Origin: Clostridia bacterium
Lineage (GTDB): Bacteria; Bacillota; Clostridia; UMGS1883; UMGS1540
NCBI GenBank assembly: GCA_045533905.1
Contig: JAZSIR010000001.1
Coordinates: forward strand, 81,982-145,981
Reading direction: 5' to 3'
Length of the DNA stretch: 64,000 bases
Shown here: in pieces, positions 1-64,000 of the stretch
Layout of the letters: the number at the start of each line of letters is the position of its first letter
Position numbering within the stretch: the stretch's first letter is position 1
Position numbers and translations under genes: made by a program
Notes under the pieces: model-generated
Database searches by the model: none
The model's input: the letters and a program-made list of their open reading frames with translations, nothing else
What the model was told of the DNA's origin: nothing

Positions 1-13
1 CTCTTATTGCCTA

Positions 14-370
14 CTATTTCTTCCATCTGAGAGCCGTAATCTCATATTTTTCCCCGAGGGCGGTGCCGTCGTATATTTCTTTACCGTCATACGAAACGAA
101 GCAGTTGCCGATGTACGACCAGTGGGCGCCGTTTACCTGCCAGGTGATATGCATCACATAATAGAAAGTGCCGTTTTGGGACGCGGAACCTGTGCAACGA
201 TAGGCAATCGGAAACCCTGTTTCCGCATCACATTCTCCCAAAACATCACGGCAAAGCGCTTCCGCTTCCTGCGCGGTGATGGTATCCTTCTGCATTGCCA
301 CATATGCGCCCAGCACCACCGCCAGTATAACTGCCAGAAGGCAGAAAGCCAAAACCCATATTTTCTTCAT
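14..370 (-). CDS. Hypothetical secreted/membrane-anchored protein
   Basis: 118 aa ORF, N-terminal MKK + hydrophobic stretch, RBS (GGGAG) upstream, co-oriented with neighbours. Confidence 0.7.
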   Translation of the reverse strand: MKKIWVLAFCLLAVILAVVLGAYVAMQKDTITAQEAEALCRDVLGECDAETGFPIAYRCTGSASQNGTFYYVMHITWQVNGAHWSYIGNCFVSYDGKEIYDGTALGEKYEITALRWKK

Positions 371-395
371 CGTTTCACTCCCTTTTCATCGTATG

Positions 396-779
396 CTATC
401 CTTTCGCGCAATAGACGTCGATGGCGTCTCGGATAAACGAAGCCGTGCCCGCCCCGTGTTTATTGATGTTCGCCCGGAAGCGTTCATCTTCCACATACAT
501 TTTCCCAAGGCCCGACAAAATCTCATTTGTGCAGAGGTAGTAGTTTTCGGTGATATGCACCTGCAGCTTCTCTGCCAGTTTTTGTGTTTCGGGAGACTCT
601 GCTTTTTCCCCTTTTTGCATCAAAGCGGCAAAAGACGCGAGTATCGCATCCATTTCGAGGGCGAGTGTGGCCCACTTTTCTTTTGCATACGCCTTCGTTT
701 TTTCTGTATGTTCTTTATAGGCGGCCGTTTCGCCCCATCTTTCTTTTATCTCTTCTTTATAAGTTTCAAACGCCTGCAT
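396..779 (-). CDS. Stand-alone TipAS antibiotic-recognition domain protein
   Basis: YKEEIKERWG...LGKMYVEDERFRANI..G.A.FI.DAI matches TipAS; start MQAF chosen because its ATG overlaps the upstream TAA (TAATG). Confidence 0.85.
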   Translation of the reverse strand: MQAFETYKEEIKERWGETAAYKEHTEKTKAYAKEKWATLALEMDAILASFAALMQKGEKAESPETQKLAEKLQVHITENYYLCTNEILSGLGKMYVEDERFRANINKHGAGTASFIRDAIDVYCAKG

Positions 780-1294
780 TATACGTTCCTCTTCACAAGT
801 TCGTCGGGCAATCTGTATTCCAGAATAATCGTATTTGTCCACTTTCCAAACTTATCTTGCGCAATGCGTTCTCTGTAGCCTATCGTTCTGAAGCCGCATT
901 TCGTATGCAGCTGCAGGCTGTTTTCATTGGTCGAAAACACAGAGGCGTACAGACACCAGAAGCCTTTGCCGGGTGCCTCGTCAATTAATTTTTGCATAAG
1001 ACTTGTACCCACGCCCCGGTGCCGATAGTTTTCATCGACATAGACAGACACTTCCACAACGCCACGGTACGGTTCGCGCGTCGTCGTCGGGCTCACGGCC
1101 ACAAAGCCTGCCACTATGCCGTCGCACAAGGCCACATACCGGCAGTTCTTATGGTGCACGGCATCCCATTCTTCCCAGGTGGGATACGTTGTGGTAAAGG
1201 TTGCCTTACCCGAATCAATGCCCTTCTTATATATTTCAAAAACCCGATTCCAGTCTTCCGGAATCATTTCACGAATCTGCATTTTTTCCTCCAC
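779..1294 (-). CDS. GNAT N-acetyltransferase (YncA/MddA/Pat-like)
   Basis: EVSVYV..YRHRGVG acetyl-CoA motif, N..SL.LH.KCGFR.IG.RE. Confidence 0.9.
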   Translation of the reverse strand: MEEKMQIREMIPEDWNRVFEIYKKGIDSGKATFTTTYPTWEEWDAVHHKNCRYVALCDGIVAGFVAVSPTTTREPYRGVVEVSVYVDENYRHRGVGTSLMQKLIDEAPGKGFWCLYASVFSTNENSLQLHTKCGFRTIGYRERIAQDKFGKWTNTIILEYRLPDELVKRNV

Positions 1295-1323
1295 AGCTTT
1301 ATTGTCTTTCCGGTATTCTCTGC

Positions 1324-1458
1324 CTATAAAACTGCATATATGCCCGGCAGTATACCTGTCTCGCTCTTTCGCTTTATGTTTTCGTAGGTCGAGGTGGTAA
1401 TCCGGATGCAGGCAAATGCGAAAAGCAAAACCAAAATAATTATGATGCCCTTTTTCAT
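1324..1458 (-). CDS. Small 44 aa signal-peptide/TM peptide (possibly a remnant)
   Basis: MKKGIIIILVLLFAFACI; ATG overlaps ThuA stop (ATGA), purine-rich RBS. Confidence 0.45.
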   Translation of the reverse strand: MKKGIIIILVLLFAFACIRITTSTYENIKRKSETGILPGIYAVL

Positions 1459-2213
1459 CTCTCTATCCCCTTCGCGCAGTATTCTGCAGGGGCGCCTTTC
1501 CCCCGTTCTATGATGCCTGCACGTATGCATCTCAGTTCTTTTTCCCGATATGCAGGCTTTGCCCACCGCACGGCGTTCTGAATCACCTTCTGAATTTCCG
1601 GCTGATGGTAAATGGGATATTCCTCGTGGCCGGGCTGAAAATAGAATATCTTCCCTCGGCCTCTTTGATACACACAGCCCGAGCGGAAAATCTCGCCGCT
1701 TTCGTACCAGGCAACCATTAAAAGATTGTCCGGTACCGGCACCCCGAAGGGCTCGCTGTACATTTCCTCCCTGGGGATTTCAAAATATGCGGGAAGCCCC
1801 ATTGTAATGGGATGGTCGCGGTCAAGAATCCAGACGCGCTCAAATTCCCCGCCGTCACGCCACGAAAGATTGCAGGATGTGCCCATCAGAAGTTTGAAGG
1901 GCTTCGACAGATGTGCCGAGTGGAGAAAAATAGCGCCCATTCCGCGGAGAACCGCTTCCTGCACCATTTTAGCGACCTCGTCCGGCACCTTCTGATACGC
2001 CTCGTGTCCCCACCAGATCAAAACATCGGTTTCCTCGAGGATTTCGGGTGTAATACCGCAGTTTTCATCGTCTAAAGTTGCCGTTTTTACGCGAATATCG
2101 TCGCACTGCAAAAAGTTTTTTATGGTCGTATGAATCCCTTCGGGATAAATGGCCTGTACCTTTTCTTCCCGTCTCTCGTGAATGTTTTCATTCCACACCA
2201 AAACACGAATCAT
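1455..2213 (-). CDS. ThuA-domain (trehalose utilisation, class I GATase-like) protein
   Basis: RVLVWNE..HE, YPEGIH, DVLIWWGH, LHSAH, FYFQPGHE. Confidence 0.92.
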   Translation of the reverse strand: MIRVLVWNENIHERREEKVQAIYPEGIHTTIKNFLQCDDIRVKTATLDDENCGITPEILEETDVLIWWGHEAYQKVPDEVAKMVQEAVLRGMGAIFLHSAHLSKPFKLLMGTSCNLSWRDGGEFERVWILDRDHPITMGLPAYFEIPREEMYSEPFGVPVPDNLLMVAWYESGEIFRSGCVYQRGRGKIFYFQPGHEEYPIYHQPEIQKVIQNAVRWAKPAYREKELRCIRAGIIERGKGAPAEYCAKGIER

Positions 2214-2279
2214 TTTCTTCTCTCCTTTATGCGGGCAAAATCTCCCCCCCCACGTCAAAGTAAAAGCAAAACCGTGGGC

Positions 2280-3185
2280 TCAGAAAATAGTCAGCCGCAC
2301 AACCTCACCTTTATTGCGGGTGCGGAGATGCCCACACTCGATGTACTCGCGGAAGGCGGACGGAATGAAGCTGTTGTCTCCCGGTTCGAAGGCTCTGAGG
2401 CGCTCTCTTGCAATCTCCTTGATTTCGTCTGCCGATTTGCCAAGTGCATAGCCTTCAAAATAGGTGGTGCAAAGCTCTACATAGTTCAGTTTTTTGTTTT
2501 TCTTCTCGGCATCATATCTCTTTTTATTCCAGTCCTCAAACACAAAGGGCGTATCAAAATCACATTCGGCAATCTCCCCGATTTCCTTCAGGAAAATCTG
2601 TGCCATCACGTGATAGCCGTAGTCTGTAGGATGGGTACGGTCGGGCTGTATAATCTCTGCTTTCCCGAGAAGCGGAAGCAGATGATCCTTAAAGTTTACA
2701 ACGCGGCAGCCGTACTTTTCGGCCATTTCAAGCTGAAACGCGCACGCTCTCTCAAGGGCGGCCTGGTAGCATTTCTTTTCGGTGCCCGCTTCGGAAACTT
2801 CATCGTACGGCGTGGGCAGGCATATAATAACCTCCGCGCCCGCATTTTTGCAGCTATGGATAATTTCTTCATACGCACCTTTATGGCGCAAAAACCAGCT
2901 TTCCCGTGCCTCGGCTTCTTCATGGCTTTGCGGCGCGGCCGTTTTGTAGAGGTCTACATTCATATCGTTCATACCGAGCATCAAAACCACATAATCAGGA
3001 TTATGGATAAGGCATTCCGTATGCATATATCCACGCACCTTGTCGGCAATGCTCCCGGAAACGCCGCAGTTATAACACTTTATCTTATACTTTTTCCGCA
3101 AAGTCTGGTAGACCTCTGCTTCCCAAAGCCCTTCAGCGGTGATACTGTCGCCAAGAAAACAAATAACATCTCTGTCCTTAAACAT
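2280..3185 (-). CDS. SGNH/GDSL hydrolase
   Basis: FLGDSIT, NCGVSG, LGMND, DRTHP. Confidence 0.9.
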   Translation of the reverse strand: MFKDRDVICFLGDSITAEGLWEAEVYQTLRKKYKIKCYNCGVSGSIADKVRGYMHTECLIHNPDYVVLMLGMNDMNVDLYKTAAPQSHEEAEARESWFLRHKGAYEEIIHSCKNAGAEVIICLPTPYDEVSEAGTEKKCYQAALERACAFQLEMAEKYGCRVVNFKDHLLPLLGKAEIIQPDRTHPTDYGYHVMAQIFLKEIGEIAECDFDTPFVFEDWNKKRYDAEKKNKKLNYVELCTTYFEGYALGKSADEIKEIARERLRAFEPGDNSFIPSAFREYIECGHLRTRNKGEVVRLTIF

Positions 3186-3201
3186 TTTTTTCTCTCCTTT
3201 T

Positions 3202-4203
3202 CTACATAAGTCCCATACACCAGATGACAACGAGTGCCGTAAGCGTTACAAGCGTATCAATGGTGATTCCGTAAAACATCGGCGCAAGGCCTGCCTTCTT
3301 AAAATCGGCAATGCTTGTGCCAAGGCCGATGGCCGCCAGTGCCGTCACCATCAGAAACTTACTTGCGCTCTTCATAAGGCCTGAAAGTTCTGCAGGAATC
3401 ATACCGACACTGTTTGCAACCGCAAGCGCCAGAAAGCCGCCGATGAACCAGGGGATGATTTTCATAAGATTGACCTTTTTGCCACCGCTTTCGGCTTGGA
3501 GTTCTTTCTGCTTTATACGGGTGCCGATATAGGCAAACACCAAAACGGTGGGAATGATGGCGATTGTGCGGGTGAGCTTCACCATCGTGGCAAAATCGCC
3601 TGCGGCCTCCGAAAATGCATAGCCGGAGGCAACCACGCTTGCCGTGTCATTTACCGATGTGCCTGCCCAGATGCCATAGGCAATATCGCTCATACCGAGA
3701 ACTTTTCCCATAATCGGATACAGGGCAATCATCACCATATCGAAGAGAAAAGTAGAGGATAGTGCAAAGGCGATATCCTTATCGTCGGCGTCAATGACGG
3801 GGGCAATCGCCGCCACCGCAGAGCCGCCACAGATGCCTGTCCCTGCCGAAATCAAATTGCCGAGCTTCCAGTTGAGCCCGAAGAGCCTGCGGACAAAATA
3901 GCCGCCACCGAAGCACATTGCAAAGGTAAACAGCATTACGAAAAAAGTCATTTTGCCGACAGACATAATCGTACCGACAGAAAGGGATGCGCCGAGAAGG
4001 ATGATGGCACCTTTCAAGATTCTTTTAGAGGTGAATTTGAGCGCCGGCTTTATCCAGTCCGGATGGAAAAAGCTATTGAGGATCGTGCCCATAAACAGGG
4101 CAATGATGGATGCGCCAAGAAGCTCGCCCGGAATGATGCGCTCGAGCCAGATGGATAAAACTGCAACCAGCATACAGATTGCAATCCCCGAGATAACTAC
4201 CAT
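3202..4203 (-). CDS. YeiH-family (putative sulfate exporter, UPF0324) membrane protein
   Basis: GTGICGGSAVAA, GIWAGTSVND, KLTR motifs; multiple TM helices. Confidence 0.9.
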   Translation of the reverse strand: MVVISGIAICMLVAVLSIWLERIIPGELLGASIIALFMGTILNSFFHPDWIKPALKFTSKRILKGAIILLGASLSVGTIMSVGKMTFFVMLFTFAMCFGGGYFVRRLFGLNWKLGNLISAGTGICGGSAVAAIAPVIDADDKDIAFALSSTFLFDMVMIALYPIMGKVLGMSDIAYGIWAGTSVNDTASVVASGYAFSEAAGDFATMVKLTRTIAIIPTVLVFAYIGTRIKQKELQAESGGKKVNLMKIIPWFIGGFLALAVANSVGMIPAELSGLMKSASKFLMVTALAAIGLGTSIADFKKAGLAPMFYGITIDTLVTLTALVVIWCMGLM

Positions 4204-4250
4204 TGTTTTTTTTATTTTGTCTTCTCTCCTTTCAGCACCGGTATGTTAAT

Positions 4251-4445
4251 TCATATGCATATAAATCTTTTACTTCTGCATACATCATTTTTGAAAAGCT
4301 CTGCTCTTATAAACCGATACAGTTTAGACCGCAAGCCTTGCGCCGGCGACCATAATATATATGTACCGGAATAAACGGAAATGGCATTTGCCATATCTGC
4401 CGCCAGATATACGCCTGCGGCACCGCTCCATCCGAAATAGACATC
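4251..4445 (-). pseudogene. 3' remnant of a beta-lactamase-family serine hydrolase, truncated at junction repeat
   Basis: Manual translation DVYFGWSGAAGVYLAADMANAISVY...SPAQGLRSKLY...stop; same FGWSGA.G motif as intact 7973-9097 gene; no start codon. Confidence 0.65.
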
Positions 4446-4523
4446 CTTTATATAAAGACTGTATAATCTGGATGCCGGTCTTTTTAGCTGCGGTTGTTAC
4501 TACAACCACATTAGGTGTAAACT
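4446..4523. repeat. Junction site A (31 bp CTTTATATAAAGACTGTATAATCTGGATGCC) plus tail and degenerate second unit
   Basis: 4446-4476 identical to 6549-6579; near-identical to 22524-22548; tail GTCTTTTTAGC shared with 7148-7158. Confidence 0.9.
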
Positions 4524-6525
4524 ATAGTTTGCCCAATATTTTTATTGCATAATATAACGCCCAGTCCTGATCGTTCGCAAAGCTATCATATTTATGACCT
4601 GATGCGACACCCGGTCTCATATGTGCGTTCTCATATCCTGCTACGGAAGAATACTGCATTACCTTATACGGAACCAGATATCCGGCAGAAGCAAAACCAT
4701 TTTCGAAATAAACGCAAAGATTGTTCTTTACTACAGCCTCCGCATACTCCCTATACGCACTTTCAAATCCACACTTATATAGGAAATCATATGTTTCAGC
4801 AGACAATGCACATAGCCATTGGGGCATAGTATCACCATAAGTTTTGCTTTTCCCAAACCAATACAAATCCCAGTAGCGAACAGCATTCATATTTACGTGA
4901 TAATCAGGTTGCCTTGCAAAAAACGCATTTGATTTTTCGATGAATCCTGGTGCCATTTCAAGATATTTTTTATCACCTGAAAGCATATATGCCTGACACA
5001 AAATATTCACTTTGCCATTGAACATAAACTGCGTACATTTCACTTCTTCAGAAAAACATTTACTGCCGTCTCTTATAATTCTTTCTGCGTGAACAAGGGT
5101 ATGATGTATAAGTCTTTCCCTGAGTTCATGCAAGCCTTCTGCCTGAAGTAATTCGCATATTTCGTATGTTCTTATGCATGGGGATTCCTGCTCTCCTCCC
5201 CGTACCTTTTCATAATACGAAACCATAGTACGCGCAGAAATTTCAAGACATTCCTTTTCTTTTGTAAGCAAATACCATTCAAGATAATACACAGCCATCC
5301 ACGGATAATTATATGCACGCTTCCATTTATCATCGCGATTTACGCCGTTGTATACGGTTGCAGTGTCTTTATCAAAAATTTCCCTTTCAATGAACCTTCG
5401 GTGTTTAATCAAGGATTTCATCATAGTTTCATCGTATCTTTTTTGCAAAGCCTGTGCCACTACAACCCCCATTGACAATCTTTCACGGCACGCATTGTTG
5501 TCCTGAAAACACTCATCATAATATAGCTTGTCTGTGTCTCTGTCATAAATAAGGTATGCACCGTCAAGACAACTCCCCGATCTGTGATATTGTTGTTTTG
5601 TTGTGATAAACTCAGCTCTTTTTATAACAATTTCATCAAGCGGTAATAATATATTTATTTTTAACCATAATAATTTACCATTTACCGACAAATAAATCGT
5701 TCTTTCTCCAGGAGTCTTGAAGGAATGTGTCCATTTTGCTTTGTTTCCGAATTTAGTGTACTTTATTTCTTTATCTTCACATACAATTTTCAAATCATCC
5801 CAACAATCAAGACTATCAAACTCGCATTCAACAGCTTCGTCTATAAAAGCACTGTATTTATTTGCAATTATTTTCATCCTGGAAAACTCATTCAATATTC
5901 CCTCGTCCGGAGCTATATTGTCGAAACGAAATACAAATGACAAAGTTATACTTTCTCCCGGTGCAACTACAATATCACCCGGATGCAACACTATATCACC
6001 ACGGTAACTCGCGCCTACCTTTACGCGGCTCACATCGTAGCTGATGCTGTAATCAGCTATTCCTCCTTTGACTATGTTACATACAAGGTAAGGTTTTATA
6101 CCGCTCGGTTTCGCTGAATACATCCACGCGCCATCTCCACCACACCAGACGTGTGTTATGCACGAATTATTATGCAAATTGGTTTTGTTCTCAAATGTAC
6201 AGTTATAAGGAAAGTGTATTCCCAGATTATCTTTTGTAAAAAAGTATTCAGAGCAATTATTATTTGTTATGCAGTAGCACTCTGTATATATCCCGTTTTT
6301 TACTCTTTTATTAACACATAATTCGAGCGATTGATTTTCCGAATACACATCAATACCATCTTCTGCATTCATTACCCGATAATTCTCAAAGCCGATAACC
6401 TTTCCCCAATCTGAATTTTCTAAAATCCAGTTAAATCCATATTCATCATCCGGATTATATATCGCTGTGGTATAGCCATTAACTTCATCGAATGCAACAC
6501 AAATTTTACCATCATTATACTTCAT
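4522..6525 (-). CDS. Six-hairpin glycosidase-like hypothetical protein (AT-rich cassette)
   Basis: 667 aa; N..RERL.MG, R.YNYPW, RYWD.YWFGK...YGDT.P, ANDQDWALY motifs. Confidence 0.7.
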   Translation of the reverse strand: MKYNDGKICVAFDEVNGYTTAIYNPDDEYGFNWILENSDWGKVIGFENYRVMNAEDGIDVYSENQSLELCVNKRVKNGIYTECYCITNNNCSEYFFTKDNLGIHFPYNCTFENKTNLHNNSCITHVWCGGDGAWMYSAKPSGIKPYLVCNIVKGGIADYSISYDVSRVKVGASYRGDIVLHPGDIVVAPGESITLSFVFRFDNIAPDEGILNEFSRMKIIANKYSAFIDEAVECEFDSLDCWDDLKIVCEDKEIKYTKFGNKAKWTHSFKTPGERTIYLSVNGKLLWLKINILLPLDEIVIKRAEFITTKQQYHRSGSCLDGAYLIYDRDTDKLYYDECFQDNNACRERLSMGVVVAQALQKRYDETMMKSLIKHRRFIEREIFDKDTATVYNGVNRDDKWKRAYNYPWMAVYYLEWYLLTKEKECLEISARTMVSYYEKVRGGEQESPCIRTYEICELLQAEGLHELRERLIHHTLVHAERIIRDGSKCFSEEVKCTQFMFNGKVNILCQAYMLSGDKKYLEMAPGFIEKSNAFFARQPDYHVNMNAVRYWDLYWFGKSKTYGDTMPQWLCALSAETYDFLYKCGFESAYREYAEAVVKNNLCVYFENGFASAGYLVPYKVMQYSSVAGYENAHMRPGVASGHKYDSFANDQDWALYYAIKILGKL

Positions 6526-6548
6526 ATCTATACACTCCTTTTGAAATT

Positions 6549-6619
6549 CTTTATATAAAGACTGTATAATCTGGATGCCACTTTTTATGTTTATTGCGAC
6601 ACATAAGGTTTAGATGCAA
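6549..6619. repeat. Tandem junction sites B (6549-6579) and C (6593-6619)
   Basis: B identical to 4446-4476; C ATTGCGACACATAAGGTTTAGATGCAA nearly identical to 7121-7147 and 7165-7191. Confidence 0.9.
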
Positions 6620-6627
6620 CTTTTCAA

Positions 6628-6688
6628 AGGCTCCCTTGAGGCTCCCTTGTGTAAAGGGAGCTGTCAGCGAAGCTGACTGAGGGATTGT
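6628..6688. repeat. REP-like double hairpin (left copy) with 11 bp tandem duplication
   Basis: GCTCCCTT-gtgta-AAGGGAGC and GTCAGC-gaa-GCTGAC hairpins; inverted homolog of 7035-7088; AGGCTCCCTTG duplicated. Confidence 0.85.
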
Positions 6689-7032
6689 TTCACTACATTA
6701 TCTATAAACATACAAACTCCATCAAAGTTTTTCAAAACATCAAGATTTGATATTCGGATAACTTTTATCCCATATTGTTCTAAATAAGCAGTTCTTTTTT
6801 CATCATTGAAAAGCCCGTCATCTTCGTAGTGTTGCGAACCATCTAACTCTATAACAACATTTGCTTTTGCGCAATAGAAGTCTGCTATATATTTACCTAA
6901 CACCTTTTGCCTTGTAAACTTTATAGGATAACTTCTTAAAAAATCATACCAAAGATGTCTTTCTTCTTTAGTCATATTTTTTCTAAGTTCCTTTGCAAAT
7001 GGAACTATTTTATTATTATGTTTTCTATCCAT
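6664..7032 (-). CDS. DUF559 / Vsr-like PD-(D/E)xK endonuclease
   Basis: AKELRKNMTKEE..LW, F.RQ...G.YIADFYC, IELDGSQH, D..R..YL...GI.VIR..N. Confidence 0.92.
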   Translation of the reverse strand: MDRKHNNKIVPFAKELRKNMTKEERHLWYDFLRSYPIKFTRQKVLGKYIADFYCAKANVVIELDGSQHYEDDGLFNDEKRTAYLEQYGIKVIRISNLDVLKNFDGVCMFIDNVVKQSLSQLR

Positions 7033-7034
7033 TT

Positions 7035-7088
7035 ACAACCCCTCCGAGTTTGCTTCGCAAACTCACCTCCCCTTGCACAGGGGAGGCT
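7035..7088. repeat. REP-like double hairpin (right copy, inverted)
   Basis: GAGTTTGC-ttc-GCAAACTC and CCTCCCCT-tgcac-AGGGGAGG hairpins. Confidence 0.85.
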
Positions 7089-7096
7089 TTTTCCTT

Positions 7097-7113
7097 TTCG
7101 TCATATTTCGACA
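7097..7113 (-). promoter_or_regulatory. Tandem Spo0A boxes (TGNCGAA x2)
   Basis: Minus strand TGTCGAA-ata-TGACGAA upstream of DUF559 gene. Confidence 0.55.
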
Positions 7114-7120
7114 TCTTTAC

Positions 7121-7226
7121 ATTGCGAGGCATAAGGTTTAGATGCAAGTCTTTTTAGCATAGCGAATGCGACATATAAGGTTTAGATGCAAACCTTTTTG
7201 GTGGCTGTTAATATCAAGACATATAA
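7121..7226. repeat. Tandem junction sites D (7121-7147), E (7165-7191) and partial F
   Basis: Core ATAAGGTTTAGATGCAA repeated at 44 bp period; GACATATAA recurs at about 7218-7226. Confidence 0.88.
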
Positions 7227-7238
7227 ATAAATTGGAAT

Positions 7239-7889
7239 TTACTTAACTGCCTTTAGCGTATAAGTTGCTCCCCAATGGTTCAAAACTTCGACCGCAGAAA
7301 ACCCTGCTTCAAGTAATGCTTCCGTTTCATGCTTTACGGTAAGAGGTGTATCGTAATGATAGAATTCATCATCACAAATACCTTGTTCTGCTTTCAATGC
7401 TGACAAATTCCGTCTGTGCATCTGTTCTTCTTCATCGGATAATGAAAAATAATCCGTAAGGATAAAACATCCCTTATCCTTTATTGCCGTATGTAGTTTA
7501 GAGTATAACGCAATCTTTGCTTCTTTTCTGAAATGATGCAGACTCTCCACCGATACCGCTGCATCGAATACGTTCTCGCCCAAAGGCACATTAAAATACG
7601 AGCCGAGTATCAAGGTTATATCCTTGCCCACGAATTTACGCTTGAGTTCGGCTAACATTCCTTGCGAGAGGTCAATTCCTGTAACCTTTGCTAACGGATT
7701 CTGCGTATAGTATTCTTGAAGTTCTAATCCCGTGCCACAGCCCAAATCAAGCACGTGGCAGTTTTCAGTGGTCGGCAATTGTTTTGCTGTAAAGGGATAG
7801 AATTCGTTTGCGGATTCGATGTTGGTCATCATATGCTCATCGTATCCATCAAGTCTTGCTTCAAAAAAATCGCTCATTTTTTCAAGCAT
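7239..7889 (-). CDS. Class I SAM-dependent methyltransferase
   Basis: VLDLGCGTG, GIDLS..ML, FDAAVS..SLHH. Confidence 0.92.
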   Translation of the reverse strand: MLEKMSDFFEARLDGYDEHMMTNIESANEFYPFTAKQLPTTENCHVLDLGCGTGLELQEYYTQNPLAKVTGIDLSQGMLAELKRKFVGKDITLILGSYFNVPLGENVFDAAVSVESLHHFRKEAKIALYSKLHTAIKDKGCFILTDYFSLSDEEEQMHRRNLSALKAEQGICDDEFYHYDTPLTVKHETEALLEAGFSAVEVLNHWGATYTLKAVK

Positions 7890-7920
7890 ACATAACCTCC
7901 TACAAATTCTTATTTATCTG

Positions 7921-7937
7921 TTCGACATTTTTCGACA
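7921..7937 (-). promoter_or_regulatory. Tandem Spo0A boxes (TGTCGAA x2)
   Basis: Minus strand TGTCGAA-aaa-TGTCGAA, 32 bp upstream of methyltransferase ATG. Confidence 0.6.
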
Positions 7938-7972
7938 TATCAATAATACTTGCGTTAAGTTAATGGCAAAAA

Positions 7973-9097
7973 TCAATATATCATTGCATTAAATACAGCC
8001 TCTTCAAATCGACGTGCTGAACTATTTCCTGCTCCTCCATCAAATCTGGAGTTTTTCATAAATACTGCGCAAATATCATTTTTAGGATCTACCCAAAAGT
8101 GAGATCCATAAGCTCCACTCCACCCAAAACTTCCAACAGATAAATGCGGATATTCCTCATCCGTGATAACACGCACACCTAACCCCCATTTTTGATAGCC
8201 CGGCATAATTTTTTCCGACACATAGGCTTTTGAAAGCTTGTTGATTGCCTGTTCAGATACAATTCGATTATTGTTTATTTCCCCTTTATTTAAAAGCATT
8301 TGTGCAAAGTTTGAATAATCATCTAGTGTGGACACCAATCCGGCACCTGCAAGCCTGTGTTCACAAGGAAATCTTTCAAACACACACCCGGAATAAGTTA
8401 TACCAATATCATTTTTTTCATCAACTTTGTTATGCATCATCATAAGCTGTTTCCATTGTTTTTCCGTTGGTGAAAAAGTTGTGTTTAACATATTGCACGG
8501 AACAAAAATTTCATTTTTCAAAAAAGTTTCATAGTCTTGTTTTGTTACATATTCAACAATCGCCGCAAGCACATCAAAAGCGGCAAACGCACTATATGCT
8601 TGCTTTGTAAATGGTTCAAAATCCAGTCCTGCGTTTATATAACACTTTACTGTATTTGAAATAGTTTCCCTATCATCCTCAGACATAGCAATAATCTTAT
8701 CACTACCAAATCCGGATGTATGTGTCAAGCAATGTAAAATTGTTACCGGTGTTTTTGTTTTTCCTAAATCTGCGCCATCGGAAGTTATAACATGTATATC
8801 TTCAAATTCAGGGATATATTTACTAACAGGTTCATCAAGAGAAATCAATCCTCTATCAACCAAAATCAGTATTGCCACTGCTGTTATTGGTTTTGTCATC
8901 GAAGCAAGACGATATATCGTGGTGTCATCCACCTGTTCTTTACCATCAATGCTTGTATGCCCAAAATGTTTCTTCAATACCACTTCGCCATTCTGATATA
9001 CAAAATAAGATGATCCAAACAAATTATTGTTTGTTAAATCAAATGTTGCAATTTTCTCAACATTGTGTTTGAGTTTTTCTTTGTTCAACAGTCTCAT
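7973..9097 (-). CDS. Serine hydrolase, beta-lactamase/class C-like family (cytoplasmic, likely esterase)
   Basis: ASMTK (SxxK), LTHTSG, YS, GAGLVST, FGWSGAYG; no signal peptide. Confidence 0.9.
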   Translation of the reverse strand: MRLLNKEKLKHNVEKIATFDLTNNNLFGSSYFVYQNGEVVLKKHFGHTSIDGKEQVDDTTIYRLASMTKPITAVAILILVDRGLISLDEPVSKYIPEFEDIHVITSDGADLGKTKTPVTILHCLTHTSGFGSDKIIAMSEDDRETISNTVKCYINAGLDFEPFTKQAYSAFAAFDVLAAIVEYVTKQDYETFLKNEIFVPCNMLNTTFSPTEKQWKQLMMMHNKVDEKNDIGITYSGCVFERFPCEHRLAGAGLVSTLDDYSNFAQMLLNKGEINNNRIVSEQAINKLSKAYVSEKIMPGYQKWGLGVRVITDEEYPHLSVGSFGWSGAYGSHFWVDPKNDICAVFMKNSRFDGGAGNSSARRFEEAVFNAMIY

Positions 9098-9200
9098 GTT
9101 TTGTTTCTCCTTTTATTTACTAAAAAATGTTGTTAATAGTTCATATAAACTTATGTCTAAAAAATGTATAAACAAATTTTAAGTTATCTCCGGACATCTA

Positions 9201-10049
9201 TCAATACAGCCCCACATCCACAAAAACCGGCGAATGATCAGACAAAGGTAGGTAATAATCCGGGGTATACCGTTCAAAACGATGCACAAAACCTGCCGGT
9301 GAAAATTTCACCATAATATGATCTATTCCTTTTTCAAACGGTGCTCTCACATAAGGCTTGTAGCCATCGCCAAAACAATAGTGGTAGCCCCAATCCTGGT
9401 CAGCAAAATCCGTGGCAATATCGTGGGCGTGTGCATAACCTCTGCTTAGCGCATTTTGAATTACAGAGCTTGTGTATCTTGCGTTAAAATCGCCCACCAA
9501 AACCACAGGACAGTTGTATATGTTATGAAATTTCTCCAGACGGTCCATTGCCATGTTCAGTTGGTAAACTCTCGCCTCATCAGAACCTGCCTGATAGTTT
9601 TTTGAATCAGAACTACCACTCATCCACCAAAGATGGGTAGTCATAAAAACAAGCTTTTTCCCGTCTGTTTTATCTTGAAACACAGCACAGCACCATGATT
9701 TTGTTCCGTTGTTGTTGAATTCGCCATCCCAGCCCGGAACTTCCGTAGGGTACATCAAAAAATCAGAATCCAACAGCTCCAGTCGCTCCTGACGATACAG
9801 TACCGGAGTATCTTTACCCCACAGCAAGGCATAACAATACCCCTGCTCCAACAGCCCCTGAATAATATGATCAGACATAACATGTGACATTTCTTGGAAA
9901 CCAATGATGTCGGGCTGTGTATCAGCATAAACCCGTACCATCCCCTTTGCCCTTGCAATCGCAGAACAATCTTCTCCTTTTATTTCCCATGCAGGGAGAT
10001 TGTTGTCACACTTCCAAACATTGTGACTCATAATACGCAACTTCCCCAT
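9201..10049 (-). CDS. Endonuclease/exonuclease/phosphatase (EEP) family protein
   Basis: MSHNV, DIIGFQE, TH, GDFN, IDHI, SDHSPV. Confidence 0.92.
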   Translation of the reverse strand: MGKLRIMSHNVWKCDNNLPAWEIKGEDCSAIARAKGMVRVYADTQPDIIGFQEMSHVMSDHIIQGLLEQGYCYALLWGKDTPVLYRQERLELLDSDFLMYPTEVPGWDGEFNNNGTKSWCCAVFQDKTDGKKLVFMTTHLWWMSGSSDSKNYQAGSDEARVYQLNMAMDRLEKFHNIYNCPVVLVGDFNARYTSSVIQNALSRGYAHAHDIATDFADQDWGYHYCFGDGYKPYVRAPFEKGIDHIMVKFSPAGFVHRFERYTPDYYLPLSDHSPVFVDVGLY

Positions 10050-10129
10050 AAAAATTCCTCCAATAATTTTTTGATATGTGTAAAAAAACACTTTGACTTT
10101 CAATATATTTTGATATATTCACTCTATAA

Positions 10130-10144
10130 ACTCGTGTTAAGTCA
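10130..10144. repeat. Junction site ACTCGTGTTAAGTCA
   Basis: 14/15 identical to 44012-44026. Confidence 0.7.
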
Positions 10145-10157
10145 AAAGCGAAAAACA

Positions 10158-10243
10158 TTACCGTTCTGCATCTTCATTAAGTGTTTCAATATAAAAACTT
10201 GTCCTTCTTTCAAATCTCACGTATGCTCAATCGGATTTTCGTA
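10158..10243 (-). pseudogene. Internally deleted remnant of a TIGR04076-family gene
   Basis: Translates YENPIEHT*DLKEGQV / SFYIETLNEDAER*, matching two separated parts of the intact 45112-45438 protein. Confidence 0.8.
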
Positions 10244-10277
10244 TATAATTCGTGGCCGATTCAGTTGCGGGCACTTC

Positions 10278-12302
10278 TCAGCTAATAACAGCTTTTTTCA
10301 AAACAACAACTCCATAAGGTTTTATCATTTCTTCTTCGAAATTGCCGCTTATAATTTCATAACCGGCTGGCAAATTCACCTTCTTTTCCTCATTATTGAA
10401 ATTCATAATAAAAATGTAATTATTGTTTGAGGAATAGCGCATTGTTACGCTTACATTTTCAGGCGTTTCGAAAACCTTATCAGCTGATATAATGTCCTTA
10501 AGCCATTCTTTATACAATTTTATATACCCATCAGTCATTAAATCCGTAGCTATGTAATATGCCTTACCTTTGCCATATTCATTTACTGTTACGGCAGGCA
10601 TATCTTTATAAAAATCTTCACAGTATTTTCCTATTACCGTCGCTCCTTCGAGGTATGCAAGCTCGCAATATTTCTCACTTCGGTATGACGTACCAAACAT
10701 TTTGACAAAATTATACTGACCGTCATACAGCGAATCCGTTTCCTCCGTCTTTACACCAAGTAATTTTCGCAAAGGATAACACTCTTTATCAAAAAAGCTC
10801 AGACCATATTCATCCACAACGCCTGTTCCGAAAGTGGTTACAAAAATCCCGCCGTTTTTTACATAATCCTCGATTTTTTCTTTCAGACCATTTTTTAACA
10901 TAAAAAGCATCGGTGCAATGACAACTTTATATTTCGAGAAATCGTCATTTTCAAAAACAAAATCACAGCCTATATTAAGCTGCCACAATGCTCCGTAGTT
11001 TTTCATAAGAGTATCTGAATATCCTTTATCCTCGTCTATATTTCTGTATGCCTGCGAAATTCTCAAACTCCAGAAACTGTCGTAATCGAACAGAATCGCC
11101 ACTTCATTTCGTGTAAGTGAACTTGCAATTTCTCCAATGTTTTTGAGCTCTTCTCCCACCTCTGCAACTTCTCTGAATACTCTCGTATCCTCACTGTTAT
11201 CATGCCCGACAACAGCACCGTGGAACTGCTCGGACTGGCCTCTGCTTTTTCTCCACTGGAAATACTGAACGGTATTGCTGCCATGAGCAACCGCCTGCAT
11301 CGATGCCAAAAGGTGCATGCCCGGGCGTCTTAACCTTGAAACCGCCTGCCAGTTTGTTGCAGAAGGTGAGCTTTCCATCAACATAAACGGCTTATCCTTT
11401 TTAAATGAGTTGAACAGCGAATGAAACAATGCAGTTTCAGCTGCCTCTTTGTATTCGTTATCACTTGAATGCCATGCCGGGTAATTATCCCAAGATATAA
11501 CATCTATGCTTTTTGAAAGCTTGGCATAGTCAATTTCCCAGAATCTCATAAAATTCGTCGTAACGGGAATATCCGGATTTATTCTCTTTACTGCAGCTGC
11601 TTCGCAGTCAAGAAAATCCTGCAGCATAGAATTTTTAAACCTGACCCACTCCAGTTTAAGAGGATTGGAAGAATTTTCTCCGTGTTGCCCCGGAGGCTCA
11701 ATCTGCGAAAAGCTCTGATATGTATGCGACCAAAACCCATTCCACCATTTTTCATTAAGGCTATCTATGGTTTTATACTTATTTTCAAGCCATTTTCTGA
11801 AATTTTCACAGCACAACGGGCAATGGCAATCCCGTACATTATATTCATTGGAAATATGCCACATCAAAATACCCGGATGATTTGAATATCTTTCAGCAAG
11901 CTTTGTGTTGATTATTCTCACTTTTTCTCTGTATACAGGCGATGAATAGCAGTTGTTGTGACGGTTTCCGAATCTGTCTCTTATTCCGTCCTCCTGCACA
12001 CGTTTTACTTCCGGATATTTTTCAGCCATCCATGCAGGCATTGCACCGGACGGTGTCGCAAGTATTGTATATATACCGTTTTCATAAAGAGTATCTATAA
12101 TTTTATCAAGCCATTCGAATTCAAAAACGCCTTCCTTCGGCTCAAGCCTGGACCATGCAAAAATCCCTACCGACATAACATTACAGCCGGACTTTTTCAT
12201 CAGCTCAATATCCTTTTCAAGAACTTCAGGATAACTGAGCCATTGGTCAGGGTTATAATCACAACCGTGCCATATACCTCTTAATTTTTGATTAATGTTC
12301 AT
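10278..12302 (-). CDS. Beta-galactosidase, GH42
   Basis: GCDYNPDQW, FAWSRLEP.EG, WHISNEY, LMESSPS, EQFHGAVV. Confidence 0.95.
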   Translation of the reverse strand: MNINQKLRGIWHGCDYNPDQWLSYPEVLEKDIELMKKSGCNVMSVGIFAWSRLEPKEGVFEFEWLDKIIDTLYENGIYTILATPSGAMPAWMAEKYPEVKRVQEDGIRDRFGNRHNNCYSSPVYREKVRIINTKLAERYSNHPGILMWHISNEYNVRDCHCPLCCENFRKWLENKYKTIDSLNEKWWNGFWSHTYQSFSQIEPPGQHGENSSNPLKLEWVRFKNSMLQDFLDCEAAAVKRINPDIPVTTNFMRFWEIDYAKLSKSIDVISWDNYPAWHSSDNEYKEAAETALFHSLFNSFKKDKPFMLMESSPSATNWQAVSRLRRPGMHLLASMQAVAHGSNTVQYFQWRKSRGQSEQFHGAVVGHDNSEDTRVFREVAEVGEELKNIGEIASSLTRNEVAILFDYDSFWSLRISQAYRNIDEDKGYSDTLMKNYGALWQLNIGCDFVFENDDFSKYKVVIAPMLFMLKNGLKEKIEDYVKNGGIFVTTFGTGVVDEYGLSFFDKECYPLRKLLGVKTEETDSLYDGQYNFVKMFGTSYRSEKYCELAYLEGATVIGKYCEDFYKDMPAVTVNEYGKGKAYYIATDLMTDGYIKLYKEWLKDIISADKVFETPENVSVTMRYSSNNNYIFIMNFNNEEKKVNLPAGYEIISGNFEEEMIKPYGVVVLKKAVIS

Positions 12303-12426
12303 AAGTAGCACCTCATCCTATTATTTATAAATATGTTTTATGTAATTAAGCGACAACTACGTCACCATAAATTCTCGTTGCCGTAAGTCTCTTATCAAGT
12401 CAAGAGCAAAATCTAACTGCCCCAAA

Positions 12427-13014
12427 TTACAATTCGATAAGATACGCCCTCGTGGGGGCGCCGTCAAAACCTGCAAGGTTTAAAGGGGCGGCGTTTAAGA
12501 AGTATTTCCCTTCGGGCGCATTTTTTAGGACAATGCCTTCGAGAAGCACGACGTCTGCGCCGAGGAGGATTTTATGTACTTCCATAGGCGCATCGATAGG
12601 CCCCACGGTTTGCCCTTCGTTTCCAAGGAGTAAAAGCGGCGCTTTGGCAAAAACCGCGGCGGCTTCCGCCGTGACGGTGACAGTGCCGCGAAGCAAAATG
12701 CGCTCTGCCGCGCCGTGAGCGCGCGCCTTTTCGAGGATACGCTCCGCATCCGCGGCAAAAAGCTCGCCTTTACAGTCGACAACAAAGCAGGCGCCAACAA
12801 CACGAAAAAGGTCTATCTCCTCCACTGTTTTGCCGTCCTTTATAAAATGAAACGGCGCGTCGATATGTGTGCCGCTGTGCGCGCACATAGAAAAAGCAGA
12901 AAGGTTATAAAGTGCGCCCTCCTCCATCCGCATAAGCTGCGAGGCCGCGGGGCGAGGGTCACCGGGGTAAACGTCTGCGGCGAGTGCCTCCTGCGAAATA
13001 TCGATAACCTTCAA
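12427..13014 (-). CDS. Cyclase-family protein (kynurenine formamidase-like)
   Basis: HSGTHIDAPFH motif; TTG start after AGGGGG RBS. Confidence 0.9.
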   Translation of the reverse strand: MKVIDISQEALAADVYPGDPRPAASQLMRMEEGALYNLSAFSMCAHSGTHIDAPFHFIKDGKTVEEIDLFRVVGACFVVDCKGELFAADAERILEKARAHGAAERILLRGTVTVTAEAAAVFAKAPLLLLGNEGQTVGPIDAPMEVHKILLGADVVLLEGIVLKNAPEGKYFLNAAPLNLAGFDGAPTRAYLIEL

Positions 13015-13030
13015 AGGGATGCCCCCTTTC

Positions 13031-13681
13031 CTATACTGCAAAAAGAATGAAGCCTATTGTGTTTGTGGCAAAGTTTGCAAACATATGGATAAGCCACGAA
13101 AGATATATATTCCCGTGCTTTTCGTCACACAAATTAAATAGCAGGCCGCCGACGAAGATCCCCGCAAGGGATAAAAGCACCACGGGAAGGCTAAACCAGC
13201 CGAGCATCATCGCAATATGATAGAGTGCAAAGGCTATGCTGCTGAAGAAAAAGGCAAATTTCCGGGAAGTGTATTTTCGAAGTGCCAGAAACGAAAATCC
13301 GCGGAAGAAAAATTCTTCCAGAAAAGAATTGACGAATGAAATATACAGCGCCACCCACAGGAAATTGGATGTATTGACGCCCGTAGTCTCGCCAAGGCTT
13401 TTGGTGAGGGCAGAAAAGTCGAACACGTTCCGGAAAATAAGGTAGCCGCCTACGATGATGGCATACACGAGGATGCCGAGGAATATGGCCATAAAAAGAC
13501 CTTTTTTATCCGGTTTCAAAAACGGTTTTACCGCCCCGCGGCACCACAAAGCGGGTATGCCGAGAAACAGCACCATTTTAATGGCGGATTTTATGATATA
13601 GCCCGGCTGCCAGACAGCATCGACAAGCCCCATCAGCGTGCAGGCTGCGAGGACAAGCACGGGAATTTTCCATTTTTTCAT
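13031..13681 (-). CDS. CPBP (Abi) family intramembrane glutamic endopeptidase
   Basis: EEFFFRG, FALYH, H.FAN motifs. Confidence 0.9.
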   Translation of the reverse strand: MKKWKIPVLVLAACTLMGLVDAVWQPGYIIKSAIKMVLFLGIPALWCRGAVKPFLKPDKKGLFMAIFLGILVYAIIVGGYLIFRNVFDFSALTKSLGETTGVNTSNFLWVALYISFVNSFLEEFFFRGFSFLALRKYTSRKFAFFFSSIAFALYHIAMMLGWFSLPVVLLSLAGIFVGGLLFNLCDEKHGNIYLSWLIHMFANFATNTIGFILFAV

Positions 13682-13708
13682 TCCGCCCCGCTCCTTTCTC
13701 GAGAAGGC

Positions 13709-15565
13709 TTATTTATCCTTATAGTAATCACCCAACACAATGATATCGTTTACTTCCATACTGGCCCGCACGCGTTCGCTCTGCTTTGCGATATATACCT
13801 CTTCCTCCGGCGAGAACGCGTGTTCTTCCTTCGGGATATAGTGCATACGGTCGTCCATCCAGGCAGACGTTTCAAAGTAGGCAAAGCCCGGATTTTCGGG
13901 TGCGAGCACATCGTTGCCGATATATTTGCCGCTTTTATCAAGACCGAAGAGGTTTGCGATGGTGGGCAGCCAGTCCACCGTCATCATCGGTTTGGAAACC
14001 TCATTATTTTTCATTCCCTTCGCATAAATGAAGGCAGGCACGCGGTAGGTAATATCATCGCCCTTACATTCCGCCAGGAGCTCTGAATCGGAAAGCCCGT
14101 AGGCAAAATGGTCGGTGTAGGCGATGATGACAGTATCATCAAGAAGCCCGTCCTCCTCAAGGCGCTCTAAAAGAAGGCGGAAAAACTCATCCGTATCCTT
14201 CGCTAAAATCATCGCATTGTTTTTCTCCCGCGGCTCATTTTCGTCGATAAGCTCGGGGTAATATTCCTTGGCAAGCGCCATTTTTCCGCTTTCCGTATTG
14301 TACGGAAGGTGCGCGGAGTACGTGATAATGAAATTACAAAACGGCGTTTTCTCCGTCATTTTAGCGTAGAGCTCGTCATTTTTCATCATACTGCTGTCCA
14401 GCTCCGCTTCCGCGGCCGGAATGCCGAAATCCGTAATCGCGTGGTACTTTTCGTACCCGAAGCTTTTATGCATAATGCCGCGGTTATAGAATTCGGGACT
14501 GTTGAAGTGGAAGGAGTTCAGCGCGTAGCCTTCTTTTTTGAAGAGATTGGCCATCGAGTAGGGAAAACTGTTCGTGCTGAAATTCGAAGCGGAAACGGCC
14601 GAAACGGGCGTGAAAAATCCCGTGTTAAAGGCAAATTCCGAGCTGAAGGTAAAGCCTGCACCGAAAAACGGTGCATTATAATTCGTAAAGTTTATGCCGC
14701 TTTGCATCATTTTATAGAGCGTGGGTGTATATTCCTTATCAATCATCCACGTATCCACACTCTCGAGCATCACGGCGATAACGTTTTTGCCCTTGAAAAG
14801 ACCCGTGTATTGATTATCGCCATACTCGCCCCGTTCGGTGAAAAACATATCCACTTTTTCGAGTTCGCTTTCGTCAAGCTCGTTGCCGCCGAAAAGGATG
14901 CGCGTAATATCCCGCACGGTAAGCTGGTAGAGTCCCGCCGTCTTAAAGCTTTTATTGACATCGTTTAGGCGCTTATACACGATTCTCGGTTTGCGCCAGG
15001 AATCCCAGTCGTTCATCTTATCCCCGTGTACTTCGGGCAGCATATAGATATGCACAGACGCGAGAAGGAGCACCGGAACAAGCAGAAGAGCCCACCATCT
15101 TCTCGGTCTTTTTACGGGCGTTTTCCACAAAACGGCCGCGGCCGTAAGACAGAGGACGGCAAGAACGGCGCTGACAATGAGGCGTGCATCCACCTGCTCG
15201 AAGACAAAGCCAAGGTAATCCCCCACCTCGTCTGCAAGCATCACACTCTTAATCCAGAAAAACTGTTCGAAAATCTTAAAGTATATGTACTGACAGACGG
15301 CAAGGATGATAAACACCGCGTTCCAAACAATATATACGATTCTGCCCGCGGTTTTGGGAAGGACAAATACGCAGAGGATGAGAATGAACACCCCCCATAG
15401 CGCCGTAAACAGCCACGAAACAACGGGAACATACGCCTCCCAGAACACCGATTCGGGCGTAAGCGACCGAAGAAGGGCGTCGGGCAAAAGAAGCGCGACC
15501 GCCGCAAACAGCAGAAAATAATATTTTTTTATGCATCCGAGAATTTTTCCGCCTTTGGTTTTCAT
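13709..15565 (-). CDS. LTA synthase / sulfatase family membrane protein
   Basis: N-terminal TM helices; KNVIAVMLES, T...EF, HLPY, DH motifs. Confidence 0.85.
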   Translation of the reverse strand: MKTKGGKILGCIKKYYFLLFAAVALLLPDALLRSLTPESVFWEAYVPVVSWLFTALWGVFILILCVFVLPKTAGRIVYIVWNAVFIILAVCQYIYFKIFEQFFWIKSVMLADEVGDYLGFVFEQVDARLIVSAVLAVLCLTAAAVLWKTPVKRPRRWWALLLVPVLLLASVHIYMLPEVHGDKMNDWDSWRKPRIVYKRLNDVNKSFKTAGLYQLTVRDITRILFGGNELDESELEKVDMFFTERGEYGDNQYTGLFKGKNVIAVMLESVDTWMIDKEYTPTLYKMMQSGINFTNYNAPFFGAGFTFSSEFAFNTGFFTPVSAVSASNFSTNSFPYSMANLFKKEGYALNSFHFNSPEFYNRGIMHKSFGYEKYHAITDFGIPAAEAELDSSMMKNDELYAKMTEKTPFCNFIITYSAHLPYNTESGKMALAKEYYPELIDENEPREKNNAMILAKDTDEFFRLLLERLEEDGLLDDTVIIAYTDHFAYGLSDSELLAECKGDDITYRVPAFIYAKGMKNNEVSKPMMTVDWLPTIANLFGLDKSGKYIGNDVLAPENPGFAYFETSAWMDDRMHYIPKEEHAFSPEEEVYIAKQSERVRASMEVNDIIVLGDYYKDK

Positions 15566-15611
15566 AAAACACCTTCTCTTTTGTGAATACAGCCTTACAA
15601 TGGGTGAGAAG

Positions 15612-16910
15612 CTACATCCTTTTTGTTTTCATTTTTCGGGCAAAGAGCGTTAAAACAAGCAAAATGATATAAAGTGCGCCAATGGAAACGAAGATAGCCG
15701 GCCAGCCGAAGGTATCCTTCACAAAGCCGAACACAACGGCCTGAATGGCGGCACCCATATACACGGCCCAGTCCAAAACGCCAACGATAGTGGAGGAAAA
15801 GGCACGGCCGCCCATATCCCCGGCGATCGTCCAGATAACACCCGTGACCATGGCAAATACGCCCAGAACAAAGAGCATACCGGAGGCCAGCGCCTGGCTT
15901 TTGATAAACGGGAACAGGATCATCCCGAGGAATGTGACCACCGAGGCTAAAATCAGCATCGGTTCGCGCTTTCCCTTAAAGACCTTATCCGTTATAAGCG
16001 GGAACACAAACATTGCGCATGCCTGCCCTATGGGTAGAAGAATGGAACTGAAAATACCGTCCTTTATGGAAAGCCCAAGGGCCTCGGTGAAATATGTAGG
16101 CACCCAGGTGAGAAGGCCGTAACGGCCGATACCCGCGATAGCGGAAATGAGGCAGAAAACGAGAACCTTCGGTTCCGTGAAAAGCACCTTATACGGATAT
16201 AAGAACCCTTTTCTCTGTATTTCTTCGGATAAGGCTTCATCTCTTTCCGCTGCCTCTTTATCCGTTTCTTCAAACGGTGCAAGGCCTGCATCCTCGGGTC
16301 TTTCTTTGAAGAAGGCATAAAACGCTATGAGCATCAGAAGCATCGGCACGATGGGATAGCGGAATGCGGCGCGCCAGCCCCATTCGGGGTTCCAGTCCAT
16401 ACAGAGCAGAATCGTAAGATAGGTAACAACCTGCGCAAGGCCGGAAAATGCTGTGGTGAGTCCCGAAGCAAACCCGCGTTTATCCTTCGGCCACCATTTA
16501 TTCAGCACGCCAAGGCCGTTCGCCCATACGGTGGACTGAAAAAAGCCGTTGAGCCCCCACAAAACCGCAATGACCGGAATGGAGGTCTGAAAGGATATAC
16601 TGATGTTGAGAACGGCCGAGGCCACAACGCCCACCATCATAAAGCGTTTATAGCCGAAGAACGCACCGAGGCGGCCATTTATCAGCTGCCCGAAGGCATA
16701 GCACCAGAAAAGCGCGGAGGACACAACGCCGAGCGCTGCAGTCGTGGAGCCGAGCTCCTCTGCCATCTGTGTCATAACAAGGTTTATGTTCTGGCGGCCG
16801 TTATAGAAGAAGAGATACATAAGGCCAAAGCTCAGGAGCATCAGCCACCCGTGCTTCTTGAATTTTTTATAGTCGTTTTCCGGGTAACCGTACATTTTTT
16901 TCGTTTCCAT
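15612..16910 (-). CDS. MFS transporter (GlpT/UhpT-like)
   Basis: 12 TM pattern, Y..R.N, YAFGQLING, KWWP..KRG, WGWR. Confidence 0.9.
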   Translation of the reverse strand: METKKMYGYPENDYKKFKKHGWLMLLSFGLMYLFFYNGRQNINLVMTQMAEELGSTTAALGVVSSALFWCYAFGQLINGRLGAFFGYKRFMMVGVVASAVLNISISFQTSIPVIAVLWGLNGFFQSTVWANGLGVLNKWWPKDKRGFASGLTTAFSGLAQVVTYLTILLCMDWNPEWGWRAAFRYPIVPMLLMLIAFYAFFKERPEDAGLAPFEETDKEAAERDEALSEEIQRKGFLYPYKVLFTEPKVLVFCLISAIAGIGRYGLLTWVPTYFTEALGLSIKDGIFSSILLPIGQACAMFVFPLITDKVFKGKREPMLILASVVTFLGMILFPFIKSQALASGMLFVLGVFAMVTGVIWTIAGDMGGRAFSSTIVGVLDWAVYMGAAIQAVVFGFVKDTFGWPAIFVSIGALYIILLVLTLFARKMKTKRM

Positions 16911-16941
16911 TTTACTTTCTCCTTTGCACAACCTCTAGTTT

Positions 16942-18072
16942 TCAAAAAGCTGTAATGTATGTAAGGAATGCGGCAAGCCGTGCTTTCTCCCCTTCCAAAC
17001 CTTTCGGAAGGCCCGGAAAGGCAGAAGGCTTCTTCAGAATATGTTCTTTCAGAATTCCCTGCGCATACATCGAATCTGCAATTTCTGCCGCCTCCAAAAA
17101 GGCGCCGAAATGATTTCTGTGTGTGGGATCGAAGGCCGTGTAGTTTTTCGTTTCCATCCGCGCGTTGAAATCCGAAAGCCAGTCGGAAATGTCGCGCGGC
17201 GGGCCGAACTGGTCCGCGGCAGAATCGATGTTTGCCACATCGTTTTCTACAACGCTGAGGTTATGGAGATACGCGGCCTTTTCCTCGCCGAGTGCATCGT
17301 AAAGCGGCTTGTCGACGGAAAACACGTCAATAACAGGCACATTTTCCTCCTTGCCGAGCTGGCGAAGTGCCACGGCATACGGGAATTCGTGATGCGCATC
17401 CTTGCCGCCGCAAAGGCCGGGACGCGGCAGAAGCTTGCCGTCCGTAAACGAATGGGTCGCACCCGTAACTACGAGAATAGGATAGGCACCCTTTTCGCGG
17501 ATTTTATCGATATAAAATTTGTGGTACCCTTTATACGTGGCACCCGAATCAAACGGATGATACGGATCGCCCGCCATTTCGATAAGGCCGGCGGTGGTTT
17601 CTATAATGGTCTCGATTCTCTCAGGAGAATAACCTTCCGCCCGAAGGGCTTCTTCATAGCCTTCGTCCCATCCTGTTGTGGGGCGGCGCATTTCCTCCGT
17701 CGGCACAACGGTGGGATACACACCGTTTGCATCCGCCTCGCCGAGCCATACGTGCTTATTCACGCGGTAGGCACAGCTTGCCGAGTCATCGTCATTACAC
17801 ATAAACTGGATAAGGACATAGTCGCCCTCCCCAATCTCCGAAAGTGCAGGCCCCATATGATAGGGCGGCATTTCTTTGGTAAAGCGCCCGTCATCTACGA
17901 ATCTGCCCTCGTTGAGAAAGCTCCGGCAGCTTCTGCCGCCCATCGCGTAGTTTCGTATTTCCACCGCTTCGTCAAAAAAGAAACGAAGCGGGTCTCCCCA
18001 GCCACAGTAAAATTTGCCGTGGTGCGCCATTCTGGTTTGTACAAGGGAATCTCCCAGAAGATGTATTTTCAT
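16942..18072 (-). CDS. GDSL esterase (rhamnogalacturonan acetylesterase/CE12-like)
   Basis: LGDS, GWG, NYAMGGRS.RSF..EGR, IQF..ND, DPTH. Confidence 0.8.
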   Translation of the reverse strand: MKIHLLGDSLVQTRMAHHGKFYCGWGDPLRFFFDEAVEIRNYAMGGRSCRSFLNEGRFVDDGRFTKEMPPYHMGPALSEIGEGDYVLIQFMCNDDDSASCAYRVNKHVWLGEADANGVYPTVVPTEEMRRPTTGWDEGYEEALRAEGYSPERIETIIETTAGLIEMAGDPYHPFDSGATYKGYHKFYIDKIREKGAYPILVVTGATHSFTDGKLLPRPGLCGGKDAHHEFPYAVALRQLGKEENVPVIDVFSVDKPLYDALGEEKAAYLHNLSVVENDVANIDSAADQFGPPRDISDWLSDFNARMETKNYTAFDPTHRNHFGAFLEAAEIADSMYAQGILKEHILKKPSAFPGLPKGLEGEKARLAAFLTYITAF

Positions 18073-18104
18073 TGTAATTCTCCTTTTGTTGTTTCGCCCC
18101 GATT

Positions 18105-20429
18105 CTAACACTGATATGTATAGGTCTCCCCTTTTCGGAGGGTGACTTCTTTCCTGCCACCATCAAACGGCAGGTATAATTCGAAAGCGGTATCCCGGTC
18201 GGCTTCGATTGTGCCGCAGCACTCCTTTTTGGAAAGGTTCCAGTGGATGGTGACGGTGCCGCCGTAAAAATGCAGTTTTGCACTGCCTTCGCCGTATTCC
18301 ATAGGACACGCGGGCAGAATTTTCAAAGCATTCGGCAAGGCGTATAAGAGCATATCCTGTGTGACATTCACAAAGCCCATAAGAGCATCGAGCTGCACGG
18401 GCGCACGATATGCATTGCCGCTGTCATAGCCGGTAATCCCCATATCCCTATAGTCGTGCCCGAGCGTGAAAAGATTTTCCAAAAGGCATACCTTAGCCAA
18501 GGCATTCATGCAGTAAAAAACATTTTCGCCATCTTCAAAGCGCGCGTATACCGCGCCCATATGCGGAAGCGTCCAGCCCCAGAAGGACCCTTTTGTTCGT
18601 AAATCCAGCGCCTTTTTGCAGGCAGGCATAAGATCCCGATTATCGCGGAAATTTATCTCCGTGCCCGGGAAAACGGGATACAGATGCGAAATGTGCCTAT
18701 GACCATAGGCATCGCCGTGCGCCTCGCTGACCCATTCCGAAAGCGCACCGTCGCCATTGATGCGATACGGCGGCAGTTTTGCAAGAAGCGCTTTCCAGCC
18801 TTCGGCCTTTTCAGAAAGTGCCGGCCGCGTCTTGGCTTCTGCAATCAGATTTGTGAGAAGCTCGCGGAGGATAGCGATTTCTATCGTGGGATTTTCCGTT
18901 GTGGGCATACTGTGGTCTTTGGACCTATCGTGATATTCTATCGGCGAATTTTCGGGAGAAACCGCGGGATAGAGTACAAAATTGCCGTCTTTATCCTGAT
19001 AGGCGAAATCCTCATAAAATGCAGCCGCTTCCATCATAAACGGAAGTATTTTTTCTTCAAGCAGTTTTGTATCTCCCGTGCGAAGATAGTAGTTATAAAA
19101 ATGCTGCGAAAGCCACCCTGCCACGCCGTTAAAATGCAGAATCACGGGCACAAACCAGGCTACAGCGGCATTTACGGGCGTGGTGTAGGTGCCGATAAAG
19201 ATACCTCGTGCGCCATAGAGTTTTCGCGCGTTTTCGCGGTATTTCTCCATATTGGCAAAATAGTATTCAATAAGGCTTTTGTCAAATTCGAACAGGCCGC
19301 CTTTTTGCGTATGCCAGTATATGCTCTGCACGTTTTCATTGGCAACGTGGTGTGTGAAGCTGCATTCATATCCGCCTACCCATAAGCCGTAAAGCGGGAA
19401 AGGAAGCCCTTCTATACTTGTGCCGCTGATGAAAAGGTAGCGGCCGAAGCGCCAGATTTTTTCTGTAAGCTCCGGAGAAAGCGTATCCTCGCGCGCCGCC
19501 GCGAGAAGCTCTTCGTTCGAATGCATTTCTTCTCCCGTATAAAGCGAAATATCGGCAGCGTTGTAGAGTCTTTGGTATTCGGGCAGATTCTCGCGGAAAA
19601 TCTCGTCATATGCCGAGGGGCAGGCACAAAGTTCCTCGCATACGCGCTTTTCCCCTGTCTTCCGGTCACATTCGCCGGAGAATGCCTTTATCAGAAGAAG
19701 GGCTTTCTTGCTTTTGGTGACGCGGATGCCCGCCCCGTCTGTAAAGGACGCCCCGTCCGCTATAACGCGGCATACAATACCGAAATACTTCCCCTCGTTT
19801 TCCGAGGAATATATGTAGCAGTCCCGGGTGGCAGAATATTCTGCCGTTTCCTTGTCCGCGAGCGCAAGATTTCTCTCCTTAACGCCTTCAAAGCTTAGGA
19901 AAAATCCGCTTGTTACCCCGAAATCCATTTCCTGTTCCGCGGTAAGCTCCACCGCAATGAGATCGCGGCTTCGGGACGCGATATAGCGCCTTCTGAAAGA
20001 ATGGCCGTCAATTTTGTAGGAAACCTCGGTTTCTGCCGTATCCATATGGATAACACGGCGGTAGTGACTGTAAACGCCGTAACACGGGAGCGAGAGCTTT
20101 ACACATCCGAGTGTGCGCATATTTCCGAGCTTTGTGTTGTATCCCTTTTCGCAAAGGGCATTATACATGAGCATATTCGCTTCTTCAAAGCGGCGCGCTT
20201 CTCTGAGCGCCCGCATCTTGCCGAGGTATTCCGAAACATCCGGCAAGGTATCGTCTTCCCCACCATACCACATAGTATTTCTGTTTAGGATGACCGTCTC
20301 CGCCGAAACGCCGCCATACAGAAGCGCACCCGTGGAGCCTGTCCCGATGGGCGAGCTGTCTCTCCACCGGTGCGGAAAGACGGATGCAGGCCGTTTCATA
20401 ATACTGTCATGTATAGTATATTCTCGCAT
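18105..20429 (-). CDS. GH95 alpha-L-fucosidase-like glycoside hydrolase
   Basis: PIG.G..GA..YGG, FGRYLFIS, LYGLW, SPEN, HRHISHLY..FP; start re-set to MREY after GGGGA RBS. Confidence 0.88.
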   Translation of the reverse strand: MREYTIHDSIMKRPASVFPHRWRDSSPIGTGSTGALLYGGVSAETVILNRNTMWYGGEDDTLPDVSEYLGKMRALREARRFEEANMLMYNALCEKGYNTKLGNMRTLGCVKLSLPCYGVYSHYRRVIHMDTAETEVSYKIDGHSFRRRYIASRSRDLIAVELTAEQEMDFGVTSGFFLSFEGVKERNLALADKETAEYSATRDCYIYSSENEGKYFGIVCRVIADGASFTDGAGIRVTKSKKALLLIKAFSGECDRKTGEKRVCEELCACPSAYDEIFRENLPEYQRLYNAADISLYTGEEMHSNEELLAAAREDTLSPELTEKIWRFGRYLFISGTSIEGLPFPLYGLWVGGYECSFTHHVANENVQSIYWHTQKGGLFEFDKSLIEYYFANMEKYRENARKLYGARGIFIGTYTTPVNAAVAWFVPVILHFNGVAGWLSQHFYNYYLRTGDTKLLEEKILPFMMEAAAFYEDFAYQDKDGNFVLYPAVSPENSPIEYHDRSKDHSMPTTENPTIEIAILRELLTNLIAEAKTRPALSEKAEGWKALLAKLPPYRINGDGALSEWVSEAHGDAYGHRHISHLYPVFPGTEINFRDNRDLMPACKKALDLRTKGSFWGWTLPHMGAVYARFEDGENVFYCMNALAKVCLLENLFTLGHDYRDMGITGYDSGNAYRAPVQLDALMGFVNVTQDMLLYALPNALKILPACPMEYGEGSAKLHFYGGTVTIHWNLSKKECCGTIEADRDTAFELYLPFDGGRKEVTLRKGETYTYQC

Positions 20430-20452
20430 ACTCTGTTTCCCCATGATTTGTT

Positions 20453-21823
20453 CTATATATCGTCCGCAAGGACTCTGCGTTTTTTCCATATACCGCTTAA
20501 AAAGTATATAAGGGACGGGATGGCGTACCCGTACGGCGCAAGCGCGTACCCGAGCACAAATCCGTAAAAGCCGAAGCCGAAATAAATACCGAAAAGCCAG
20601 CTGAGGCCTATACGGAGTGCCACACCGTCTAAAATAGAAAGCACCATACCGAATTTTACATTGCCGATGCCCTGAATGAAGGCGCCTGTGCCCCGCATAA
20701 TGGCAAAGGGAATAAACATCCACACGATAGCTCTGATAAAGGTGCCGGAAAGTCCGTGTACCATCGAATCATCAGAAAAGAGCATAAACAGTGCTTTCCC
20801 GAAGCAGAGATACAGAGACAGGAAAAGCACGGTGAAAAGCCCCGAGAAAACCCACGCCAGATGTACCACTTTTTGGGCGCGGCCGAGCTTCTTTGCGGCA
20901 ATATTCTGGCTGATCATCGGAAGCGCCGCGTACTGGATGCCCATAGATATCTTATTCATAATGTCGTCAATTCTGACGCCGACGCCAAAGGTGGCCGATT
21001 CTACAACGCCGAGCGAATTAATCATGGCGTTTACATACAGCATCGAAATATTGATAAAGCCGGACTGAATCGCCATCGGCGTACCAAGGCTTAAAATCAT
21101 TTTTACATATTTCAGAACGGGTTTGAAGCTTACGGGTTTGAAGTCAAAGCCAAACTCAAATTTGTTTTTGTAGAGGTAGTAGAGCGAAAACAAAAACGAT
21201 ACCGCCTGCCCGATGATGGTCGCCCACGCCGCACCTGCGACGCCCCAGCCCCATATGCCCGTGAAAAGAATATCGAGCACGAGATTTACAACAGAGGCAA
21301 TGGCGATAAAAAGAAGCGGTCTTTTGGAGTCGCCCATCCCGCGGAGTATGGCCGATACCAGATTATACCCTGCGGTAAAAAGCATACCGGCCCCGCAAAT
21401 GACAAGATAACTGTCGGACATCGCAACGGACTCCGGCGGAATATTCATAAGCCGGATGACCAGATTCTTGGAAAGAATAATAATGACGGAAAAGAGAAGC
21501 CCCATCGCTAAAATGACTGTAAAAAGCGTGCCGATGATGTTGTTATTTTCCTTTTTCTTATCCGCCCCGAGCGCCTGTGCGATCAGCACCTGGCCGCCGT
21601 TTGAAAAGCCGAGGCAAACCATCGTGGCAAAATTGAGAATGGAGCTCGACTGTGATACGGCGGAAAGCCCTGCCGTGCCGACATATTTACCGACGATGAT
21701 CATATCAATCGTAGAATACAGAACCTGCAGGGCGTTGGAAAGCATAAAGGGAAACATCAGCGAGAAGAGTTGCCGCGCCAGGCTTCCGTTTGTAAAATCT
21801 TTGGTAAGTTTCGTAGTTCTCAT
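20453..21823 (-). CDS. MATE efflux family transporter
   Basis: LRGMGDSKRPL, N.VLD, GVAGAAWATIIGQ. Confidence 0.93.
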   Translation of the reverse strand: MRTTKLTKDFTNGSLARQLFSLMFPFMLSNALQVLYSTIDMIIVGKYVGTAGLSAVSQSSSILNFATMVCLGFSNGGQVLIAQALGADKKKENNNIIGTLFTVILAMGLLFSVIIILSKNLVIRLMNIPPESVAMSDSYLVICGAGMLFTAGYNLVSAILRGMGDSKRPLLFIAIASVVNLVLDILFTGIWGWGVAGAAWATIIGQAVSFLFSLYYLYKNKFEFGFDFKPVSFKPVLKYVKMILSLGTPMAIQSGFINISMLYVNAMINSLGVVESATFGVGVRIDDIMNKISMGIQYAALPMISQNIAAKKLGRAQKVVHLAWVFSGLFTVLFLSLYLCFGKALFMLFSDDSMVHGLSGTFIRAIVWMFIPFAIMRGTGAFIQGIGNVKFGMVLSILDGVALRIGLSWLFGIYFGFGFYGFVLGYALAPYGYAIPSLIYFLSGIWKKRRVLADDI

Positions 21824-21864
21824 TCGTAAATTCGTTCTTTCTCTTCTATGTTATGTCGTTTTTT

Positions 21865-22425
21865 CTATTCCTTCCGGCAGGCGCTTAGAATCGGCGCGAC
21901 CGTGCCATCACTGACATCCGTAATAACAGTGTACAGTTTATGAATTTCTTCCGTAACGGCGCCCTGCCGCACCAGATCGCAGATAAGGGCTACGAGGGTA
22001 TCATAAAATCCATCCAGATTGAGGACGACAATCGGCACATCTATTCTTTGCAGGTACCTAAGGGTCAAAACCTGAAAGAACTCATCCATTGTACCTATGC
22101 CGCCGGGTGCGATGAAGAACACATCCGCGTGCTTTTCCATCAGGGTTTTCCGCTCGGCCATAGTATCCACCATTATGGTGTTGTCGCAATCAAAGATATC
22201 TTCAAAGGTGCTGATAAAATCCGGCGAGATGCCCATAACGAAGCCGCCATTTTCCTTCACGCCGCGCGCAACGGCACCCATACAGCCCGTGGCACCTGCG
22301 CCATACACAAGAGAAAATCCGTTTGCCGCGATAATTCTGCCGAGTTCTTCTATTTTTTCTTTATGTTTCTCTTCGATTCTTTCGTTTGCGCCGCCGTATA
22401 CACAGGCGAAATATCTTTTTGACAT
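21865..22425 (-). CDS. LOG family nucleotide phosphoribohydrolase (TIGR00730)
   Basis: LVYGAG..G.MG, M.ERK..M, PGGIGTMDE. Confidence 0.92.
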   Translation of the reverse strand: MSKRYFACVYGGANERIEEKHKEKIEELGRIIAANGFSLVYGAGATGCMGAVARGVKENGGFVMGISPDFISTFEDIFDCDNTIMVDTMAERKTLMEKHADVFFIAPGGIGTMDEFFQVLTLRYLQRIDVPIVVLNLDGFYDTLVALICDLVRQGAVTEEIHKLYTVITDVSDGTVAPILSACRKE

Positions 22426-22523
22426 AAGGGATACCTCCTGTTCCTATTCTTTTTTATTTTATGCTTTTTTATCCCGAAAGGACATATCGGGAATGCTATG
22501 TATGACGAAGGAGTCATAGCCGC

Positions 22524-22562
22524 ATATAAAGACTGTATAATCTAGATGACAATCTTTTTAGC
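22524..22562. repeat. Junction site G
   Basis: ATATAAAGACTGTATAATCTAGATG (1 mismatch to sites A/B) + TCTTTTTAGC tail; marks GC-to-AT boundary. Confidence 0.88.
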
Positions 22563-22568
22563 AAGATT

Positions 22569-22790
22569 TCGTGTCAAGTCAGGCGAACAGTGAATAATAG
22601 GACCTACTACTTTTCCCTTAAATTTTCACTGTATTTTTTCTGAACAAAATCCATCAGAACCCGCAGGAATGTTAAATTTTCCTGCTCCGATAGTATATGT
22701 AAATATTTAAAATCGGCAAACTACCATATTTAATTATATTGATTTGCACAAGCAAAAACATAATAGAATAACCTACCATGTTTGCAAAAA
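22569..22790. mobile_element. Non-coding repeated element (MITE-like), shorter copy
   Basis: Colinear with 44012-44317; starts TCGTGTCAAGTCAGG; right IR degenerate; lacks ~70 bp internal segment. Confidence 0.75.
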
Positions 22791-22806
22791 AATACGTTTT
22801 TTGAAG

Positions 22807-24552
22807 TTATACGGCTCCTAAATCAGGTTTATCAACAAACAAAACCTCTTGTTTTCCCTTTATGCCATCTGATTCAAATAAAACTATTTCATTTTCTCCT
22901 TTTTTTAATACCGAAGCGGGAACATACAAGGTTTTCTGCGGTCCTTTGTCCCAATATCTGCCAAGATTAAAACCATTTATCATTACAAAACCTTTAGTAA
23001 AATTTTCTGTATTTAAGAATGTATCGCATGGAACATCAACTTCAAACACTCCTCTATAAAACGCAGATGGTTCTTCCACTACATCTTTGGAATACAAAAC
23101 ATGGTCTATATTCTCCATAGGCAATGGATACACATCCCAGTTGAAATGAATTTTTCCATTTAGCATACATCTGCCGGCTATACCTTTTTTACGACTCATT
23201 TTAGGTCCAAAATTTGTTCTGCCCATATTTTCACAAAGAACTGTGAGCACATCCCCACGACTTGCTGTAATCTCAATTTTTAATTCTTCATCATTTATAT
23301 AAACAATCCCAACAAGGTTTCTATTAATATAAATCTGTGCTCTGTCACCAAGACTTTCAAACTCTAATTTTGCACCTTTATAATCACGATTCAACCGTGT
23401 GCAATATGCAACATATCCATATCCTTGTCCGTATTTTTCCATACACTTGGGAACTTCAGAATGTATTGGAGAAGAAAGTCTTTCTAGATTATCAAAAATA
23501 CCTCCTACTTCCGTAAGCTCTACCTTTCCGTATTCTTTTTTAGGTCTGTTCGGCGGAACTTCCGGAAGAACTCCGTCAATATATTTTTTCACCACATCAC
23601 GGACTGCATAATATTTAGGAGTAACATCTCCACATTCAGATAATAGTGCATCATAATCATAACTTGTCACATCAGGAGCAAACTTTTCATAATGATTTGC
23701 TCCGCTTGTAAATCCAAAATTTGTTCCACCTATGAACATATACATATTGAGGCTTCCCTTTTTAAGCATATCTTCTACAACTTCTGCATACTTTTCTGCA
23801 GATGTGCAATGATGTTTTTCATCTCCCCAGGCATCAAACCAACCACACCACATTTCCATACACATTTTAGGCGCATCGGGAAAAAGTTCATCATGAGCCA
23901 TAAAATTTTCTTCAACACGACTGCCGAAATTAAGCGTAGCAAAGCAACCTTCTATCATTCCGTCTAAAAGGCTTTCTTTTGAACTGCCATCTGAAGTAAA
24001 AAGTGGAATGTCTATTTCCTGTTCCCGGTAAAAATCACACAAATACTTAAGATATTCCTTATCGTCACCATAGTAACCATATTCGTTTTCACACTGCATC
24101 ATTATAACAGGGCCACCATTTGTACACAGATACGGTCTTACCTCGTCAAATAGCTTCTTAAGATAATTGCTGAAACACTTTATATAATACGGATTGGAAC
24201 AACGTATTTCCATTTCTTCATTTTCCTGTATCCACCAGGGCAATCCGCCGAATTCCCATTCCGCGCAGATATATGGTCCCGGGCGTACGATAACCATAAG
24301 TCCCTCTTCACCTGCTTTTTTGATAAAATCTGATATATTGAGATTTCCTGAAAAATCAAATTCTCCTTGCTTTTTTTCATGCATATTCCATGCGCAGTAT
24401 GTTTCAACACAGTTACAACCCAAGGCTTTCATTTTTTTGAAAATATCAGTCCATGTGTCAGACATATTGCGGAAATAATGTACAGCACCTGATATTATCT
24501 TTATAGGTTTCCCATCCCTATAAAACTGATTACCTTTAATCTCAAAAACCAT
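22807..24552 (-). CDS. Beta-galactosidase, GH35 (AT-rich cassette)
   Basis: SGAVHYFR, RPGPYICAEWEFGGLP.W, ENEYG, YMFIGGTNFG, TSYDYDA. Confidence 0.95.
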   Translation of the reverse strand: MVFEIKGNQFYRDGKPIKIISGAVHYFRNMSDTWTDIFKKMKALGCNCVETYCAWNMHEKKQGEFDFSGNLNISDFIKKAGEEGLMVIVRPGPYICAEWEFGGLPWWIQENEEMEIRCSNPYYIKCFSNYLKKLFDEVRPYLCTNGGPVIMMQCENEYGYYGDDKEYLKYLCDFYREQEIDIPLFTSDGSSKESLLDGMIEGCFATLNFGSRVEENFMAHDELFPDAPKMCMEMWCGWFDAWGDEKHHCTSAEKYAEVVEDMLKKGSLNMYMFIGGTNFGFTSGANHYEKFAPDVTSYDYDALLSECGDVTPKYYAVRDVVKKYIDGVLPEVPPNRPKKEYGKVELTEVGGIFDNLERLSSPIHSEVPKCMEKYGQGYGYVAYCTRLNRDYKGAKLEFESLGDRAQIYINRNLVGIVYINDEELKIEITASRGDVLTVLCENMGRTNFGPKMSRKKGIAGRCMLNGKIHFNWDVYPLPMENIDHVLYSKDVVEEPSAFYRGVFEVDVPCDTFLNTENFTKGFVMINGFNLGRYWDKGPQKTLYVPASVLKKGENEIVLFESDGIKGKQEVLFVDKPDLGAV

Positions 24553-24689
24553 AATTTTGTCTCCTATCTTAAATCAACTATCATTTCAAATATTAAAATT
24601 TAACATAACTCACTCTTGGCTCATGTCAATTCAGGAGTAAAAAATCATATAATCATTATTCAAAAGTTATCGTTTACAAGCTATTCAAA

Positions 24690-25196
24690 TTACACGATTT
24701 CTATTTGCACTGCCTTCATAGCCTCAAGTGCTGTTTTGTGACTTTCGACACTAACTCCTGCACAGCACTTGCCATCAACAACTATTTTTGTTTCAGGAAA
24801 GCTCGCTTTTAATATCATAGCGTTTGAAATTACGCAAATATCTGTACACAATCCGCACAATTCTATTTCATCTATCTCATCGCCATAATCTTTCAGTATT
24901 CCTGGCAAATCGACACTTCCAAATGTAATTTTATTAACAACATCATTAGCATAAGCCTTAAGTTCATCACAAATCTGCCAACCATCAGTATCTTTAATAC
25001 AATGCTCTACCGGAAGATTTTTGCCTTCCTGTGTCTTCATATAGTCTTCAAAATGTGTATCTCTTGTAAATATAATTTTACCATCAAAATTTTTAACCTT
25101 TTCAACTACATCCGGCACAATTTTCTCAGCAAGCACACTACCCAGACTGCCTGTTATAAAATCATTTTGCATATCAACTACAATTAAATACTTCAT
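24690..25196 (-). CDS. Isochorismatase-family cysteine hydrolase (nicotinamidase-like)
   Basis: VVDMQNDF, TRDTH, HC, K.TFG, GLCTDICV. Confidence 0.92.
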   Translation of the reverse strand: MKYLIVVDMQNDFITGSLGSVLAEKIVPDVVEKVKNFDGKIIFTRDTHFEDYMKTQEGKNLPVEHCIKDTDGWQICDELKAYANDVVNKITFGSVDLPGILKDYGDEIDEIELCGLCTDICVISNAMILKASFPETKIVVDGKCCAGVSVESHKTALEAMKAVQIEIV

Positions 25197-25292
25197 TTTC
25201 TTCTCTCCTTTTTAGGATATAATCCGAGTTATCCAAACATCAAGTTACGAATAAAATCCAAGAAACGTATTCTGTATACGGGCAGGAAGTCT

Positions 25293-26573
25293 TTACATAT
25301 GGCCACCATCGATTTCTGCCGTATTCTTTCCGTGAATTATGACCGTTTTATCCTCCGGCACATAGGCATCGGGAAAATGCACCATAATATCATCTTTTTC
25401 AAGTTCTGCCTGCAGTGCGGGAACAGAAACATCTGCGGCGTTTACGCCGTCCCGGATGGCCATACACGCGACGTGCGCCGCTGCCTGCCCCGTAATGATG
25501 GCCGGCGGAATTACGCGGAGAATATCCCAGCCGTACCCCTCGCCCGCGGCGCTTCTGCCTGCGGTGAGCATATTCGGATAGTCTTTTCTGGTGATGCAGC
25601 GCAGCGGCACCTCAAACAAATGGTCTCTGTGTTCAAAATCGTTGATAGCACAAATGGAATCGTCAAAATGCCTATAGGCATCTCCAACTTTTAAGGCATA
25701 GTCTGCATCCAGACGGCAGGTGGTTCGAAACTGCGGCATAAACGGAAGATGTGTAATCTCGCGGCTGCATCTGTCTGTTTCTTTGAGTTTTTGAAGCACA
25801 AGCCGCTGATTCCGTATGAGATAATCCGTTACCTCCTCGACGGTAAGGCCTGACCACTTCGGAATATCCTCCGGCTGATTATCGCCAAAAAGATTTACCT
25901 CCCCGCCGTTTATATTCGTGAAAGCGTGATAAATATTCTGTGCCTTTACTGCTTTTTCGCACGATGTAAGGGTTATCATTTTGGCGCAGTAGGTGAAGAA
26001 ATTCTGCCCTTTTACCACCGGCACCCCGCCGCGGCGAAGAACATCGCAGTCCCCCGTTACATCGATCAGCATCTTGCAGCCGTAATACGCGGTTGCGGAT
26101 TTGCTCTCTGTAATTACGCCTTTACATACCTTCCCTTCCATAACAGGTTCCGAGGCGATGCAGTCCAACAAAATATCAGCACCGGATTTTACGATTTCTT
26201 CCGTAAGCTGCAAGGCAAAAATATCCGGAGAATATCTTTGGACATATCGAATTTCCGTAGGCTCCTTCGGTTCGCCGTTCTTCCACTCCCGCGGGATGGT
26301 GTCATACCCATACTTTGCACTCAGCCGCGCCCACTTTTCGCACAGGCCGAAAATAATCTGTTTGCCGCGGCCGTTACACATCGGCACGAAGAGGTTAATA
26401 ATGCCCAGCGTGGCAAGGCCACCTAAAATATTGGATTTTTCAAGGAGCAGCACCGAGTGGCCTTTTCCGGCGGCTGTCACAGCTGCCGCGACGCCTGCCA
26501 CGCCGCCACCGCATACGATAACATCATACCGCTTTTTCATCTGCAGTTTTTTGGTGATTGTAATGCTCTCCAT
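25293..26573 (-). CDS. FAD-dependent oxidoreductase
   Basis: DVIVCGGGVAGVAAA, LLEK...LGG, ID.TGD.D, AGR. Confidence 0.9.
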   Translation of the reverse strand: MESITITKKLQMKKRYDVIVCGGGVAGVAAAVTAAGKGHSVLLLEKSNILGGLATLGIINLFVPMCNGRGKQIIFGLCEKWARLSAKYGYDTIPREWKNGEPKEPTEIRYVQRYSPDIFALQLTEEIVKSGADILLDCIASEPVMEGKVCKGVITESKSATAYYGCKMLIDVTGDCDVLRRGGVPVVKGQNFFTYCAKMITLTSCEKAVKAQNIYHAFTNINGGEVNLFGDNQPEDIPKWSGLTVEEVTDYLIRNQRLVLQKLKETDRCSREITHLPFMPQFRTTCRLDADYALKVGDAYRHFDDSICAINDFEHRDHLFEVPLRCITRKDYPNMLTAGRSAAGEGYGWDILRVIPPAIITGQAAAHVACMAIRDGVNAADVSVPALQAELEKDDIMVHFPDAYVPEDKTVIIHGKNTAEIDGGHM

Positions 26574-26594
26574 CGTGCCTCTCCTTTTCTGTTT

Positions 26595-27272
26595 TCAGCG
26601 AAGGTGCTCCCGCACCACATCGAGGATTCTGGCCATGCCGCGGACGGTGGGATGGCCAGACAATTTTTCGATACTGCGAAGTTCTATAACGGTAATGCCT
26701 TTCTTCTCGGAGAATTTTTTATAGAAATCAATAATTTCGTCTTTGAGGTTTTCAATATTCAAAATGCAGTATACCTTTGCATCCGGTATTGTTTTGACGA
26801 TAAGGTCCTCAAGATATGCAAAGCCGGGCAGGGCATTATATAAATCTTCCCGCTTCCAGCCCGATTCCATCGGCTCGCCGAGCGGGGAATTTACCCACGA
26901 ATCGTTCGTGCCGCCGAAGAGAAACACGGTGTCAATATGATTTTCCCTGAAAAAGCCTTCTTCTATCAGTTTTTCGAAGCGGCCGATAAAGGACCGGTCG
27001 CTGACATCCATGCCGTCCTTCCCCGTATTGCAGACCGTGGTGCCTGACCAGCTGCAGTTACGGATAAGCTTGCCGTTTTCCTCGATGAGTGTATACCACC
27101 AAGTTTCTTCTACTTTCGAAACATCGTTATCACAACGCGTAAGCGTTTCATCCGCTTTCAGATAAAACGGCCCCTCCGGCGTATAATAAGCAGAATACCC
27201 TTCCGGAATGTGCCCTCTGAAGGTTGAATAGCTATCCCCCAAAATAAAAACATTACCCAGCAATTTTCTCAT
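26595..27272 (-). CDS. SGNH/GDSL hydrolase
   Basis: LGDSYST, SWSG, GGTND, GHP. Confidence 0.88.
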   Translation of the reverse strand: MRKLLGNVFILGDSYSTFRGHIPEGYSAYYTPEGPFYLKADETLTRCDNDVSKVEETWWYTLIEENGKLIRNCSWSGTTVCNTGKDGMDVSDRSFIGRFEKLIEEGFFRENHIDTVFLFGGTNDSWVNSPLGEPMESGWKREDLYNALPGFAYLEDLIVKTIPDAKVYCILNIENLKDEIIDFYKKFSEKKGITVIELRSIEKLSGHPTVRGMARILDVVREHLR

Positions 27273-27282
27273 TTCCTTTCTT

Positions 27283-28310
27283 TTACTCTTCGCGAAGTGT
27301 ATATTTTTGAAGTAGCGGCAATTTATCGAGATACTTTCGGAGAATTTCCTGCGAGAAACCGTTATTCTCAATAATATCGCGGAAAAAGTAACCGCTCTTC
27401 TTAATTTTTCGTTCAAAGGTTTTAAAATTTACATCCACCAGCCCAAAGCGTGGCGCAAAGGTCCCCCACTCGTAATTATCTAAAAGTGACCAGTGCATAT
27501 AGCTTCGCACATCAATACCGCTTTCGATTGCCTCGTGTATGGCATTTAAATAGAGCGTAAGGTATACGATGCGGAAATCATCATCATAACAGCTGCACCC
27601 GTTTTCCGTGATGTGTACAGGCAAATCTTTCAGGCGGCTGAGCTGATGGATAATCGTTTCCGGATACATTTCACGGTGATAAAAACCTTCCATCGGAAGC
27701 ATCTTGATGTCCTTATGATGATACGGAAATGTTTTGGCATCGTCCCGCCCTGCATCCACCATACTTCTTGTGTAGATGTTGATAGCCCAGAAATCGCAGG
27801 TGTTTCGAATTTCCGTATCGAAATAGCCCTCGAGGAAGGGGAAAACCACCTCACCCGTGCGGATGGCGTGGAAGAAAAATTCGTTCACGTAGCAATCCTT
27901 AAGGCTCGCCGCGGCGTTATCAAACGTATCGTACTTGCGGTACGGCTCGAAAAGGATCATCGCGTGCGCCGTAGAGACAGGCGCCTTCGAATGCATCTTT
28001 ATAAAATGATAGCCCAGTGCATGGTAGCGGATGACGCTCATCTTATTTTTACAAGCTTCGATAGATGTGCCGCAGTTAAATTCATTCAGCACCGTCCACA
28101 TATCCACATACGGCGCAAAGATGGGAACAACCTTCGCAAGATATCTTTCAAAATAAGAAAGATTTTCGGGCGTATTCATCCCACCCTTTTCTTCGAACCA
28201 AAGCGGCAAAACGAAATGCACAAGCGTGAGGCAAACCTTGATGCCTCGCCTCTTTAAAGCATCCAGCTCGTACAGATAATGGTCGATCGCCTCTTTTGAG
28301 AATTCACCGG
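27283..28310 (-). pseudogene. N-terminally truncated GH1 glycoside hydrolase
   Basis: TLVHF.LP.WF, LNE, ITENG, WSLLDNYEW, RFGL present; conserved N-terminal FLWG..Q.EG / RFSIEW region absent. Confidence 0.8.
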
Positions 28311-28839
28311 AATACCCTTTCTCGAAATTTGCGGCTCGTCCGTAAAAAAGCCCCAAAACTGTTCCCAAACCGCTTATAGTACGGTTCATACGCAACTTCT
28401 ATGAATTTCTGAATGACATTTTATCGCACACATCCACATAATAGGGATTGACCTCATAATAAAACCAAAGGCCGTCCGCCGCGCCGATTTTGTTTTCCGT
28501 CGGCTCCGTATCGGTCATCCGCAAATATTTTTGCTGATATTCTATACCAAGCGCGCATACGGCACCATTTCCAAAGCCCGAAGGCCACCCATTTTCATCA
28601 TATGCCCACGGAAGCATATCGCGTGCTGCGCCTTCTTTGATTGCGGTTTCCACATTCTGAAACCATTCCTCTTCCATATAGGGCGGCATAAGACCGCCGC
28701 GCGCGTGCATGACATAGCCGCCGATACCGGCCTCCTGCATCATATGAATTTGCCGCGCCGTTTCGCTTTTTTCAAGCCTATCGTTCCAGCTCCAAAACGG
28801 CATTGCGCGATATTGGTTTGGAATTTTTTCGGAAAACAT
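28311..28839 (-). pseudogene. Frameshifted, truncated N-terminus of GH106/GH2-like glycoside hydrolase
   Basis: PFWSWN, GIGG..MHARGG, YDENGWPSG; continues by frameshifts to YEPYYKRFG / FFTDEPQ then stops. Confidence 0.75.
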
Positions 28840-28917
28840 CCTCTTCCCCTCCCTATGCGGCAAATCCCCCATTTTTCCTTCTTATCATTCTACCACAAAT
28901 CGCCAGAAAATGCAACG

Positions 28918-28975
28918 AAAAACGAAAAACCTCCGAAAAATTCTTTCAGAGGTTTTTCGTCTTTTTCTTTTTTCC
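28918..28975 (-). terminator. Intrinsic terminator-like hairpin after ald
   Basis: ACGAAAAACCTC...GAGGTTTTTCGT inverted repeat with T tracts. Confidence 0.7.
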
Positions 28976-29012
28976 GTTCAGAGGCCCGAAAGCGGCGCTT
29001 CCCTCACAAATC

Positions 29013-30125
29013 TCAGATGAGTTTTTCGATTTCGGTGTAGGTGTAGCCAAGGCTTTTGGCCACATTTTGATTGGTGCAATGATGCTTATAGATATTGACA
29101 CCTGCCAGAAGACCACGGTCCGCCTTGATTGCTTTTTCAAGACCGAGATTTGCGATGCACCGTGCATAGCCGAAAGTAACATTCGAAAGGGCAACGGTGG
29201 AGGTATAAGGAACAGCGCCCGGCATATTGCCGACACAGTAGTGCACAACGCCCTCTTCCGTAAATACGGGGTCTGTGTGCGTTGTCACGTGCGAGGATTC
29301 GCAGCAGCCGCCCTGGTCAATTGCGATATCCACAATAACGGCGCCTTTTTTCATAATGCTGAGATGCTCTCTTCTGATGAGCTTCGGCGTTTTGCCGCCC
29401 GGAATCAGCACAGAGCCGATGACAAGATCCGCGCTTTCAAGCGCTTTCCGTATATTCGCCTCGGTGCTGTAGAGGACAGTGACGGAAGAACCGAAAATAT
29501 CCTCGAGATACGAAAGGCGGTTCATATTGACATCCAAAAGGGTTACCTGCGCATCGCTACCGATAGCGGCCTTTGCGGCATACATACCGGCGACACCGCC
29601 GCCGATGATTACAATTTTGCCTCTTTCCACGCCCGGCACACCGCCGAGAAGGATGCCACGGCCACCAAAACTCCGTTCCAGATATTTAGCGCCCTCCTGA
29701 ATACTGAGACGGCCTGCAATCTGGCTCATCGGGCGAAGGCACGGGAGGTTGCCTCCGTCATCTGTAATCGTTTCGTAAGCCACGGCCGTAACACCACTCT
29801 TCAAAAGTGCCTCGCCTAAAGAAGGATTCGGGGCAAGATGAAGATATGTGAATAAAATCTGTCCCTCACGAAGATACGCATATTCACACGGTTCCGGTTC
29901 CTTGACCTTGATAATCATATCCGCTTTTTCAAAAACTTCTGCCGGCGTTTCGATGATAACGGCCCCGGCTTCTTTATACATTTCGTCCGTAAATCCGGCC
30001 CCTTCTCCGGCACGGGTTTCTACATAAACAGAGTGGCCTTCCCCGATAAATGCAGCGGCATTATCCGGTGTTATCCCTACTCTGTACTCGTGATTTTTCA
30101 GCTCTCTTGTGGTTCCGATTTTCAT
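29013..30125 (-). CDS. ald: Alanine dehydrogenase
   Basis: E.RV..TP, KVKEP, FTYLHLA, PMS.IAGR, GILLGGVPGV, DIAIDQGG, NMPGAVP. Confidence 0.96.
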   Translation of the reverse strand: MKIGTTRELKNHEYRVGITPDNAAAFIGEGHSVYVETRAGEGAGFTDEMYKEAGAVIIETPAEVFEKADMIIKVKEPEPCEYAYLREGQILFTYLHLAPNPSLGEALLKSGVTAVAYETITDDGGNLPCLRPMSQIAGRLSIQEGAKYLERSFGGRGILLGGVPGVERGKIVIIGGGVAGMYAAKAAIGSDAQVTLLDVNMNRLSYLEDIFGSSVTVLYSTEANIRKALESADLVIGSVLIPGGKTPKLIRREHLSIMKKGAVIVDIAIDQGGCCESSHVTTHTDPVFTEEGVVHYCVGNMPGAVPYTSTVALSNVTFGYARCIANLGLEKAIKADRGLLAGVNIYKHHCTNQNVAKSLGYTYTEIEKLI

Positions 30126-30271
30126 ATCGTTTCCCCCTTTTATAGTTGTAGCTCCTCAATTATTTTTGCCAAAAAGCCAAAAGCAAAAAAACAATTGCAT
30201 ATTTCATATTTTAACAGAATTATTTTCTTTGTCAATGGTATTTTTGCATAGTTTCAGAAAAAAATACAGTC

Positions 30272-30319
30272 AAAAAGCCAAAATGCAAGAAAATTTTTTC
30301 TCGTATTTTGGCTTTTTTG
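30272..30319 (-). terminator. Intrinsic terminator-like hairpin in azgA-ald intergenic region
   Basis: AAAAAGCCAAAAT...ATTTTGGCTTTTT. Confidence 0.65.
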
Positions 30320-30350
30320 TATCTGTTTTCTTTTTATTTGTCGAATATAG

Positions 30351-30538
30351 CCACGGACGTTTATTCCGCCGACAGCGAACAGATCGCTTTGCCGAGCCCC
30401 AACACCTTTATATTGTGATGTTAAGTTTTCTCAGATAGGTTCAGCCGCTTTCTGCCGTTTTTCAATAAGTAAGGCGTTCGAGCCCTTTTACCCATTGCAC
30501 AGAGAAATTTTTCTGCCTTTTCGCAAAACTTTCCGTAA
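30351..30538 (-). ncRNA. Candidate structured RNA (unassigned; 6S-like size/architecture)
   Basis: Nested stems found by eye (UUACGGA/UCCGUGG; GGGCUCgAACGCC/GGUGUUgGGGCUC); lies between two terminators. Confidence 0.4.
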
Positions 30539-30596
30539 TGTCGCTTCATATTTTGTTGACAAATTCAGTATGCCATAATTGCAAAATAAAAACAAC

Positions 30597-30626
30597 AAAA
30601 AAGGCGACCGTCTGATCGCCTTTTTT
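30597..30626 (-). terminator. Intrinsic terminator after NCS2 permease
   Basis: AAAAAAGGCGA...TCGCCTTTTTT. Confidence 0.75.
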
Positions 30627-30637
30627 CATTTGGTTTA

Positions 30638-32002
30638 TTATGCGATTGTGGTGTAGATATAGATTGCAAAGAGTGCAACAGAAATCCACATAATCGGGGA
30701 AATATCTTTTGCCTTGCCGGTGAGGAGCTTTAATACAACCCACGAAATCATAGCGAACATAATGCCGGTTGCGATGGAGTATGCGAACGGCATCATAATG
30801 ATTGCCAAGAAGCCGCCGATAGCATCTGCCACGTCGCCGTCAAAGTCCATCTTCGTTACTGCCGAAAGCATAAGCAAACCTACGAACAGCATAGCCGGTG
30901 TGGTTGCAAAGCCGGGGATTGCGAGGAAAATCGGTGCAAACGGAATGGCAATCAAGAAGAGGATACCGGTTGTGAGAGCCGTGAGACCTGTTCTACCGCC
31001 TGCCGCTACACCTGCAGAAGATTCTACATAGCTTGTAACGGTGGAAGTGCCGAGGCATGCGCCTGCTACTGTACCTACAGCGTCTGCCATAAGTGCGCCG
31101 CCGGCTTTCGGGAGAGAACCGTCTTCTGCTAAAAGATCACCCTTCTGTGCTACGCCGATGAGTGTACCAACGGTATCAAAGATATCGGTGTAAAGGAAGG
31201 TGAACATTACAACGGCAAATGCCATGAAGTTTTCTGCGATGAAAGCAAAGTCAAACTGGAAGAGTGCCGGTGCGGCAAAGTTTGCCTTGATGGATTCCCA
31301 AGAAAGCGAGGGAATCAAAGAATATACACCTGCTTCAATATCTACTACGTACCAGCCAATGAGTTCGGCAAGGATGCCAAGTACCCATGTAGCCAAAATA
31401 CCGATTAAGATATCGCCCTTAACCTTGTAGTGATGCAGTACACCGATGATTAAAAGGCCAACCATAGCCAGAACAACCTGCGGAGAGCCGAGGTTTCCAA
31501 GGCCTACCAAGGTGGAATCGTTATTTACCACAACGCCTGCATTGATGAGGGCAATAATTGCGATAAAGAGACCGATACCGGCTGTGATACCAAGCTTTAA
31601 GTTTTTAGGAATTTTGTTAACGAGAGCTTCTCTGAACTTGAAGATGGAAAGAATCATAAAAATGATACCTTCAAGCAAAATAGCAGTAAGTGCTACTTTG
31701 TAAGAGTAACCCATGGTTAAACATACTGTGTAGGTAAAGAACGCGTTAAGTCCCATACCGGATGCGAGTGCTACGGGGTAGTTTGCGAAAAATGCCATAC
31801 AGATTGTTGCGATTGCAGCAGAAAGTGCCGTTGCCATAAAGATGGCAGGTGCGCCCGGGCCATCCGGAATGATGCCGAGCATACCGGGGTTTACCGCCAG
31901 AATGTAGGACATTGCCAAAAAGGTTGTGATACCGGCGATAATTTCTGTCTTGACGTTGGTGCCGTGCTCTTTGAGCTTGAAAAATTTCTCCATTTTTCTC
32001 AT
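30638..32002 (-). CDS. NCS2/AzgA-family guanine/hypoxanthine permease
   Basis: EIIAGITTFLAM.YI..VNP, GMGLNAFF, FDTVGTL, YVES.AGV..GGRTG. Confidence 0.94.
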   Translation of the reverse strand: MRKMEKFFKLKEHGTNVKTEIIAGITTFLAMSYILAVNPGMLGIIPDGPGAPAIFMATALSAAIATICMAFFANYPVALASGMGLNAFFTYTVCLTMGYSYKVALTAILLEGIIFMILSIFKFREALVNKIPKNLKLGITAGIGLFIAIIALINAGVVVNNDSTLVGLGNLGSPQVVLAMVGLLIIGVLHHYKVKGDILIGILATWVLGILAELIGWYVVDIEAGVYSLIPSLSWESIKANFAAPALFQFDFAFIAENFMAFAVVMFTFLYTDIFDTVGTLIGVAQKGDLLAEDGSLPKAGGALMADAVGTVAGACLGTSTVTSYVESSAGVAAGGRTGLTALTTGILFLIAIPFAPIFLAIPGFATTPAMLFVGLLMLSAVTKMDFDGDVADAIGGFLAIIMMPFAYSIATGIMFAMISWVVLKLLTGKAKDISPIMWISVALFAIYIYTTIA

Positions 32003-32103
32003 CCTCCGTATATAATTTTAGGTATTGCCACTTTGAGTATACCATATAAAATGGAAAAAGGCAACTCCTAAAACAGAAATTGCCTCTTTTTTTGCTATAT
32101 TTT

Positions 32104-33567
32104 TTATTTTTCCTCGTATGCCGAGAGCATCGGCTTTACATCCTCGTTCTTTACAGTTCTTGCAAGATAGTTTTTCGTAATCTTAAACACAGTGCCGGAA
32201 AGAACCAAAAGACCGATAAGGTTCGGGATTGCCATAAGGCCGTTGAAGGTATCGGAAATATCCCAGGCGAGGGAAAGGTCCATCGTTGCGCCTACCATAA
32301 TGATACTGATGAAGATTGCCTTATATGCATCAGTGGTAGTTTTGCCAAAAAGGAAGTGGCAAGACTTAGAACCATAAATGAACCAACCGATAACTGTAGA
32401 AATCGCAAAGAAGAAGATTGCGATAGTTGCAAAGTATCCACCAACAACGCCGAAAGTATTTTCAAACGCTTTGGTAACCAGTACAGATGCACTGCCTTCA
32501 GCAAAGCCGGCAGCAACCAAACCGGTAGACAAGTCAATAACGCCGGAAGTAAGGATAACGAGTGCAGTAAGTGTGCAGATAACGATGGTATCCACGAATA
32601 CCTCGAACACACCCCACATACCCTGCTTTGCAGGTTCTTTTACGTCTGCCGTAGAGTGAACAAGAGCTGATGAACCAAGACCTGCCTCGTTGGAGAATAC
32701 ACCACGAGCGATACCTTTCTGTGCAGCCAACATGATAGTTGCACCGATAGCACCACCGGCAATAGAATTAAAGCCAAATGCACCTTTGAAGATTGCAACA
32801 AAAGCATTACCAAGCTGACCGAAGTTGAGTGCAACGATAACTACAGCGCCAATGATGTAGAAAATGGACATAAAAGGAACGAGGAATTCTGTGAAAGATG
32901 CAACTCTCTTCAAACCGCCAAGTGCCATAAACGCCATCAATGCCATCAGGATAACCCCTGTAACTACTACAGGGATATTGAATGTTGCATTAAAGTTTGC
33001 TGCAATTGTGTTGATCTGGCTCATATTACCGATACCGAAGGATGCAATAATGCAGAATACTGCAAAGAGAACGCCCAAGATTGAACCAACAATCTTAAGA
33101 CCTTTTTTAGCAGAAAAACCTTCCTTCAGGTAAACCATAGCTCCACCTAGCCATTCGCCGTCCGGCGTTTTTTTACGGTAGTAAAGACCGAGAACGATTT
33201 CTGCATATTTGGTCATCATACCAAAGAATGCAGCGAGCCACATCCAGAAAATTGCACCGGGGCCACCTGCTACAATAGCAGTTGTAACGCCGACAACATT
33301 ACCAACACCAACCGTTCCGCCCAGAGCTGTGCACAATGCCTGGAATGATGAAATCGACTTTGCATCTTTGTTGGTTTTCTCACTTTTCTTAAAGAGAGTA
33401 CCAAAAGTGTTCTTCATCCAGAGACCAATTTTCCCTACCTGGAAAAACTTAAGCCCGCATGTGAGGAATATACCTGTGCCTACCAGAAAAACAAGCATCA
33501 CAGGGCCCCAGACCCAGCCATTGATTGTGCCGTTAATTTTTTCAACGGCGCTCAGAAAACCTTCCAT
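32104..33567 (-). CDS. Sodium:alanine/glycine symporter (AlsT/AgcS family)
   Basis: GTVGVGN, GGPGAIFWMW, GIARGVFSNEAGLGS, DT.VICT.TA, MAIPN. Confidence 0.95.
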   Translation of the reverse strand: MEGFLSAVEKINGTINGWVWGPVMLVFLVGTGIFLTCGLKFFQVGKIGLWMKNTFGTLFKKSEKTNKDAKSISSFQALCTALGGTVGVGNVVGVTTAIVAGGPGAIFWMWLAAFFGMMTKYAEIVLGLYYRKKTPDGEWLGGAMVYLKEGFSAKKGLKIVGSILGVLFAVFCIIASFGIGNMSQINTIAANFNATFNIPVVVTGVILMALMAFMALGGLKRVASFTEFLVPFMSIFYIIGAVVIVALNFGQLGNAFVAIFKGAFGFNSIAGGAIGATIMLAAQKGIARGVFSNEAGLGSSALVHSTADVKEPAKQGMWGVFEVFVDTIVICTLTALVILTSGVIDLSTGLVAAGFAEGSASVLVTKAFENTFGVVGGYFATIAIFFFAISTVIGWFIYGSKSCHFLFGKTTTDAYKAIFISIIMVGATMDLSLAWDISDTFNGLMAIPNLIGLLVLSGTVFKITKNYLARTVKNEDVKPMLSAYEEK

Positions 33568-33682
33568 TTTTTTGCCTCCCAAAGTATATTTTTTTAATTT
33601 AACATAGTAAAAGCCACCTTGGCTTTCAAGGCGGCTCCGGATCCTTTGCATTAAAACAGCAATGCACTGACTGCTATTCCTT

Positions 33683-33855
33683 GCTCCGTCCTTTTGCCTG
33701 AGAGATTAGCCCGTAAAGAGCTTTACACCTTCGGCATCCTTTTGGCTTCTCTAAAGAAGCCGGACTTCTCCGGAGTGCTATCCACGTGCAGTCTCTACTA
33801 AAAGCGCCTGAGAGCATTACTCCTTCGGCAAGGCTAACGCCTTTCTCCTGCACAC
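33683..33855 (-). promoter_or_regulatory. Tandem glycine riboswitch
   Basis: Two aptamers each GGAGA...CCGAAGG...CTCTCAGG; hairpin at 33612-33636 downstream; canonical context upstream of AlsT. Confidence 0.93.
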
Positions 33856-33886
33856 TTCACCTAGCTACAATATTAAATCGCATATT

Positions 33887-33915
33887 AGTATATACCGTTT
33901 TTTATGTTTTGTCAA
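33887..33915 (-). promoter_or_regulatory. Sigma-A promoter for riboswitch/symporter
   Basis: TTGACA-17-TATACT. Confidence 0.8.
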
Positions 33916-33942
33916 GCATTTTCTTGCAAAAACGGCCAAAAT

Positions 33943-35010
33943 TTATTGAAACACTTCCTGCAGCACCTTTTCAGTTCGTTCACCAAAAAGCGGACCGTTA
34001 TGTATCTGGTGCGAATCCAGCTGCCCGTCATACAGATTTGCCTCAATCAAAACCGGTTCTCCGCTTTCCAGAATGGAAACATCCCAGGCTACCATACGGA
34101 AATCCGGAACCATAAGGCTCGCTTTCGTCACAAGCTCCTTTGCCTTATCAAAGGACGGGAGTGCATACCCTTCAAACACAACACCGGAAGTGGGATGCAC
34201 GGAAACGAATCTTTTCTTTTCCACACAGGCTTCCTTTTTCAGCCTGCCTTCCTCGTCGATGCCGATGGTCATACCGCCACTGGAGGAATTATCCACCTTC
34301 GTTTCCCCAACGCCCATACGCAAAATGGCCGAAAGGATGACCGTCTCCTCCTCCGTAAGAAGCGTGATGATACGAATGGTGTTGACGGAAGTGGGGTTGA
34401 TTTTGCCCAGCACCTCATGCTGGCGGATGCCTCTCTGAATCGCAATATCTGCCGTGATACCGCGGATAGCATTTTCAAACTGTTCTTCCTTAAAATCGCG
34501 GCAGTCCAGATATCGTACGCCGTGCCCGCCGCCGGAGCCTTCTGCACATTTTACAAAGACCTCTTCTTCCGAAGAAAGCAACTCTACTACCTGTTCCTTA
34601 CGTATGCGTTCCCCATCCCGGTACCAGAACCCGTTGATTCTGCTGGCAACCAGCTTGGGCTGCAAAATACCCGGGAACATCTGGGGATAGTAGCACTTAT
34701 TGTCGAGGACTTTTGCTTTTCGATAATTGTTGAAATAAGGCTGAACGTCATTGTAATATACTTCATCCGGAATGTACTCCTTATGAAATTCGCCGTATTT
34801 CTCGGTATAAAAATTATGATACAGCATAGGGACCTTTTTGTAGGGCGCCCAAAAACCTGCGGCTTCCTTTGCCATTTCCTTCGAAAGCACCCACTTTTCT
34901 GTCTGCACCGTTTTCAGCTTCCGTACGAGGCGCCGCATATGTACTTGTCTTATGCAAGAAAAGATGGTTTCATAAGAATTTCTGAAATTCAGTATTGCTT
35001 TTGTTTTCAT
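33943..35010 (-). CDS. Sugar-transfer associated ATP-grasp domain protein
   Basis: DNK, K...GSGGG.GV, Q..I.QH..L..INP.SVNT.RI.T, VDN...GG, AWD, IEAN. Confidence 0.88.
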   Translation of the reverse strand: MKTKAILNFRNSYETIFSCIRQVHMRRLVRKLKTVQTEKWVLSKEMAKEAAGFWAPYKKVPMLYHNFYTEKYGEFHKEYIPDEVYYNDVQPYFNNYRKAKVLDNKCYYPQMFPGILQPKLVASRINGFWYRDGERIRKEQVVELLSSEEEVFVKCAEGSGGGHGVRYLDCRDFKEEQFENAIRGITADIAIQRGIRQHEVLGKINPTSVNTIRIITLLTEEETVILSAILRMGVGETKVDNSSSGGMTIGIDEEGRLKKEACVEKKRFVSVHPTSGVVFEGYALPSFDKAKELVTKASLMVPDFRMVAWDVSILESGEPVLIEANLYDGQLDSHQIHNGPLFGERTEKVLQEVFQ

Positions 35011-35094
35011 ATTACCGGGTCCTCCTTTATTCTGTATTCCATTTATAGTATACACCTAAAAAGTACAGTTTGCAATAGCTAAATGCGTGCCGGA

Positions 35095-35817
35095 TCACAG
35101 AGCGATTTCCTTATACTTTTCGAAATATCTTCTGCCGAGTTCCCGACAGGCTCTGGAATCGAAATGCACGCCGTCCGCTTTCAGAGAAAGCTCCTCCACA
35201 GAGACAAGGCCGCATAAGGGTAGCTCTTTCCGGAGGTTTTCCAGAAGAAGATTCATTTTCCCGATACCGTCGAGCTTCCATTTCGGATCAATTTTATCCG
35301 AAATTTTGCCGATGACGATCGGGAGGTTTTCGCCGAGTTCTCTTCGGAAACCTGCCATTACTTCGAGAAAATCCTGTCTGTACGCCTCTTCGTCAAAGGC
35401 TTGACAATCGCTTTCGCCCTGGTGCCAGAGGATGCCGCAAAGCTCTGAAGACCGCTCGGCAAACTTCGCCTCGGCGACAGCATGATCAAAAAGCACCTCG
35501 CCCGGGCGCCACTCGCAAATCCGGCTGCCGCCATCCGCGCACGGGATGAGGCCGATTTCGTTTCCGGTATGTTTTGCAAGTGCATCCGCAAAGCTTGCGG
35601 AAAGGCCTATGCCGCTATGAAATTTCCCTTCAAATATCGCTCTGTCGGGATTTATCGGCTCGCACATCGGCTGCCATCTGCCGTTACGGAGCATAAAACA
35701 GGAAGCGTTTCGAATCGGCTCTACCTCGCCAAACTCACCGCGCCCTGCCATATTTGACTGCCCGACCAGTAAAAACGAGCGTATTTTTTCTTTTTTTGCG
35801 ATACCGTCACAAATCAT
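35095..35817 (-). CDS. Sialate O-acetylesterase (SASA/CE6-like) SGNH protein
   Basis: GQSNMAGRG, GLIPCA.GG, LWHQGESD, DGVHF. Confidence 0.9.
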   Translation of the reverse strand: MICDGIAKKEKIRSFLLVGQSNMAGRGEFGEVEPIRNASCFMLRNGRWQPMCEPINPDRAIFEGKFHSGIGLSASFADALAKHTGNEIGLIPCADGGSRICEWRPGEVLFDHAVAEAKFAERSSELCGILWHQGESDCQAFDEEAYRQDFLEVMAGFRRELGENLPIVIGKISDKIDPKWKLDGIGKMNLLLENLRKELPLCGLVSVEELSLKADGVHFDSRACRELGRRYFEKYKEIAL

Positions 35818-35830
35818 TGTAATTTTCCTT

Positions 35831-36661
35831 TTACAGATACTGTTTTTCGATGTAGTCCACGATATGTTCTTCGTTGGAGCATATCTTCTCATCGGCAATT
35901 TTCAAAAGCGCCTCGCAACCGTTCGAAACGGCAAGGCCAAGACCTGCGGCACTTATGAGACTGCTGTCATTATCGCTGTCACCTACGCCGATTGTTGCCT
36001 CTCGCGGCACGCCGAGCATATCCGCAAGACTGTAAAGCGCATTCCCCTTGCCTGCCTCTATGTTCATAATTTCAAGATTGTATTCGCTGACTTCCACAGC
36101 CTTCATCGTACCCGTTTGTTCGATACGCTCCCGACAACGAATTTTATCCTCGTACTTCCGGAAGAATATGGAGAAAACCTCTACATCCTCTACCTTCTGC
36201 AGATGAGAATCAAACTCCGAAAGTAACACGGCAAAGTCACGAATGACCACCTGATGCGCTTCAATCACGTTATACTTCTCAAAGGATTCTTCATTCTGGT
36301 ACCTTGCATCCACGAAGCACTCTCCGCCCTTTCGGTACGTGATATGCACATCGTACGAGGTGAAAATATCAATCGCCGTTCGCGCATCCTTTCCCGATAT
36401 GCATTTCTGTATGCGGTGACCCGTTTCTCTGTCGTACACCACCGCCCCGTTTGAATGAATCACATAGCGGCAAGAAGGAATCGCCAGGATATTCTTCGGA
36501 ATCTCGGAGTAGGTACGCCCCGTGCACGGCACAAAGACAACGCCCTTCTGCAAGACGCGGTCGATGGCCGCAAGATTTTCCGCGCTTACCTCGGCGTTAT
36601 TATTTAGAAGTGTGCCGTCAAGATCGCTTGCAATAATTTTATAGTTTTCCATTTCGTCCAT
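35831..36661 (-). CDS. Cof-type HAD-IIB hydrolase
   Basis: DLDGTLL, TGR, NGA, KG, GDSDND. Confidence 0.93.
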   Translation of the reverse strand: MDEMENYKIIASDLDGTLLNNNAEVSAENLAAIDRVLQKGVVFVPCTGRTYSEIPKNILAIPSCRYVIHSNGAVVYDRETGHRIQKCISGKDARTAIDIFTSYDVHITYRKGGECFVDARYQNEESFEKYNVIEAHQVVIRDFAVLLSEFDSHLQKVEDVEVFSIFFRKYEDKIRCRERIEQTGTMKAVEVSEYNLEIMNIEAGKGNALYSLADMLGVPREATIGVGDSDNDSSLISAAGLGLAVSNGCEALLKIADEKICSNEEHIVDYIEKQYL

Positions 36662-36689
36662 TCCCCTCTGTCTATTTTACCTCTTCCCT

Positions 36690-37583
36690 CTACCGGGCAG
36701 AAAACTGAATCGGATATGTGCGTAAAATTTCTTCTGCTGTCCAGAGATTAGCCTTATGTGTGTAGTGCACGTGGTCCTCTATAAAAATACCATTCCCGCT
36801 CACGTCTTGCCGATAAAGCGGGCAATTTTTAATATCGAAAAGGGATATATTTTCATACTCTGCGGCGAGCTTTTCAAAGATGCCGTTTATGTACCGCACC
36901 TTCCGGAGCATTTCACCGCTCGGATCGCGTTCCATACACCGTTCCTCCGAAGCACGAAGGTGCAAAATTACCGGCGCAATGCGGCCGATGCTTTTTGTAA
37001 AGCCTTCAAAAAGCGCTTTGTGTATATGCTCCCCCGTTTTCTCCAGCACTTCCCACGAGGCCAGCGCATCATTTTCACTGCCGCGCCAGTGGATACCCAT
37101 CACTTCAAATGGCTTGCCCATCTCCGCAAAGCTCTTTTCGAGAAGAGAAAGAATATGGTTTGTAAACGGCGTAAGCGCTATATCCACGATTCCCTGCACG
37201 CCCGGTACAAGCTTTCTTTCGTAAGCCGGATGCCACATATACCCTTCCGTTACCCCTTGCGCGCCGATGGCGATATGCACGATATATAAATCGGGCAAAT
37301 TCCGGGGGTTGCCGGCATCAATTTCATCCTGCCATATGCGGGCAAGGCAATTGGCCACGGAATACGTATGGTCCTGCGCTTCGCCGAGATTCATCCCACC
37401 GCTCGTGTATCCGCTGAAGGAAAGCCGGGAAACATCGAAAGACTGGTTTTCTTTGCGGCAGAGGCCGAAAACATTCGTAAGCGGCTCTGTGATTTTATCC
37501 GCCTCGCGCATAGGAAGCGCGTGCCCCACGGCATTAGACTGGCCGAGTAATATAAACACAGCTGCTTTTTCGGTTTTGTGCAT
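36690..37583 (-). CDS. SASA-like SGNH hydrolase
   Basis: LGQSNAVG, A.GA, W.GSEND, DHVHY. Confidence 0.75.
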   Translation of the reverse strand: MHKTEKAAVFILLGQSNAVGHALPMREADKITEPLTNVFGLCRKENQSFDVSRLSFSGYTSGGMNLGEAQDHTYSVANCLARIWQDEIDAGNPRNLPDLYIVHIAIGAQGVTEGYMWHPAYERKLVPGVQGIVDIALTPFTNHILSLLEKSFAEMGKPFEVMGIHWRGSENDALASWEVLEKTGEHIHKALFEGFTKSIGRIAPVILHLRASEERCMERDPSGEMLRKVRYINGIFEKLAAEYENISLFDIKNCPLYRQDVSGNGIFIEDHVHYTHKANLWTAEEILRTYPIQFSAR

Positions 37584-37601
37584 ACTGGTTCCCCCTTCGT
37601 C

Positions 37602-39200
37602 TTACCCTTTATAAATCACATAGGTTGCCGGCGGAATCAGCGCTCCGCCATTGCCTTTTGTAAAATCAATTCCCTGTATGACAACTCTGTCCGCAAAAAC
37701 ATCCACCAATAAGCCTTGCGAAGCGGCATACTCCCGATAAAAAGTTCCTCCCCGATTCTCCTTGCGAATGTATGCGCAGGAGGGGCAATGCACCATCGTC
37801 ATCGAAATTCCGGTCTGGTAGAGGTTTGGGTGTATGTACGGGGTGATGCCGTCCGGCCGCACGCCGCCTTCACGCCACAGATCATAATGCGAATGGCCGG
37901 TAAACCATATAACATTCGGGTACCTGCTTATAAGGTCTCGCATAAGAGGCATCTTATAAGCGCCGGACGTTTGAGACATCCCGTCCCCATCCACATCGTA
38001 GGTTCCGCCAAGTGGCAGATGAAAAAATAAAAATACACGTTTTTCCTTATTTTCCTCCAGCTTTTCCGTAAGCCATGCAAGATCGGATCCCCGAAACAAC
38101 TGTGCATAATGCCAGTAGTACATAGGGACAAACAAAAACACATCGTCGCCTTCCGTGAAACTGAAACGAAGCGGCGCACCCACAATTTCTTCCCACACCG
38201 CTTCGGCGGTTTTGGTGCCGTCTCCATAGGCGTTCACGATCTGCCCCATCCCATTTTCGGCGTGAGAGTAGCCGAAAATATTGGCATCGTGGTTGCCGGT
38301 TGTAGCATACACAGGTACGCCCGGCAGGTAGGTATCCGTATAGTCCTTAAAAATCTGAAGCTCGGAAAGCCATTCCCCCGGCGCATTCCCCTCTACGGCC
38401 GTCTCACGTGTCCAACTGCTTGCAACGATATCGCCGTTTATGCAGGCAAAATCCACATCGCGGTTTTTATAAAATGTGAGTGCTCTCTCATAATCGCGCA
38501 GTGAATCAGCAACATCTTTCTTTTTTTCTGCATTTTCACCAAATGCGGTATCCTTCAGGTGGATATCCGATAAAACGCCAAACCGGTAAAGCCGCTTTTC
38601 CCAGACGGCGTAAAGTGTTATATCGGCATTCTCCCGATATATCGCGCCCGCCGCATATTGTGCCTCGCCTGTCGGGGAATTGGACCACCCCTTCAGAATA
38701 CAGCCTTCCTTGGCAGAGGATGCAGCTTCCATCATAGCAGGGATTTCGCCATACTTTTTCTGGCTTTGCAGCTCGGTGTCTACATCCAACATATAGGTGA
38801 TGCGGTATGTTTCCACAAGAGGCAGACTGCAGACCTCTGCAAGCGGCATCATCCCCGATGCCCCTGACCAGATGAACACCTTTGCCAAGGTGTTCTCCGC
38901 ATCTGTTCGCGGCGTGACCGCGATTTCCGTCTCCCCACGGTATATGCGCCGTTGCGCTTCCGTCAGCATCGTACCGGAATACAAAGAAAGAATAATGCTG
39001 CTGCCGACCGGCACATTCTGCGGCACCAGTATAAATTGTTCTCCGTTCTTTTCCGTCCCGGTATATACGCTGCACTTCGCCACTTCTCCCCTGTTTGCGG
39101 AGCCGCCGGCAAGTGCCTCACCGGCAACGCCCCAAAAAAGCAGTGCAGCCAGTATAACAGATAGTAAAGTCGCTAAAAATAATTTCCCTTTATGTCTCAC
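37602..39200 (-). CDS. Secreted metallophosphoesterase with InlB B-repeat-like module
   Basis: Signal peptide; KEG..L.GW...TLYAVW repeat; SDIH, NGD, GNHD, FH, GHSH. Confidence 0.85.
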   Translation of the reverse strand: MRHKGKLFLATLLSVILAALLFWGVAGEALAGGSANRGEVAKCSVYTGTEKNGEQFILVPQNVPVGSSIILSLYSGTMLTEAQRRIYRGETEIAVTPRTDAENTLAKVFIWSGASGMMPLAEVCSLPLVETYRITYMLDVDTELQSQKKYGEIPAMMEAASSAKEGCILKGWSNSPTGEAQYAAGAIYRENADITLYAVWEKRLYRFGVLSDIHLKDTAFGENAEKKKDVADSLRDYERALTFYKNRDVDFACINGDIVASSWTRETAVEGNAPGEWLSELQIFKDYTDTYLPGVPVYATTGNHDANIFGYSHAENGMGQIVNAYGDGTKTAEAVWEEIVGAPLRFSFTEGDDVFLFVPMYYWHYAQLFRGSDLAWLTEKLEENKEKRVFLFFHLPLGGTYDVDGDGMSQTSGAYKMPLMRDLISRYPNVIWFTGHSHYDLWREGGVRPDGITPYIHPNLYQTGISMTMVHCPSCAYIRKENRGGTFYREYAASQGLLVDVFADRVVIQGIDFTKGNGGALIPPATYVIYKG

Positions 39201-39369
39201 TTTCTCTCCTTATCGGCTGCTTCGCCGATATAACCACCGATAATATCGCATCGTCTTTCCGCCATAGACAAGTTCATCTTTTCAAAATCAGTTTCTCTTT
39301 CTCCTCTGCCACTTCTTTGCCAAAGACGGGTAGGCGCCGAAAACAAAAACACGCACACACAACAGCGAT

Positions 39370-41271
39370 TCATTCAAATTTGACTTCTACAATAGCCGCA
39401 CCCATAAGCGGCACCAAAAGCGTGAACGCATCCTCCGTTATACCAACCTCGTACCCCTTTACCTTGGTAATATCCGTTACAGACTTGATTTTTCTGCCCG
39501 TATGAATTTTGGGGCGCGTATAATAATATTCATCGTTTGTGATGATAAAGCGCGAGGTTTTTTCGCCCGTGACAATTTCCTGCACGCGGCACTCCTCTTT
39601 CCCGTCGGAAAGGTAACAAAGGCCGTCATTTATCTCCTGCACACACTGTGCAAGCCTTTCCTCGCTCGGATCGCTGTAATACAGAGGATGCGGGAAGCCG
39701 ATGCCGACGGGATTTAGTTCTTCTGAATAGTCTTTTTTATCCGTTTCGGCAGAAAGATATATTACGTTTCCGTTTTTATAGCTTTGTATCTTTTCCATCT
39801 CGTTCCGCGGCAAAAGGTGCGGATTTGTCACGAGTATATCCCCTTTTACGAAGCCCAGATTCTCTACGTGTGCTGTCTTGAAAACGGCCGCACCTCTTCG
39901 CAGAAGCAGTGTTAAAAGTCTATGGGTGGAAGGCGTTCTGTGTGCAATCAGCGCCTCGATTTCGTTTTGGTTCCTTACATCCGACCATATAACGGTTGCA
40001 CCGGGAACACTTTGCACTTTCTCCACATAGGCATTATCAGCGCAAAGGCGCAGATATCTCCAATCCTCCTCACTAAGCCCGTCGCCAAGGCAGAAGGTAT
40101 TGCCGGAAATGACGGGAATCAGCCCTTCCGGCCGCCAGATAAAGCTCGAAAAAATGGCCGCGCTGTGTTTCGGCAGTGCTGTGGGCAGATGATGCACGAC
40201 ATCGTACTGCTCTTTTGTATCTCTGACCGGATAGAGCGGCACCAGCTTTATATTCTGCATACAAACGCCGGTCAGCATCAGGGATGCACGAAAGGCATGA
40301 TGGATTGTTTTTCGCTCCTCATAGCTTTGTGCATAGCCGGCATTTGCAGGCGTATCAATAATACAGAGCGTAGGCGCGCCGTTTTCGGCAACACATAAAT
40401 CTATAGGCAAAGAGGAAAGCATTTTATATGAAATGCCATAGCGGTACGCAGCTTCCATCGGGTCCTTCGTCCATGTGCTGTTGATAGCAACCTTGAAGCC
40501 TGCATCGTGGATGCCGCATATAACCTTTTCCATATATTTGCCCCAACGCTTGGTGCAAAAAGAAATCCATTCACGCCTTTTATTTTTGGCGATATAGAGG
40601 GCGCGGTCTTCCCCGTCGGGAATTGTGATGCCGGCCTGCGAAAGCATATCGTCCGACATATCTGCCCACTGAAGCGGCAGCCGCGGTCGGCAAATCCCGT
40701 CCGCAAGATGTATGCCGTCAAACCCGTAATCCCCCAGAAATTTTACGGAAGCCTGCAGAAAGAAGTCTTCATAAAAAGTGCCGTCCGCAAAGCGTTTTGT
40801 CATATATACGCCTCTTTGCGGATATGCCTTTCCGTGGAGGCACATCGTTGCCCGTATCTCATCGTGATCGAACTCGCCTTTGGGGCTCATATATTCAAAC
40901 ATACTGATGTAGCTTTCCACGCCGTAGGTATGAAACGCCCTCACAAGGTTTTGCAGCTGCCAGTTTGTCCAGCGTTGCCGTGCACGCTCGTCACTATACG
41001 GTCGTGCCGCATACGAACAAAAATACTCGTCAAGTGCATATTCCGTGTCCATCCCGCGGTGCGTGTTTATAATATCAATACTGGTAACCAAAAGAAAAAC
41101 GCCTGCCGGAATAAAGCCGGTTTTTTGTAAAAAATCTTCCACGCCGCAGTCCGGTTTTTCCGCATCAAAACCTATAAGTTCTATCCAGACATAGTTGCCG
41201 AAGCCTTGCGGCATATGATTCCAGAAAGTGCCTTCCTTGCCGTACATTCCGCCGGTATTATTGAGCATCAT
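39370..41271 (-). CDS. Hypothetical protein, possible glycoside hydrolase-like TIM barrel
   Basis: 633 aa, RBS; YGFDGIHLADG resembles GH barrel strand. Confidence 0.6.
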   Translation of the reverse strand: MMLNNTGGMYGKEGTFWNHMPQGFGNYVWIELIGFDAEKPDCGVEDFLQKTGFIPAGVFLLVTSIDIINTHRGMDTEYALDEYFCSYAARPYSDERARQRWTNWQLQNLVRAFHTYGVESYISMFEYMSPKGEFDHDEIRATMCLHGKAYPQRGVYMTKRFADGTFYEDFFLQASVKFLGDYGFDGIHLADGICRPRLPLQWADMSDDMLSQAGITIPDGEDRALYIAKNKRREWISFCTKRWGKYMEKVICGIHDAGFKVAINSTWTKDPMEAAYRYGISYKMLSSLPIDLCVAENGAPTLCIIDTPANAGYAQSYEERKTIHHAFRASLMLTGVCMQNIKLVPLYPVRDTKEQYDVVHHLPTALPKHSAAIFSSFIWRPEGLIPVISGNTFCLGDGLSEEDWRYLRLCADNAYVEKVQSVPGATVIWSDVRNQNEIEALIAHRTPSTHRLLTLLLRRGAAVFKTAHVENLGFVKGDILVTNPHLLPRNEMEKIQSYKNGNVIYLSAETDKKDYSEELNPVGIGFPHPLYYSDPSEERLAQCVQEINDGLCYLSDGKEECRVQEIVTGEKTSRFIITNDEYYYTRPKIHTGRKIKSVTDITKVKGYEVGITEDAFTLLVPLMGAAIVEVKFE

Positions 41272-41295
41272 AGTTGAAACCTCGCTTCTTTTTCT

Positions 41296-41805
41296 CTATA
41301 AGTCAATATGGTATTCCCCATCTATCAGAGCATAGTTTACTTTATGTTTTTTCGCAAGCTCCAGCACGCGGGCGTTGTCCTTGAGCGTCTCGGCCATTGT
41401 ATACGCCGTATCCGCAAGGCGGTTTTCGATTACATTTGCATATTTCCCGATATCGTCAAAATGTTTTTTTATGTAGCTTTCACTCATAACGAGGCAAGAG
41501 TATTGTATGTGCGGAAGATAGTCTTCCGCAAAATCCTTTTTCCAGTCAAACGGAATATAGCAGCCTTCCACAATAAGATTCTGCGCATTCTCAATGGCCG
41601 TTTTTATCATTTCCCGCACAATGGGCCATAAAAATTCCGTAAGTGCGGCATCGTCACTTTCCGGTGTAAGCTGTGTGTGTCCGCTCCGGATAAGTCCCAT
41701 TTTCAGATGGTCTATGGAAAGATACGGATAGTTATATTTTTCTAAAAGCTTCTGCGCGAGCGCCGTTTTCCCGGTATGGGAGGCGCCTGCGATTAGAATA
41801 ATCAT
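41296..41805 (-). CDS. P-loop kinase (adenylate/2-phosphoglycerate kinase-like)
   Basis: GASHTGKT Walker A, LIVEG. Confidence 0.85.
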   Translation of the reverse strand: MIILIAGASHTGKTALAQKLLEKYNYPYLSIDHLKMGLIRSGHTQLTPESDDAALTEFLWPIVREMIKTAIENAQNLIVEGCYIPFDWKKDFAEDYLPHIQYSCLVMSESYIKKHFDDIGKYANVIENRLADTAYTMAETLKDNARVLELAKKHKVNYALIDGEYHIDL

Positions 41806-41842
41806 CTCTTTCTCCTTACGTGGTCACCTACCGCCGATAGCC

Positions 41843-42883
41843 TTAAATCAAGCCCGAGAGAACCTCTGACACCGCTTTTGCCATAGAGGCAAAACCAAAG
41901 TCTGTGGGATGAATGTTATCCACTGTGCCCTCTTCCTTGCAAAGCGCCGTAAGCGCTGCGCCATCGATAAAATATACATTCTTATCGCCCCGTGCCATCG
42001 CATTTTGGTACGTTTTTTCAACGATGCTACGGCGTACCTTATCCTCTTGTGCCAAGAGATGTTTCGGTCTGGGCATCATAATAACGGGCAAAAGCGGCTG
42101 CGCCTTGCGGAGGGCCAAAAACATTTTTTCGTGCGTAGCGGCCAGATGCTCGACCGAGGGAGCATTATGGTCATAGTCGTACACAAACACGGACATATTG
42201 AGATTTTTAATATAGTCTATCATCTCGTCCTCAGCCTTTGCGCTGCCGGAAAACCCAAGATTTATGTAATCGCACGAAAGCATTCTCGAAACAATCGCCT
42301 GGTAGCTCATGCCGGGTCTTGACGCGCATCCGCCCTGGGTGATGGATGAGCCGTAATACACGATGGGCTTTTCATTTTTATACGGTGTGGCTTTTTCCAA
42401 GGTGGCATCTTCCTGAAGACCTATGTAAAGCTCTTTCACATCGGAATAAAGGGGAAAATTGATAGTTACCTCCTTTTTCCACTCCCTGCCAAAGTTGAAA
42501 ATACCTTCATAGTCATCTTGCAACGAGGACGGCGGCACATAGGTGAACATGTACGTTTTGCCGTCATACACATCAAACCCCGCGGAGCCTGAAAGCGGCA
42601 TGTGGGGCATTTTGCACACCCCGTCCATTTTTGCACGGATGGCAAGGAAGGGACTATCCGTCCGGAATCTGACTCGTCCCCCTGCTGTATTTGTGTGCAG
42701 TGCATACACACCCTCGCTCACTTTTCGGGCTACCTCTGCGGGCATTCGTCTGTATTTTCCGTTTTCCTTGAAAATGCCGTGAATTGCAATCGGCGCCTCG
42801 TCTATTCTATAAAAACGAATATCTTTTTTATGAAGCTTTTTTTCAACCGTAAAATTGCTATCTACCTTTGCGATTTCAGACAT
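41843..42883 (-). CDS. SGNH hydrolase with GxDLY N-terminal domain
   Basis: GFDVY, FPLY, YGSSITQGG, NLGFSG, DNIHP. Confidence 0.9.
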   Translation of the reverse strand: MSEIAKVDSNFTVEKKLHKKDIRFYRIDEAPIAIHGIFKENGKYRRMPAEVARKVSEGVYALHTNTAGGRVRFRTDSPFLAIRAKMDGVCKMPHMPLSGSAGFDVYDGKTYMFTYVPPSSLQDDYEGIFNFGREWKKEVTINFPLYSDVKELYIGLQEDATLEKATPYKNEKPIVYYGSSITQGGCASRPGMSYQAIVSRMLSCDYINLGFSGSAKAEDEMIDYIKNLNMSVFVYDYDHNAPSVEHLAATHEKMFLALRKAQPLLPVIMMPRPKHLLAQEDKVRRSIVEKTYQNAMARGDKNVYFIDGAALTALCKEEGTVDNIHPTDFGFASMAKAVSEVLSGLI

Positions 42884-43127
42884 ATCTCTTTTCCCCTTTT
42901 TAAAACTGTTTCCGGCCTTTCATCTGACTTCAAAGCCATGCTCTATAAAAAGCGGTAATTGTCCGCGAGCTCTTCCATAACCTCTTTTCGTTTCTGCTCG
43001 CCTGTTTCATATGTATCCAGTGCCAAGACTACACAAAAGCGCACACCGCCGCATAAAAGTAGGCATTTTTCCTTTCCTCTTTCTCTTACTCTGCAGAATT
43101 TTGCCCTGTCATGCCCCTGTTTCGGCT

Positions 43128-43969
43128 TTACTGCCGTTCCTGTTCGAGTATGGTATGTAACTTTTTCGCCAAGTGCGCAAACCCCTCGTCATTTGGATGC
43201 AGGCCGTAATCTGCAAAGAATTTTACATCATGGGGAATTAGGTCAGAGCCGGAAATGAAAGTAATATTCGGGATAGTCTCTACCACTTCGCGTATGTCCT
43301 TCTCCACATCTTCAAAAGCGCCAAAGGCTCTTTTTTCATCCTTGTCGCTTCGCCACAGCGGAGAGATGGCGAAGATTTTCGACTCTGTATACTTCTTCGC
43401 CAAAAGGGAGAAAAAGCTTTCGCAAAGCGTTGCCACGTAGCGCTTTGCGGGGTGCAAAGCATCAAATCCCTGCGTTATGGAATCACCAAACGCCATGAGC
43501 TTCTTTTTGGGGCGCACAGCTTCGACAAACGCACCGTCATCCAGCGAAATTTCTTCTATCCATGTTTTGACCGACCACGGAAGGTGCACCACTACATGCC
43601 TTATGCCGTCTGAAAGCGTAAAACACTTTGCAAATTCGCCGTTTTCACATAGTCACGCGGCATTTCCATATGCGAGAAATTGTCAAGACTTCCTAAAAGC
43701 GTGTCATCTACCACAACGTCCACGGCAAAATACTGCCGAAGGGCAGGAATGCTCTCGGTCTTAATTTTCAGTTTCAGGGTTTTGCTGTCTGTTCTAAAGA
43801 AAAATTTCACGCCTGCGGGGCAAAGCGCCTTTTGGTACAGTCCCTCGTTTATAGCCCTATACATTTCTTCCTCCGCGGCGGTACATCTTCGAAAAGACAG
43901 TCCCGAAGCCTCTTCTATGCGTACTGCACCGAGGGTGATTTCCTTTATTTTTTCGTAATGGAGTTTCAT
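43128..43969 (-). pseudogene. SGNH hydrolase pseudogene (frameshift plus internal deletion)
   Basis: Two ORFs join via frameshift near 43645 (NGEFAKCFTLSDGIRHVVVHLPW); GDSITQG and LHPND present but blocks II-III (G..., GTND) missing. Confidence 0.75.
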
Positions 43970-44011
43970 AGTTCTACTTCCTATGCTCTTTTGCGGCAAC
44001 TTATGCGTTAG

Positions 44012-44317
44012 ACTCGTGTCAAGTCAGGAGAACAGTGAATAATAAGAACCATCACGAAATATAACGAAATCAAAGATTTCTATATTTCGGAGAACCTTGA
44101 TACTCGCAAGCTCGTATTAGGACCTACTAACTTTTCCCTATTTTTTCAACTGTTTTTCTTTTAACACTTTTCCTTAGAACCCGCGAGAATACTGGATTTT
44201 CTCGCTCCCGATAGTATATATAAATATTTAAAATCGTCAAACTAATCTTTTAAATTGTATGGACTTGACACGAGTAATTCTATTCCCAAACAACATAACC
44301 GTACCTTTGTTTCAAAT
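44012..44317. mobile_element. Non-coding repeated element (MITE-like) with 14 bp perfect inverted repeats
   Basis: ACTCGTGTCAAGTC (44012-44025) / GACTTGACACGAGT (44262-44275); homologous to 22569-22790. Confidence 0.8.
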
Positions 44318-44344
44318 ACCCTTGTTTCCCTTTAAAACAGGTCA

Positions 44345-45028
44345 TTACTCTGCAATTTTTAAGCCATCATTAAAATAATCTATAATTTGTTGTTCGTATT
44401 TTACAATATCTAACTCAGGTGATAGTTCAATAACTCTTGAGTATGAGTCAATAGATGAACTATTTAATTCGTAAATGCCATCATTTAAGTATTCCTGTAA
44501 AAGTTGGGATAATGTTTGATACATATGCGTTAATTCACCATGAAGAACAACACCTACTTGCCATGCTTCATCTTCAGGAATATTAGAAAGTATACCATCT
44601 AGCTTTTGATCATACAAATATATTTGAGTAAGATACAAATTTATATTTTCATCGAAAAGAAACCGATTTTGAGAAGTAAACTGATGAAATTTAGTTGCCC
44701 ATTCTCCAAATGTATTATGATCTTTTAAAATAGTACAACAACTACTAACTGAACCATTATATCCAACTAAATTTTGTGCCAAATCAGATTCATTTGTTTG
44801 AAACACCAATATTGGCTCTTGAACAATTTCTAACAATTCAGTAGTTACATCAATCTTTTTTTCAGCAACTTTTGCTCTTAATTTTATTTGTTCGACTTTT
44901 TTTGTACTGTTAATATCAATGATATCAGCTATATAAAAGCCAAGAAAAAGTTCTATAATAATAAGCATACAAGAAATTGTAACCTTAAAAATTTTACTAT
45001 TAGCCAGAATTTCAACTATCTTTCTCAT
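44345..45028 (-). CDS. Hypothetical protein, single N-terminal TM (very AT-rich cassette)
   Basis: 227 aa ORF with AGGAG RBS; no recognised motif. Confidence 0.7.
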   Translation of the reverse strand: MRKIVEILANSKIFKVTISCMLIIIELFLGFYIADIIDINSTKKVEQIKLRAKVAEKKIDVTTELLEIVQEPILVFQTNESDLAQNLVGYNGSVSSCCTILKDHNTFGEWATKFHQFTSQNRFLFDENINLYLTQIYLYDQKLDGILSNIPEDEAWQVGVVLHGELTHMYQTLSQLLQEYLNDGIYELNSSSIDSYSRVIELSPELDIVKYEQQIIDYFNDGLKIAE

Positions 45029-45071
45029 CAGTTATTTCTCCTTTTTCTTCTGAAATTTACTCTCAACATTT

Positions 45072-45100
45072 TTCGACACAATTCGACTTTTGTCAAGTCG
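45072..45100 (-). promoter_or_regulatory. Tandem Spo0A-like boxes overlapping junction site / -35 hexamer
   Basis: Minus strand GACTTGACA-aa-AGTCGAA-ttg-TGTCGAA. Confidence 0.5.
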
Positions 45101-45111
45101 GGACTAAAAAA

Positions 45112-45438
45112 CTACTCGTTTTCCGCATCTTCATCCAGTGCTTCGAGGTAAAAACTTACGGGTCTAAATCCGTCATTGCACGAAATCATAGCCGATTTGG
45201 GGTTTTTCATCCATCCGTCGTAGAAATTCTGACCGCCATGCGCCAAAGCCATCACAAAAGGAGACATGCTTTCCCAAGCACTGTTACAAAGTCCATGAGG
45301 TTTTTCCCAGCCGTTTGCAATAAAGACTTGTCCTTCGCTTAAATCACAGGCGTGTTCTATTGGGTTTTCATATTTTTCTATCAAATCATCATACCGTGCC
45401 ATTCGGACTACGGTAATTTTACATTTCTTCATACCCAT
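45112..45438 (-). CDS. TIGR04076 family protein
   Basis: KITV, C...EGQVF, KP.GLC..AW, SCNDGFRPV.F.LE. Confidence 0.88.
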   Translation of the reverse strand: MGMKKCKITVVRMARYDDLIEKYENPIEHACDLSEGQVFIANGWEKPHGLCNSAWESMSPFVMALAHGGQNFYDGWMKNPKSAMISCNDGFRPVSFYLEALDEDAENE

Positions 45439-45474
45439 TCGCCTTCCTTAAAACTAAAATTACGGACGTTTTTC

Positions 45475-46605
45475 TTACAGTCTTCTTGTAACCTTTTCGA
45501 TTTTCTCCATAAAGAAGGCTTCGTAGCGGTCTTCGTCAAGTGCGGTGCGGATTTGTTCCATAAGGTGGTTATAGAAATAGAGGTTATGGAGTACGCAAAG
45601 GCGCATACCGAGCATCTCCCCTGCGCGGAGAAGGTGACGGATATAGGCACGCGAATACCGCTGACAGGCAGGGCACTCGCACCCTTCCTCAATCGGCGCG
45701 GGATCGCGCATATATTTAGCATTATTGAGATTTATAATGCCTTCGTTTGTGAACATATAGCCGTGGCGCGCGTTTCGGCTCGGCATAACGCAGTCGAAAA
45801 AGTCGATACCGCGGCGAACGCCTTCCAAAATATTGGCAGGTGTGCCGACGCCCATAAGATAGCGCGGACGGTCTTTCGGCATAAACGGCTCTACCGCGTC
45901 AATAATGCGGTACATATCCTCGTGGCTCTCACCAACTGCAAGACCGCCGATGGCATAGCCCGGTAAATCGAGCTTTGCAATTTCTTTCATATGTTCGACG
46001 CGAAGGTCGGCATACGTGCCGCCCTGATTGATACCGAAAAGAAGCTGGTTTGGATTGTGGGTGCCTTCCTGCGCGTTGAGGCGCGCAAGGCGTTCCTTAC
46101 AGCGGATGAGCCACCTTGTGGTGCGCTCTACCGATTTCTTTGTATAGTCATAGGGCGAGGGATTTTCTACACACTCATCAAACGCCATCGCAATAGCGGA
46201 GCCGAGATTGGACTGAATCTGCATACTCTCCTCGGGACCCATGAAAATCTTTTTGCCGTCAATGTGCGACTGGAAATATACGCCTTCTTCTTTAATCTGG
46301 CGAAGCTTTGCAAGGGAAAAGACCTGAAAGCCGCCGCTATCGGTTAAGATGGGGCCATTCCAATTCATAAAGCGGCGGAGACCGCCCATATCGCGCACAA
46401 CTTCATCACCGGGACGCACGTGCAGGTGATACGTATTACAAAGCGCGACCTGACATCTTACGCGAGAAAGGTCCTCACTCGAAACGCCGCCTTTAATCGC
46501 CGCCGCCGTGCCCACGTTCATAAATACCGGCGTTTGCACCGTGCCGTGCACAGTTTCAAACTGCCCGCGACGTGCGCGGTTTTCTGTTTTAAGAAGTGTA
46601 AACAT
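45475..46605 (-). CDS. tgt: tRNA-guanine(34) transglycosylase
   Basis: TPVFM.VGT, NTYHL, TDSGGFQVFSL, PRYLMGVG, DCV.P.R, C.C..C Zn site. Confidence 0.97.
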   Translation of the reverse strand: MFTLLKTENRARRGQFETVHGTVQTPVFMNVGTAAAIKGGVSSEDLSRVRCQVALCNTYHLHVRPGDEVVRDMGGLRRFMNWNGPILTDSGGFQVFSLAKLRQIKEEGVYFQSHIDGKKIFMGPEESMQIQSNLGSAIAMAFDECVENPSPYDYTKKSVERTTRWLIRCKERLARLNAQEGTHNPNQLLFGINQGGTYADLRVEHMKEIAKLDLPGYAIGGLAVGESHEDMYRIIDAVEPFMPKDRPRYLMGVGTPANILEGVRRGIDFFDCVMPSRNARHGYMFTNEGIINLNNAKYMRDPAPIEEGCECPACQRYSRAYIRHLLRAGEMLGMRLCVLHNLYFYNHLMEQIRTALDEDRYEAFFMEKIEKVTRRL

Positions 46606-46614
46606 AAAATCCTC

Positions 46615-47634
46615 CTACCGTTCTAAGAACATGGCATCGCCGAAGCTGAAAAAGCGGTAACGTTCCCCTACGGCTTCATTATAGGCGCGAAGCACATCTT
46701 CACGCCCAGCAAAGGCGCTGATAAGCATTAAAAGCGTAGACTTGGGAAGGTGAAAATTCGTGATAATCGCGTCGGTGGCCTTAAAGCGGTAGCCGGGATA
46801 GATGAAAATATCCGTATTGCCGCTTGCGGCGCGCATATGCCCGTTTTCATCGGCTACTGTTTCCACGGTGCGAACGCTTGTAGTGCCGCAGCAAATAACG
46901 CGGCCGCCACGCGCACGGCAGGCGTTTATTTTCTCTGCCGCTTCTTCGGAAACGGTGTAATACTCGCTATGCATCTTATGCTCGGTGATTTCCTCCACCT
47001 TCACGGGGCGGAAGGTGCCGAGACCCACATGCAAGGTTAAAAATGCCGTATCTACGCCCTTTTTACGGATGGCATCAAGGAACGCTTCCGTAAAGTGAAG
47101 CCCTGCCGTGGGCGCCGCCGCGGAGCCGCGCTCTTTTGCGTACACCGTCTGATACATTTCTTTGTCTTCGAGCGTTTTCGTAATATAATGCGGCAGGGGC
47201 ATTTCGCCGAGGCGGTCAAGAATCTCTTCAAACACGCCTTCGTATGTAAACGAAACGATGCGGTTTCCGCCTTCAATAACCTCGAGAATCTCAGCTTCCA
47301 AAACATCGCCAAACACAAATTTTGCGCCCGGCTTTGCCTTTTTACCGGGGCGAAGAGCTACTTCCCAGATACTCAGGTCAATGCGCTTCAAAAGCAAAAA
47401 TTCAATTGCACCGCCCGTCCCCTTTTTCTGGCCGTACAGTCTTGCAGGGATAACGCGCGTGTCATTAAGGACTAAGCAGTCGCCCTCCCGTACGATATCT
47501 AAAAGGTCGGTAAACGTGCCGTGTGTAATTTTTCCCCCGATAAGCGTAAGGAGCCTTGCGGCCGTACGGTCACTTAAAGGCTCCTGTGCAATCAGCTCTT
47601 CGGGTAATGTGTAATCAAAATCCGATAGCTTCAC
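46615..47634 (-). CDS. queA: S-adenosylmethionine:tRNA ribosyltransferase-isomerase
   Basis: [45 protein letters not shown]; GTG start. Confidence 0.97.
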
Positions 47635-47638
47635 TTTT

Positions 47639-48178
47639 TTATTCTCCGTAGTTATACCCCAGCAAAAGGAGGTTTTTGTTCTGTTCGAGGACTGCATCCT
47701 TACCGGCCGGCACGCACTTTGCAACGCCTTTTACAAGACCGTCAAAGTCTACACAGCCGGTGGCTTTTACGAATGCGCCTGTCATAATCATATTGGCAAG
47801 CTTTCTTGCGCCTGCTTCGTCTGCCATTTTGGTAGCAGGAATGCGGATAACGGTTACGTCCTTCCGTTCTACCTCTTCTTCAATCAAAGAAGAATCGAGG
47901 AGAATGAGACCGCCGGGTACTACCGCATTTTCGAACTTGCGAAGAGACGGCAAATTCATGGCGATAAGCGCGGTGGGCTTTGTAATGAGCGGCGAGGCCA
48001 CGGGGCCTTCCGACATGATAACATGGCAATTTGCCGTGCCGCCACGTACCTCCGGACCGTAGGACGGAAGCCAGGAAATTTCATAGCCGTTTACAAGGCC
48101 GGTATACGCAAGCACTTTGCCGGCAAACAGAATACCCTGTCCACCAAAGCCTGCAAGAATAATTTCATTACTTTTCAT
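47639..48178 (-). CDS. 2-oxoacid:ferredoxin oxidoreductase gamma subunit
   Basis: AGFGGQG, PSYGPE.RGG. Confidence 0.93.
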
Positions 48179-48923
48179 CGGTTTCTGCCCCCTTATCCTT
48201 ATAAACACCAAGCGGATAGTATTCCATTACTTCGCTGCCAAGACGCTTCAGCGCTTCTGCCGGCGGCAATGCCCAGTATGTGGGACATGCGGAAAGGACT
48301 TCTACCATAGTAAAGCCTTTTCCTTCCATCTGGTACTGGAATGCCTTTTTAATGGCAGCCTTCGTTTCGCGGATATGCTTTACGCTATCTACTGCGGTAC
48401 GGGCAAGATATGCTGCGCCGCTCGTCTGCGCTAAAAGCTCACAAACGCGAAGCGGATAGCCTTGGGTTTTTACGTCGCGGCCGTAGGGCGAGGTCTGTGT
48501 AACCTGACCTTCAAGCGTGGTGGGTGCCATCTGGCCGCCCGTCATACCGTATACGCCGTTATTTACAAAGATAACGGTAATGTTTTCGCCGCGGGAAGCT
48601 GCGTGTACGGTTTCTGCCGTACCGATAGCGGCAAGGTCGCCGTCGCCCTGATAGGTGAATACGGTTCTATCGGGGAGAGCGCGCTTAATGCCTGTGGCAA
48701 CGGCCGGTGCGCGGCCGTGTGCGGCCTGCTCCATATCACAGCCGAAATAGTTATAGGAAAATACCGAGCAACCAACGGAAGCTACACCAACGGTCTGACC
48801 GACGATACCGAGCTCGTCAATAACCTCCGCAACGAGGCGGTGGATAATGCCGTGTGTACAGCCGGGGCAGTAGTGCAGTTCTACATCGTTGAGTGCCTTC
48901 GGGCGTTCAAATACTTTTGTCAT
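48168..48923 (-). CDS. 2-oxoacid:ferredoxin oxidoreductase beta (TPP-binding) subunit
   Basis: YCPGC.HG, HGRA, GDGD...NN..YGMTGGQ. Confidence 0.94.
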
Positions 48924-48924
48924 T

Positions 48925-49986
48925 TTACTTCCCCTCCTTCATTGCGCGAATCGCATCGCAAATTTCGTCCGGTGTGGGTACGATGCCGCCGGTGCGACCG
49001 AAGAAGCTAACCGGCTTTTTGCCGTTTACGGCAAGGCGAACGTCTTCCACCATCTGGCCCATGCTCATTTCAACAGAAAGGAAAGCCTTTGCCGTTTCGG
49101 CAGCCTTTTCAAACGAAGCTGTGGGGAACGGCCAGAGCGTGATGGGACGAATGAGACCTACTTTAATGCCTTCGCCGCGAAGGGTGGCGATAGCCGTTTT
49201 GGCAACACGTGCCATGGTGCCGTAGGCCGCGATTACATAGTCTGCATCTTCGAGCATATACTCTTCGACGCGGACTTCATTCTTTTCTACTTCTTTATAG
49301 CGTTCATAGCGTTCGAGAACGAGCTTTTCAAGGTCCGCTGCTTCAATATACAAAGAGTTAATGATATTGCGCGGGCGCTTCCCTTCTGTGCCGTTTGCAG
49401 CCCATGTCTTTTCCGGAAGTGTGCGGCCTGTTTTGGCGCCGAATTCTACCGGCTCCATCATCTGACCAAGCATACCGTCACCTAAGATCATAACGGGCAT
49501 ACGGTACTGGTCGGCAATATCAAAGGCTTCCTGCGTGATATCTACCAGCTCCTGAATCGAGCTCGGGGCGAATACGATGAGGTGATAGTCACCATGACCG
49601 CCGCCTTTTACCGTCTGGAAATAGTCGCTCTGTGCCGGCTGAATGCCACCGAGACCGGGGCCGCCGCGCACGATGTTTACGATTACACAGGGAAGGTCAC
49701 TACCTACTATGTAGGAAAGACCTTCTTGCTTAAGGCTTATGCCGGGGCTTGAAGACGAGGTCATAACACGGGCACCGGCGCCTGCGGCACCGTAAACCAT
49801 ATTAATTGCGGAAACCTCACTCTCGGCCTGCAGGAATGTACCGCCGACCTTCGGCATACGCTTTGCCATATATGCGGAAACTTCTGTCTGGGGCGTAATC
49901 GGGTATCCGAAGAACAGACGGCATCCTGCCTGGATAGCCGCTTCTGCCAGCGCTTCGTTTCCTTTCATTAAAACTTTATCTGCCAT
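48925..49986 (-). CDS. vorB: 2-oxoacid:ferredoxin oxidoreductase alpha subunit (VorB-type)
   Basis: GNEA, GYPITPQ, QAESE, TSSSSPG, RGGPGLG. Confidence 0.9.
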
Positions 49987-50005
49987 TTTCCTCTTCCTTT
50001 CCTCT

Positions 50006-50218
50006 TTATTTTTCTACCTCGATGACAGCGTCCGGGCAAATGGTGGCGCAGAATGCACAACCGATGCATTCGTCCATCTTTACTACCTCGGCAGGATGGA
50101 AACCCTTCTTATTGAGTCTATCCTGTGCCATCACAACGATGTGCTTCGGGCATACAGTTGTACAAAGTTCGCATCCCTTGCAACGATCCTCTCGAAATGT
50201 TACTTTTGCCATATCCAT
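50006..50218 (-). CDS. 2x[4Fe-4S] ferredoxin (delta subunit)
   Basis: Two CxxCxxCxxxCP motifs. Confidence 0.93.
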   Translation of the reverse strand: MDMAKVTFREDRCKGCELCTTVCPKHIVVMAQDRLNKKGFHPAEVVKMDECIGCAFCATICPDAVIEVEK

Positions 50219-50230
50219 CTTCCTTTCGTA

Positions 50231-50869
50231 TTAAAATGGCGATTTGATATATAATGTAAGCTGCAGAATGGGATTTCCCACTGCCACTTCTATACCCTCT
50301 TTTACTGCCGTATACCCGATGGGTATACCGGTGATTCGGCTGACCTCTTCGGTAACCGCCTGCCCCTCCAAAACGATTTCGGGTGTGGTTTCGGGGCCCA
50401 AATTCGTCGCATTGACAAGACGCGTTACGCGAAGGTGCGACGCCGCCTCAACTTCTCTTAAAATCTCGATGCAGCCTTCAGCTGTTCGCGTGAGCGGACG
50501 CCTTGCATTTATAACGAAGTACATATCATACGGTTCTTTCGAAAAGTAATTTATATACCGCCCGAGTGCGAGCGCGCCGTCCTCATCGCCGCCAACGTCA
50601 AAAAACGCTGTTTCTTCCCCGTTTGCGAAAACCGAGAAAATTTCGCTCGGCAACGCGGGAAGGTCCACATTTGTATTTGCAAAGCGGGGGAGAATTACGC
50701 GCACCCCGCGCTCTGTCAAGATGCTTTTGGCATCCGCGGTGCGGTAATAGGGGTTTACGGTGTCCATATCCACAATCGTGGTTTTGCCCTCGTTTTGCAT
50801 TGCGAGATTTAAGGCAAATTCAGTTTTCCCACTGCCAAAATGGCCGGTGATAATATTTAGTCTTTTCAT
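50231..50869 (-). CDS. P-loop ATP-binding protein associated with vor operons
   Basis: GHFGSGKTE, D.D.VNPY.R, DVGGD..GA. Confidence 0.85.
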   Translation of the reverse strand: MKRLNIITGHFGSGKTEFALNLAMQNEGKTTIVDMDTVNPYYRTADAKSILTERGVRVILPRFANTNVDLPALPSEIFSVFANGEETAFFDVGGDEDGALALGRYINYFSKEPYDMYFVINARRPLTRTAEGCIEILREVEAASHLRVTRLVNATNLGPETTPEIVLEGQAVTEEVSRITGIPIGYTAVKEGIEVAVGNPILQLTLYIKSPF

Positions 50870-50988
50870 AATAATTTAGTATAGCACAACGTCTTCTAAA
50901 AGTCAACCGCTTTAGACGGAAAAACCCAAAAATATTGACTTTTTCCCCTTTCTTATGGTACAATATCAAAAGCAAAGGAGGCAAAAAT

Positions 50989-51426
50989 ATGCGACTTATA
51001 TTGCAGCGTGTAAAAAATGCGGCCGTTTCGGTAGAGGGTGAAGTGGTCGGTGCCATAAATCACGGGCTTATGGCCCTTTTAGGCGTAGGGCAGGAGGATA
51101 CAAAGGAAACGGCGGACTGGCTTTTACAAAAACTTTCCGTACTCCGTCTTTTTGAAGACGAAAACGGAAAGACCAATCTTTCCCTTCGGGATATCGGAGG
51201 CGAGCTTTTAGTCGTTTCCCAGTTTACTTTATATGCAGACTGTCAAAAAGGCAGCCGGCCCAGCTTTACAGAAGCTGCACCGCCTGCCCTTGCAAACGAA
51301 CTTTACGAATATTTTGTTGCCGGCTGCCGCGAGATTTTTCCCACGGTAGAAACCGGCGAATTTGGTGCGCACATGGAAATTTCCATGCTTTGTGACGGTC
51401 CTTTCACCGTCACGCTCTCCCGTTAA
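50989..51426 (+). CDS. dtd: D-aminoacyl-tRNA deacylase
   Basis: QRV..A.V, SQFTL, RPSF, FGA.M, DGP.T; AGGAGG RBS. Confidence 0.95.
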
Positions 51427-52091
51427 AGCTCTAAAGACTTCACGAAAGTGCAACCCCTAAATACCGTCATCAAATCCACGGGGTTGAATTTGCCGGGGAT
51501 TCTGGTCAGGATATCCAAAGAAAGGTCGCCGTTTTTCTCAACTTCCATACGGATGTTTGTCACTTCAATCCCATTCTGTTCCAAAAGTGCCTGCACTTCT
51601 TTTATGGCATCTTCGTTGTTTACAACTGTCATACGAATCTGCTCACCTGTGGGGATATGTAAAATCTTCCAGTTCTTATGCAGGAAAACTTGGGCAAACA
51701 AAATAACGAGCGTGCCTAAAATACCGAGAATGTACATACCGCCGCCAATCGCCATACCGATTGCGGAAATGGCCCAGATACCGGCAGCTGTGGTAAGACC
51801 GTTTATGGTGTACTTTCTTACGAAGATCATGCCTGCGCCAAGGAAACCGACACCGGAAACAACGGAAGCTGCAACACGCGATACGTCAACCGAGTGACCG
51901 GGAAGCGTTGTAACATCTATAAAGGCGTATTTTGAAACAATCATTACGAGTGCCGCCGCTACCGCTACAATAAAGTGTGTACGGATACCGGCCTCTTTCA
52001 TACGGCTCTTTCTCTCGTACCCTACAACTGCGCCGCAGATACCGGCGAGTAAGAGTCTACCCAAAAACTCCAATTCCATTTGCCAAAACAT
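51423..52091 (-). CDS. MgtC/SapB family protein
   Basis: GYER....[25 protein letters not shown]. Confidence 0.92.
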
Positions 52092-52184
52092 TTTTTTGGC
52101 CTCCTTTTTTTGAGAATAATATTCATTCTACTATATTACCCTGTCTCTGTCAAGCATTTTATTGGCATTTTAAAATAAAATAGG

Positions 52185-52223
52185 AAAAACCGTAAGGAAA
52201 TGTTTCCATTTCCTTACGGTTTT
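52185..52223 (-). terminator. Intrinsic terminator
   Basis: AAAAACCGTAAGGAAATG / CATTTCCTTACGGTTTTT. Confidence 0.8.
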
Positions 52224-52238
52224 GCTTTTATATGGGTT

Positions 52239-53048
52239 TCAGTTGCAAGCACAACCGCAGTCGTCCGTATTTTCCCCACGAAGCGGCGGGAAAAATTCAT
52301 CTACGGGGAAATTCAGTTTTTCGAAAATTTCGCAGGGATTGCTTTCCGTCGATGTCTTACATTCTTTATCGGGCACACAGAAATCGTATGCCGGAATCAG
52401 AAGCTGGACATCCCGCATAAGCTTTACAATGGAGAAAAGACCAAGGGATATATATACGCGTTTTTCCTCGCCCGACAAAACCAGTGCATCGTCAAAAAGC
52501 CTCTGCACGCTCCCGGGTACATTTTCCATATCGACTTCGCACCCCGTGCCGCCGGCACAGCCGCAGCCGCACGGATCGCAAGCTTCTACGAGCTTTGCGG
52601 AAAGAACGATGGGGTCAATTGCCGAAACAACGGCTTTCGGGAGATTTGTACGGCGCCAGTCGGAAAGGTCTTCCTCGTACGTGCCGTCCGGTGTGGATGT
52701 AAAAATCTTGGAGCTTCCTTCCGACCCGAAAAGCACAACCTTTTTGTCGTATGTGGCAAGACCGCATACGCGTGTGGGCGAGCACATATTCGTGTACACA
52801 TCGAGCGTGATTTTGAAGAAGAACTTCATATCCACCGTGTAAAAGCCCTTATTGAACGGCACCGGTTCCACCGTGGGGAATACCCAGATAAGCTCTGCCG
52901 AATTCGACTTTACACTCACCGCGCGGTCCACAAGGCTCTGCCCCGGGCCGCATAGGTACACGCGCAGGTTTTCCACACATTCCTTATCCCTGCAGGAATC
53001 ATAAATTTGTTCGGTTTGTATGCAAACAGCTTCTTTGCAGTTTTCCAT
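52239..53048 (-). CDS. Cys-rich clostridial protein, probable spore coat-associated
   Basis: CI....IYDSC..KEC, YISLGLFSIVKL.R.VQLLIPAYDFC.P.KEC, FPVDEFFP. Confidence 0.7.
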   Translation of the reverse strand: MENCKEAVCIQTEQIYDSCRDKECVENLRVYLCGPGQSLVDRAVSVKSNSAELIWVFPTVEPVPFNKGFYTVDMKFFFKITLDVYTNMCSPTRVCGLATYDKKVVLFGSEGSSKIFTSTPDGTYEEDLSDWRRTNLPKAVVSAIDPIVLSAKLVEACDPCGCGCAGGTGCEVDMENVPGSVQRLFDDALVLSGEEKRVYISLGLFSIVKLMRDVQLLIPAYDFCVPDKECKTSTESNPCEIFEKLNFPVDEFFPPLRGENTDDCGCACN

Positions 53049-53085
53049 ACCGATATACCTCCTCCTTTTATGTGGGTTTCACTAC

Positions 53086-53113
53086 ATTGTATGGAGGCAT
53101 TTCGGTTTTTGTT
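53086..53113 (-). promoter_or_regulatory. Mother-cell sporulation (SigK/SigE-like) promoter
   Basis: AACA-N16-CATACAAT upstream of Cys-rich gene. Confidence 0.55.
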
Positions 53114-53169
53114 CGGTTTTTCCTGCAAAAACAAAAATAGGACAGACAAGAGTCTGTCCCTTTTTTTAC

Positions 53170-54255
53170 TTACACGTTGAAGCGGAATACGACGACGTCG
53201 CCGTCCTGCATCACATATTCCTTGCCTTCGCTTCGAATAAGGCCTTTTTCTTTGGCCGCCGTGGTGCCGCCGAGCTCTACGAGCGTATCGTACCCGATAA
53301 CCTCGGCACGGATAAAGCCACGTTCAAAGTCCGAGTGAATTTTGCCTGCCGCGCCGGGCGCTTTTGTGCCGCGCGTAATCGTCCACGCGCGCACTTCCTT
53401 GGGGCCCGCCGTGAGGAAGCTTATAAGACCGAGGAGCGAGTAGCTCTTTTCGACGAGGCGGTCAAGCCCCGAGGCGGAAAGGCCCATTTCCTCTAAAAAC
53501 ATCTGTTTTTCTTCGCCCGAAAGGTCGGCAATTTCTTCTTCTATTTTCGCAGAAATCGGCAATACCTCGGCGTGCTCCGCCTTTGCGATTTCAGAGAGCT
53601 CATCCATATAGGGGTTATTCTGAAGCCCGTCTTCCGAAACATTGGCCGCGTAAATGACCGGTTTTATGGTCAGAAGTGCAATCTCTTTAAGAATCTCTTC
53701 TTCCTCTTCCGAAAACGTCATACTTCTTGCAGGAAGCCCCTTTTCAAGTGTTTCGATAATGCGAGAGAGAAGCGCGGCTTCCGTGGCATACTTCTTCTCG
53801 CCCGTTTTCACCATTTTAGAAACTCTTTCATAGCGCTTTGTGACCATTTCAAGGTCAGCAAAAATGAGTTCTAAATTGATTGTTTCCGTATCACGCCTGG
53901 GGCTTACGCTACCGTCTACGTGCACAATATTGCTGTCGTCAAAGCAGCGTACCACGTGCACAATGGCATCCACCTCGCGAATGTGCGCTAAGAACTTGTT
54001 GCCGAGGCCTTCCCCGCGGGATGCGCCTTTTACGAGGCCTGCGATATCTACAAATTCTATATAGGCAGGTGTAACCTTCTCAGGGGTATACATCTCTGCC
54101 AGAACATCGAGGCGCTTATCCGGCACCGCTACCACACCCACATTCGGCTCAATTGTACAGAACGGGTAGTTTGCAGCCCCTGCGCCTGCGTGTGTAATTG
54201 CATTGAAAAGTGTGCTCTTCCCTACATTCGGGAGCCCCACTATACCAAGCTTCAT
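53170..54255 (-). CDS. ychF: Redox-regulated ATPase YchF
   Basis: [42 protein letters not shown]. Confidence 0.97.
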
Positions 54256-54285
54256 ATGTTTTCTCTCCTTGTTTCCCTTCCGGGA

Positions 54286-55140
54286 CTATTCTGTCGGTTT
54301 TTCAAAGGATATGCGGCCAAGGCGTGCGCCACGACATTCGTCTACCAGAACATTTGCAGCTCTTTCCGTATCCGGCTCGCCGCCCGAAATGCGGAATTTT
54401 CGCTTGTCTGCCAAAAGGCATAAAAGGCCGTAGCCGTCAAGATCCTCTATCTCGTCCATACCATACCGCTCTAAAAGCGCCGCGGGATACTGCGCGCGCA
54501 GGAACAGAAGAAGCTCTACCGCGAGTTCTTCCATATCGAACACGGTATCACGAATGGCGCCGCAAAAGGCAAGATTTCGCCCTTCGTTTTCCCCTTCGAA
54601 TTTCTGCCAGAGCATACCGGGCGTATCGAGAAGCTCGTACCCGTTTCGAAGCGTGACCCATTGCTTGCCGGTGGTGACGCCGGGGCGGTCCCCCGTTTTG
54701 GCGCTGGCACGGCCCGAAAGGTTATTGATAAAGGTAGACTTCCCTACATTCGGGATGCCCGTAATCATCATACGGACCGGGCGGCCCTGCATATTTTTTT
54801 CGGCACGGCGCAAAAGAAGCTCACGAAGAGCCGCTTCCACCGCATCCATTACATTTTTCCAGATTTTTTCGTCGCGACTGTTGACGAAAACGACGCTCTG
54901 CCCACATTTTGCATAGTGCTTTTTCCAGAGGGCGTTTACCGCCGGATCTGCAAGATCTGCCTTGTTGAGAACAAGCACCCGCGGCTTGTTTCCTAAAAGC
55001 GTATGCAAATATGGGTTACGGCTTGACAGTGGAATACGCGCATCGGCGATTTCCACCACCACATCCGTAAGTTTTAAGTTTTCTGTGATGAGACGCGCCG
55101 TTTTGGCCATATGGCCAGGAAACCACTGAATCTGCATCAC
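54286..55140 (-). CDS. rbgA: Ribosome biogenesis GTPase RbgA/YlqF
   Basis: IQWFPGHM, DAR.P, NKADL, GIPNVGKS, DTPG. Confidence 0.96.
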   Translation of the reverse strand: MMQIQWFPGHMAKTARLITENLKLTDVVVEIADARIPLSSRNPYLHTLLGNKPRVLVLNKADLADPAVNALWKKHYAKCGQSVVFVNSRDEKIWKNVMDAVEAALRELLLRRAEKNMQGRPVRMMITGIPNVGKSTFINNLSGRASAKTGDRPGVTTGKQWVTLRNGYELLDTPGMLWQKFEGENEGRNLAFCGAIRDTVFDMEELAVELLLFLRAQYPAALLERYGMDEIEDLDGYGLLCLLADKRKFRISGGEPDTERAANVLVDECRGARLGRISFEKPTE

Positions 55141-55685
55141 GGTTTGCCTATGCGGCTAAAGGGCCAAATGCGAAATACGGCTTCGCCAAGCACGTGTTCA
55201 TAGGGAATGAAGCCTACACTCGCATCGCGGCTGTCGCGGCTGTTGGGGCGGTTATCACCCATAACAAACACGTGGCCTTCCGGCACGGTATATTCCGCTT
55301 CCCCGATATTCTGTGCATAGAAGTCAGAGCTGATATACGCTTCTTCCTCTATGACGTCGTTTACATATAAGGTAACGCTCCCGTCTGTTTCTGTCTCAAA
55401 GGCCAGTTTATCCCCGGGCATACCGATAATACGCTTAATATAGGGCGCACCGCTGCCGTTATCAGGATCCACAACGACAATGTCACCTGCAGAAGGTTCA
55501 TAGCCGAGGCGAATCATCACAAGGCGTTCACCGTGTGCCAGCGTCGGGTCCATAGAAGCGCCGTCCACGCGCACAAGCGTGAACACAAAGTTTCTGAGGA
55601 TGTAGGTGATGATGAGCGCCACCAGAATACAGGCTATCCATTCCAGTATTTCACGGGCAATGCTCTTTTTTTCTCTTTCTTCCAT
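55137..55685 (-). CDS. lepB: Signal peptidase I
   Basis: G.SM.PTL, YIKRIIG.PGD, FVMGDNR.NS.DSR. Confidence 0.95.
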   Translation of the reverse strand: MEEREKKSIAREILEWIACILVALIITYILRNFVFTLVRVDGASMDPTLAHGERLVMIRLGYEPSAGDIVVVDPDNGSGAPYIKRIIGMPGDKLAFETETDGSVTLYVNDVIEEEAYISSDFYAQNIGEAEYTVPEGHVFVMGDNRPNSRDSRDASVGFIPYEHVLGEAVFRIWPFSRIGKP

Positions 55686-55738
55686 TTCGCTTACCTCCCG
55701 ATATTGAAAAAGGGACACAAACGGTCCCTTTTACAATC

Positions 55739-56080
55739 TTATAAACGTTCTTTAACTTTGGCTGCCTTACCAACTCTGCCGCGCAGGTAGTAAAGCTTCG
55801 CACGACGAACCTTACCGTGACGGATTACGTCAATCTTATCAATGTTCGGCGAATGGAGCGGGAAAATCTTTTCTACGCCAACACCGGAAGCAATTCTTCT
55901 TACTGTGATGGTTTCGCTGATTCCGCCGTTCTTTCTGGCAATCAGAGTGCCTTCAAACATCTGGATTCTTTCTTTGTTACCTTCTTTGACCTTGAGGTGA
56001 AGACGAATCGTATCACCGATTTCAAGCACAGGCAGGTCAGTTCTGAGCTGTTCATTCGTAATTGCGCGAATGGTATCCAT
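55739..56080 (-). CDS. rplS: 50S ribosomal protein L19
   Basis: [35 protein letters not shown]. Confidence 0.98.
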
Positions 56081-56101
56081 TTTGTTTCCTCTCTTTCTTT
56101 A

Positions 56102-56143
56102 GGCATTCATGGACACAATTTCTTTGTTCGCAGAGGAATACCC
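56102..56143 (-). promoter_or_regulatory. L19 ribosomal leader (autoregulatory hairpin)
   Basis: GGUAUUC-CUCUG...AUGAAUGCC hairpin between promoter TTGCAT-17-TATAAT (56160-56188) and rplS RBS. Confidence 0.6.
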
Positions 56144-56205
56144 ATAATCACAGTATGTCATTATAGCATACTTTTTTTCAAAATGCAAGCATTTTCCAAA
56201 TTTTT

Positions 56206-57099
56206 TTATTTTTCTTTTATTTCGATAAGGTCTTCTGCATCGCCGCTGTCTCTTCTGTACTCAAGTGGAGACATCCCCACAATCTTCTTAAACTGCTTAC
56301 TGAAGGCTGCCGCATCCGTATACCCGAGCACAATGCCGATTTCGCCGATGGAGAGGCTTGTCTGTGACAAAAGCTCCTTTGCGCGGCTGGTGCGCACCCG
56401 GATTTTATACGCGTGCGGTGATACGCCTACCACATCCTTGAAAACGCGCATAAAGTAGTATTTACTGAGGTTACACATTTTGGCATATTCTTCATTGTCC
56501 GTATCGTCAAAATAGTGATGATTAATATGCTCAATAACGCTCTGCACATCCGCATACCGTTTATCCGGCAGGTCCGATTTCTCTTCCGCAACGCGAAGGG
56601 ACATAGCCGAAAGAAGGTGCACCAGATGCCGGTTTGCATAGAGTTCATAGTTTTCACGCTGTACCTGCAGTTCCCCGATGATGCTCCGCATAATACCACA
56701 GACCGTTTCCGACTTGCCGATGCGAAAAATGTTGCCACTTGTAAAACCGAGCCCCGCAAGAAGGTCCTCAACCCCGCGGCCGGCAAAATGAATCCAGTAG
56801 ACCTCCGGCATATCTTCTCCGTGGTAAATATACATCTGTGGCTCCAGGGGCCGGTACAGAACCATTTCGCCCTCTTCCACCCATTTCTTCTCGCCATTTA
56901 AGATGATCTGAATTCTGTTTTTGGTGACGTACAGAATATTATAGTCCGTGCGACCCGTGGGGCGTATGCTCTGGTAAGTATAGTTTGCCACCTGATAGTA
57001 GCCGCAGATGTTCACGGAGAGATAGGCGTAACTGGTACGCCCCTTCTCGTCCCTTTCTGCATCATATAAAGCGTTTTTCCCTACATTTTCAATGCGCAT
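56206..57099 (-). CDS. AraC family transcriptional regulator
   Basis: N-terminal cupin (YWIHF.G), C-terminal LS.YYF.R.FK, GY.D...FSKQFKK..G.SP.EYR. Confidence 0.93.
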   Translation of the reverse strand: MRIENVGKNALYDAERDEKGRTSYAYLSVNICGYYQVANYTYQSIRPTGRTDYNILYVTKNRIQIILNGEKKWVEEGEMVLYRPLEPQMYIYHGEDMPEVYWIHFAGRGVEDLLAGLGFTSGNIFRIGKSETVCGIMRSIIGELQVQRENYELYANRHLVHLLSAMSLRVAEEKSDLPDKRYADVQSVIEHINHHYFDDTDNEEYAKMCNLSKYYFMRVFKDVVGVSPHAYKIRVRTSRAKELLSQTSLSIGEIGIVLGYTDAAAFSKQFKKIVGMSPLEYRRDSGDAEDLIEIKEK

Positions 57100-57122
57100 G
57101 ACGGTTCCCCCGTTTTCGCTTG

Positions 57123-59240
57123 TTATTTATGTTCTTTATACCCGAGTGCAAAGAGAATGACACTCTGTTCCTTATCGTGTGTGGTGCTTATCGGACGGAT
57201 GCGCACAATCTTTTTCTCCGGATACGGATTCTTCCATTCGTATACGTAGGCCGTTTTGCCGTCGTCGACAATTGTGTCTGCAAAGTACAACAGAGATGTC
57301 ATCCAGCCGTCTGCAACCTTTCTGTGCGGTGCAATCGCTTCGGCGTTTTCTACTTCGTCATCAATTTCTGCCGTACGTTCTCCGAGATAGCGTACCTGCC
57401 GCTCGTAAGACATAGCCACGTCGCCTGCGGTGATGCCGTATGTAGCATTTGCAAGCTCTCTTGTGCCGTCTTCATACAGAATTTCGTGTGTGGCGGCCGA
57501 CCAGCGCGGCATATTGACGCAGTAATAACTCGAGTCCGACATCGGGGATTCATCCCAATGCGCGGTATTGATAAAGCTATAGCTCATAAAGTGCTGTTCC
57601 GGCTTTTTGAAAGCTTCGCAAAGCACCAGGCTGTCAGCATAAATATCGGTATCAAACAGCAGGTGCGTGGTATCTACCGGAACGCCCGAAAGATTGCCAA
57701 ATGTGTTAAGAACCGCCTTGGCATTTTCACCGCAAGCGGCGGCTTTTTCACAGGAAATGGCATATTCGCCGCTTTCTGCTTTATACAGGGCCTTGACGGG
57801 CACATTGTTTGCTTTCTTGCCGCACATCACTTCGCGTACCTTTTCGGCATGTTCCATGGCGTTTTTCAGGTATACATCGTAGACAGCATCGCTGTATTCG
57901 TCGCCCCAGAAAATCTGCGACGAGAAAATCATATCAAAGAGAACACCGTTTCTGCCAAGCGTAAATTCATCCGGCGTACACCAAGTGGAAATTTCGGCGC
58001 CTTCTACATTCTTAGAACGGATATCCCAGTTGCCGAAGGTGATGCCCCAGAAATTGCCAAACCAAACTTCATGGCCCGGTGCTTTGTAGTGTTCTTCTGT
58101 GTTATGGCCTACGCTATGGTGCCAATCGAGCATAATGATATCACGCGGCAGTGTGTCAAGTGCCTGATTCATGCGAAGCATTCTGTAGGGTCTTCCGTAG
58201 TCATCCACACGGTCGATGGAATAGAGAGAATCGTCAGCCGACGGCGCACAGCTTTCGCACCACATCATAATGCGGATGCCGCGCTCGGCATAAAAATCGT
58301 GCAGTTTATTGATTTCATAGGAAAGAATTTCATGCCCTGTCTTACCCTTGCAACGCGGACATTCGCCCATAATACGGATTTCGTCATGCCCGATAGACAC
58401 GATTTCCGGTTCGAAAACGGAAATAACTTCTTCGGCCACATCAAAATACAATTTATAGCTTTCCTCGTTCATCGGGCAATATGTATCCGGGAAAAGATCT
58501 TCGGGACATTCCGCGATTTCCGGATGCGAAAGTGTTAAATAATACGCATGGCTGAGTGCCTGAATTTCCGGAATGACAACAAGGCCAAGGTCTTTTGCAT
58601 ACTGCACAAGGTCACGAAGCGCTTCCTGCGGGAGAATCTGCCCTCTTGCCTGTTCGTAGTGTGTGCTGTCCTTCCAGTACTTATCCGACCACTGGAAGTT
58701 CTGCGGGCCGCCCGGGAATTTATTGACAATCATATCTACAAAATTCAGCCAGCCGCGGTTGATTTCGGGATGCTTTTTGTATTCCATACCACCGCCGACC
58801 TCGATAATAACAGTGTTGAATTTGAGGTAGCTAAGTACATCAAAAAGGCGCTTGCATTCATCCATATATTCCATGGCAGGCATGTAAAGATGGATGCCGC
58901 GGTATTTTTTGTACGGTGCATCGGAAATGCTTGCGCACGGCACATTGCCTTCTGCATCTATGCACTGCGAAAGTGTTTCGGCGGCGTTTACGTAGCCGCG
59001 TCTCGAGGATGCGGTGATTTCAATTTTTTCGGGTGTGATTTCTATTGCATAGGCTTCCTTTTCCCCTTCTTTATAGGAAAACGTAACCGCGCCTTCCTTT
59101 CCCACCTTGGCACCTGCGCGTGCGGCCAGAATTTCAGCGGCGCGCGTAGCCTCGGGGCAAAGCGCGGAAATGGTGGCGCCTTTGAGGGCAAAATACCCAT
59201 TCAATGCCTTTACCGATTGCGGTTTCGGAAAAATATTCAT
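57123..59240 (-). CDS. GH20 beta-N-acetylhexosaminidase-like protein
   Basis: IFPKP, E.Y.I, I.DAP...YRG.H, IPEIQ.L.H, IGHDE. Confidence 0.85.
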   Translation of the reverse strand: MNIFPKPQSVKALNGYFALKGATISALCPEATRAAEILAARAGAKVGKEGAVTFSYKEGEKEAYAIEITPEKIEITASSRRGYVNAAETLSQCIDAEGNVPCASISDAPYKKYRGIHLYMPAMEYMDECKRLFDVLSYLKFNTVIIEVGGGMEYKKHPEINRGWLNFVDMIVNKFPGGPQNFQWSDKYWKDSTHYEQARGQILPQEALRDLVQYAKDLGLVVIPEIQALSHAYYLTLSHPEIAECPEDLFPDTYCPMNEESYKLYFDVAEEVISVFEPEIVSIGHDEIRIMGECPRCKGKTGHEILSYEINKLHDFYAERGIRIMMWCESCAPSADDSLYSIDRVDDYGRPYRMLRMNQALDTLPRDIIMLDWHHSVGHNTEEHYKAPGHEVWFGNFWGITFGNWDIRSKNVEGAEISTWCTPDEFTLGRNGVLFDMIFSSQIFWGDEYSDAVYDVYLKNAMEHAEKVREVMCGKKANNVPVKALYKAESGEYAISCEKAAACGENAKAVLNTFGNLSGVPVDTTHLLFDTDIYADSLVLCEAFKKPEQHFMSYSFINTAHWDESPMSDSSYYCVNMPRWSAATHEILYEDGTRELANATYGITAGDVAMSYERQVRYLGERTAEIDDEVENAEAIAPHRKVADGWMTSLLYFADTIVDDGKTAYVYEWKNPYPEKKIVRIRPISTTHDKEQSVILFALGYKEHK

Positions 59241-59254
59241 TGGTGTTCTCTCCT

Positions 59255-61090
59255 TTATTGCATTTTATTGACAGCCTCAAAGAACGGATGGTCTTTATTT
59301 TCTTCATACCATACGGGAGTATCTGTAAATTGCACGGTACCCTCTGCTTCAAACATTTCAAACACTACAATTTCATTGTCTTCTTTCAAAAGTTCGCCCG
59401 GCACATACAAAACGCGCTGCGGACCAAGGTCCCAGTATTTGCCGATGTTAAAGCCGTTAATCCAGACTGCGCCTTTTGTAAGTCCTTTTGTATCGAGGAA
59501 CGTATCTACGCCCTCCTCGGCACGGAATGTGCCTTTATAGAAGGCAGGCGTCTCTTTCTTTTCATAGTCGCGCATAAGAACGCCTGACACATCCCACATA
59601 GGAAGCGTGCGGATTTCCCAATCAAACTGATGGAGACCCGAGAGATGCACGCCATCGAGGATGCCTTTTCGTTCCGAGATATAGGCGCCCGCGTCCGGTC
59701 TTCCCATATTCTCGACCAAAATATCGAGATGGCAGCCTTCTGCCGGTACCTTTATTTTAAGGGTGCCGCGCTCGCTTGCGGCTTCGTCACGAAGGTACGT
59801 GCCCACATATTTACCGTCGACAAAAATAAGAGCAAGGTCGCGAAGACCGTTAATCATAATTGTGGGCTCATAGTCTTTGCCGATGCCTTTTACCTCTGTG
59901 GAATACAGAATGTAGCCGAAGGACTGGCCGAGGCTATCCATCGTGCAAAGTCCGTTCTGACGAACGGTTTTTTCGGAAAGGACTTCGAGAGAATCAAAAA
60001 GCCCTGCCGATTTTGTAAGCTTTACATTTTCAATGCGCTGGCGCGGTACGTCCGGCACCTTTTCCGTTCTGACGGGACGGCCTAAGTACTCGTCGAGTTC
60101 TTTTCGAAGCGCGTAGTAAAGCGGCGTCGTGTCGCCCCATTCGGAGACGGGGGCGTACACGTTATAGCTGGTTACATAATTAAACATACGGAGCCCGTCT
60201 TCCCGTGTTCTCGGGAACGGAACGCCAAAATGAAGGCCTGCGGTAAGGCCGAAATTCGTACCGCCGCTAAACATATAGAAATTCACGAATGCACCGGCTT
60301 CGAGTGCCTTTCGGTACCCTTCCGCGACCGGCTCTACGGGGCGCTGCCAATGCACCGAGCCCCAAGATTCGTTTCCGCCGGGCCAAAATTCGCCAATCAT
60401 CGGCGGCTTATCCGGTTGGAATTCCTTTAACAGTTTAATTCCGTTTTCCGCATCGAGCGGTCCACAGTTTGCCATAGACCATGCGCCCTCTACCTTGCCT
60501 GCGGCAAGGCAGCCGTAGCCGGCCCCATCGGTAGTATAAAACGGAACGTCTACCCCGTTTTTCACAAGAGTATCACGAAGGAAGTGCAAATACTTTTTAT
60601 CATCCGCGAAGGAACCATATTCATTTTCAATCGCAACTGCAATAATCGGGCCGCCGTTTGTGGCGAGATACGGCACAAACTCAGGGCAAAGCCGTGCATA
60701 ATATTTTTCGATGCAGGCAAGATAATGCGGGTCTGCACAACGCACATGCACCGTTTCGTCTTTATACACCCATGCAGGGATGCCGCCAAGGTCGCACTCA
60801 CTTGTGATATGCGGAGACGGGCGGAGCATTACATAGAGCCCCATTTCCTTGCAAAGCTCTAAAAATGCCGCCAGATTGAGGTGACCGGAAAAGTCAAACT
60901 CGCCCTCTTTTTTCTCGTGGAGATGCCACGGCACATATGTCTGCACTGCGGTAAGGCCAAAGTCCTTTGCAAGTTCGAGCCTTCTTCTCCACCCTTGCGG
61001 CAAAATGCGATAATAATGAATATCACCGCCGGCAAGATATACTTCCTTTCCATCTATCAGGACGCCGCTTTTCGTGATTTCTACTTGCAT
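59255..61090 (-). CDS. Beta-galactosidase, GH35 (backbone copy)
   Basis: IHYYR, TYVPW.LHE, ENEYG, YMFSGGTNFG, GPQ..LYVP. Confidence 0.93.
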   Translation of the reverse strand: MQVEITKSGVLIDGKEVYLAGGDIHYYRILPQGWRRRLELAKDFGLTAVQTYVPWHLHEKKEGEFDFSGHLNLAAFLELCKEMGLYVMLRPSPHITSECDLGGIPAWVYKDETVHVRCADPHYLACIEKYYARLCPEFVPYLATNGGPIIAVAIENEYGSFADDKKYLHFLRDTLVKNGVDVPFYTTDGAGYGCLAAGKVEGAWSMANCGPLDAENGIKLLKEFQPDKPPMIGEFWPGGNESWGSVHWQRPVEPVAEGYRKALEAGAFVNFYMFSGGTNFGLTAGLHFGVPFPRTREDGLRMFNYVTSYNVYAPVSEWGDTTPLYYALRKELDEYLGRPVRTEKVPDVPRQRIENVKLTKSAGLFDSLEVLSEKTVRQNGLCTMDSLGQSFGYILYSTEVKGIGKDYEPTIMINGLRDLALIFVDGKYVGTYLRDEAASERGTLKIKVPAEGCHLDILVENMGRPDAGAYISERKGILDGVHLSGLHQFDWEIRTLPMWDVSGVLMRDYEKKETPAFYKGTFRAEEGVDTFLDTKGLTKGAVWINGFNIGKYWDLGPQRVLYVPGELLKEDNEIVVFEMFEAEGTVQFTDTPVWYEENKDHPFFEAVNKMQ

Positions 61091-61102
61091 ACCGATTCTC
61101 CT

Positions 61103-62299
61103 TTAGTCAAACTCTTTCGGGTCAATATCCACCATATAAATGCCACGAAAGCCTTCGCAGATAGAGTCTACCGTAAGCCTTTTTCCGCTTCTGTCAAAGC
61201 GTGGATGCAGGTCACAGCGAAGGTCCACATGCCCCATCTCGCGAAGCGGAGGACACGGGAACGCGCAAATACGATGGCAAATGTCGGTTTTTTCGTTATA
61301 AAGGCGAAGCCACTGGTTTCCGTCTGCTTCGGGATACGTATCGTGGATGCTGAGCTTTCTGTCAGGTGTCAAAACCATATGATTATCGTGCCTGAAAATA
61401 CCATCTGCCACGACGCGCATTTCCTGTGTTTTATCCTTCAAAATGAAGGTGTTCCATGTGCTGATCCCTTCCGGCACTTCTTTTCTTGCCTGATAAATCA
61501 TCAGGGTCTCGGGGTCCATCCAGAAATAGTGGGAATGTACGCCCCAACCGTACAGCATGTACATATCGCTGCCATCCGTATTTGCGGTGATGAGCGCGGT
61601 TTCATGCTTGCCGCCGGGAGGCGGGAAGTTCCGAAGAAGGAATACAAAGCGCGTGCCGTCGGTATTAAACGTAATGTGGTTTACGTTAAGCTTCTTATCT
61701 TCCGCGAAATGGTCGCCACAGAAGTTCCAAAGCTCATCGAGAGAAATAATGAGCTTTGCCTTCCCTGTTTCCATATCAATAAGGAAAATACCATCGTCCT
61801 TGCTGTGGTTTTCGTTATAGAACGGGTCGGGATACTCGGCGTAGCCATAACCGGGACGAAAATCATAGAGTCTTCCAAAGTTTATGCTGATAGCATGCTT
61901 TCCCGAAGGCGAAAGCGTAGCAACGGGTTTTTCGAGATAACGCTTCTTGCCGGTCTGAATGTTCATTACAACGCCGACATAGTCGCCATCCAAAATGTCG
62001 TTATATACGATTTCGTTTTCGGCATCCGTAAATGACCAGGACAGCATGGAACCTTGTTGAAAGTTCCATGCGCCTGTTTCTGTAAGCGTATGATATTTTC
62101 CGTTTTCCATTTCAATCATACCAATTTCGCAGCGGTCACCTTTTACCTGGAGTCTGTCCATAAACGGTGCCTTATGCGTGAGATGGTACTTTTCAGAAAG
62201 GTTAAACGGCTGCAGGTCATAATAGCCGAAGAAATACTGTCCGTCATTCGGCGTGATTCTTCTGTAGGGAAGAAAATGGTCTCGGATTTCTGTGGGCAT
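61103..62299 (-). CDS. Beta-propeller protein (oligogalacturonate lyase/TolB-like)
   Basis: YFFGYYD, AWNFQQG..L.W, RPGYGY, DTYP, RCDLHPR. Confidence 0.7.
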   Translation of the reverse strand: MPTEIRDHFLPYRRITPNDGQYFFGYYDLQPFNLSEKYHLTHKAPFMDRLQVKGDRCEIGMIEMENGKYHTLTETGAWNFQQGSMLSWSFTDAENEIVYNDILDGDYVGVVMNIQTGKKRYLEKPVATLSPSGKHAISINFGRLYDFRPGYGYAEYPDPFYNENHSKDDGIFLIDMETGKAKLIISLDELWNFCGDHFAEDKKLNVNHITFNTDGTRFVFLLRNFPPPGGKHETALITANTDGSDMYMLYGWGVHSHYFWMDPETLMIYQARKEVPEGISTWNTFILKDKTQEMRVVADGIFRHDNHMVLTPDRKLSIHDTYPEADGNQWLRLYNEKTDICHRICAFPCPPLREMGHVDLRCDLHPRFDRSGKRLTVDSICEGFRGIYMVDIDPKEFD

Positions 62300-62329
62300 T
62301 TTTATATTCCCCTTTCAAAGCAAAAGCCT

Positions 62330-64000
62330 TTAGTCGATTTGGTAGGTTTTGGTGTAAAGAGAAACGGGTTCGAGGTCTGCCTGGCCTACTGCCATAACTG
62401 TCATCTCATATTCACCGGATTCAAGCGTGGGGATTGAGAACGGGATATTGGACAAGCCGGGACCGTAAAGACGATTACTTTTCTGCGTCCACCATTCGGC
62501 CTTAGCTACTACATTAACTGCAGCGAGCGTTTTTACCCCATCTTCAACCTTGTGAAGTGCTACAATGATGTTACGTGTCGCAATTGCCCCTGTGTACGGA
62601 TTGGATGTACCATCCGCAAAGAAATACGGCAATGTAATAGATGTGTTGCCAGAAATTGTTTCGGGGAAATCAACGCCTGCTTCCAATTCTACAAGAATGG
62701 GGTCGCATATCGTAACGGCTACGGGTGTTGCATCGTTACCGCCGCCCACATAGATTTCCAAGGTGCACGCAGATGCGCTGGGATTTACCAAGAAATCCAG
62801 TGTGTATGTCGTCCATGTATCTGCTTCTGTTGCTTTGGTGGCCCAAAGGTCAGCCGTGTTTTCGGTAATACCTTTGAAATAAACAGCCGGCCGTGCATTT
62901 ACATCCGCCGTTTTGTATGTCAAGATAAGACGATACGACTTGCCGGGGGCAACCTCGCTGGCCGAGGGATAGAAGGCCGCCACACGCTGCGTGCTGGCAG
63001 TAGTAGCAGCTACCACCGCTGCGACGCCGGGGGCATTGCCGGGAACCTTGCCTGTAATGGTTACAGCAGCGGCAAGCGCATCACCAATCGGCTTTAATAT
63101 GGTTTCAGGGGCAATGTCGAGACGCATACCGGCAATTGCACCGGAGAGTCCGTATAACTGAATTTTAACGCCGCTTGCATAAGAGTCATCTGTGGGAATG
63201 AGAATCTTTCTAAACGTCCAATCAGCGCAATTTACAGGATTGCCATCCTTCGGTCCTTCTCCTCCGCCTACTTTCGGGGTCATAATTCGAACCGAGCCCT
63301 TCTGCCAGAAGGTAAGTGCATAGGTCTCGCCAACTTCCACCTGTACCGGTGCAGATGTGGCGGAAGTTGTGATAGCGTTACCCGCGTAACCCGCATACGG
63401 CTTTTCTGTGGTGCTTACAGTACCGCCCCAACCAAACGGAGAGGTGGAACCCGGAAGTGTCTCGAAATTACCGTTTAAGGGGTCAGTAATTTCCGTTACG
63501 CAGAAGTCAGCAATTCTTACGGTATTGTCCTGTGCCTGGTAGAACTGGATGTAGGAAAGAGACGAAATACCGCTTGCGGTGAAGGAACGAAGCGTCCAGT
63601 CAGCGCAGTTTACAGGATCTTTGTCTTTATGGAAGTTTTCATAAGCGCCTTCCTTACCGGCAATAAAGCGAACGCTGCCCTTCTGCCAGAAGGAAACAAC
63701 ATAGCTCTTTGCGGGATCCAATACATAGCTCGACAGCTGTGCTGTAACGCCGTACGGATTCAAAAGATAGCCATCATAACCGGCATACGGTTCATTTTCG
63801 CCCGGTACAACAGAAACACCGCCCCAGGAGTATGTCTTGCCGTCAGTCGGGTTCGGAACAAACTTACCGTTGCCAGCCTCAAGCGCGTCTACCTTAATGT
63901 CGGCAATCATAGTGCCAACCGTTGCAGAATAGAAACGGAGAGAAAGACCGAGGTTACTGGTCGGCGATACGGAATAGGCAACTGTTGTCCAGTCGTTGTA
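62330..64000 (-). CDS. Large surface protein with repeated CBM-like (galactose-binding fold) modules; 5' end outside window
   Basis: Frame open to window edge; repeated NGNFE...PYAGY...FWQKGSVR...PVNCADWT units. Confidence 0.75.
   Translation of the reverse strand, partial: YNDWTTVAYSVSPTSNLGLSLRFYSATVGTMIADIKVDALEAGNGKFVPNPTDGKTYSWGGVSVVPGENEPYAGYDGYLLNPYGVTAQLSSYVLDPAKSYVVSFWQKGSVRFIAGKEGAYENFHKDKDPVNCADWTLRSFTASGISSLSYIQFYQAQDNTVRIADFCVTEITDPLNGNFETLPGSTSPFGWGGTVSTTEKPYAGYAGNAITTSATSAPVQVEVGETYALTFWQKGSVRIMTPKVGGGEGPKDGNPVNCADWTFRKILIPTDDSYASGVKIQLYGLSGAIAGMRLDIAPETILKPIGDALAAAVTITGKVPGNAPGVAAVVAATTASTQRVAAFYPSASEVAPGKSYRLILTYKTADVNARPAVYFKGITENTADLWATKATEADTWTTYTLDFLVNPSASACTLEIYVGGGNDATPVAVTICDPILVELEAGVDFPETISGNTSITLPYFFADGTSNPYTGAIATRNIIVALHKVEDGVKTLAAVNVVAKAEWWTQKSNRLYGPGLSNIPFSIPTLESGEYEMTVMAVGQADLEPVSLYTKTYQID

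What the first reader, a model, noticed from the sequence alone, without database searches (positions are those of the whole stretch)
4446..12420. Candidate integron-like cassette-capture system: AT-rich island of single-gene cassettes separated by recurring sites, no recombinase in cis
Seen: six functionally unrelated AT-rich genes (six-hairpin glycosidase-like, DUF559, methyltransferase, serine hydrolase, EEP, GH42) with a recurring motif at essentially every junction; the same motif families bound two other islands (22524-25290, 44012-45110); gene remnants abut the sites; no integrase/transposase in 64 kb. Established: integrons and Xer/pdif modules build arrays of this kind, but these sites are not attC-type (no GTTRRRY/RYYYAAC boxes seen). 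Inference: a site-specific recombinase acting in trans adds/removes cassettes at several chromosomal loci, here largely CAZyme/hydrolase cargo.
Basis: partly seen in the sequence, partly recalled or inferred. Interest (0 to 1): 0.85.

Follow-up and report, generated by a model that had tools for sequence, protein, structure and literature searches.

The report
Serine-recombinase gene-cassette arrays in gut Clostridia
The foreign genes here are interchangeable one-gene cassettes joined at conserved DNA sites; the same sites build arrays at several chromosome positions in many herbivore-gut Clostridia, and they are likely recombined by large serine recombinases carried on visiting elements, which would make this an integron-like gene-swapping system built on a different enzyme.

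Summary
All seven junctions of 4446-12420 carry conserved sites (A/B arms ending in TAGATGC, and E), all on one strand. Profiles trained only on other genomes find them, with few or no control hits. Contigs from eight other gut studies share single cassettes at up to about 99% identity and diverge at these sites; the EEP cassette ends at 10124-10128 in 6 of 8 runs. The A site occurs in 63 of 401 Clostridia genomes. The sites are not attC, Xer or IS256 ends. D-A junctions are symmetric about a TA dinucleotide. Two large serine recombinase (LSR) clades head such arrays elsewhere, starting exactly at E sites. Sister LSRs start at tRNA CCA ends or -10-like boxes, and the A/B sites mimic the tRNA T-loop-to-CCA register. 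This genome lacks both clades, so any enzyme acts in trans. That link is inferred and untested. Cargo is broad, not mainly CAZymes. Nine paper searches found no description. This scan noted similar LSR arrays before, at other sites and in other taxa. Verdict: a new, delocalised variant of LSR tandem accretion that works like an integron.

The parts
4241..4442 (-). Remnant (3' part) of a serine-hydrolase cassette gene, cut off next to the first A site
   Evidence: tblastn 65% over 52 aa to a cassette gene in G082
4451..4476 (+). A site: TA core, 16-nt arm, TGGATGCC; followed by a T-rich spacer
   Evidence: PWM 48.7 bits; exact repeat of 6554
4522..6525 (-). Cassette 1: six-hairpin glycosidase-like protein, 667 aa
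   Evidence: Atlas features 0.99; no Pfam hit
6554..6579 (+). A site
   Evidence: PWM 50.5 bits; 11 contigs in one run carry a D arm before 6548
6593..6618 (+). B site (16-nt arm plus TAGATGCA)
   Evidence: PWM 46.8 bits
6639..7092 (-). DUF559 gene (6664-7032) inside its own REP-like inverted-repeat unit; separately mobile, here nested in the array
   Evidence: Same ends at 6639/7092 in many relatives with no A/B/E site nearby; run X4 joins 6580 to 7175 without it
7094..7146 (+). D arm (TTCGACA repeats) joined to a B site
7165..7190 (+). B site, followed by a spacer and a degenerate E
   Evidence: run X1 has an intact E between 7155 and 7219
7229..7916 (-). Cassette: class I SAM methyltransferase (7239-7889), flanked by AAATTnnnATTT-type (F) sites of a separate family
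   Evidence: Pfam; homology to G013 and G085 ends at the F sites
7918..7975 (+). D-E junction
   Evidence: PWM D 17.5, E 17.1; other-sample contig starts at 7945
7973..9097 (-). Cassette: serine hydrolase (beta-lactamase fold)
   Evidence: Pfam; in run X10 it is followed after 9137 by a B site instead of E
9136..9165 (+). E site
   Evidence: PWM 20.3 bits; contigs of X1, X2 and X4 diverge at 9136
9201..10103 (-). Cassette: EEP-family phosphoesterase
   Evidence: Pfam; near-identical copies spanning 9136-10128 in other samples
10127..10158 (+). E site; crossover directly after TA 10127-10128
   Evidence: 6 of 8 runs diverge at 10124-10128
10151..10270 (-). Internally deleted remnant of the 45112-45438 gene family, cut at its 5' side by a degenerate C-type arm at 10244-10270
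   Evidence: (repeat D10)
10278..12311 (-). Cassette: GH42 beta-galactosidase
   Evidence: Pfam
12385..12416 (+). Upstream-most E site, directly behind the stop of the cyclase-family gene
   Evidence: PWM 16.8-25.3 bits
22525..22750 (+). Island 2 left end: A site, spacer, E site and a G-type element
22807..25196 (-). Island 2 cassettes: GH35 (22807-24552) and isochorismatase family (24690-25196), with an E site at 24616
44012..44275 (.). G element: 264 bp bounded by 14-bp inverted E repeats; a long cassette-end form that recurs in tandem in relatives
   Evidence: 43 of 87 genomes; fold z -4.1
44345..45438 (-). Island 3 cassettes: 227-aa unknown; D-E junction at 45060-45110; 108-aa gene that is itself a cassette
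   Evidence: G004 lacks 43987-45448 here and has the 108-aa gene elsewhere beside a weak E

Best explanation
The island is a stack of one-gene cassettes joined at conserved sites, and it was likely built by large serine recombinases (LSRs) acting in trans from visiting mobile units. SHOWN: each cassette starts with a D arm (or another start), carries one gene, and ends in E and/or a spacer plus an A/B/C arm. Neighbouring cassettes meet at a 2-bp core, mostly TA, about which D-A junctions are inverted repeats. Cassettes recur in other samples with different neighbours and break at that core. Units with the same boundaries carry a Recombinase-domain ORF plus an LSR (two clades, called LSR517 and LSR538 here). 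INFERRED: a cassette would excise as a circle whose junction (end arm, core, start arm) is an attP-like site. The circle would integrate at an attB-like target. On the gene strand the A/B/C end copies the spacing of a tRNA 3' end (T-loop-like box, 13 nt, then CCA or ATA/AAT), so each insertion would recreate a target and arrays would grow. One LSR517 subclade uses real tRNA CCA ends. Sister subclades use E sites or -10-like promoter boxes, which would seed arrays at many loci away from tRNAs. How cassettes cross between cells is unknown.
For: Breakpoints. The EEP cassette's right end is at 10124-10128 with unlike DNA beyond in 6 of 8 runs from 8 studies; its left end at 9136 has unlike DNA beyond in 3 of 8. 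The serine-hydrolase cassette is followed by B in X10. G012 has one cassette more than G019 at an orthologous locus, and homology resumes at GATGCC. Polarity. The gene left of an A site is on the opposite strand in 106 of 119 cases, and the gene to the right in 110 of 115; E gives 89 of 97 and 96 of 99. Symmetry. 9.75 of 14 matches about a 2-bp TA core, against 2.9-4.9 for eight other registers, n=65. LSR link. 3 of 3 LSR538 units start at an E site and head arrays, and an LSR-less copy of that start abuts an A site. Of 19 LSR517-clade unit starts, 8 follow a tRNA-like CCA, 1 a CCA-type site, 5 an E site (one is an LSR-deleted remnant), 4 a -10-like box and 1 something else. Target class follows LSR subclade on the tree (supports 0.975-1.0). 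Downstream TAGATGC-type sites occur in 7 of 12 clade loci against 1 of 10 control LSR loci. An E site lies upstream in 1 of 70 other LSR rows, 58 of them with 1 kb or more upstream. 9 of 9 genomes with an LSR517-clade hit carry A sites, against 63 of 401 overall (genomes are not independent). LSR domains and the RVS serine motif are intact.
Against: No activity was measured and no circle was seen. This 95.5%-complete genome has neither clade (best 37-39%), and in the order each clade was found in only 2 of 87 genomes, although sites are common. The two clades are not sisters, so LSR units could be passengers. Most single-gene cassettes begin with D, not with an LSR-unit start. E is one base out of the tRNA register, and B and some E junctions have AT rather than TA. 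The upstream-most E beside GC-rich genes (cyclase) is unexplained; 0 of 7 cyclase homologues have a 3' E. The empty locus in G004 differs from the predicted junction by about 20 bp. A looser CCA-type pattern also hit 3 of the 10 control loci. Unrelated triple-LSR units also sit near arrays in L128 and L319.
Confidence: 0.68

Rival explanations
1. The arrays are real, but another enzyme (a host Xer-like tyrosine recombinase or an unidentified transposase) moves the cassettes, and the LSR-bearing units are only passengers that land in the same hotspots.
For: Two unrelated LSR clades abut E. Both clades are rare next to the sites. The genome has two chromosomal Xer-like genes. D-E spacing is odd (15 nt in 40 cases), which would also fit a 7-bp tyrosine-recombinase overlap. 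E loosely resembles a XerD arm (recalled, not tested against a real dif).
Against: 0 of 30 tyrosine-recombinase loci from five site-rich genomes carry a site within 1.5 kb. One unit start is used with tRNA ends by one LSR subclade and with E by another, so the target follows the LSR, not the unit end. D-A symmetry is about two bases. The sites are patchy across taxa, whereas Xer is near-universal.
Confidence: 0.16
2. The arrays are decayed relics of LSR elements (cis-mobilizable elements), and single cassettes are now swapped only by homologous recombination between the repeated sites or by hitch-hiking.
For: There are LSR-deleted derivatives (L173, L045), gene remnants and degenerate sites. 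No cognate LSR is present in this genome.
Against: Breakpoints cluster at one base (10128 in 5 runs) at the edge of the shared sequence, not across it. Cassettes are about 99% identical between samples with different neighbours. Sites stay conserved across 34 genera.
Confidence: 0.1
3. The sites are ends of a DDE insertion sequence (IS256-like or similar), and the cassettes are transposase-less mobile insertion cassettes; the G element would be its miniature form.
For: G has 14-bp terminal inverted repeats. D-A junctions form the two best sigma70-like promoters in the region, 11 of 12 matches, like IS circle-junction promoters. A and E resemble IS256 ends (recalled).
Against: 0 of 30 IS256/mutator loci from the order carry a site, and none was found in this genome. 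No target duplication flanks G. None of the 12 ORFs that read inward from a site looks like a transposase by eye (not scanned against Pfam). Cassettes are bounded by direct, not inverted, site copies.
Confidence: 0.04

Closest known systems
Dehalococcoides ssrA genomic islands (McMurdie et al. 2011, PMC3146451; passages read)
   Same: Tandem islands at a tRNA-like 3' end; an LSR (DsiB) with a smaller partner at the head of the unit; many units lack the integration module.
   Different: There the target is one gene, insertion is in the T-loop, and a 20-bp direct repeat of ssrA is left. Here units start after CCA, the regenerated site is only a register mimic, units are mostly single genes, and arrays lie at many non-tRNA loci.
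SCC/SCCmec composite islands (CcrAB/CcrC; as summarised in PMC3146451, otherwise recalled)
   Same: LSR-driven stacking of cassettes, some without recombinase.
   Different: SCC has a single fixed target and multi-gene elements. The LSR here is not shown to be a Ccr homologue.
CIMEs and tandem accretion of ICEs/IMEs in Firmicutes (PMC5704250; passages read)
   Same: Integrase-less units keep att sites and accrete in tandem.
   Different: CIMEs are decayed ICEs/IMEs at the end of a target gene. Here there is a standardised one-gene cassette format shared across many families; no relaxase was seen beside the LSR in the units annotated.
Integrons and CALINs (Cury et al. 2016, PMC4889954; passages read)
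   Same: Co-oriented arrays of one-gene cassettes, each carrying one site; arrays without an enzyme in cis. That paper found no complete integrons in Firmicutes.
   Different: No IntI, no attC boxes and no attC-like hairpin; the inferred chemistry is serine, double-stranded, with a 2-bp core.
Multi-targeting LSRs (Durrant et al. 2022, PMC10083194; passages read)
   Same: Related LSRs insert at several unrelated targets around a central dinucleotide.
   Different: No DUF4368 in LSR517 or LSR538. Targets here are intergenic (tRNA ends, cassette ends, -10-like boxes); 'tRNA' does not occur in that paper's main text, and its supplements were not read.

Membership tests
Integron / CALIN | IntI tyrosine integrase beside the array | tested here: not met
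   None in the window; the genome's 5 tyrosine recombinases lie elsewhere
Integron / CALIN | attC with RYYYAAC ... GTTRRRY boxes | tested here: not met
   No pair in 12 of 12 junctions, on either strand; IntegronFinder itself could not be run
Integron / CALIN | Site folds as a single-stranded hairpin | tested here: not met
   9 junctions give z from -1.55 to +0.55, one strand folded; only the G element folds (z -4.1), and it lacks an attC box pair
Integron / CALIN | Co-oriented one-gene cassettes, one site each, variable order | tested here: met
SCC / ssrA-GI type LSR islands | Large serine recombinase at the head of autonomous units | tested here: met
   In other genomes: L121, L446, L447, L393, L406; not in this genome
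SCC / ssrA-GI type LSR islands | One fixed target gene | tested here: not met
   At least 5 arrays at unrelated loci in G000; tRNA, E and -10-like targets
SCC / ssrA-GI type LSR islands | 15-20 bp direct repeat of the target's 3' end | tested here: not met
   Only the register and a few bases match tRNA ends
SCC / ssrA-GI type LSR islands | LSR-catalysed excision and integration | not testable with these tools
   Needs an assay
CIME | Keeps att sites but lacks integrase and transfer genes | tested here: met
CIME | Derived by decay of an ICE/IME | tested here: inconclusive
   Two LSR-less derivatives seen (L173, L045); most cassettes have a D start not traced to an autonomous unit
Xer/pdif modules | 11-6-11 dif-like site with inverted arms | tested here: not met
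   D-A symmetry is about 2 bp; the genome's own dif was not identified
IS256-family mobile insertion cassettes | Ends shared with a cognate transposase element; target duplication | tested here: not met
   0 of 30 loci; no duplication around G
Multi-targeting LSR clade (Durrant 2022) | DUF4368 domain (63% of that clade) | tested here: not met

The most novel reading that the evidence does not exclude
Herbivore-gut Clostridia run a delocalised 'serine integron': a community-wide pool of standardised one-gene cassettes whose ends mimic a tRNA 3' end. LSR lineages retargeted from tRNA CCA ends to cassette ends and to host -10 promoter boxes, so arrays are seeded anywhere, sit behind a host promoter, and can turn neighbouring host genes into new cassettes.
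Probability: 0.4. Interest if true: 0.86.

Novelty: new variant of a known kind. Interest (0 to 1): 0.7.

Why it matters
A survey found no complete integrons in Firmicutes (PMC4889954). This system would fill that role with a different chemistry, across at least 34 genera of Clostridia, and would explain the patchy single-gene content and poor synteny of these gut genomes. It gives a testable case of recombinase retargeting, from tRNA end to self-made mimic to promoter box. It names enzymes and sites that can be assayed directly, and it offers a route for cassette genesis, which is still an open question for integrons. Cargo includes carbohydrate-active enzymes, transporters and defence-like genes.

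Tried and rejected
Rfam found only a glycine riboswitch, so the sites are not a known RNA family. Viral contigs gave no match for A or for two E patterns and one B match at a contig end; plasmids gave none. Clustering 1,377 ORFs from loci L043 onward showed no recombinase or transposase family that routinely neighbours the sites; only scattered LSRs and DUF559 recurred. The triple-LSR units beside arrays in L128 and L319 are 23-28% identical to the candidate LSRs and were set aside as neighbours. A recalled likeness to Tn554 junctions found no supporting paper. A dif search was uninformative. The Y1 transposase hit is one broken fragment in G000, and 0 of 4 Y1 loci carry sites. The Y2 search rang in no control genome, so it shows nothing. 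The test for -10-box seeding at D arms was negative, 2 of 22: promoter targeting rests only on the four LSR-unit starts. Orthologous empty loci were mostly unavailable because yeiH, the cyclase and the FAD oxidoreductase change neighbours. No circle junction was seen in contigs, which cannot show absence. The maximum-likelihood tree did not finish, so FastTree was used. Nine paper searches found no description of these sites; subscription journals are not covered and no supplements were read.


Full report
OBSERVATION. The window lies on contig C11 of a 1.57-Mb, 95.5%-complete genome. Named records that carry the same sites are nearly all Clostridia. Region 4446-12420 is 38% GC against about 50% beside it. 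It holds six minus-strand genes: a six-hairpin glycosidase-like protein, DUF559, a methyltransferase, a serine hydrolase, an EEP protein and GH42. I trained weight matrices for three motifs on other genomes only and scanned this genome. At 14 bits or more they gave 6, 6 and 13 hits for A, B and E, against 0, 0 and 1 on the reversed genome. The strong hits fall at gene junctions of five AT-rich arrays (three in the window, one each on C1 and C18), plus a lone A on C17. All seven junctions of the island carry a site, all on the + strand. Two gene remnants abut sites. No attC box pair occurs in 12 junctions, and nine junctions fold no better than shuffles.

ANATOMY. Read on the + strand, a junction starts at a gene's 5' end. 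Next comes a D arm (two TTCGACA-like repeats 10 nt apart, then TCYTTA), then a 2-3-nt core, then one of three left ends. A is TAAAGACTGTATAATC plus TAGATGCC. B and C are other 16-nt arms plus TAGATGC. E is a TGTCAAGT box with an A-tail. A, B and C are often followed by a T-rich spacer and then E, with 22-23 nt from GATGC to the E core in 94 cases. The D-to-E spacing is 15 nt in 40 cases. In 65 D-A junctions the best inverted symmetry is about the 2-bp TA: 9.75 of 14, against 2.9-4.9 for other registers (the rows were selected for TATAAAG). Flanking genes lie on the opposite strand in 106 of 119 and 110 of 115 cases for A, and sites are inside an ORF in only 5 of 275 cases. The G element (44012-44275) has E at both ends, inverted. 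It occurs in 43 of 87 genomes of the order, up to six times in a row at cassette junctions. Two other mobile layers are nested in the island. The DUF559 unit keeps its own ends (6639/7092) in many relatives without A/B/E sites. The methyltransferase shares F-type ends with copies in G013 and G085.

MOBILITY. Twenty gut runs from 13 studies hold 21-30% of the island's words, that is, parts of it. I laid 8 of them. The EEP cassette is near-identical (for example 3 differences in 993 nt). It ends at 10128 with unlike DNA beyond in X3, X4, X6, X7 and X14, and at 10124 in X2; the pieces in X1 and X10 stop earlier. In X7 the next bases begin a different E. Its other end is at 9136 with unlike DNA in X1, X2 and X4; contigs simply end there in X6 and X14. 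In X10 the serine-hydrolase cassette is followed by a B site instead of E, and X4 joins A directly to B without the DUF559 unit. G012 carries one more cassette than G019 at an orthologous locus, with homology resuming at GATGCC. Against this, G004 lacks island 3, but its junction is about 20 bp off the site.

DISTRIBUTION. The A pattern (up to 2 mismatches) is in 29 of 61 relatives and in 63 of 401 genomes of the class, 34 of 216 genera, with the reversed pattern in 3. Exact matches number about 280 stretches among 185,579 genomes. The 80 listed loci are nearly all Clostridia MAGs; where a source is named it is goat, sheep, yak, buffalo, deer or faeces. Cargo is broad.

THE ENZYME. This genome has five tyrosine recombinases and four LSR catalytic domains, none flanked by the sites. 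Among site-bearing loci, one unit (L121) held a Recombinase-only ORF plus a 538-aa LSR, with E at its start and A plus E at its far end. Two more members of this LSR538 clade (84% identical; G057, G082) start exactly at an E site and head arrays with four or more further D/B/A/E junctions, at different loci and with different cargo. An LSR-less copy of the same start abuts an A site in G012. A second clade, LSR517 (Recombinase-only ORF, KilA-N ORF, LSR), is more informative. Of 19 unit starts read, 8 follow the CCA of a tRNA-like 3' end (Met and Asn by ARAGORN; L337 and L338 are near-duplicates; one looks like tmRNA, from recall). One follows a CCA-type TAGATGC site, 5 follow E (one of them LSR-deleted), 4 follow a -10-like box and 1 follows something else. 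On a FastTree of 88 LSRs the full-length members split into E, -10 and tRNA subclades (supports 0.975, 0.978, 1.0). LSR538 lies elsewhere on a long branch. TAGATGC-type sites lie downstream in 7 of 12 clade loci with at least 5 kb of flank, against 1 of 10 control LSR loci. Four more clade loci share a conserved CCA-type arm, but the loose pattern also hit three controls. E lies upstream of 1 of 70 other LSR rows. No site lies within 1.5 kb of 30 IS256, 30 tyrosine-recombinase or 4 Y1 loci. All 9 sampled genomes with an LSR517-clade hit have A sites; shared habitat could contribute.

MECHANISM. On the gene strand, tRNA targets read T-loop, 13 nt, CCA. The cassette ends read GC-ATCYARA, 13 nt, then CCA (tRNA-linked type), ATA (A) or AAT (B): the same register. 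This genome also has two CCA-type sites 3-4 kb behind tRNA clusters. I infer that a unit's far end supplies a substitute left half-target, so each integration regenerates a target and arrays grow, and that directly repeated sites let single cassettes excise as circles. E is a second target type, one base out of register. Shown: sites, polarity, breakpoints and LSR units with the same boundaries. Inferred: catalysis by these LSRs, circles, and seeding at promoters (four cases; a wider test was negative). Unknown: the transfer route, the autonomous parent of the D start, and why an E sits behind the cyclase gene when 0 of 7 homologues have one. Neither clade is in this genome, and each was found in 2 of 87 genomes of the order, so the arrays here would depend on visitors.

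COMPARISON. It works like an integron but is not one. By enzyme and accretion it is closest to Dehalococcoides ssrA islands (PMC3146451), SCC and CIMEs (PMC5704250), but it lacks their single target and direct repeat. I read passages of these two papers, of PMC4889954 and of PMC10083194, and only listings and abstract starts of the others. Nine searches found no description of these sites. Earlier unchecked notes of this scan describe LSR cassette arrays at rlmD, ppdK and spoIVB in gut Clostridia (one spoIVB array is in this genome) and at tRNA mimics in CPR bacteria. A sequence look-up for this site found nothing. I reached the LSR and tRNA-register reading before seeing those notes.

VERDICT. 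The arrays are real, mobile and widespread. They are a new, delocalised variant of LSR tandem accretion, with the enzyme assignment at about 0.7. Interest 0.70.

Noticed in passing
window 6639-7092; L079-L106: The DUF559 gene with REP-like terminal inverted repeats behaves as its own mobile unit, with gene-less miniature forms. Several other repeat units also land in the spacer behind A/B sites. No mover was identified.
   Followed up: partly
window 7229-7241 and 7904-7916; L078, L080: A third site family (AAATTnnnATTT) bounds the methyltransferase and its copies in other families; probably a separate cassette system nested in this one.
   Followed up: partly
window 4438-4467 and 6541-6570 (+): D-A junctions form the two best sigma70-like promoters of the region (11 of 12), pointing antisense to the cassette genes.
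   Followed up: no
G000:C1:146408 (-) and C3:71355 (+): CCA-type TAGATGC sites 3-4 kb behind tRNA clusters, bounding AT-rich islands.
   Followed up: partly
window 3202-4203: The YeiH-family gene is 85-89% identical across different families, with different neighbours each time; probably itself recently transferred.
   Followed up: partly
window 43128-43999: An SGNH/GxDLY-like gene appears as two ORFs (154 and 132 aa); DNA 97% identical in G004.
   Followed up: no
window 33676-33783 (-): Glycine riboswitch upstream of a sodium:alanine symporter; ordinary.
   Followed up: no
L128:378-5574; L319:855-5697: Triple-LSR units end next to arrays of these sites; relation unclear.
   Followed up: partly
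L112, L147: Two short contigs binned as Alphaproteobacteria carry two A sites each; mis-binning or cross-phylum transfer.
   Followed up: no
L342, L406, L055, L048: Defence-like cargo in LSR units and arrays: TIR, DpnII restriction-modification, SLATT and HEPN domains.
   Followed up: no

Follow-up and report, generated by a model that had tools for sequence, protein, structure and literature searches.

Single-gene cassettes with a two-base-pair core in Clostridia, probably moved in trans by a serine recombinase carrying a sigma region-2 tail

In integrons, which have attI and attC sites, the IntI tyrosine recombinase is encoded beside the cassette array; the attC sites are inverted repeats of variable length that fold as single-strand hairpins. 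The pdif modules of Acinetobacter are genes between XerC/D sites with the 11-6-11 geometry of dif, and the SCC/SCCmec composite islands, whose serine recombinases act in trans, include pseudo-SCC elements that lack ccr. A similar accretion at reused att sites is described for CIMEs (PMC5704250). The clostridial large serine recombinases of the Tn4451/TnpX family and the TndX multi-targeting clade recombine between identical sequences of 2 bp and have low target specificity (PMC5704250, PMC10083194); DUF4368 is present in 63% of that clade (PMC10083194) and is not a strict criterion for it. The phage serine integrases A118/LI, SPbeta and phiC31 use arms of about 25 bp, which flank a central dinucleotide and carry a distal motif near positions 16-24 (PMC3783163, PMC5499577).

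The window analysed here is the whole 64,000-nucleotide stretch of a Clostridia bacterium genome (G000; contig JAZSIR010000001.1, positions 81,982 to 145,981). A preliminary description had noted tandem 40-44-bp units of two types in it, and all six copies are present: A 4446, B 6549 and G 22524 (type 1), and C 6593, D 7121 and E 7165 (type 2). As described, A and B form a perfect 31-bp direct repeat (4446-4476 and 6549-6579) flanking a 667-aa ORF, and both begin with a 12-bp palindrome. The tail TCTTTTTAGC does follow A, G and D, but it is weak evidence for the reassortment of halves that had been read from it, since it lies close to the family consensus. Two further arms, L on the left and R on the right, had been overlooked, and so had the fact that the array runs on as far as about 12,400 (Table 1). 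Each type matches three times in the window and in none of 100 shuffles. The whole genome holds six copies of each (one of the type-2 copies is a hybrid) on four contigs, with 0 and 0 matches in the reversed-sequence control. Type 1 also occurs in 26/58 and 78/239 other genomes from two orders (control matches 0), and the letters of the D/E tandem junction are found in contigs of two public runs; the A/B duplication is therefore not an assembly artefact, and the 12 copies here are not the only ones. Plasmids gave 0 site matches, their protein matches all being below 60%, and viral contigs gave 0 and 1 matches, with no prophage context for the site family. A merged degenerate site pattern, which was uninformative, gave 0 matches.

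Table 1. Features of the two arrays in the window
Feature	Position	Strand	Remarks
Site A, type-1 (C1) arm	4451..4479	+	Left array end; core TA 4451-4452
Cargo ORF, 667 aa	4522..6525	-	No Pfam/NCBIfam family; 82 homologues; segment A-B 37% GC (genome 49%)
Site B, C1 arm and T-rich spacer M	6554..6592	+	Core TA 6554-6555; closes the A cassette, opens the presumed B cassette
Site C, type-2 (C2) arm	6593..6620	+	Core AT 6593-6594; presumed insertion into the internal site of B
DUF559 ORF (6664-7032) between two GC-rich palindromic blocks	6626..7092	-	C-cassette cargo; the left block by itself is very widespread in public contigs
L arm	7094..7120	+	Right end of C cassette; profile score 29
Site D, C2 arm and spacer M	7121..7164	+	Core AT
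Site E, C2 arm and spacer M	7165..7204	+	Core AA; presumed insertion into the internal site of D
Unit F, degenerate R arm	7205..7233	+	Methyltransferase gene 3' end; placed by register, under profile threshold
SAM-dependent methyltransferase	7239..7889	-	E-cassette cargo; run X4 contig spans 7175-7941 in a different context
L-like arm and R arm	7918..7973	+	Core AA 7945-7946, matches E; run X1 contig starts at 7945
Serine hydrolase, beta-lactamase fold	7973..9097	-	Under all named beta-lactamase cut-offs; presumed D-cassette cargo
R arm	9136..9164	+	Core AT, matches D; contig matches start at 9136 in 4/4 runs
Endonuclease/exonuclease/phosphatase gene	9201..10103	-	Presumed B-cassette cargo
R arm	10127..10155	+	Core TA, matches B; contig matches stop at 10124-10128 in 3/4 runs
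GH42 beta-galactosidase	10278..12311	-	39% GC; probable cargo
R arm	12385..12413	+	Right edge of low-GC run
Second array	22525..25258	+	Site G (C1, core TA), R arm 22564, GH35 gene, R arm 24616, isochorismatase gene; ends in weak R-like arm 25230, core TA

The cassettes share one layout: a C arm, a spacer (M), an R arm, a gene on the opposite strand and an L arm. The stop codon of the gene lies against R, 20-45 bp from the junction in 68/95 cases (29 of these at +28/29), and its ribosome-binding site lies within L, where 71/167 arms have a Shine-Dalgarno-like motif 23-26 bp from the junction. This polarity is directly visible: none of 79 loci has sites on both strands, and R arms lie on the same strand 230 times and on the opposite strand 4 times. 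The arms are of fixed length and conserved sequence, and the tightly trimmed single ORFs between them encode hydrolases, transporters, toxin-antitoxin and immunity-like proteins and, once, an aminoglycoside-acetyltransferase-like protein.

The units had been read as products of site-specific recombination that bound mobile units, and this is borne out by near-identical cassettes that recur with the same ends in different contexts; one of 1,136 bp was found in five, with 99.4-99.9% pairwise identity. Boundaries could be read directly from 190 cassettes with both ends, 10 families of which have near-identical copies. Where the right neighbours differ (21 near-identical pairs, which are not independent, 10 coming from one cassette), identity drops from 0.95 at +1 and +2 to 0.48 at +3; where the left neighbours differ (18 pairs), it rises from 0.33 at -1 to 1.00 at +1. 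Cassette and flank thus share exactly two bases at the left edge of the unit, TA in type 1 and AT in type 2, and it is here that homology breaks, not in or near GATGC where the crossover had been placed. A shared core of 2 bp, located around 20 bp to the left of GATG, agrees with a serine recombinase and disagrees with a tyrosine recombinase, whose core sites have an overlap of 6-8 bp. Furthermore, the dinucleotide lies on the dyad axis and is present at both ends of the element, as in the att sites of large serine recombinases, and L and C1 are inverted repeats around it. TAGATGC is common to C1 and C2 at arm positions 17-23; GATG, at 19-22, falls where serine integrases bind their distal motif (the ZD motif, at positions 16-24; PMC3783163), and is probably the distal zinc-ribbon motif of the C arm.

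The core follows the kind of junction, being TA in 90/91 L x C1 and 54/61 L x R junctions and AT in 23/25 M x C2 junctions. Both ends of a cassette carry the same core in 151/187 cases (shuffle 108.9), in 74/88 where the right arm is R (shuffle 53.1) and in 37/43 of a hold-out set (shuffle 24.1). All five end pairs in the window are concordant (A-B and B-10127 TA/TA, C-D and D-9136 AT/AT, E-7945 AA/AA). Counting against the model are the discordant ends of 36/187 cassettes and the different cores in 25/81 pairs with the same left end. Internal M x R sites have TA in 2/133 and AT in 22/133, and spacer M is followed by type 2 25 times and by type 1 once.

The candidate enzyme is a rare large serine recombinase of 533 aa that carries an ECF sigma region-2 domain at its C-terminus and has a partner consisting of a recombinase domain only. 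In six genomes (G067, G057, G454, G715, G704 and G682, four of them located by protein search and not by site) an L-type arm forms the end of the recombinase module and is joined to either R or C2. An intact module is also present in public run X1. Three distant relatives keep the L-type arm, joined at TG to tRNA-Arg, tRNA-Asn and a CCA-ending sequence, with the same register at the tRNA 3' ends, and this distal motif and register recur in six left arms of G639. The catalytic, recombinase and zinc-ribbon Pfam domains and an invariant catalytic motif are present in 16/16 entries, so that an enzyme with intact domains is linked to the sites in these six genomes, and not in G000. The last 129 aa match sigma regions 2.1-2.4 (SigY model E 2e-9, SigW 1e-7), and all 16 entries match Pfam Sigma70_r2 (E up to 0.05, best 1e-6). 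A closing hairpin at 395-405 has the sigma-2 region directly after it, and the enzyme apparently has no coiled coil, the element of the zinc-ribbon domain that sets direction in large serine recombinases; as the fold model is weak (pLDDT 61.8), this rests on sequence and predicted secondary structure. With that model, Foldseek matched serine recombinases and nothing else. Among 1.84 billion representatives the fusion forms one 50%-identity cluster plus fragments, and no published description of a serine recombinase fused to a sigma-factor domain was found.

Like Tn4451/TndX, this is a large serine recombinase of Clostridia with 2-bp identity and low target specificity. It differs in apparently lacking the coiled coil, in lacking DUF4368 (0/16 at E 0.05) and in having the sigma tail and the partner; further, the elements here are mostly single-gene cassettes without a recombinase, in polar arrays and each with an internal site, and no mobilisation genes were seen. 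Phage serine integrases share the three domains and the arms of about 25 bp around a central dinucleotide, whereas here no coiled coil is apparent, there are at least five arm types and prophage context is absent. Scores against Ccr models are far under their cut-offs (109 of 900 bits for CcrB). Integrons have in common with these arrays their polarity, single ORFs of very mixed function, close-framing sites and shuffling between genomes. In contrast to them, neither the 588 ORFs near sites nor the 342 ORFs from large regions include an IntI-type enzyme (queries: G000 tyrosine recombinases), the core is 2 bp, there is no fixed platform, the enzyme lies inside a cassette-like module, and the arms are not variable in length as attC is.

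The sigma-fused recombinase was found in 2/87 and 6/239 genomes, in 0/399, 0/14 and 0/5 of other samples, and not in the assembly of G000. Since it is rare and the sites are common, its action in trans or in the past has to be assumed. Alternatively, the same cassettes and 2-bp core could be served by a common clostridial serine recombinase, for example of the three-gene modules, the sigma-fused enzyme being captured cargo. The disproportion between sites in about one third to one half of genomes and an enzyme in about 2% speaks for this, as do the four ordinary large serine recombinases of G000 and such enzymes or their fragments near sites at three loci (L052, L216, L342). However, at 29 resolvase-domain loci in five site-rich genomes and four in G000, a strong arm in cassette position occurs only at the sigma-fused one, two others having weak R-variant matches. 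Moreover, the L-type arm and distal motif are kept with the enzyme down to 53-61% identity, including at tRNA targets in genomes without type-1 sites, which is not expected of cargo; this alternative is considered unlikely. A divergent 667-aa ORF ending the array at L045, considered as an integrase, is the host phosphodiesterase GdpP.

Less likely still, R could be the terminal inverted repeat of a DDE-type insertion-sequence or MITE family, a second machinery having built part of the arrays. An ORF-less 270-bp unit at 44009-44277 of the window has an R arm at its start and an inverted 14-bp copy at its end, with relatives at about 10 loci, and one empty/filled pair (L174/L164) breaks within the 16-bp R-arm repeat and not at the core. 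The strand bias of R arms argues against this, as do recurrent cassettes with no target duplication above 2 bp and the absence of a transposase among 128 scanned site-adjacent and array proteins. Y1 transposases occur at four loci in 3/5 genomes, with no arms.

The tyrosine recombinase originally proposed, crossing over in or near GATGC, is now highly improbable. Type 1 and type 2 do share the same palindromic inserts and similar T-rich tails, and CACATAA is common to type 2 and to inverted sites beside a short tyrosine recombinase of G000. The position of the homology break nevertheless largely refutes it; the T-rich tails are consensus-like, and C-M-R moves intact together with the gene 3' end. 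No tyrosine recombinase is present among the 588 site-near ORFs or in a Pfam scan of the 128 proteins, and 30 tyrosine-recombinase loci in the five site-rich genomes have no type-1 or type-2 arm (one weak R match). The short enzyme of G000 (L003) has inverted sites of its own, with none of the family arms. Equally remote is the idea that the motifs are promoters or operators travelling with horizontally acquired genes and have no recombination role: A and B each match sigma-70 at 11/12 on the + strand and sites lie upstream of co-oriented genes, but cassette ends are base-exact in many contexts, cores are matched, and there is nesting and a site at both gene ends.

It is thus considered probable, at roughly 0.78, that the units form the ends of cassettes which are non-autonomous, hold a single gene, have a 2-bp core and are likely moved in trans by the sigma-2-tailed serine recombinase. 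Excision would join L to C in a circle; integration of this circle would take place where a junction has an identical core, be it L x R, X x C or the cassette-internal M x R, and arrays would lengthen through accretion and nesting. The 40-44-bp tandem units, taken earlier for empty sites, are better read as nested insertions: they would be C-M stubs whose genes have been displaced rightwards. Type 1/TA and type 2/AT may belong to two recombinase lineages, 85% identical, of which the G454/G715 type would go with TA sites and the G067/G057 type with AT sites, and without a coiled coil the reaction would be poorly directional. L is followed by a conserved R variant at a frequency far above what nesting explains. 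As in SCC and CIMEs, units with and without a recombinase would accrete in tandem where att sites are reused, with serine recombinases acting in trans; as opposed to these, there are many unrelated loci and not one fixed site (rlmH in SCC), and units of 0.2-2.3 kb, mostly of one tightly trimmed gene. The pdif modules likewise are genes between short sites moved in trans, without the strict polarity and 2-bp core seen here and with an 11-6-11 geometry that these sites lack.

Empty/filled pairs were found elsewhere (L078/L071, L097/L205 and L210/L331; rows for L045/L046, twice on one contig, and L099/L079 were set aside as motif-only matches). In public contigs the cargo of the window occurs without the left host flank, with breaks at 7945, 9136 and 10124-10128, uncovered stretches not being counted as absence. 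No base-level empty allele of the window was found in relatives: LOG orthologues in four genomes have no site and no base-level synteny either, the search with the cyclase gave 1/21, and no site accompanies the yeiH homologues of five relatives. Assembled contigs yielded no excised circle. L035 and L071 have no terminal repeat and no 1,136-bp periodicity, and none of 15 metagenome matches has terminal repeats; four of the 15 have no other arm and look like chance. Joints that go back on themselves at the DUF559 cassette are ambiguous, as tandem copies yield the same joint.

Moved in this way, the arrays would represent an apparently undescribed, integron-like gene-swapping system. They suggest that single genes are widely exchanged among uncultured gut Clostridia by this route, the sites occurring in one third to one half of genomes in two orders. 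A possible though tentative extension is a 'serine integron', in which the coiled-coil-less, sigma-2-bearing recombinase targets via RNA polymerase or melted promoter DNA, captures naked ORFs and feeds a shared cassette pool. Its targets, once tRNA 3' ends, would now lie immediately upstream of transcribed genes, ORFs would be caught between the enzyme's own arms with L supplying the ribosome-binding site, and the single-gene pool would circulate among herbivore-gut Clostridia of different orders. If true, the serine integron would mean that integron-like cassettes arose a second time, independently, and with an enzyme that can be identified. A targeting of host -35/-10 boxes was rejected: at the expected offset, 10/137 flanks have a -10-like hexamer, compared with about 3 elsewhere, which is too weak. 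Since sites, core and enzyme can now be named, activity, directionality without a coiled coil and targeting are directly testable, as is the long-standing question of how trimmed gene cassettes originate.

The repeat copies and the features listed for them in the preliminary description are all present in the window, where type 1 and type 2 each match three times against none in 100 shuffles. The whole genome (G000; 1.57 Mb, 23 contigs) holds six type-1 and six type-2 copies, with 0 and 0 for a reversed control. The exact type-1 24-mer was found in 133 stretches of a species-representative collection (tool estimate, about 320), and the records are titled mostly as Clostridia from animal guts. 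An 18-mer with one mismatch allowed was present in 26/58 genomes of the window's order and in 78/239 of a second order, controls being 0 in both. The type-1 pattern was absent from the viral contigs searched, in which a related pattern gave one match, and a plasmid search returned no type-1 site. Our confidence is high that the repeats are cassette junctions, genuine and widespread, that have a 2-bp core.

Aligned contexts resolve into four parts, and each junction (plus strand of the window) joins a left arm to a right arm. The right arm is C1 (type 1), C2 (type 2) or R, the consensus of which is approximately TGTCAAGTTAGG plus a run of A and which also opens a unit of 270 bp whose other end is an inverted 14-bp copy; the left arm is L, with a spaced pair of TTCGACA-like motifs, or the T-rich spacer M found after a C arm, or else is unrelated sequence. 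The order within a cassette is then C, M, R, gene (encoded on the other strand), L. This polarity is strict, sites occurring on both strands in 0/79 loci, and the nearest ORFs lie on the opposite strand in 129/145 cases to the left and 137/142 to the right. The framing is also tight: measured from the junction, the stop codon lies at 20-45 bp in 68/95 cases at M x R, and an SD-like motif at 23-26 bp in 71/167 L arms. Arrays reach six or more cassettes (locus L045), and that of the window extends beyond the sites first recognised to ~12,400, taking in genes for a methyltransferase, a beta-lactamase-fold hydrolase, an EEP protein and a GH42 enzyme, in segments of 35-41% GC vs 49%. Cargo function is highly mixed, and none of the 128 proteins scanned against Pfam (118, being 120 right-hand neighbours minus two on the other strand, and 10 others) was a recombinase or transposase.

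Coordinates of sites, cassette features and neighbouring elements (L numbers are individual loci; other G numbers are related genomes)
Feature	Position	Observation
Type-1 sites	window 4446 (A), 6549 (B), 22524 (G)	
Type-2 sites	window 6593 (C), 7121 (D), 7165 (E)	
Sigma-70 matches	window 4438-4467 (A), 6541-6570 (B)	11/12 each, spanning core, antisense to cassette genes
~270-bp ORF-less unit	window 44009-44277, 22564-22755; G000:C18 near 1670-1980; L290, L169, L174	R arm at start, inverted 14-bp copy at end
Further R arm	window 45083	closes gene behind the ~270-bp unit
Host-like yeiH	window 3202-4203	left of A, without framing arms; homologue of gene in most mobile cassette (1,136 bp)
Short AAATT-containing motifs	window 7221-7242, 7899-7917	either side of methyltransferase gene, inside cassette; perhaps another family of sites
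DUF559 genes and several ORF-less palindromic elements	window 6626-6688, 7037-7092; many loci	begin 9-13 bases past GATG within spacer M; left DUF559 palindrome at summed depth of thousands in public contigs
Aminoglycoside 3-N-acetyltransferase-like gene	L098 3770-4564	in cassette position
YafQ toxin-like gene	L087 4342-4617	in cassette position
Clostridial cassettes on short contigs	L035, L071	records titled Alphaproteobacteria; probably mis-binning
281-aa tyrosine recombinase	L003 1195-2300 (G000:C11 near 2158-3260)	followed by two inverted palindromic sites (CACATAA, 6 bp, TTATGTG) ~230 bp apart; possibly an invertible switch
Serine recombinase modules	L323 (G639:C41), L322 (G716:C8), L324 (G539:C15)	joined at CA of tRNA 3' end; G539 target CCA-ending, without tRNA or Rfam match
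Consensus-like sigma-70 promoter	L289 6320-6380, L304, L320	at recombinase gene 3' end, facing cargo; inter-module homology ends just past its -10 box; cargo beyond differs in every copy, 26-32% GC where measured

The point of exchange was located with 190 cassettes that had both ends in view, among which 10 families have near-identical copies in other contexts. At the left end (18 pairs) identity rises from 0.33 at -1 to 1.00 at +1, a profile that is partly built in since the C arm served to define cassettes; at the right end (21 pairs, 10 of them from one 1,136-bp yeiH cassette found with identical ends in five different contexts) it is 0.95 at +1 and +2 and 0.48 at +3, which is not built in since the first four positions were masked in the profiles. 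The exchange thus maps to a 2-base overlap at the left margin of the units originally defined, and not in or near GATGC as had been proposed. The core is TA in 90/91 L x C1 and 54/61 L x R junctions and AT in 23/25 M x C2 junctions. Both ends of a cassette agree on the core in 151/187 (shuffle mean 108.9), leaving 36/187 discordant; agreement is 74/88 where the right arm is R (shuffle 53.1) and 37/43 in later-fetched loci (shuffle 24.1), all of these core and agreement counts including kin and not being independent. Furthermore, L mirrors C1 as an inverted repeat across the core, and TAGATGC is common to C1 and C2 at arm positions 17-23. The part of Rutherford et al. covered here (PMC3783163) maps the zinc-ribbon motif to positions 16-24 in the attP half-site of a serine integrase; we infer that GATG is this distal motif.

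Internal M x R sites carry TA in 2/133 and AT in 22/133, and accordingly spacer M is followed by C2 25 times and by C1 once. When the window is read as nested, five end pairs are obtained and all match (A-B TA, B-10127 TA, C-D AT, D-9136 AT, E-7945 AA), so the tandem units previously taken as 'empty' are probably nested insertions, with B and D left as stubs once their genes were displaced. In public contigs from four gut runs of four studies the cargo genes are present and the left host flank is missing (depth 0 at 2600-2933); contig pieces start at 9136 in 4/4 runs, end at 10124-10128 in 3/4 and start once at 7945, and units are joined in other orders. No excised circle was identified in the public contigs searched, nor a base-level empty allele of the window in the relatives searched; one empty/filled pair breaks inside the R arm.

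An arm scan of recombinase loci pointed to a large serine recombinase of 533 aa in genome G067, 85% identical to one beside sites in G454; in both, the upstream ORF is a recombinase domain alone. With the C-terminal part as query, the enzyme turned up in 2/87 genomes of the window's order, adding G057, where it too lies within an array, and in 6/239 genomes of the second order. Three close hits there (G715, G704 and, as a remnant, G682) share the L-type arm at their end, adjoining R or C2 in the same register, whereas in three distant hits (53-61% identical) the arm is kept but meets, at TG, a tRNA-Arg 3' end, a tRNA-Asn 3' end or a CCA-ending sequence; type-1 sites are present in the genomes of the former and absent from those of the latter. 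Six left arms in G639 share the distal motif and register, with TG as core in five. In a tree the cassette-linked enzymes form one clade (96/95), comprising an AT-ended pair and a TA-ended trio; given the unresolved basal branching, the tree is only compatible with tRNA targeting being ancestral. The module also lies on a 5.5-kb contig of one public run (~97%).

We consider this sigma-fused recombinase the probable motor of the cassettes (about 0.8). Against it stand its rarity (0/399 genomes with three candidates scored per genome, 0/14 and 0/5 in other samples), the lack of any match in the G000 assembly, and the ordinary serine recombinases that also lie near sites in three loci. The discordant ends, the pair that breaks inside R, the presence of R on the 270-bp unit and the missing empty allele of the window also count against the overall model. 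The tyrosine recombinase first suggested as agent is not supported, since none was found near sites among neighbouring ORFs, large regions or the recombinase loci of site-rich genomes.

Integron cassettes look alike, but membership tests placed the present system outside the integrons and, for Ccr, outside SCC; the integron, SCC and pdif features compared are general knowledge. Common ground exists with Tn4451 (2-bp sites, a serine integrase, low specificity) and with CIME (accretion), as far as the portion of PMC5704250 covered describes them. Multi-targeting serine recombinases mostly carry DUF4368 in the covered part of Durrant et al. (PMC10083194), whereas it was not found in the present enzyme. 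Titles and abstract openings, in a library with few subscription papers, gave no description of these sites, such arrays or a sigma-fused serine recombinase, although the supplementary tables of PMC10083194 may list the enzyme.

The catalytic motif of the enzyme is invariant across 16 aligned rows, and its 129-residue C-terminal stretch gives matches to ECF sigma region 2 (SigY, E 2e-9; Pfam, 16/16; weak sigma matches in the PDB). In 32/38 cases a co-oriented gene follows downstream of the outermost junction, although some such genes may themselves be older cassettes, and a test for -10 boxes was weak; promoter targeting by the recombinase is speculation. After the zinc ribbon there is a closing hairpin at ~395-405, and a long coiled coil is not apparent in the aligned sequences or in a weak model (mean pLDDT 61.8). 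An integrase minus its coiled coil turns promiscuous, according to the sections of Gupta et al. covered (PMC5499577); such promiscuity would fit the reuse of several junction types.
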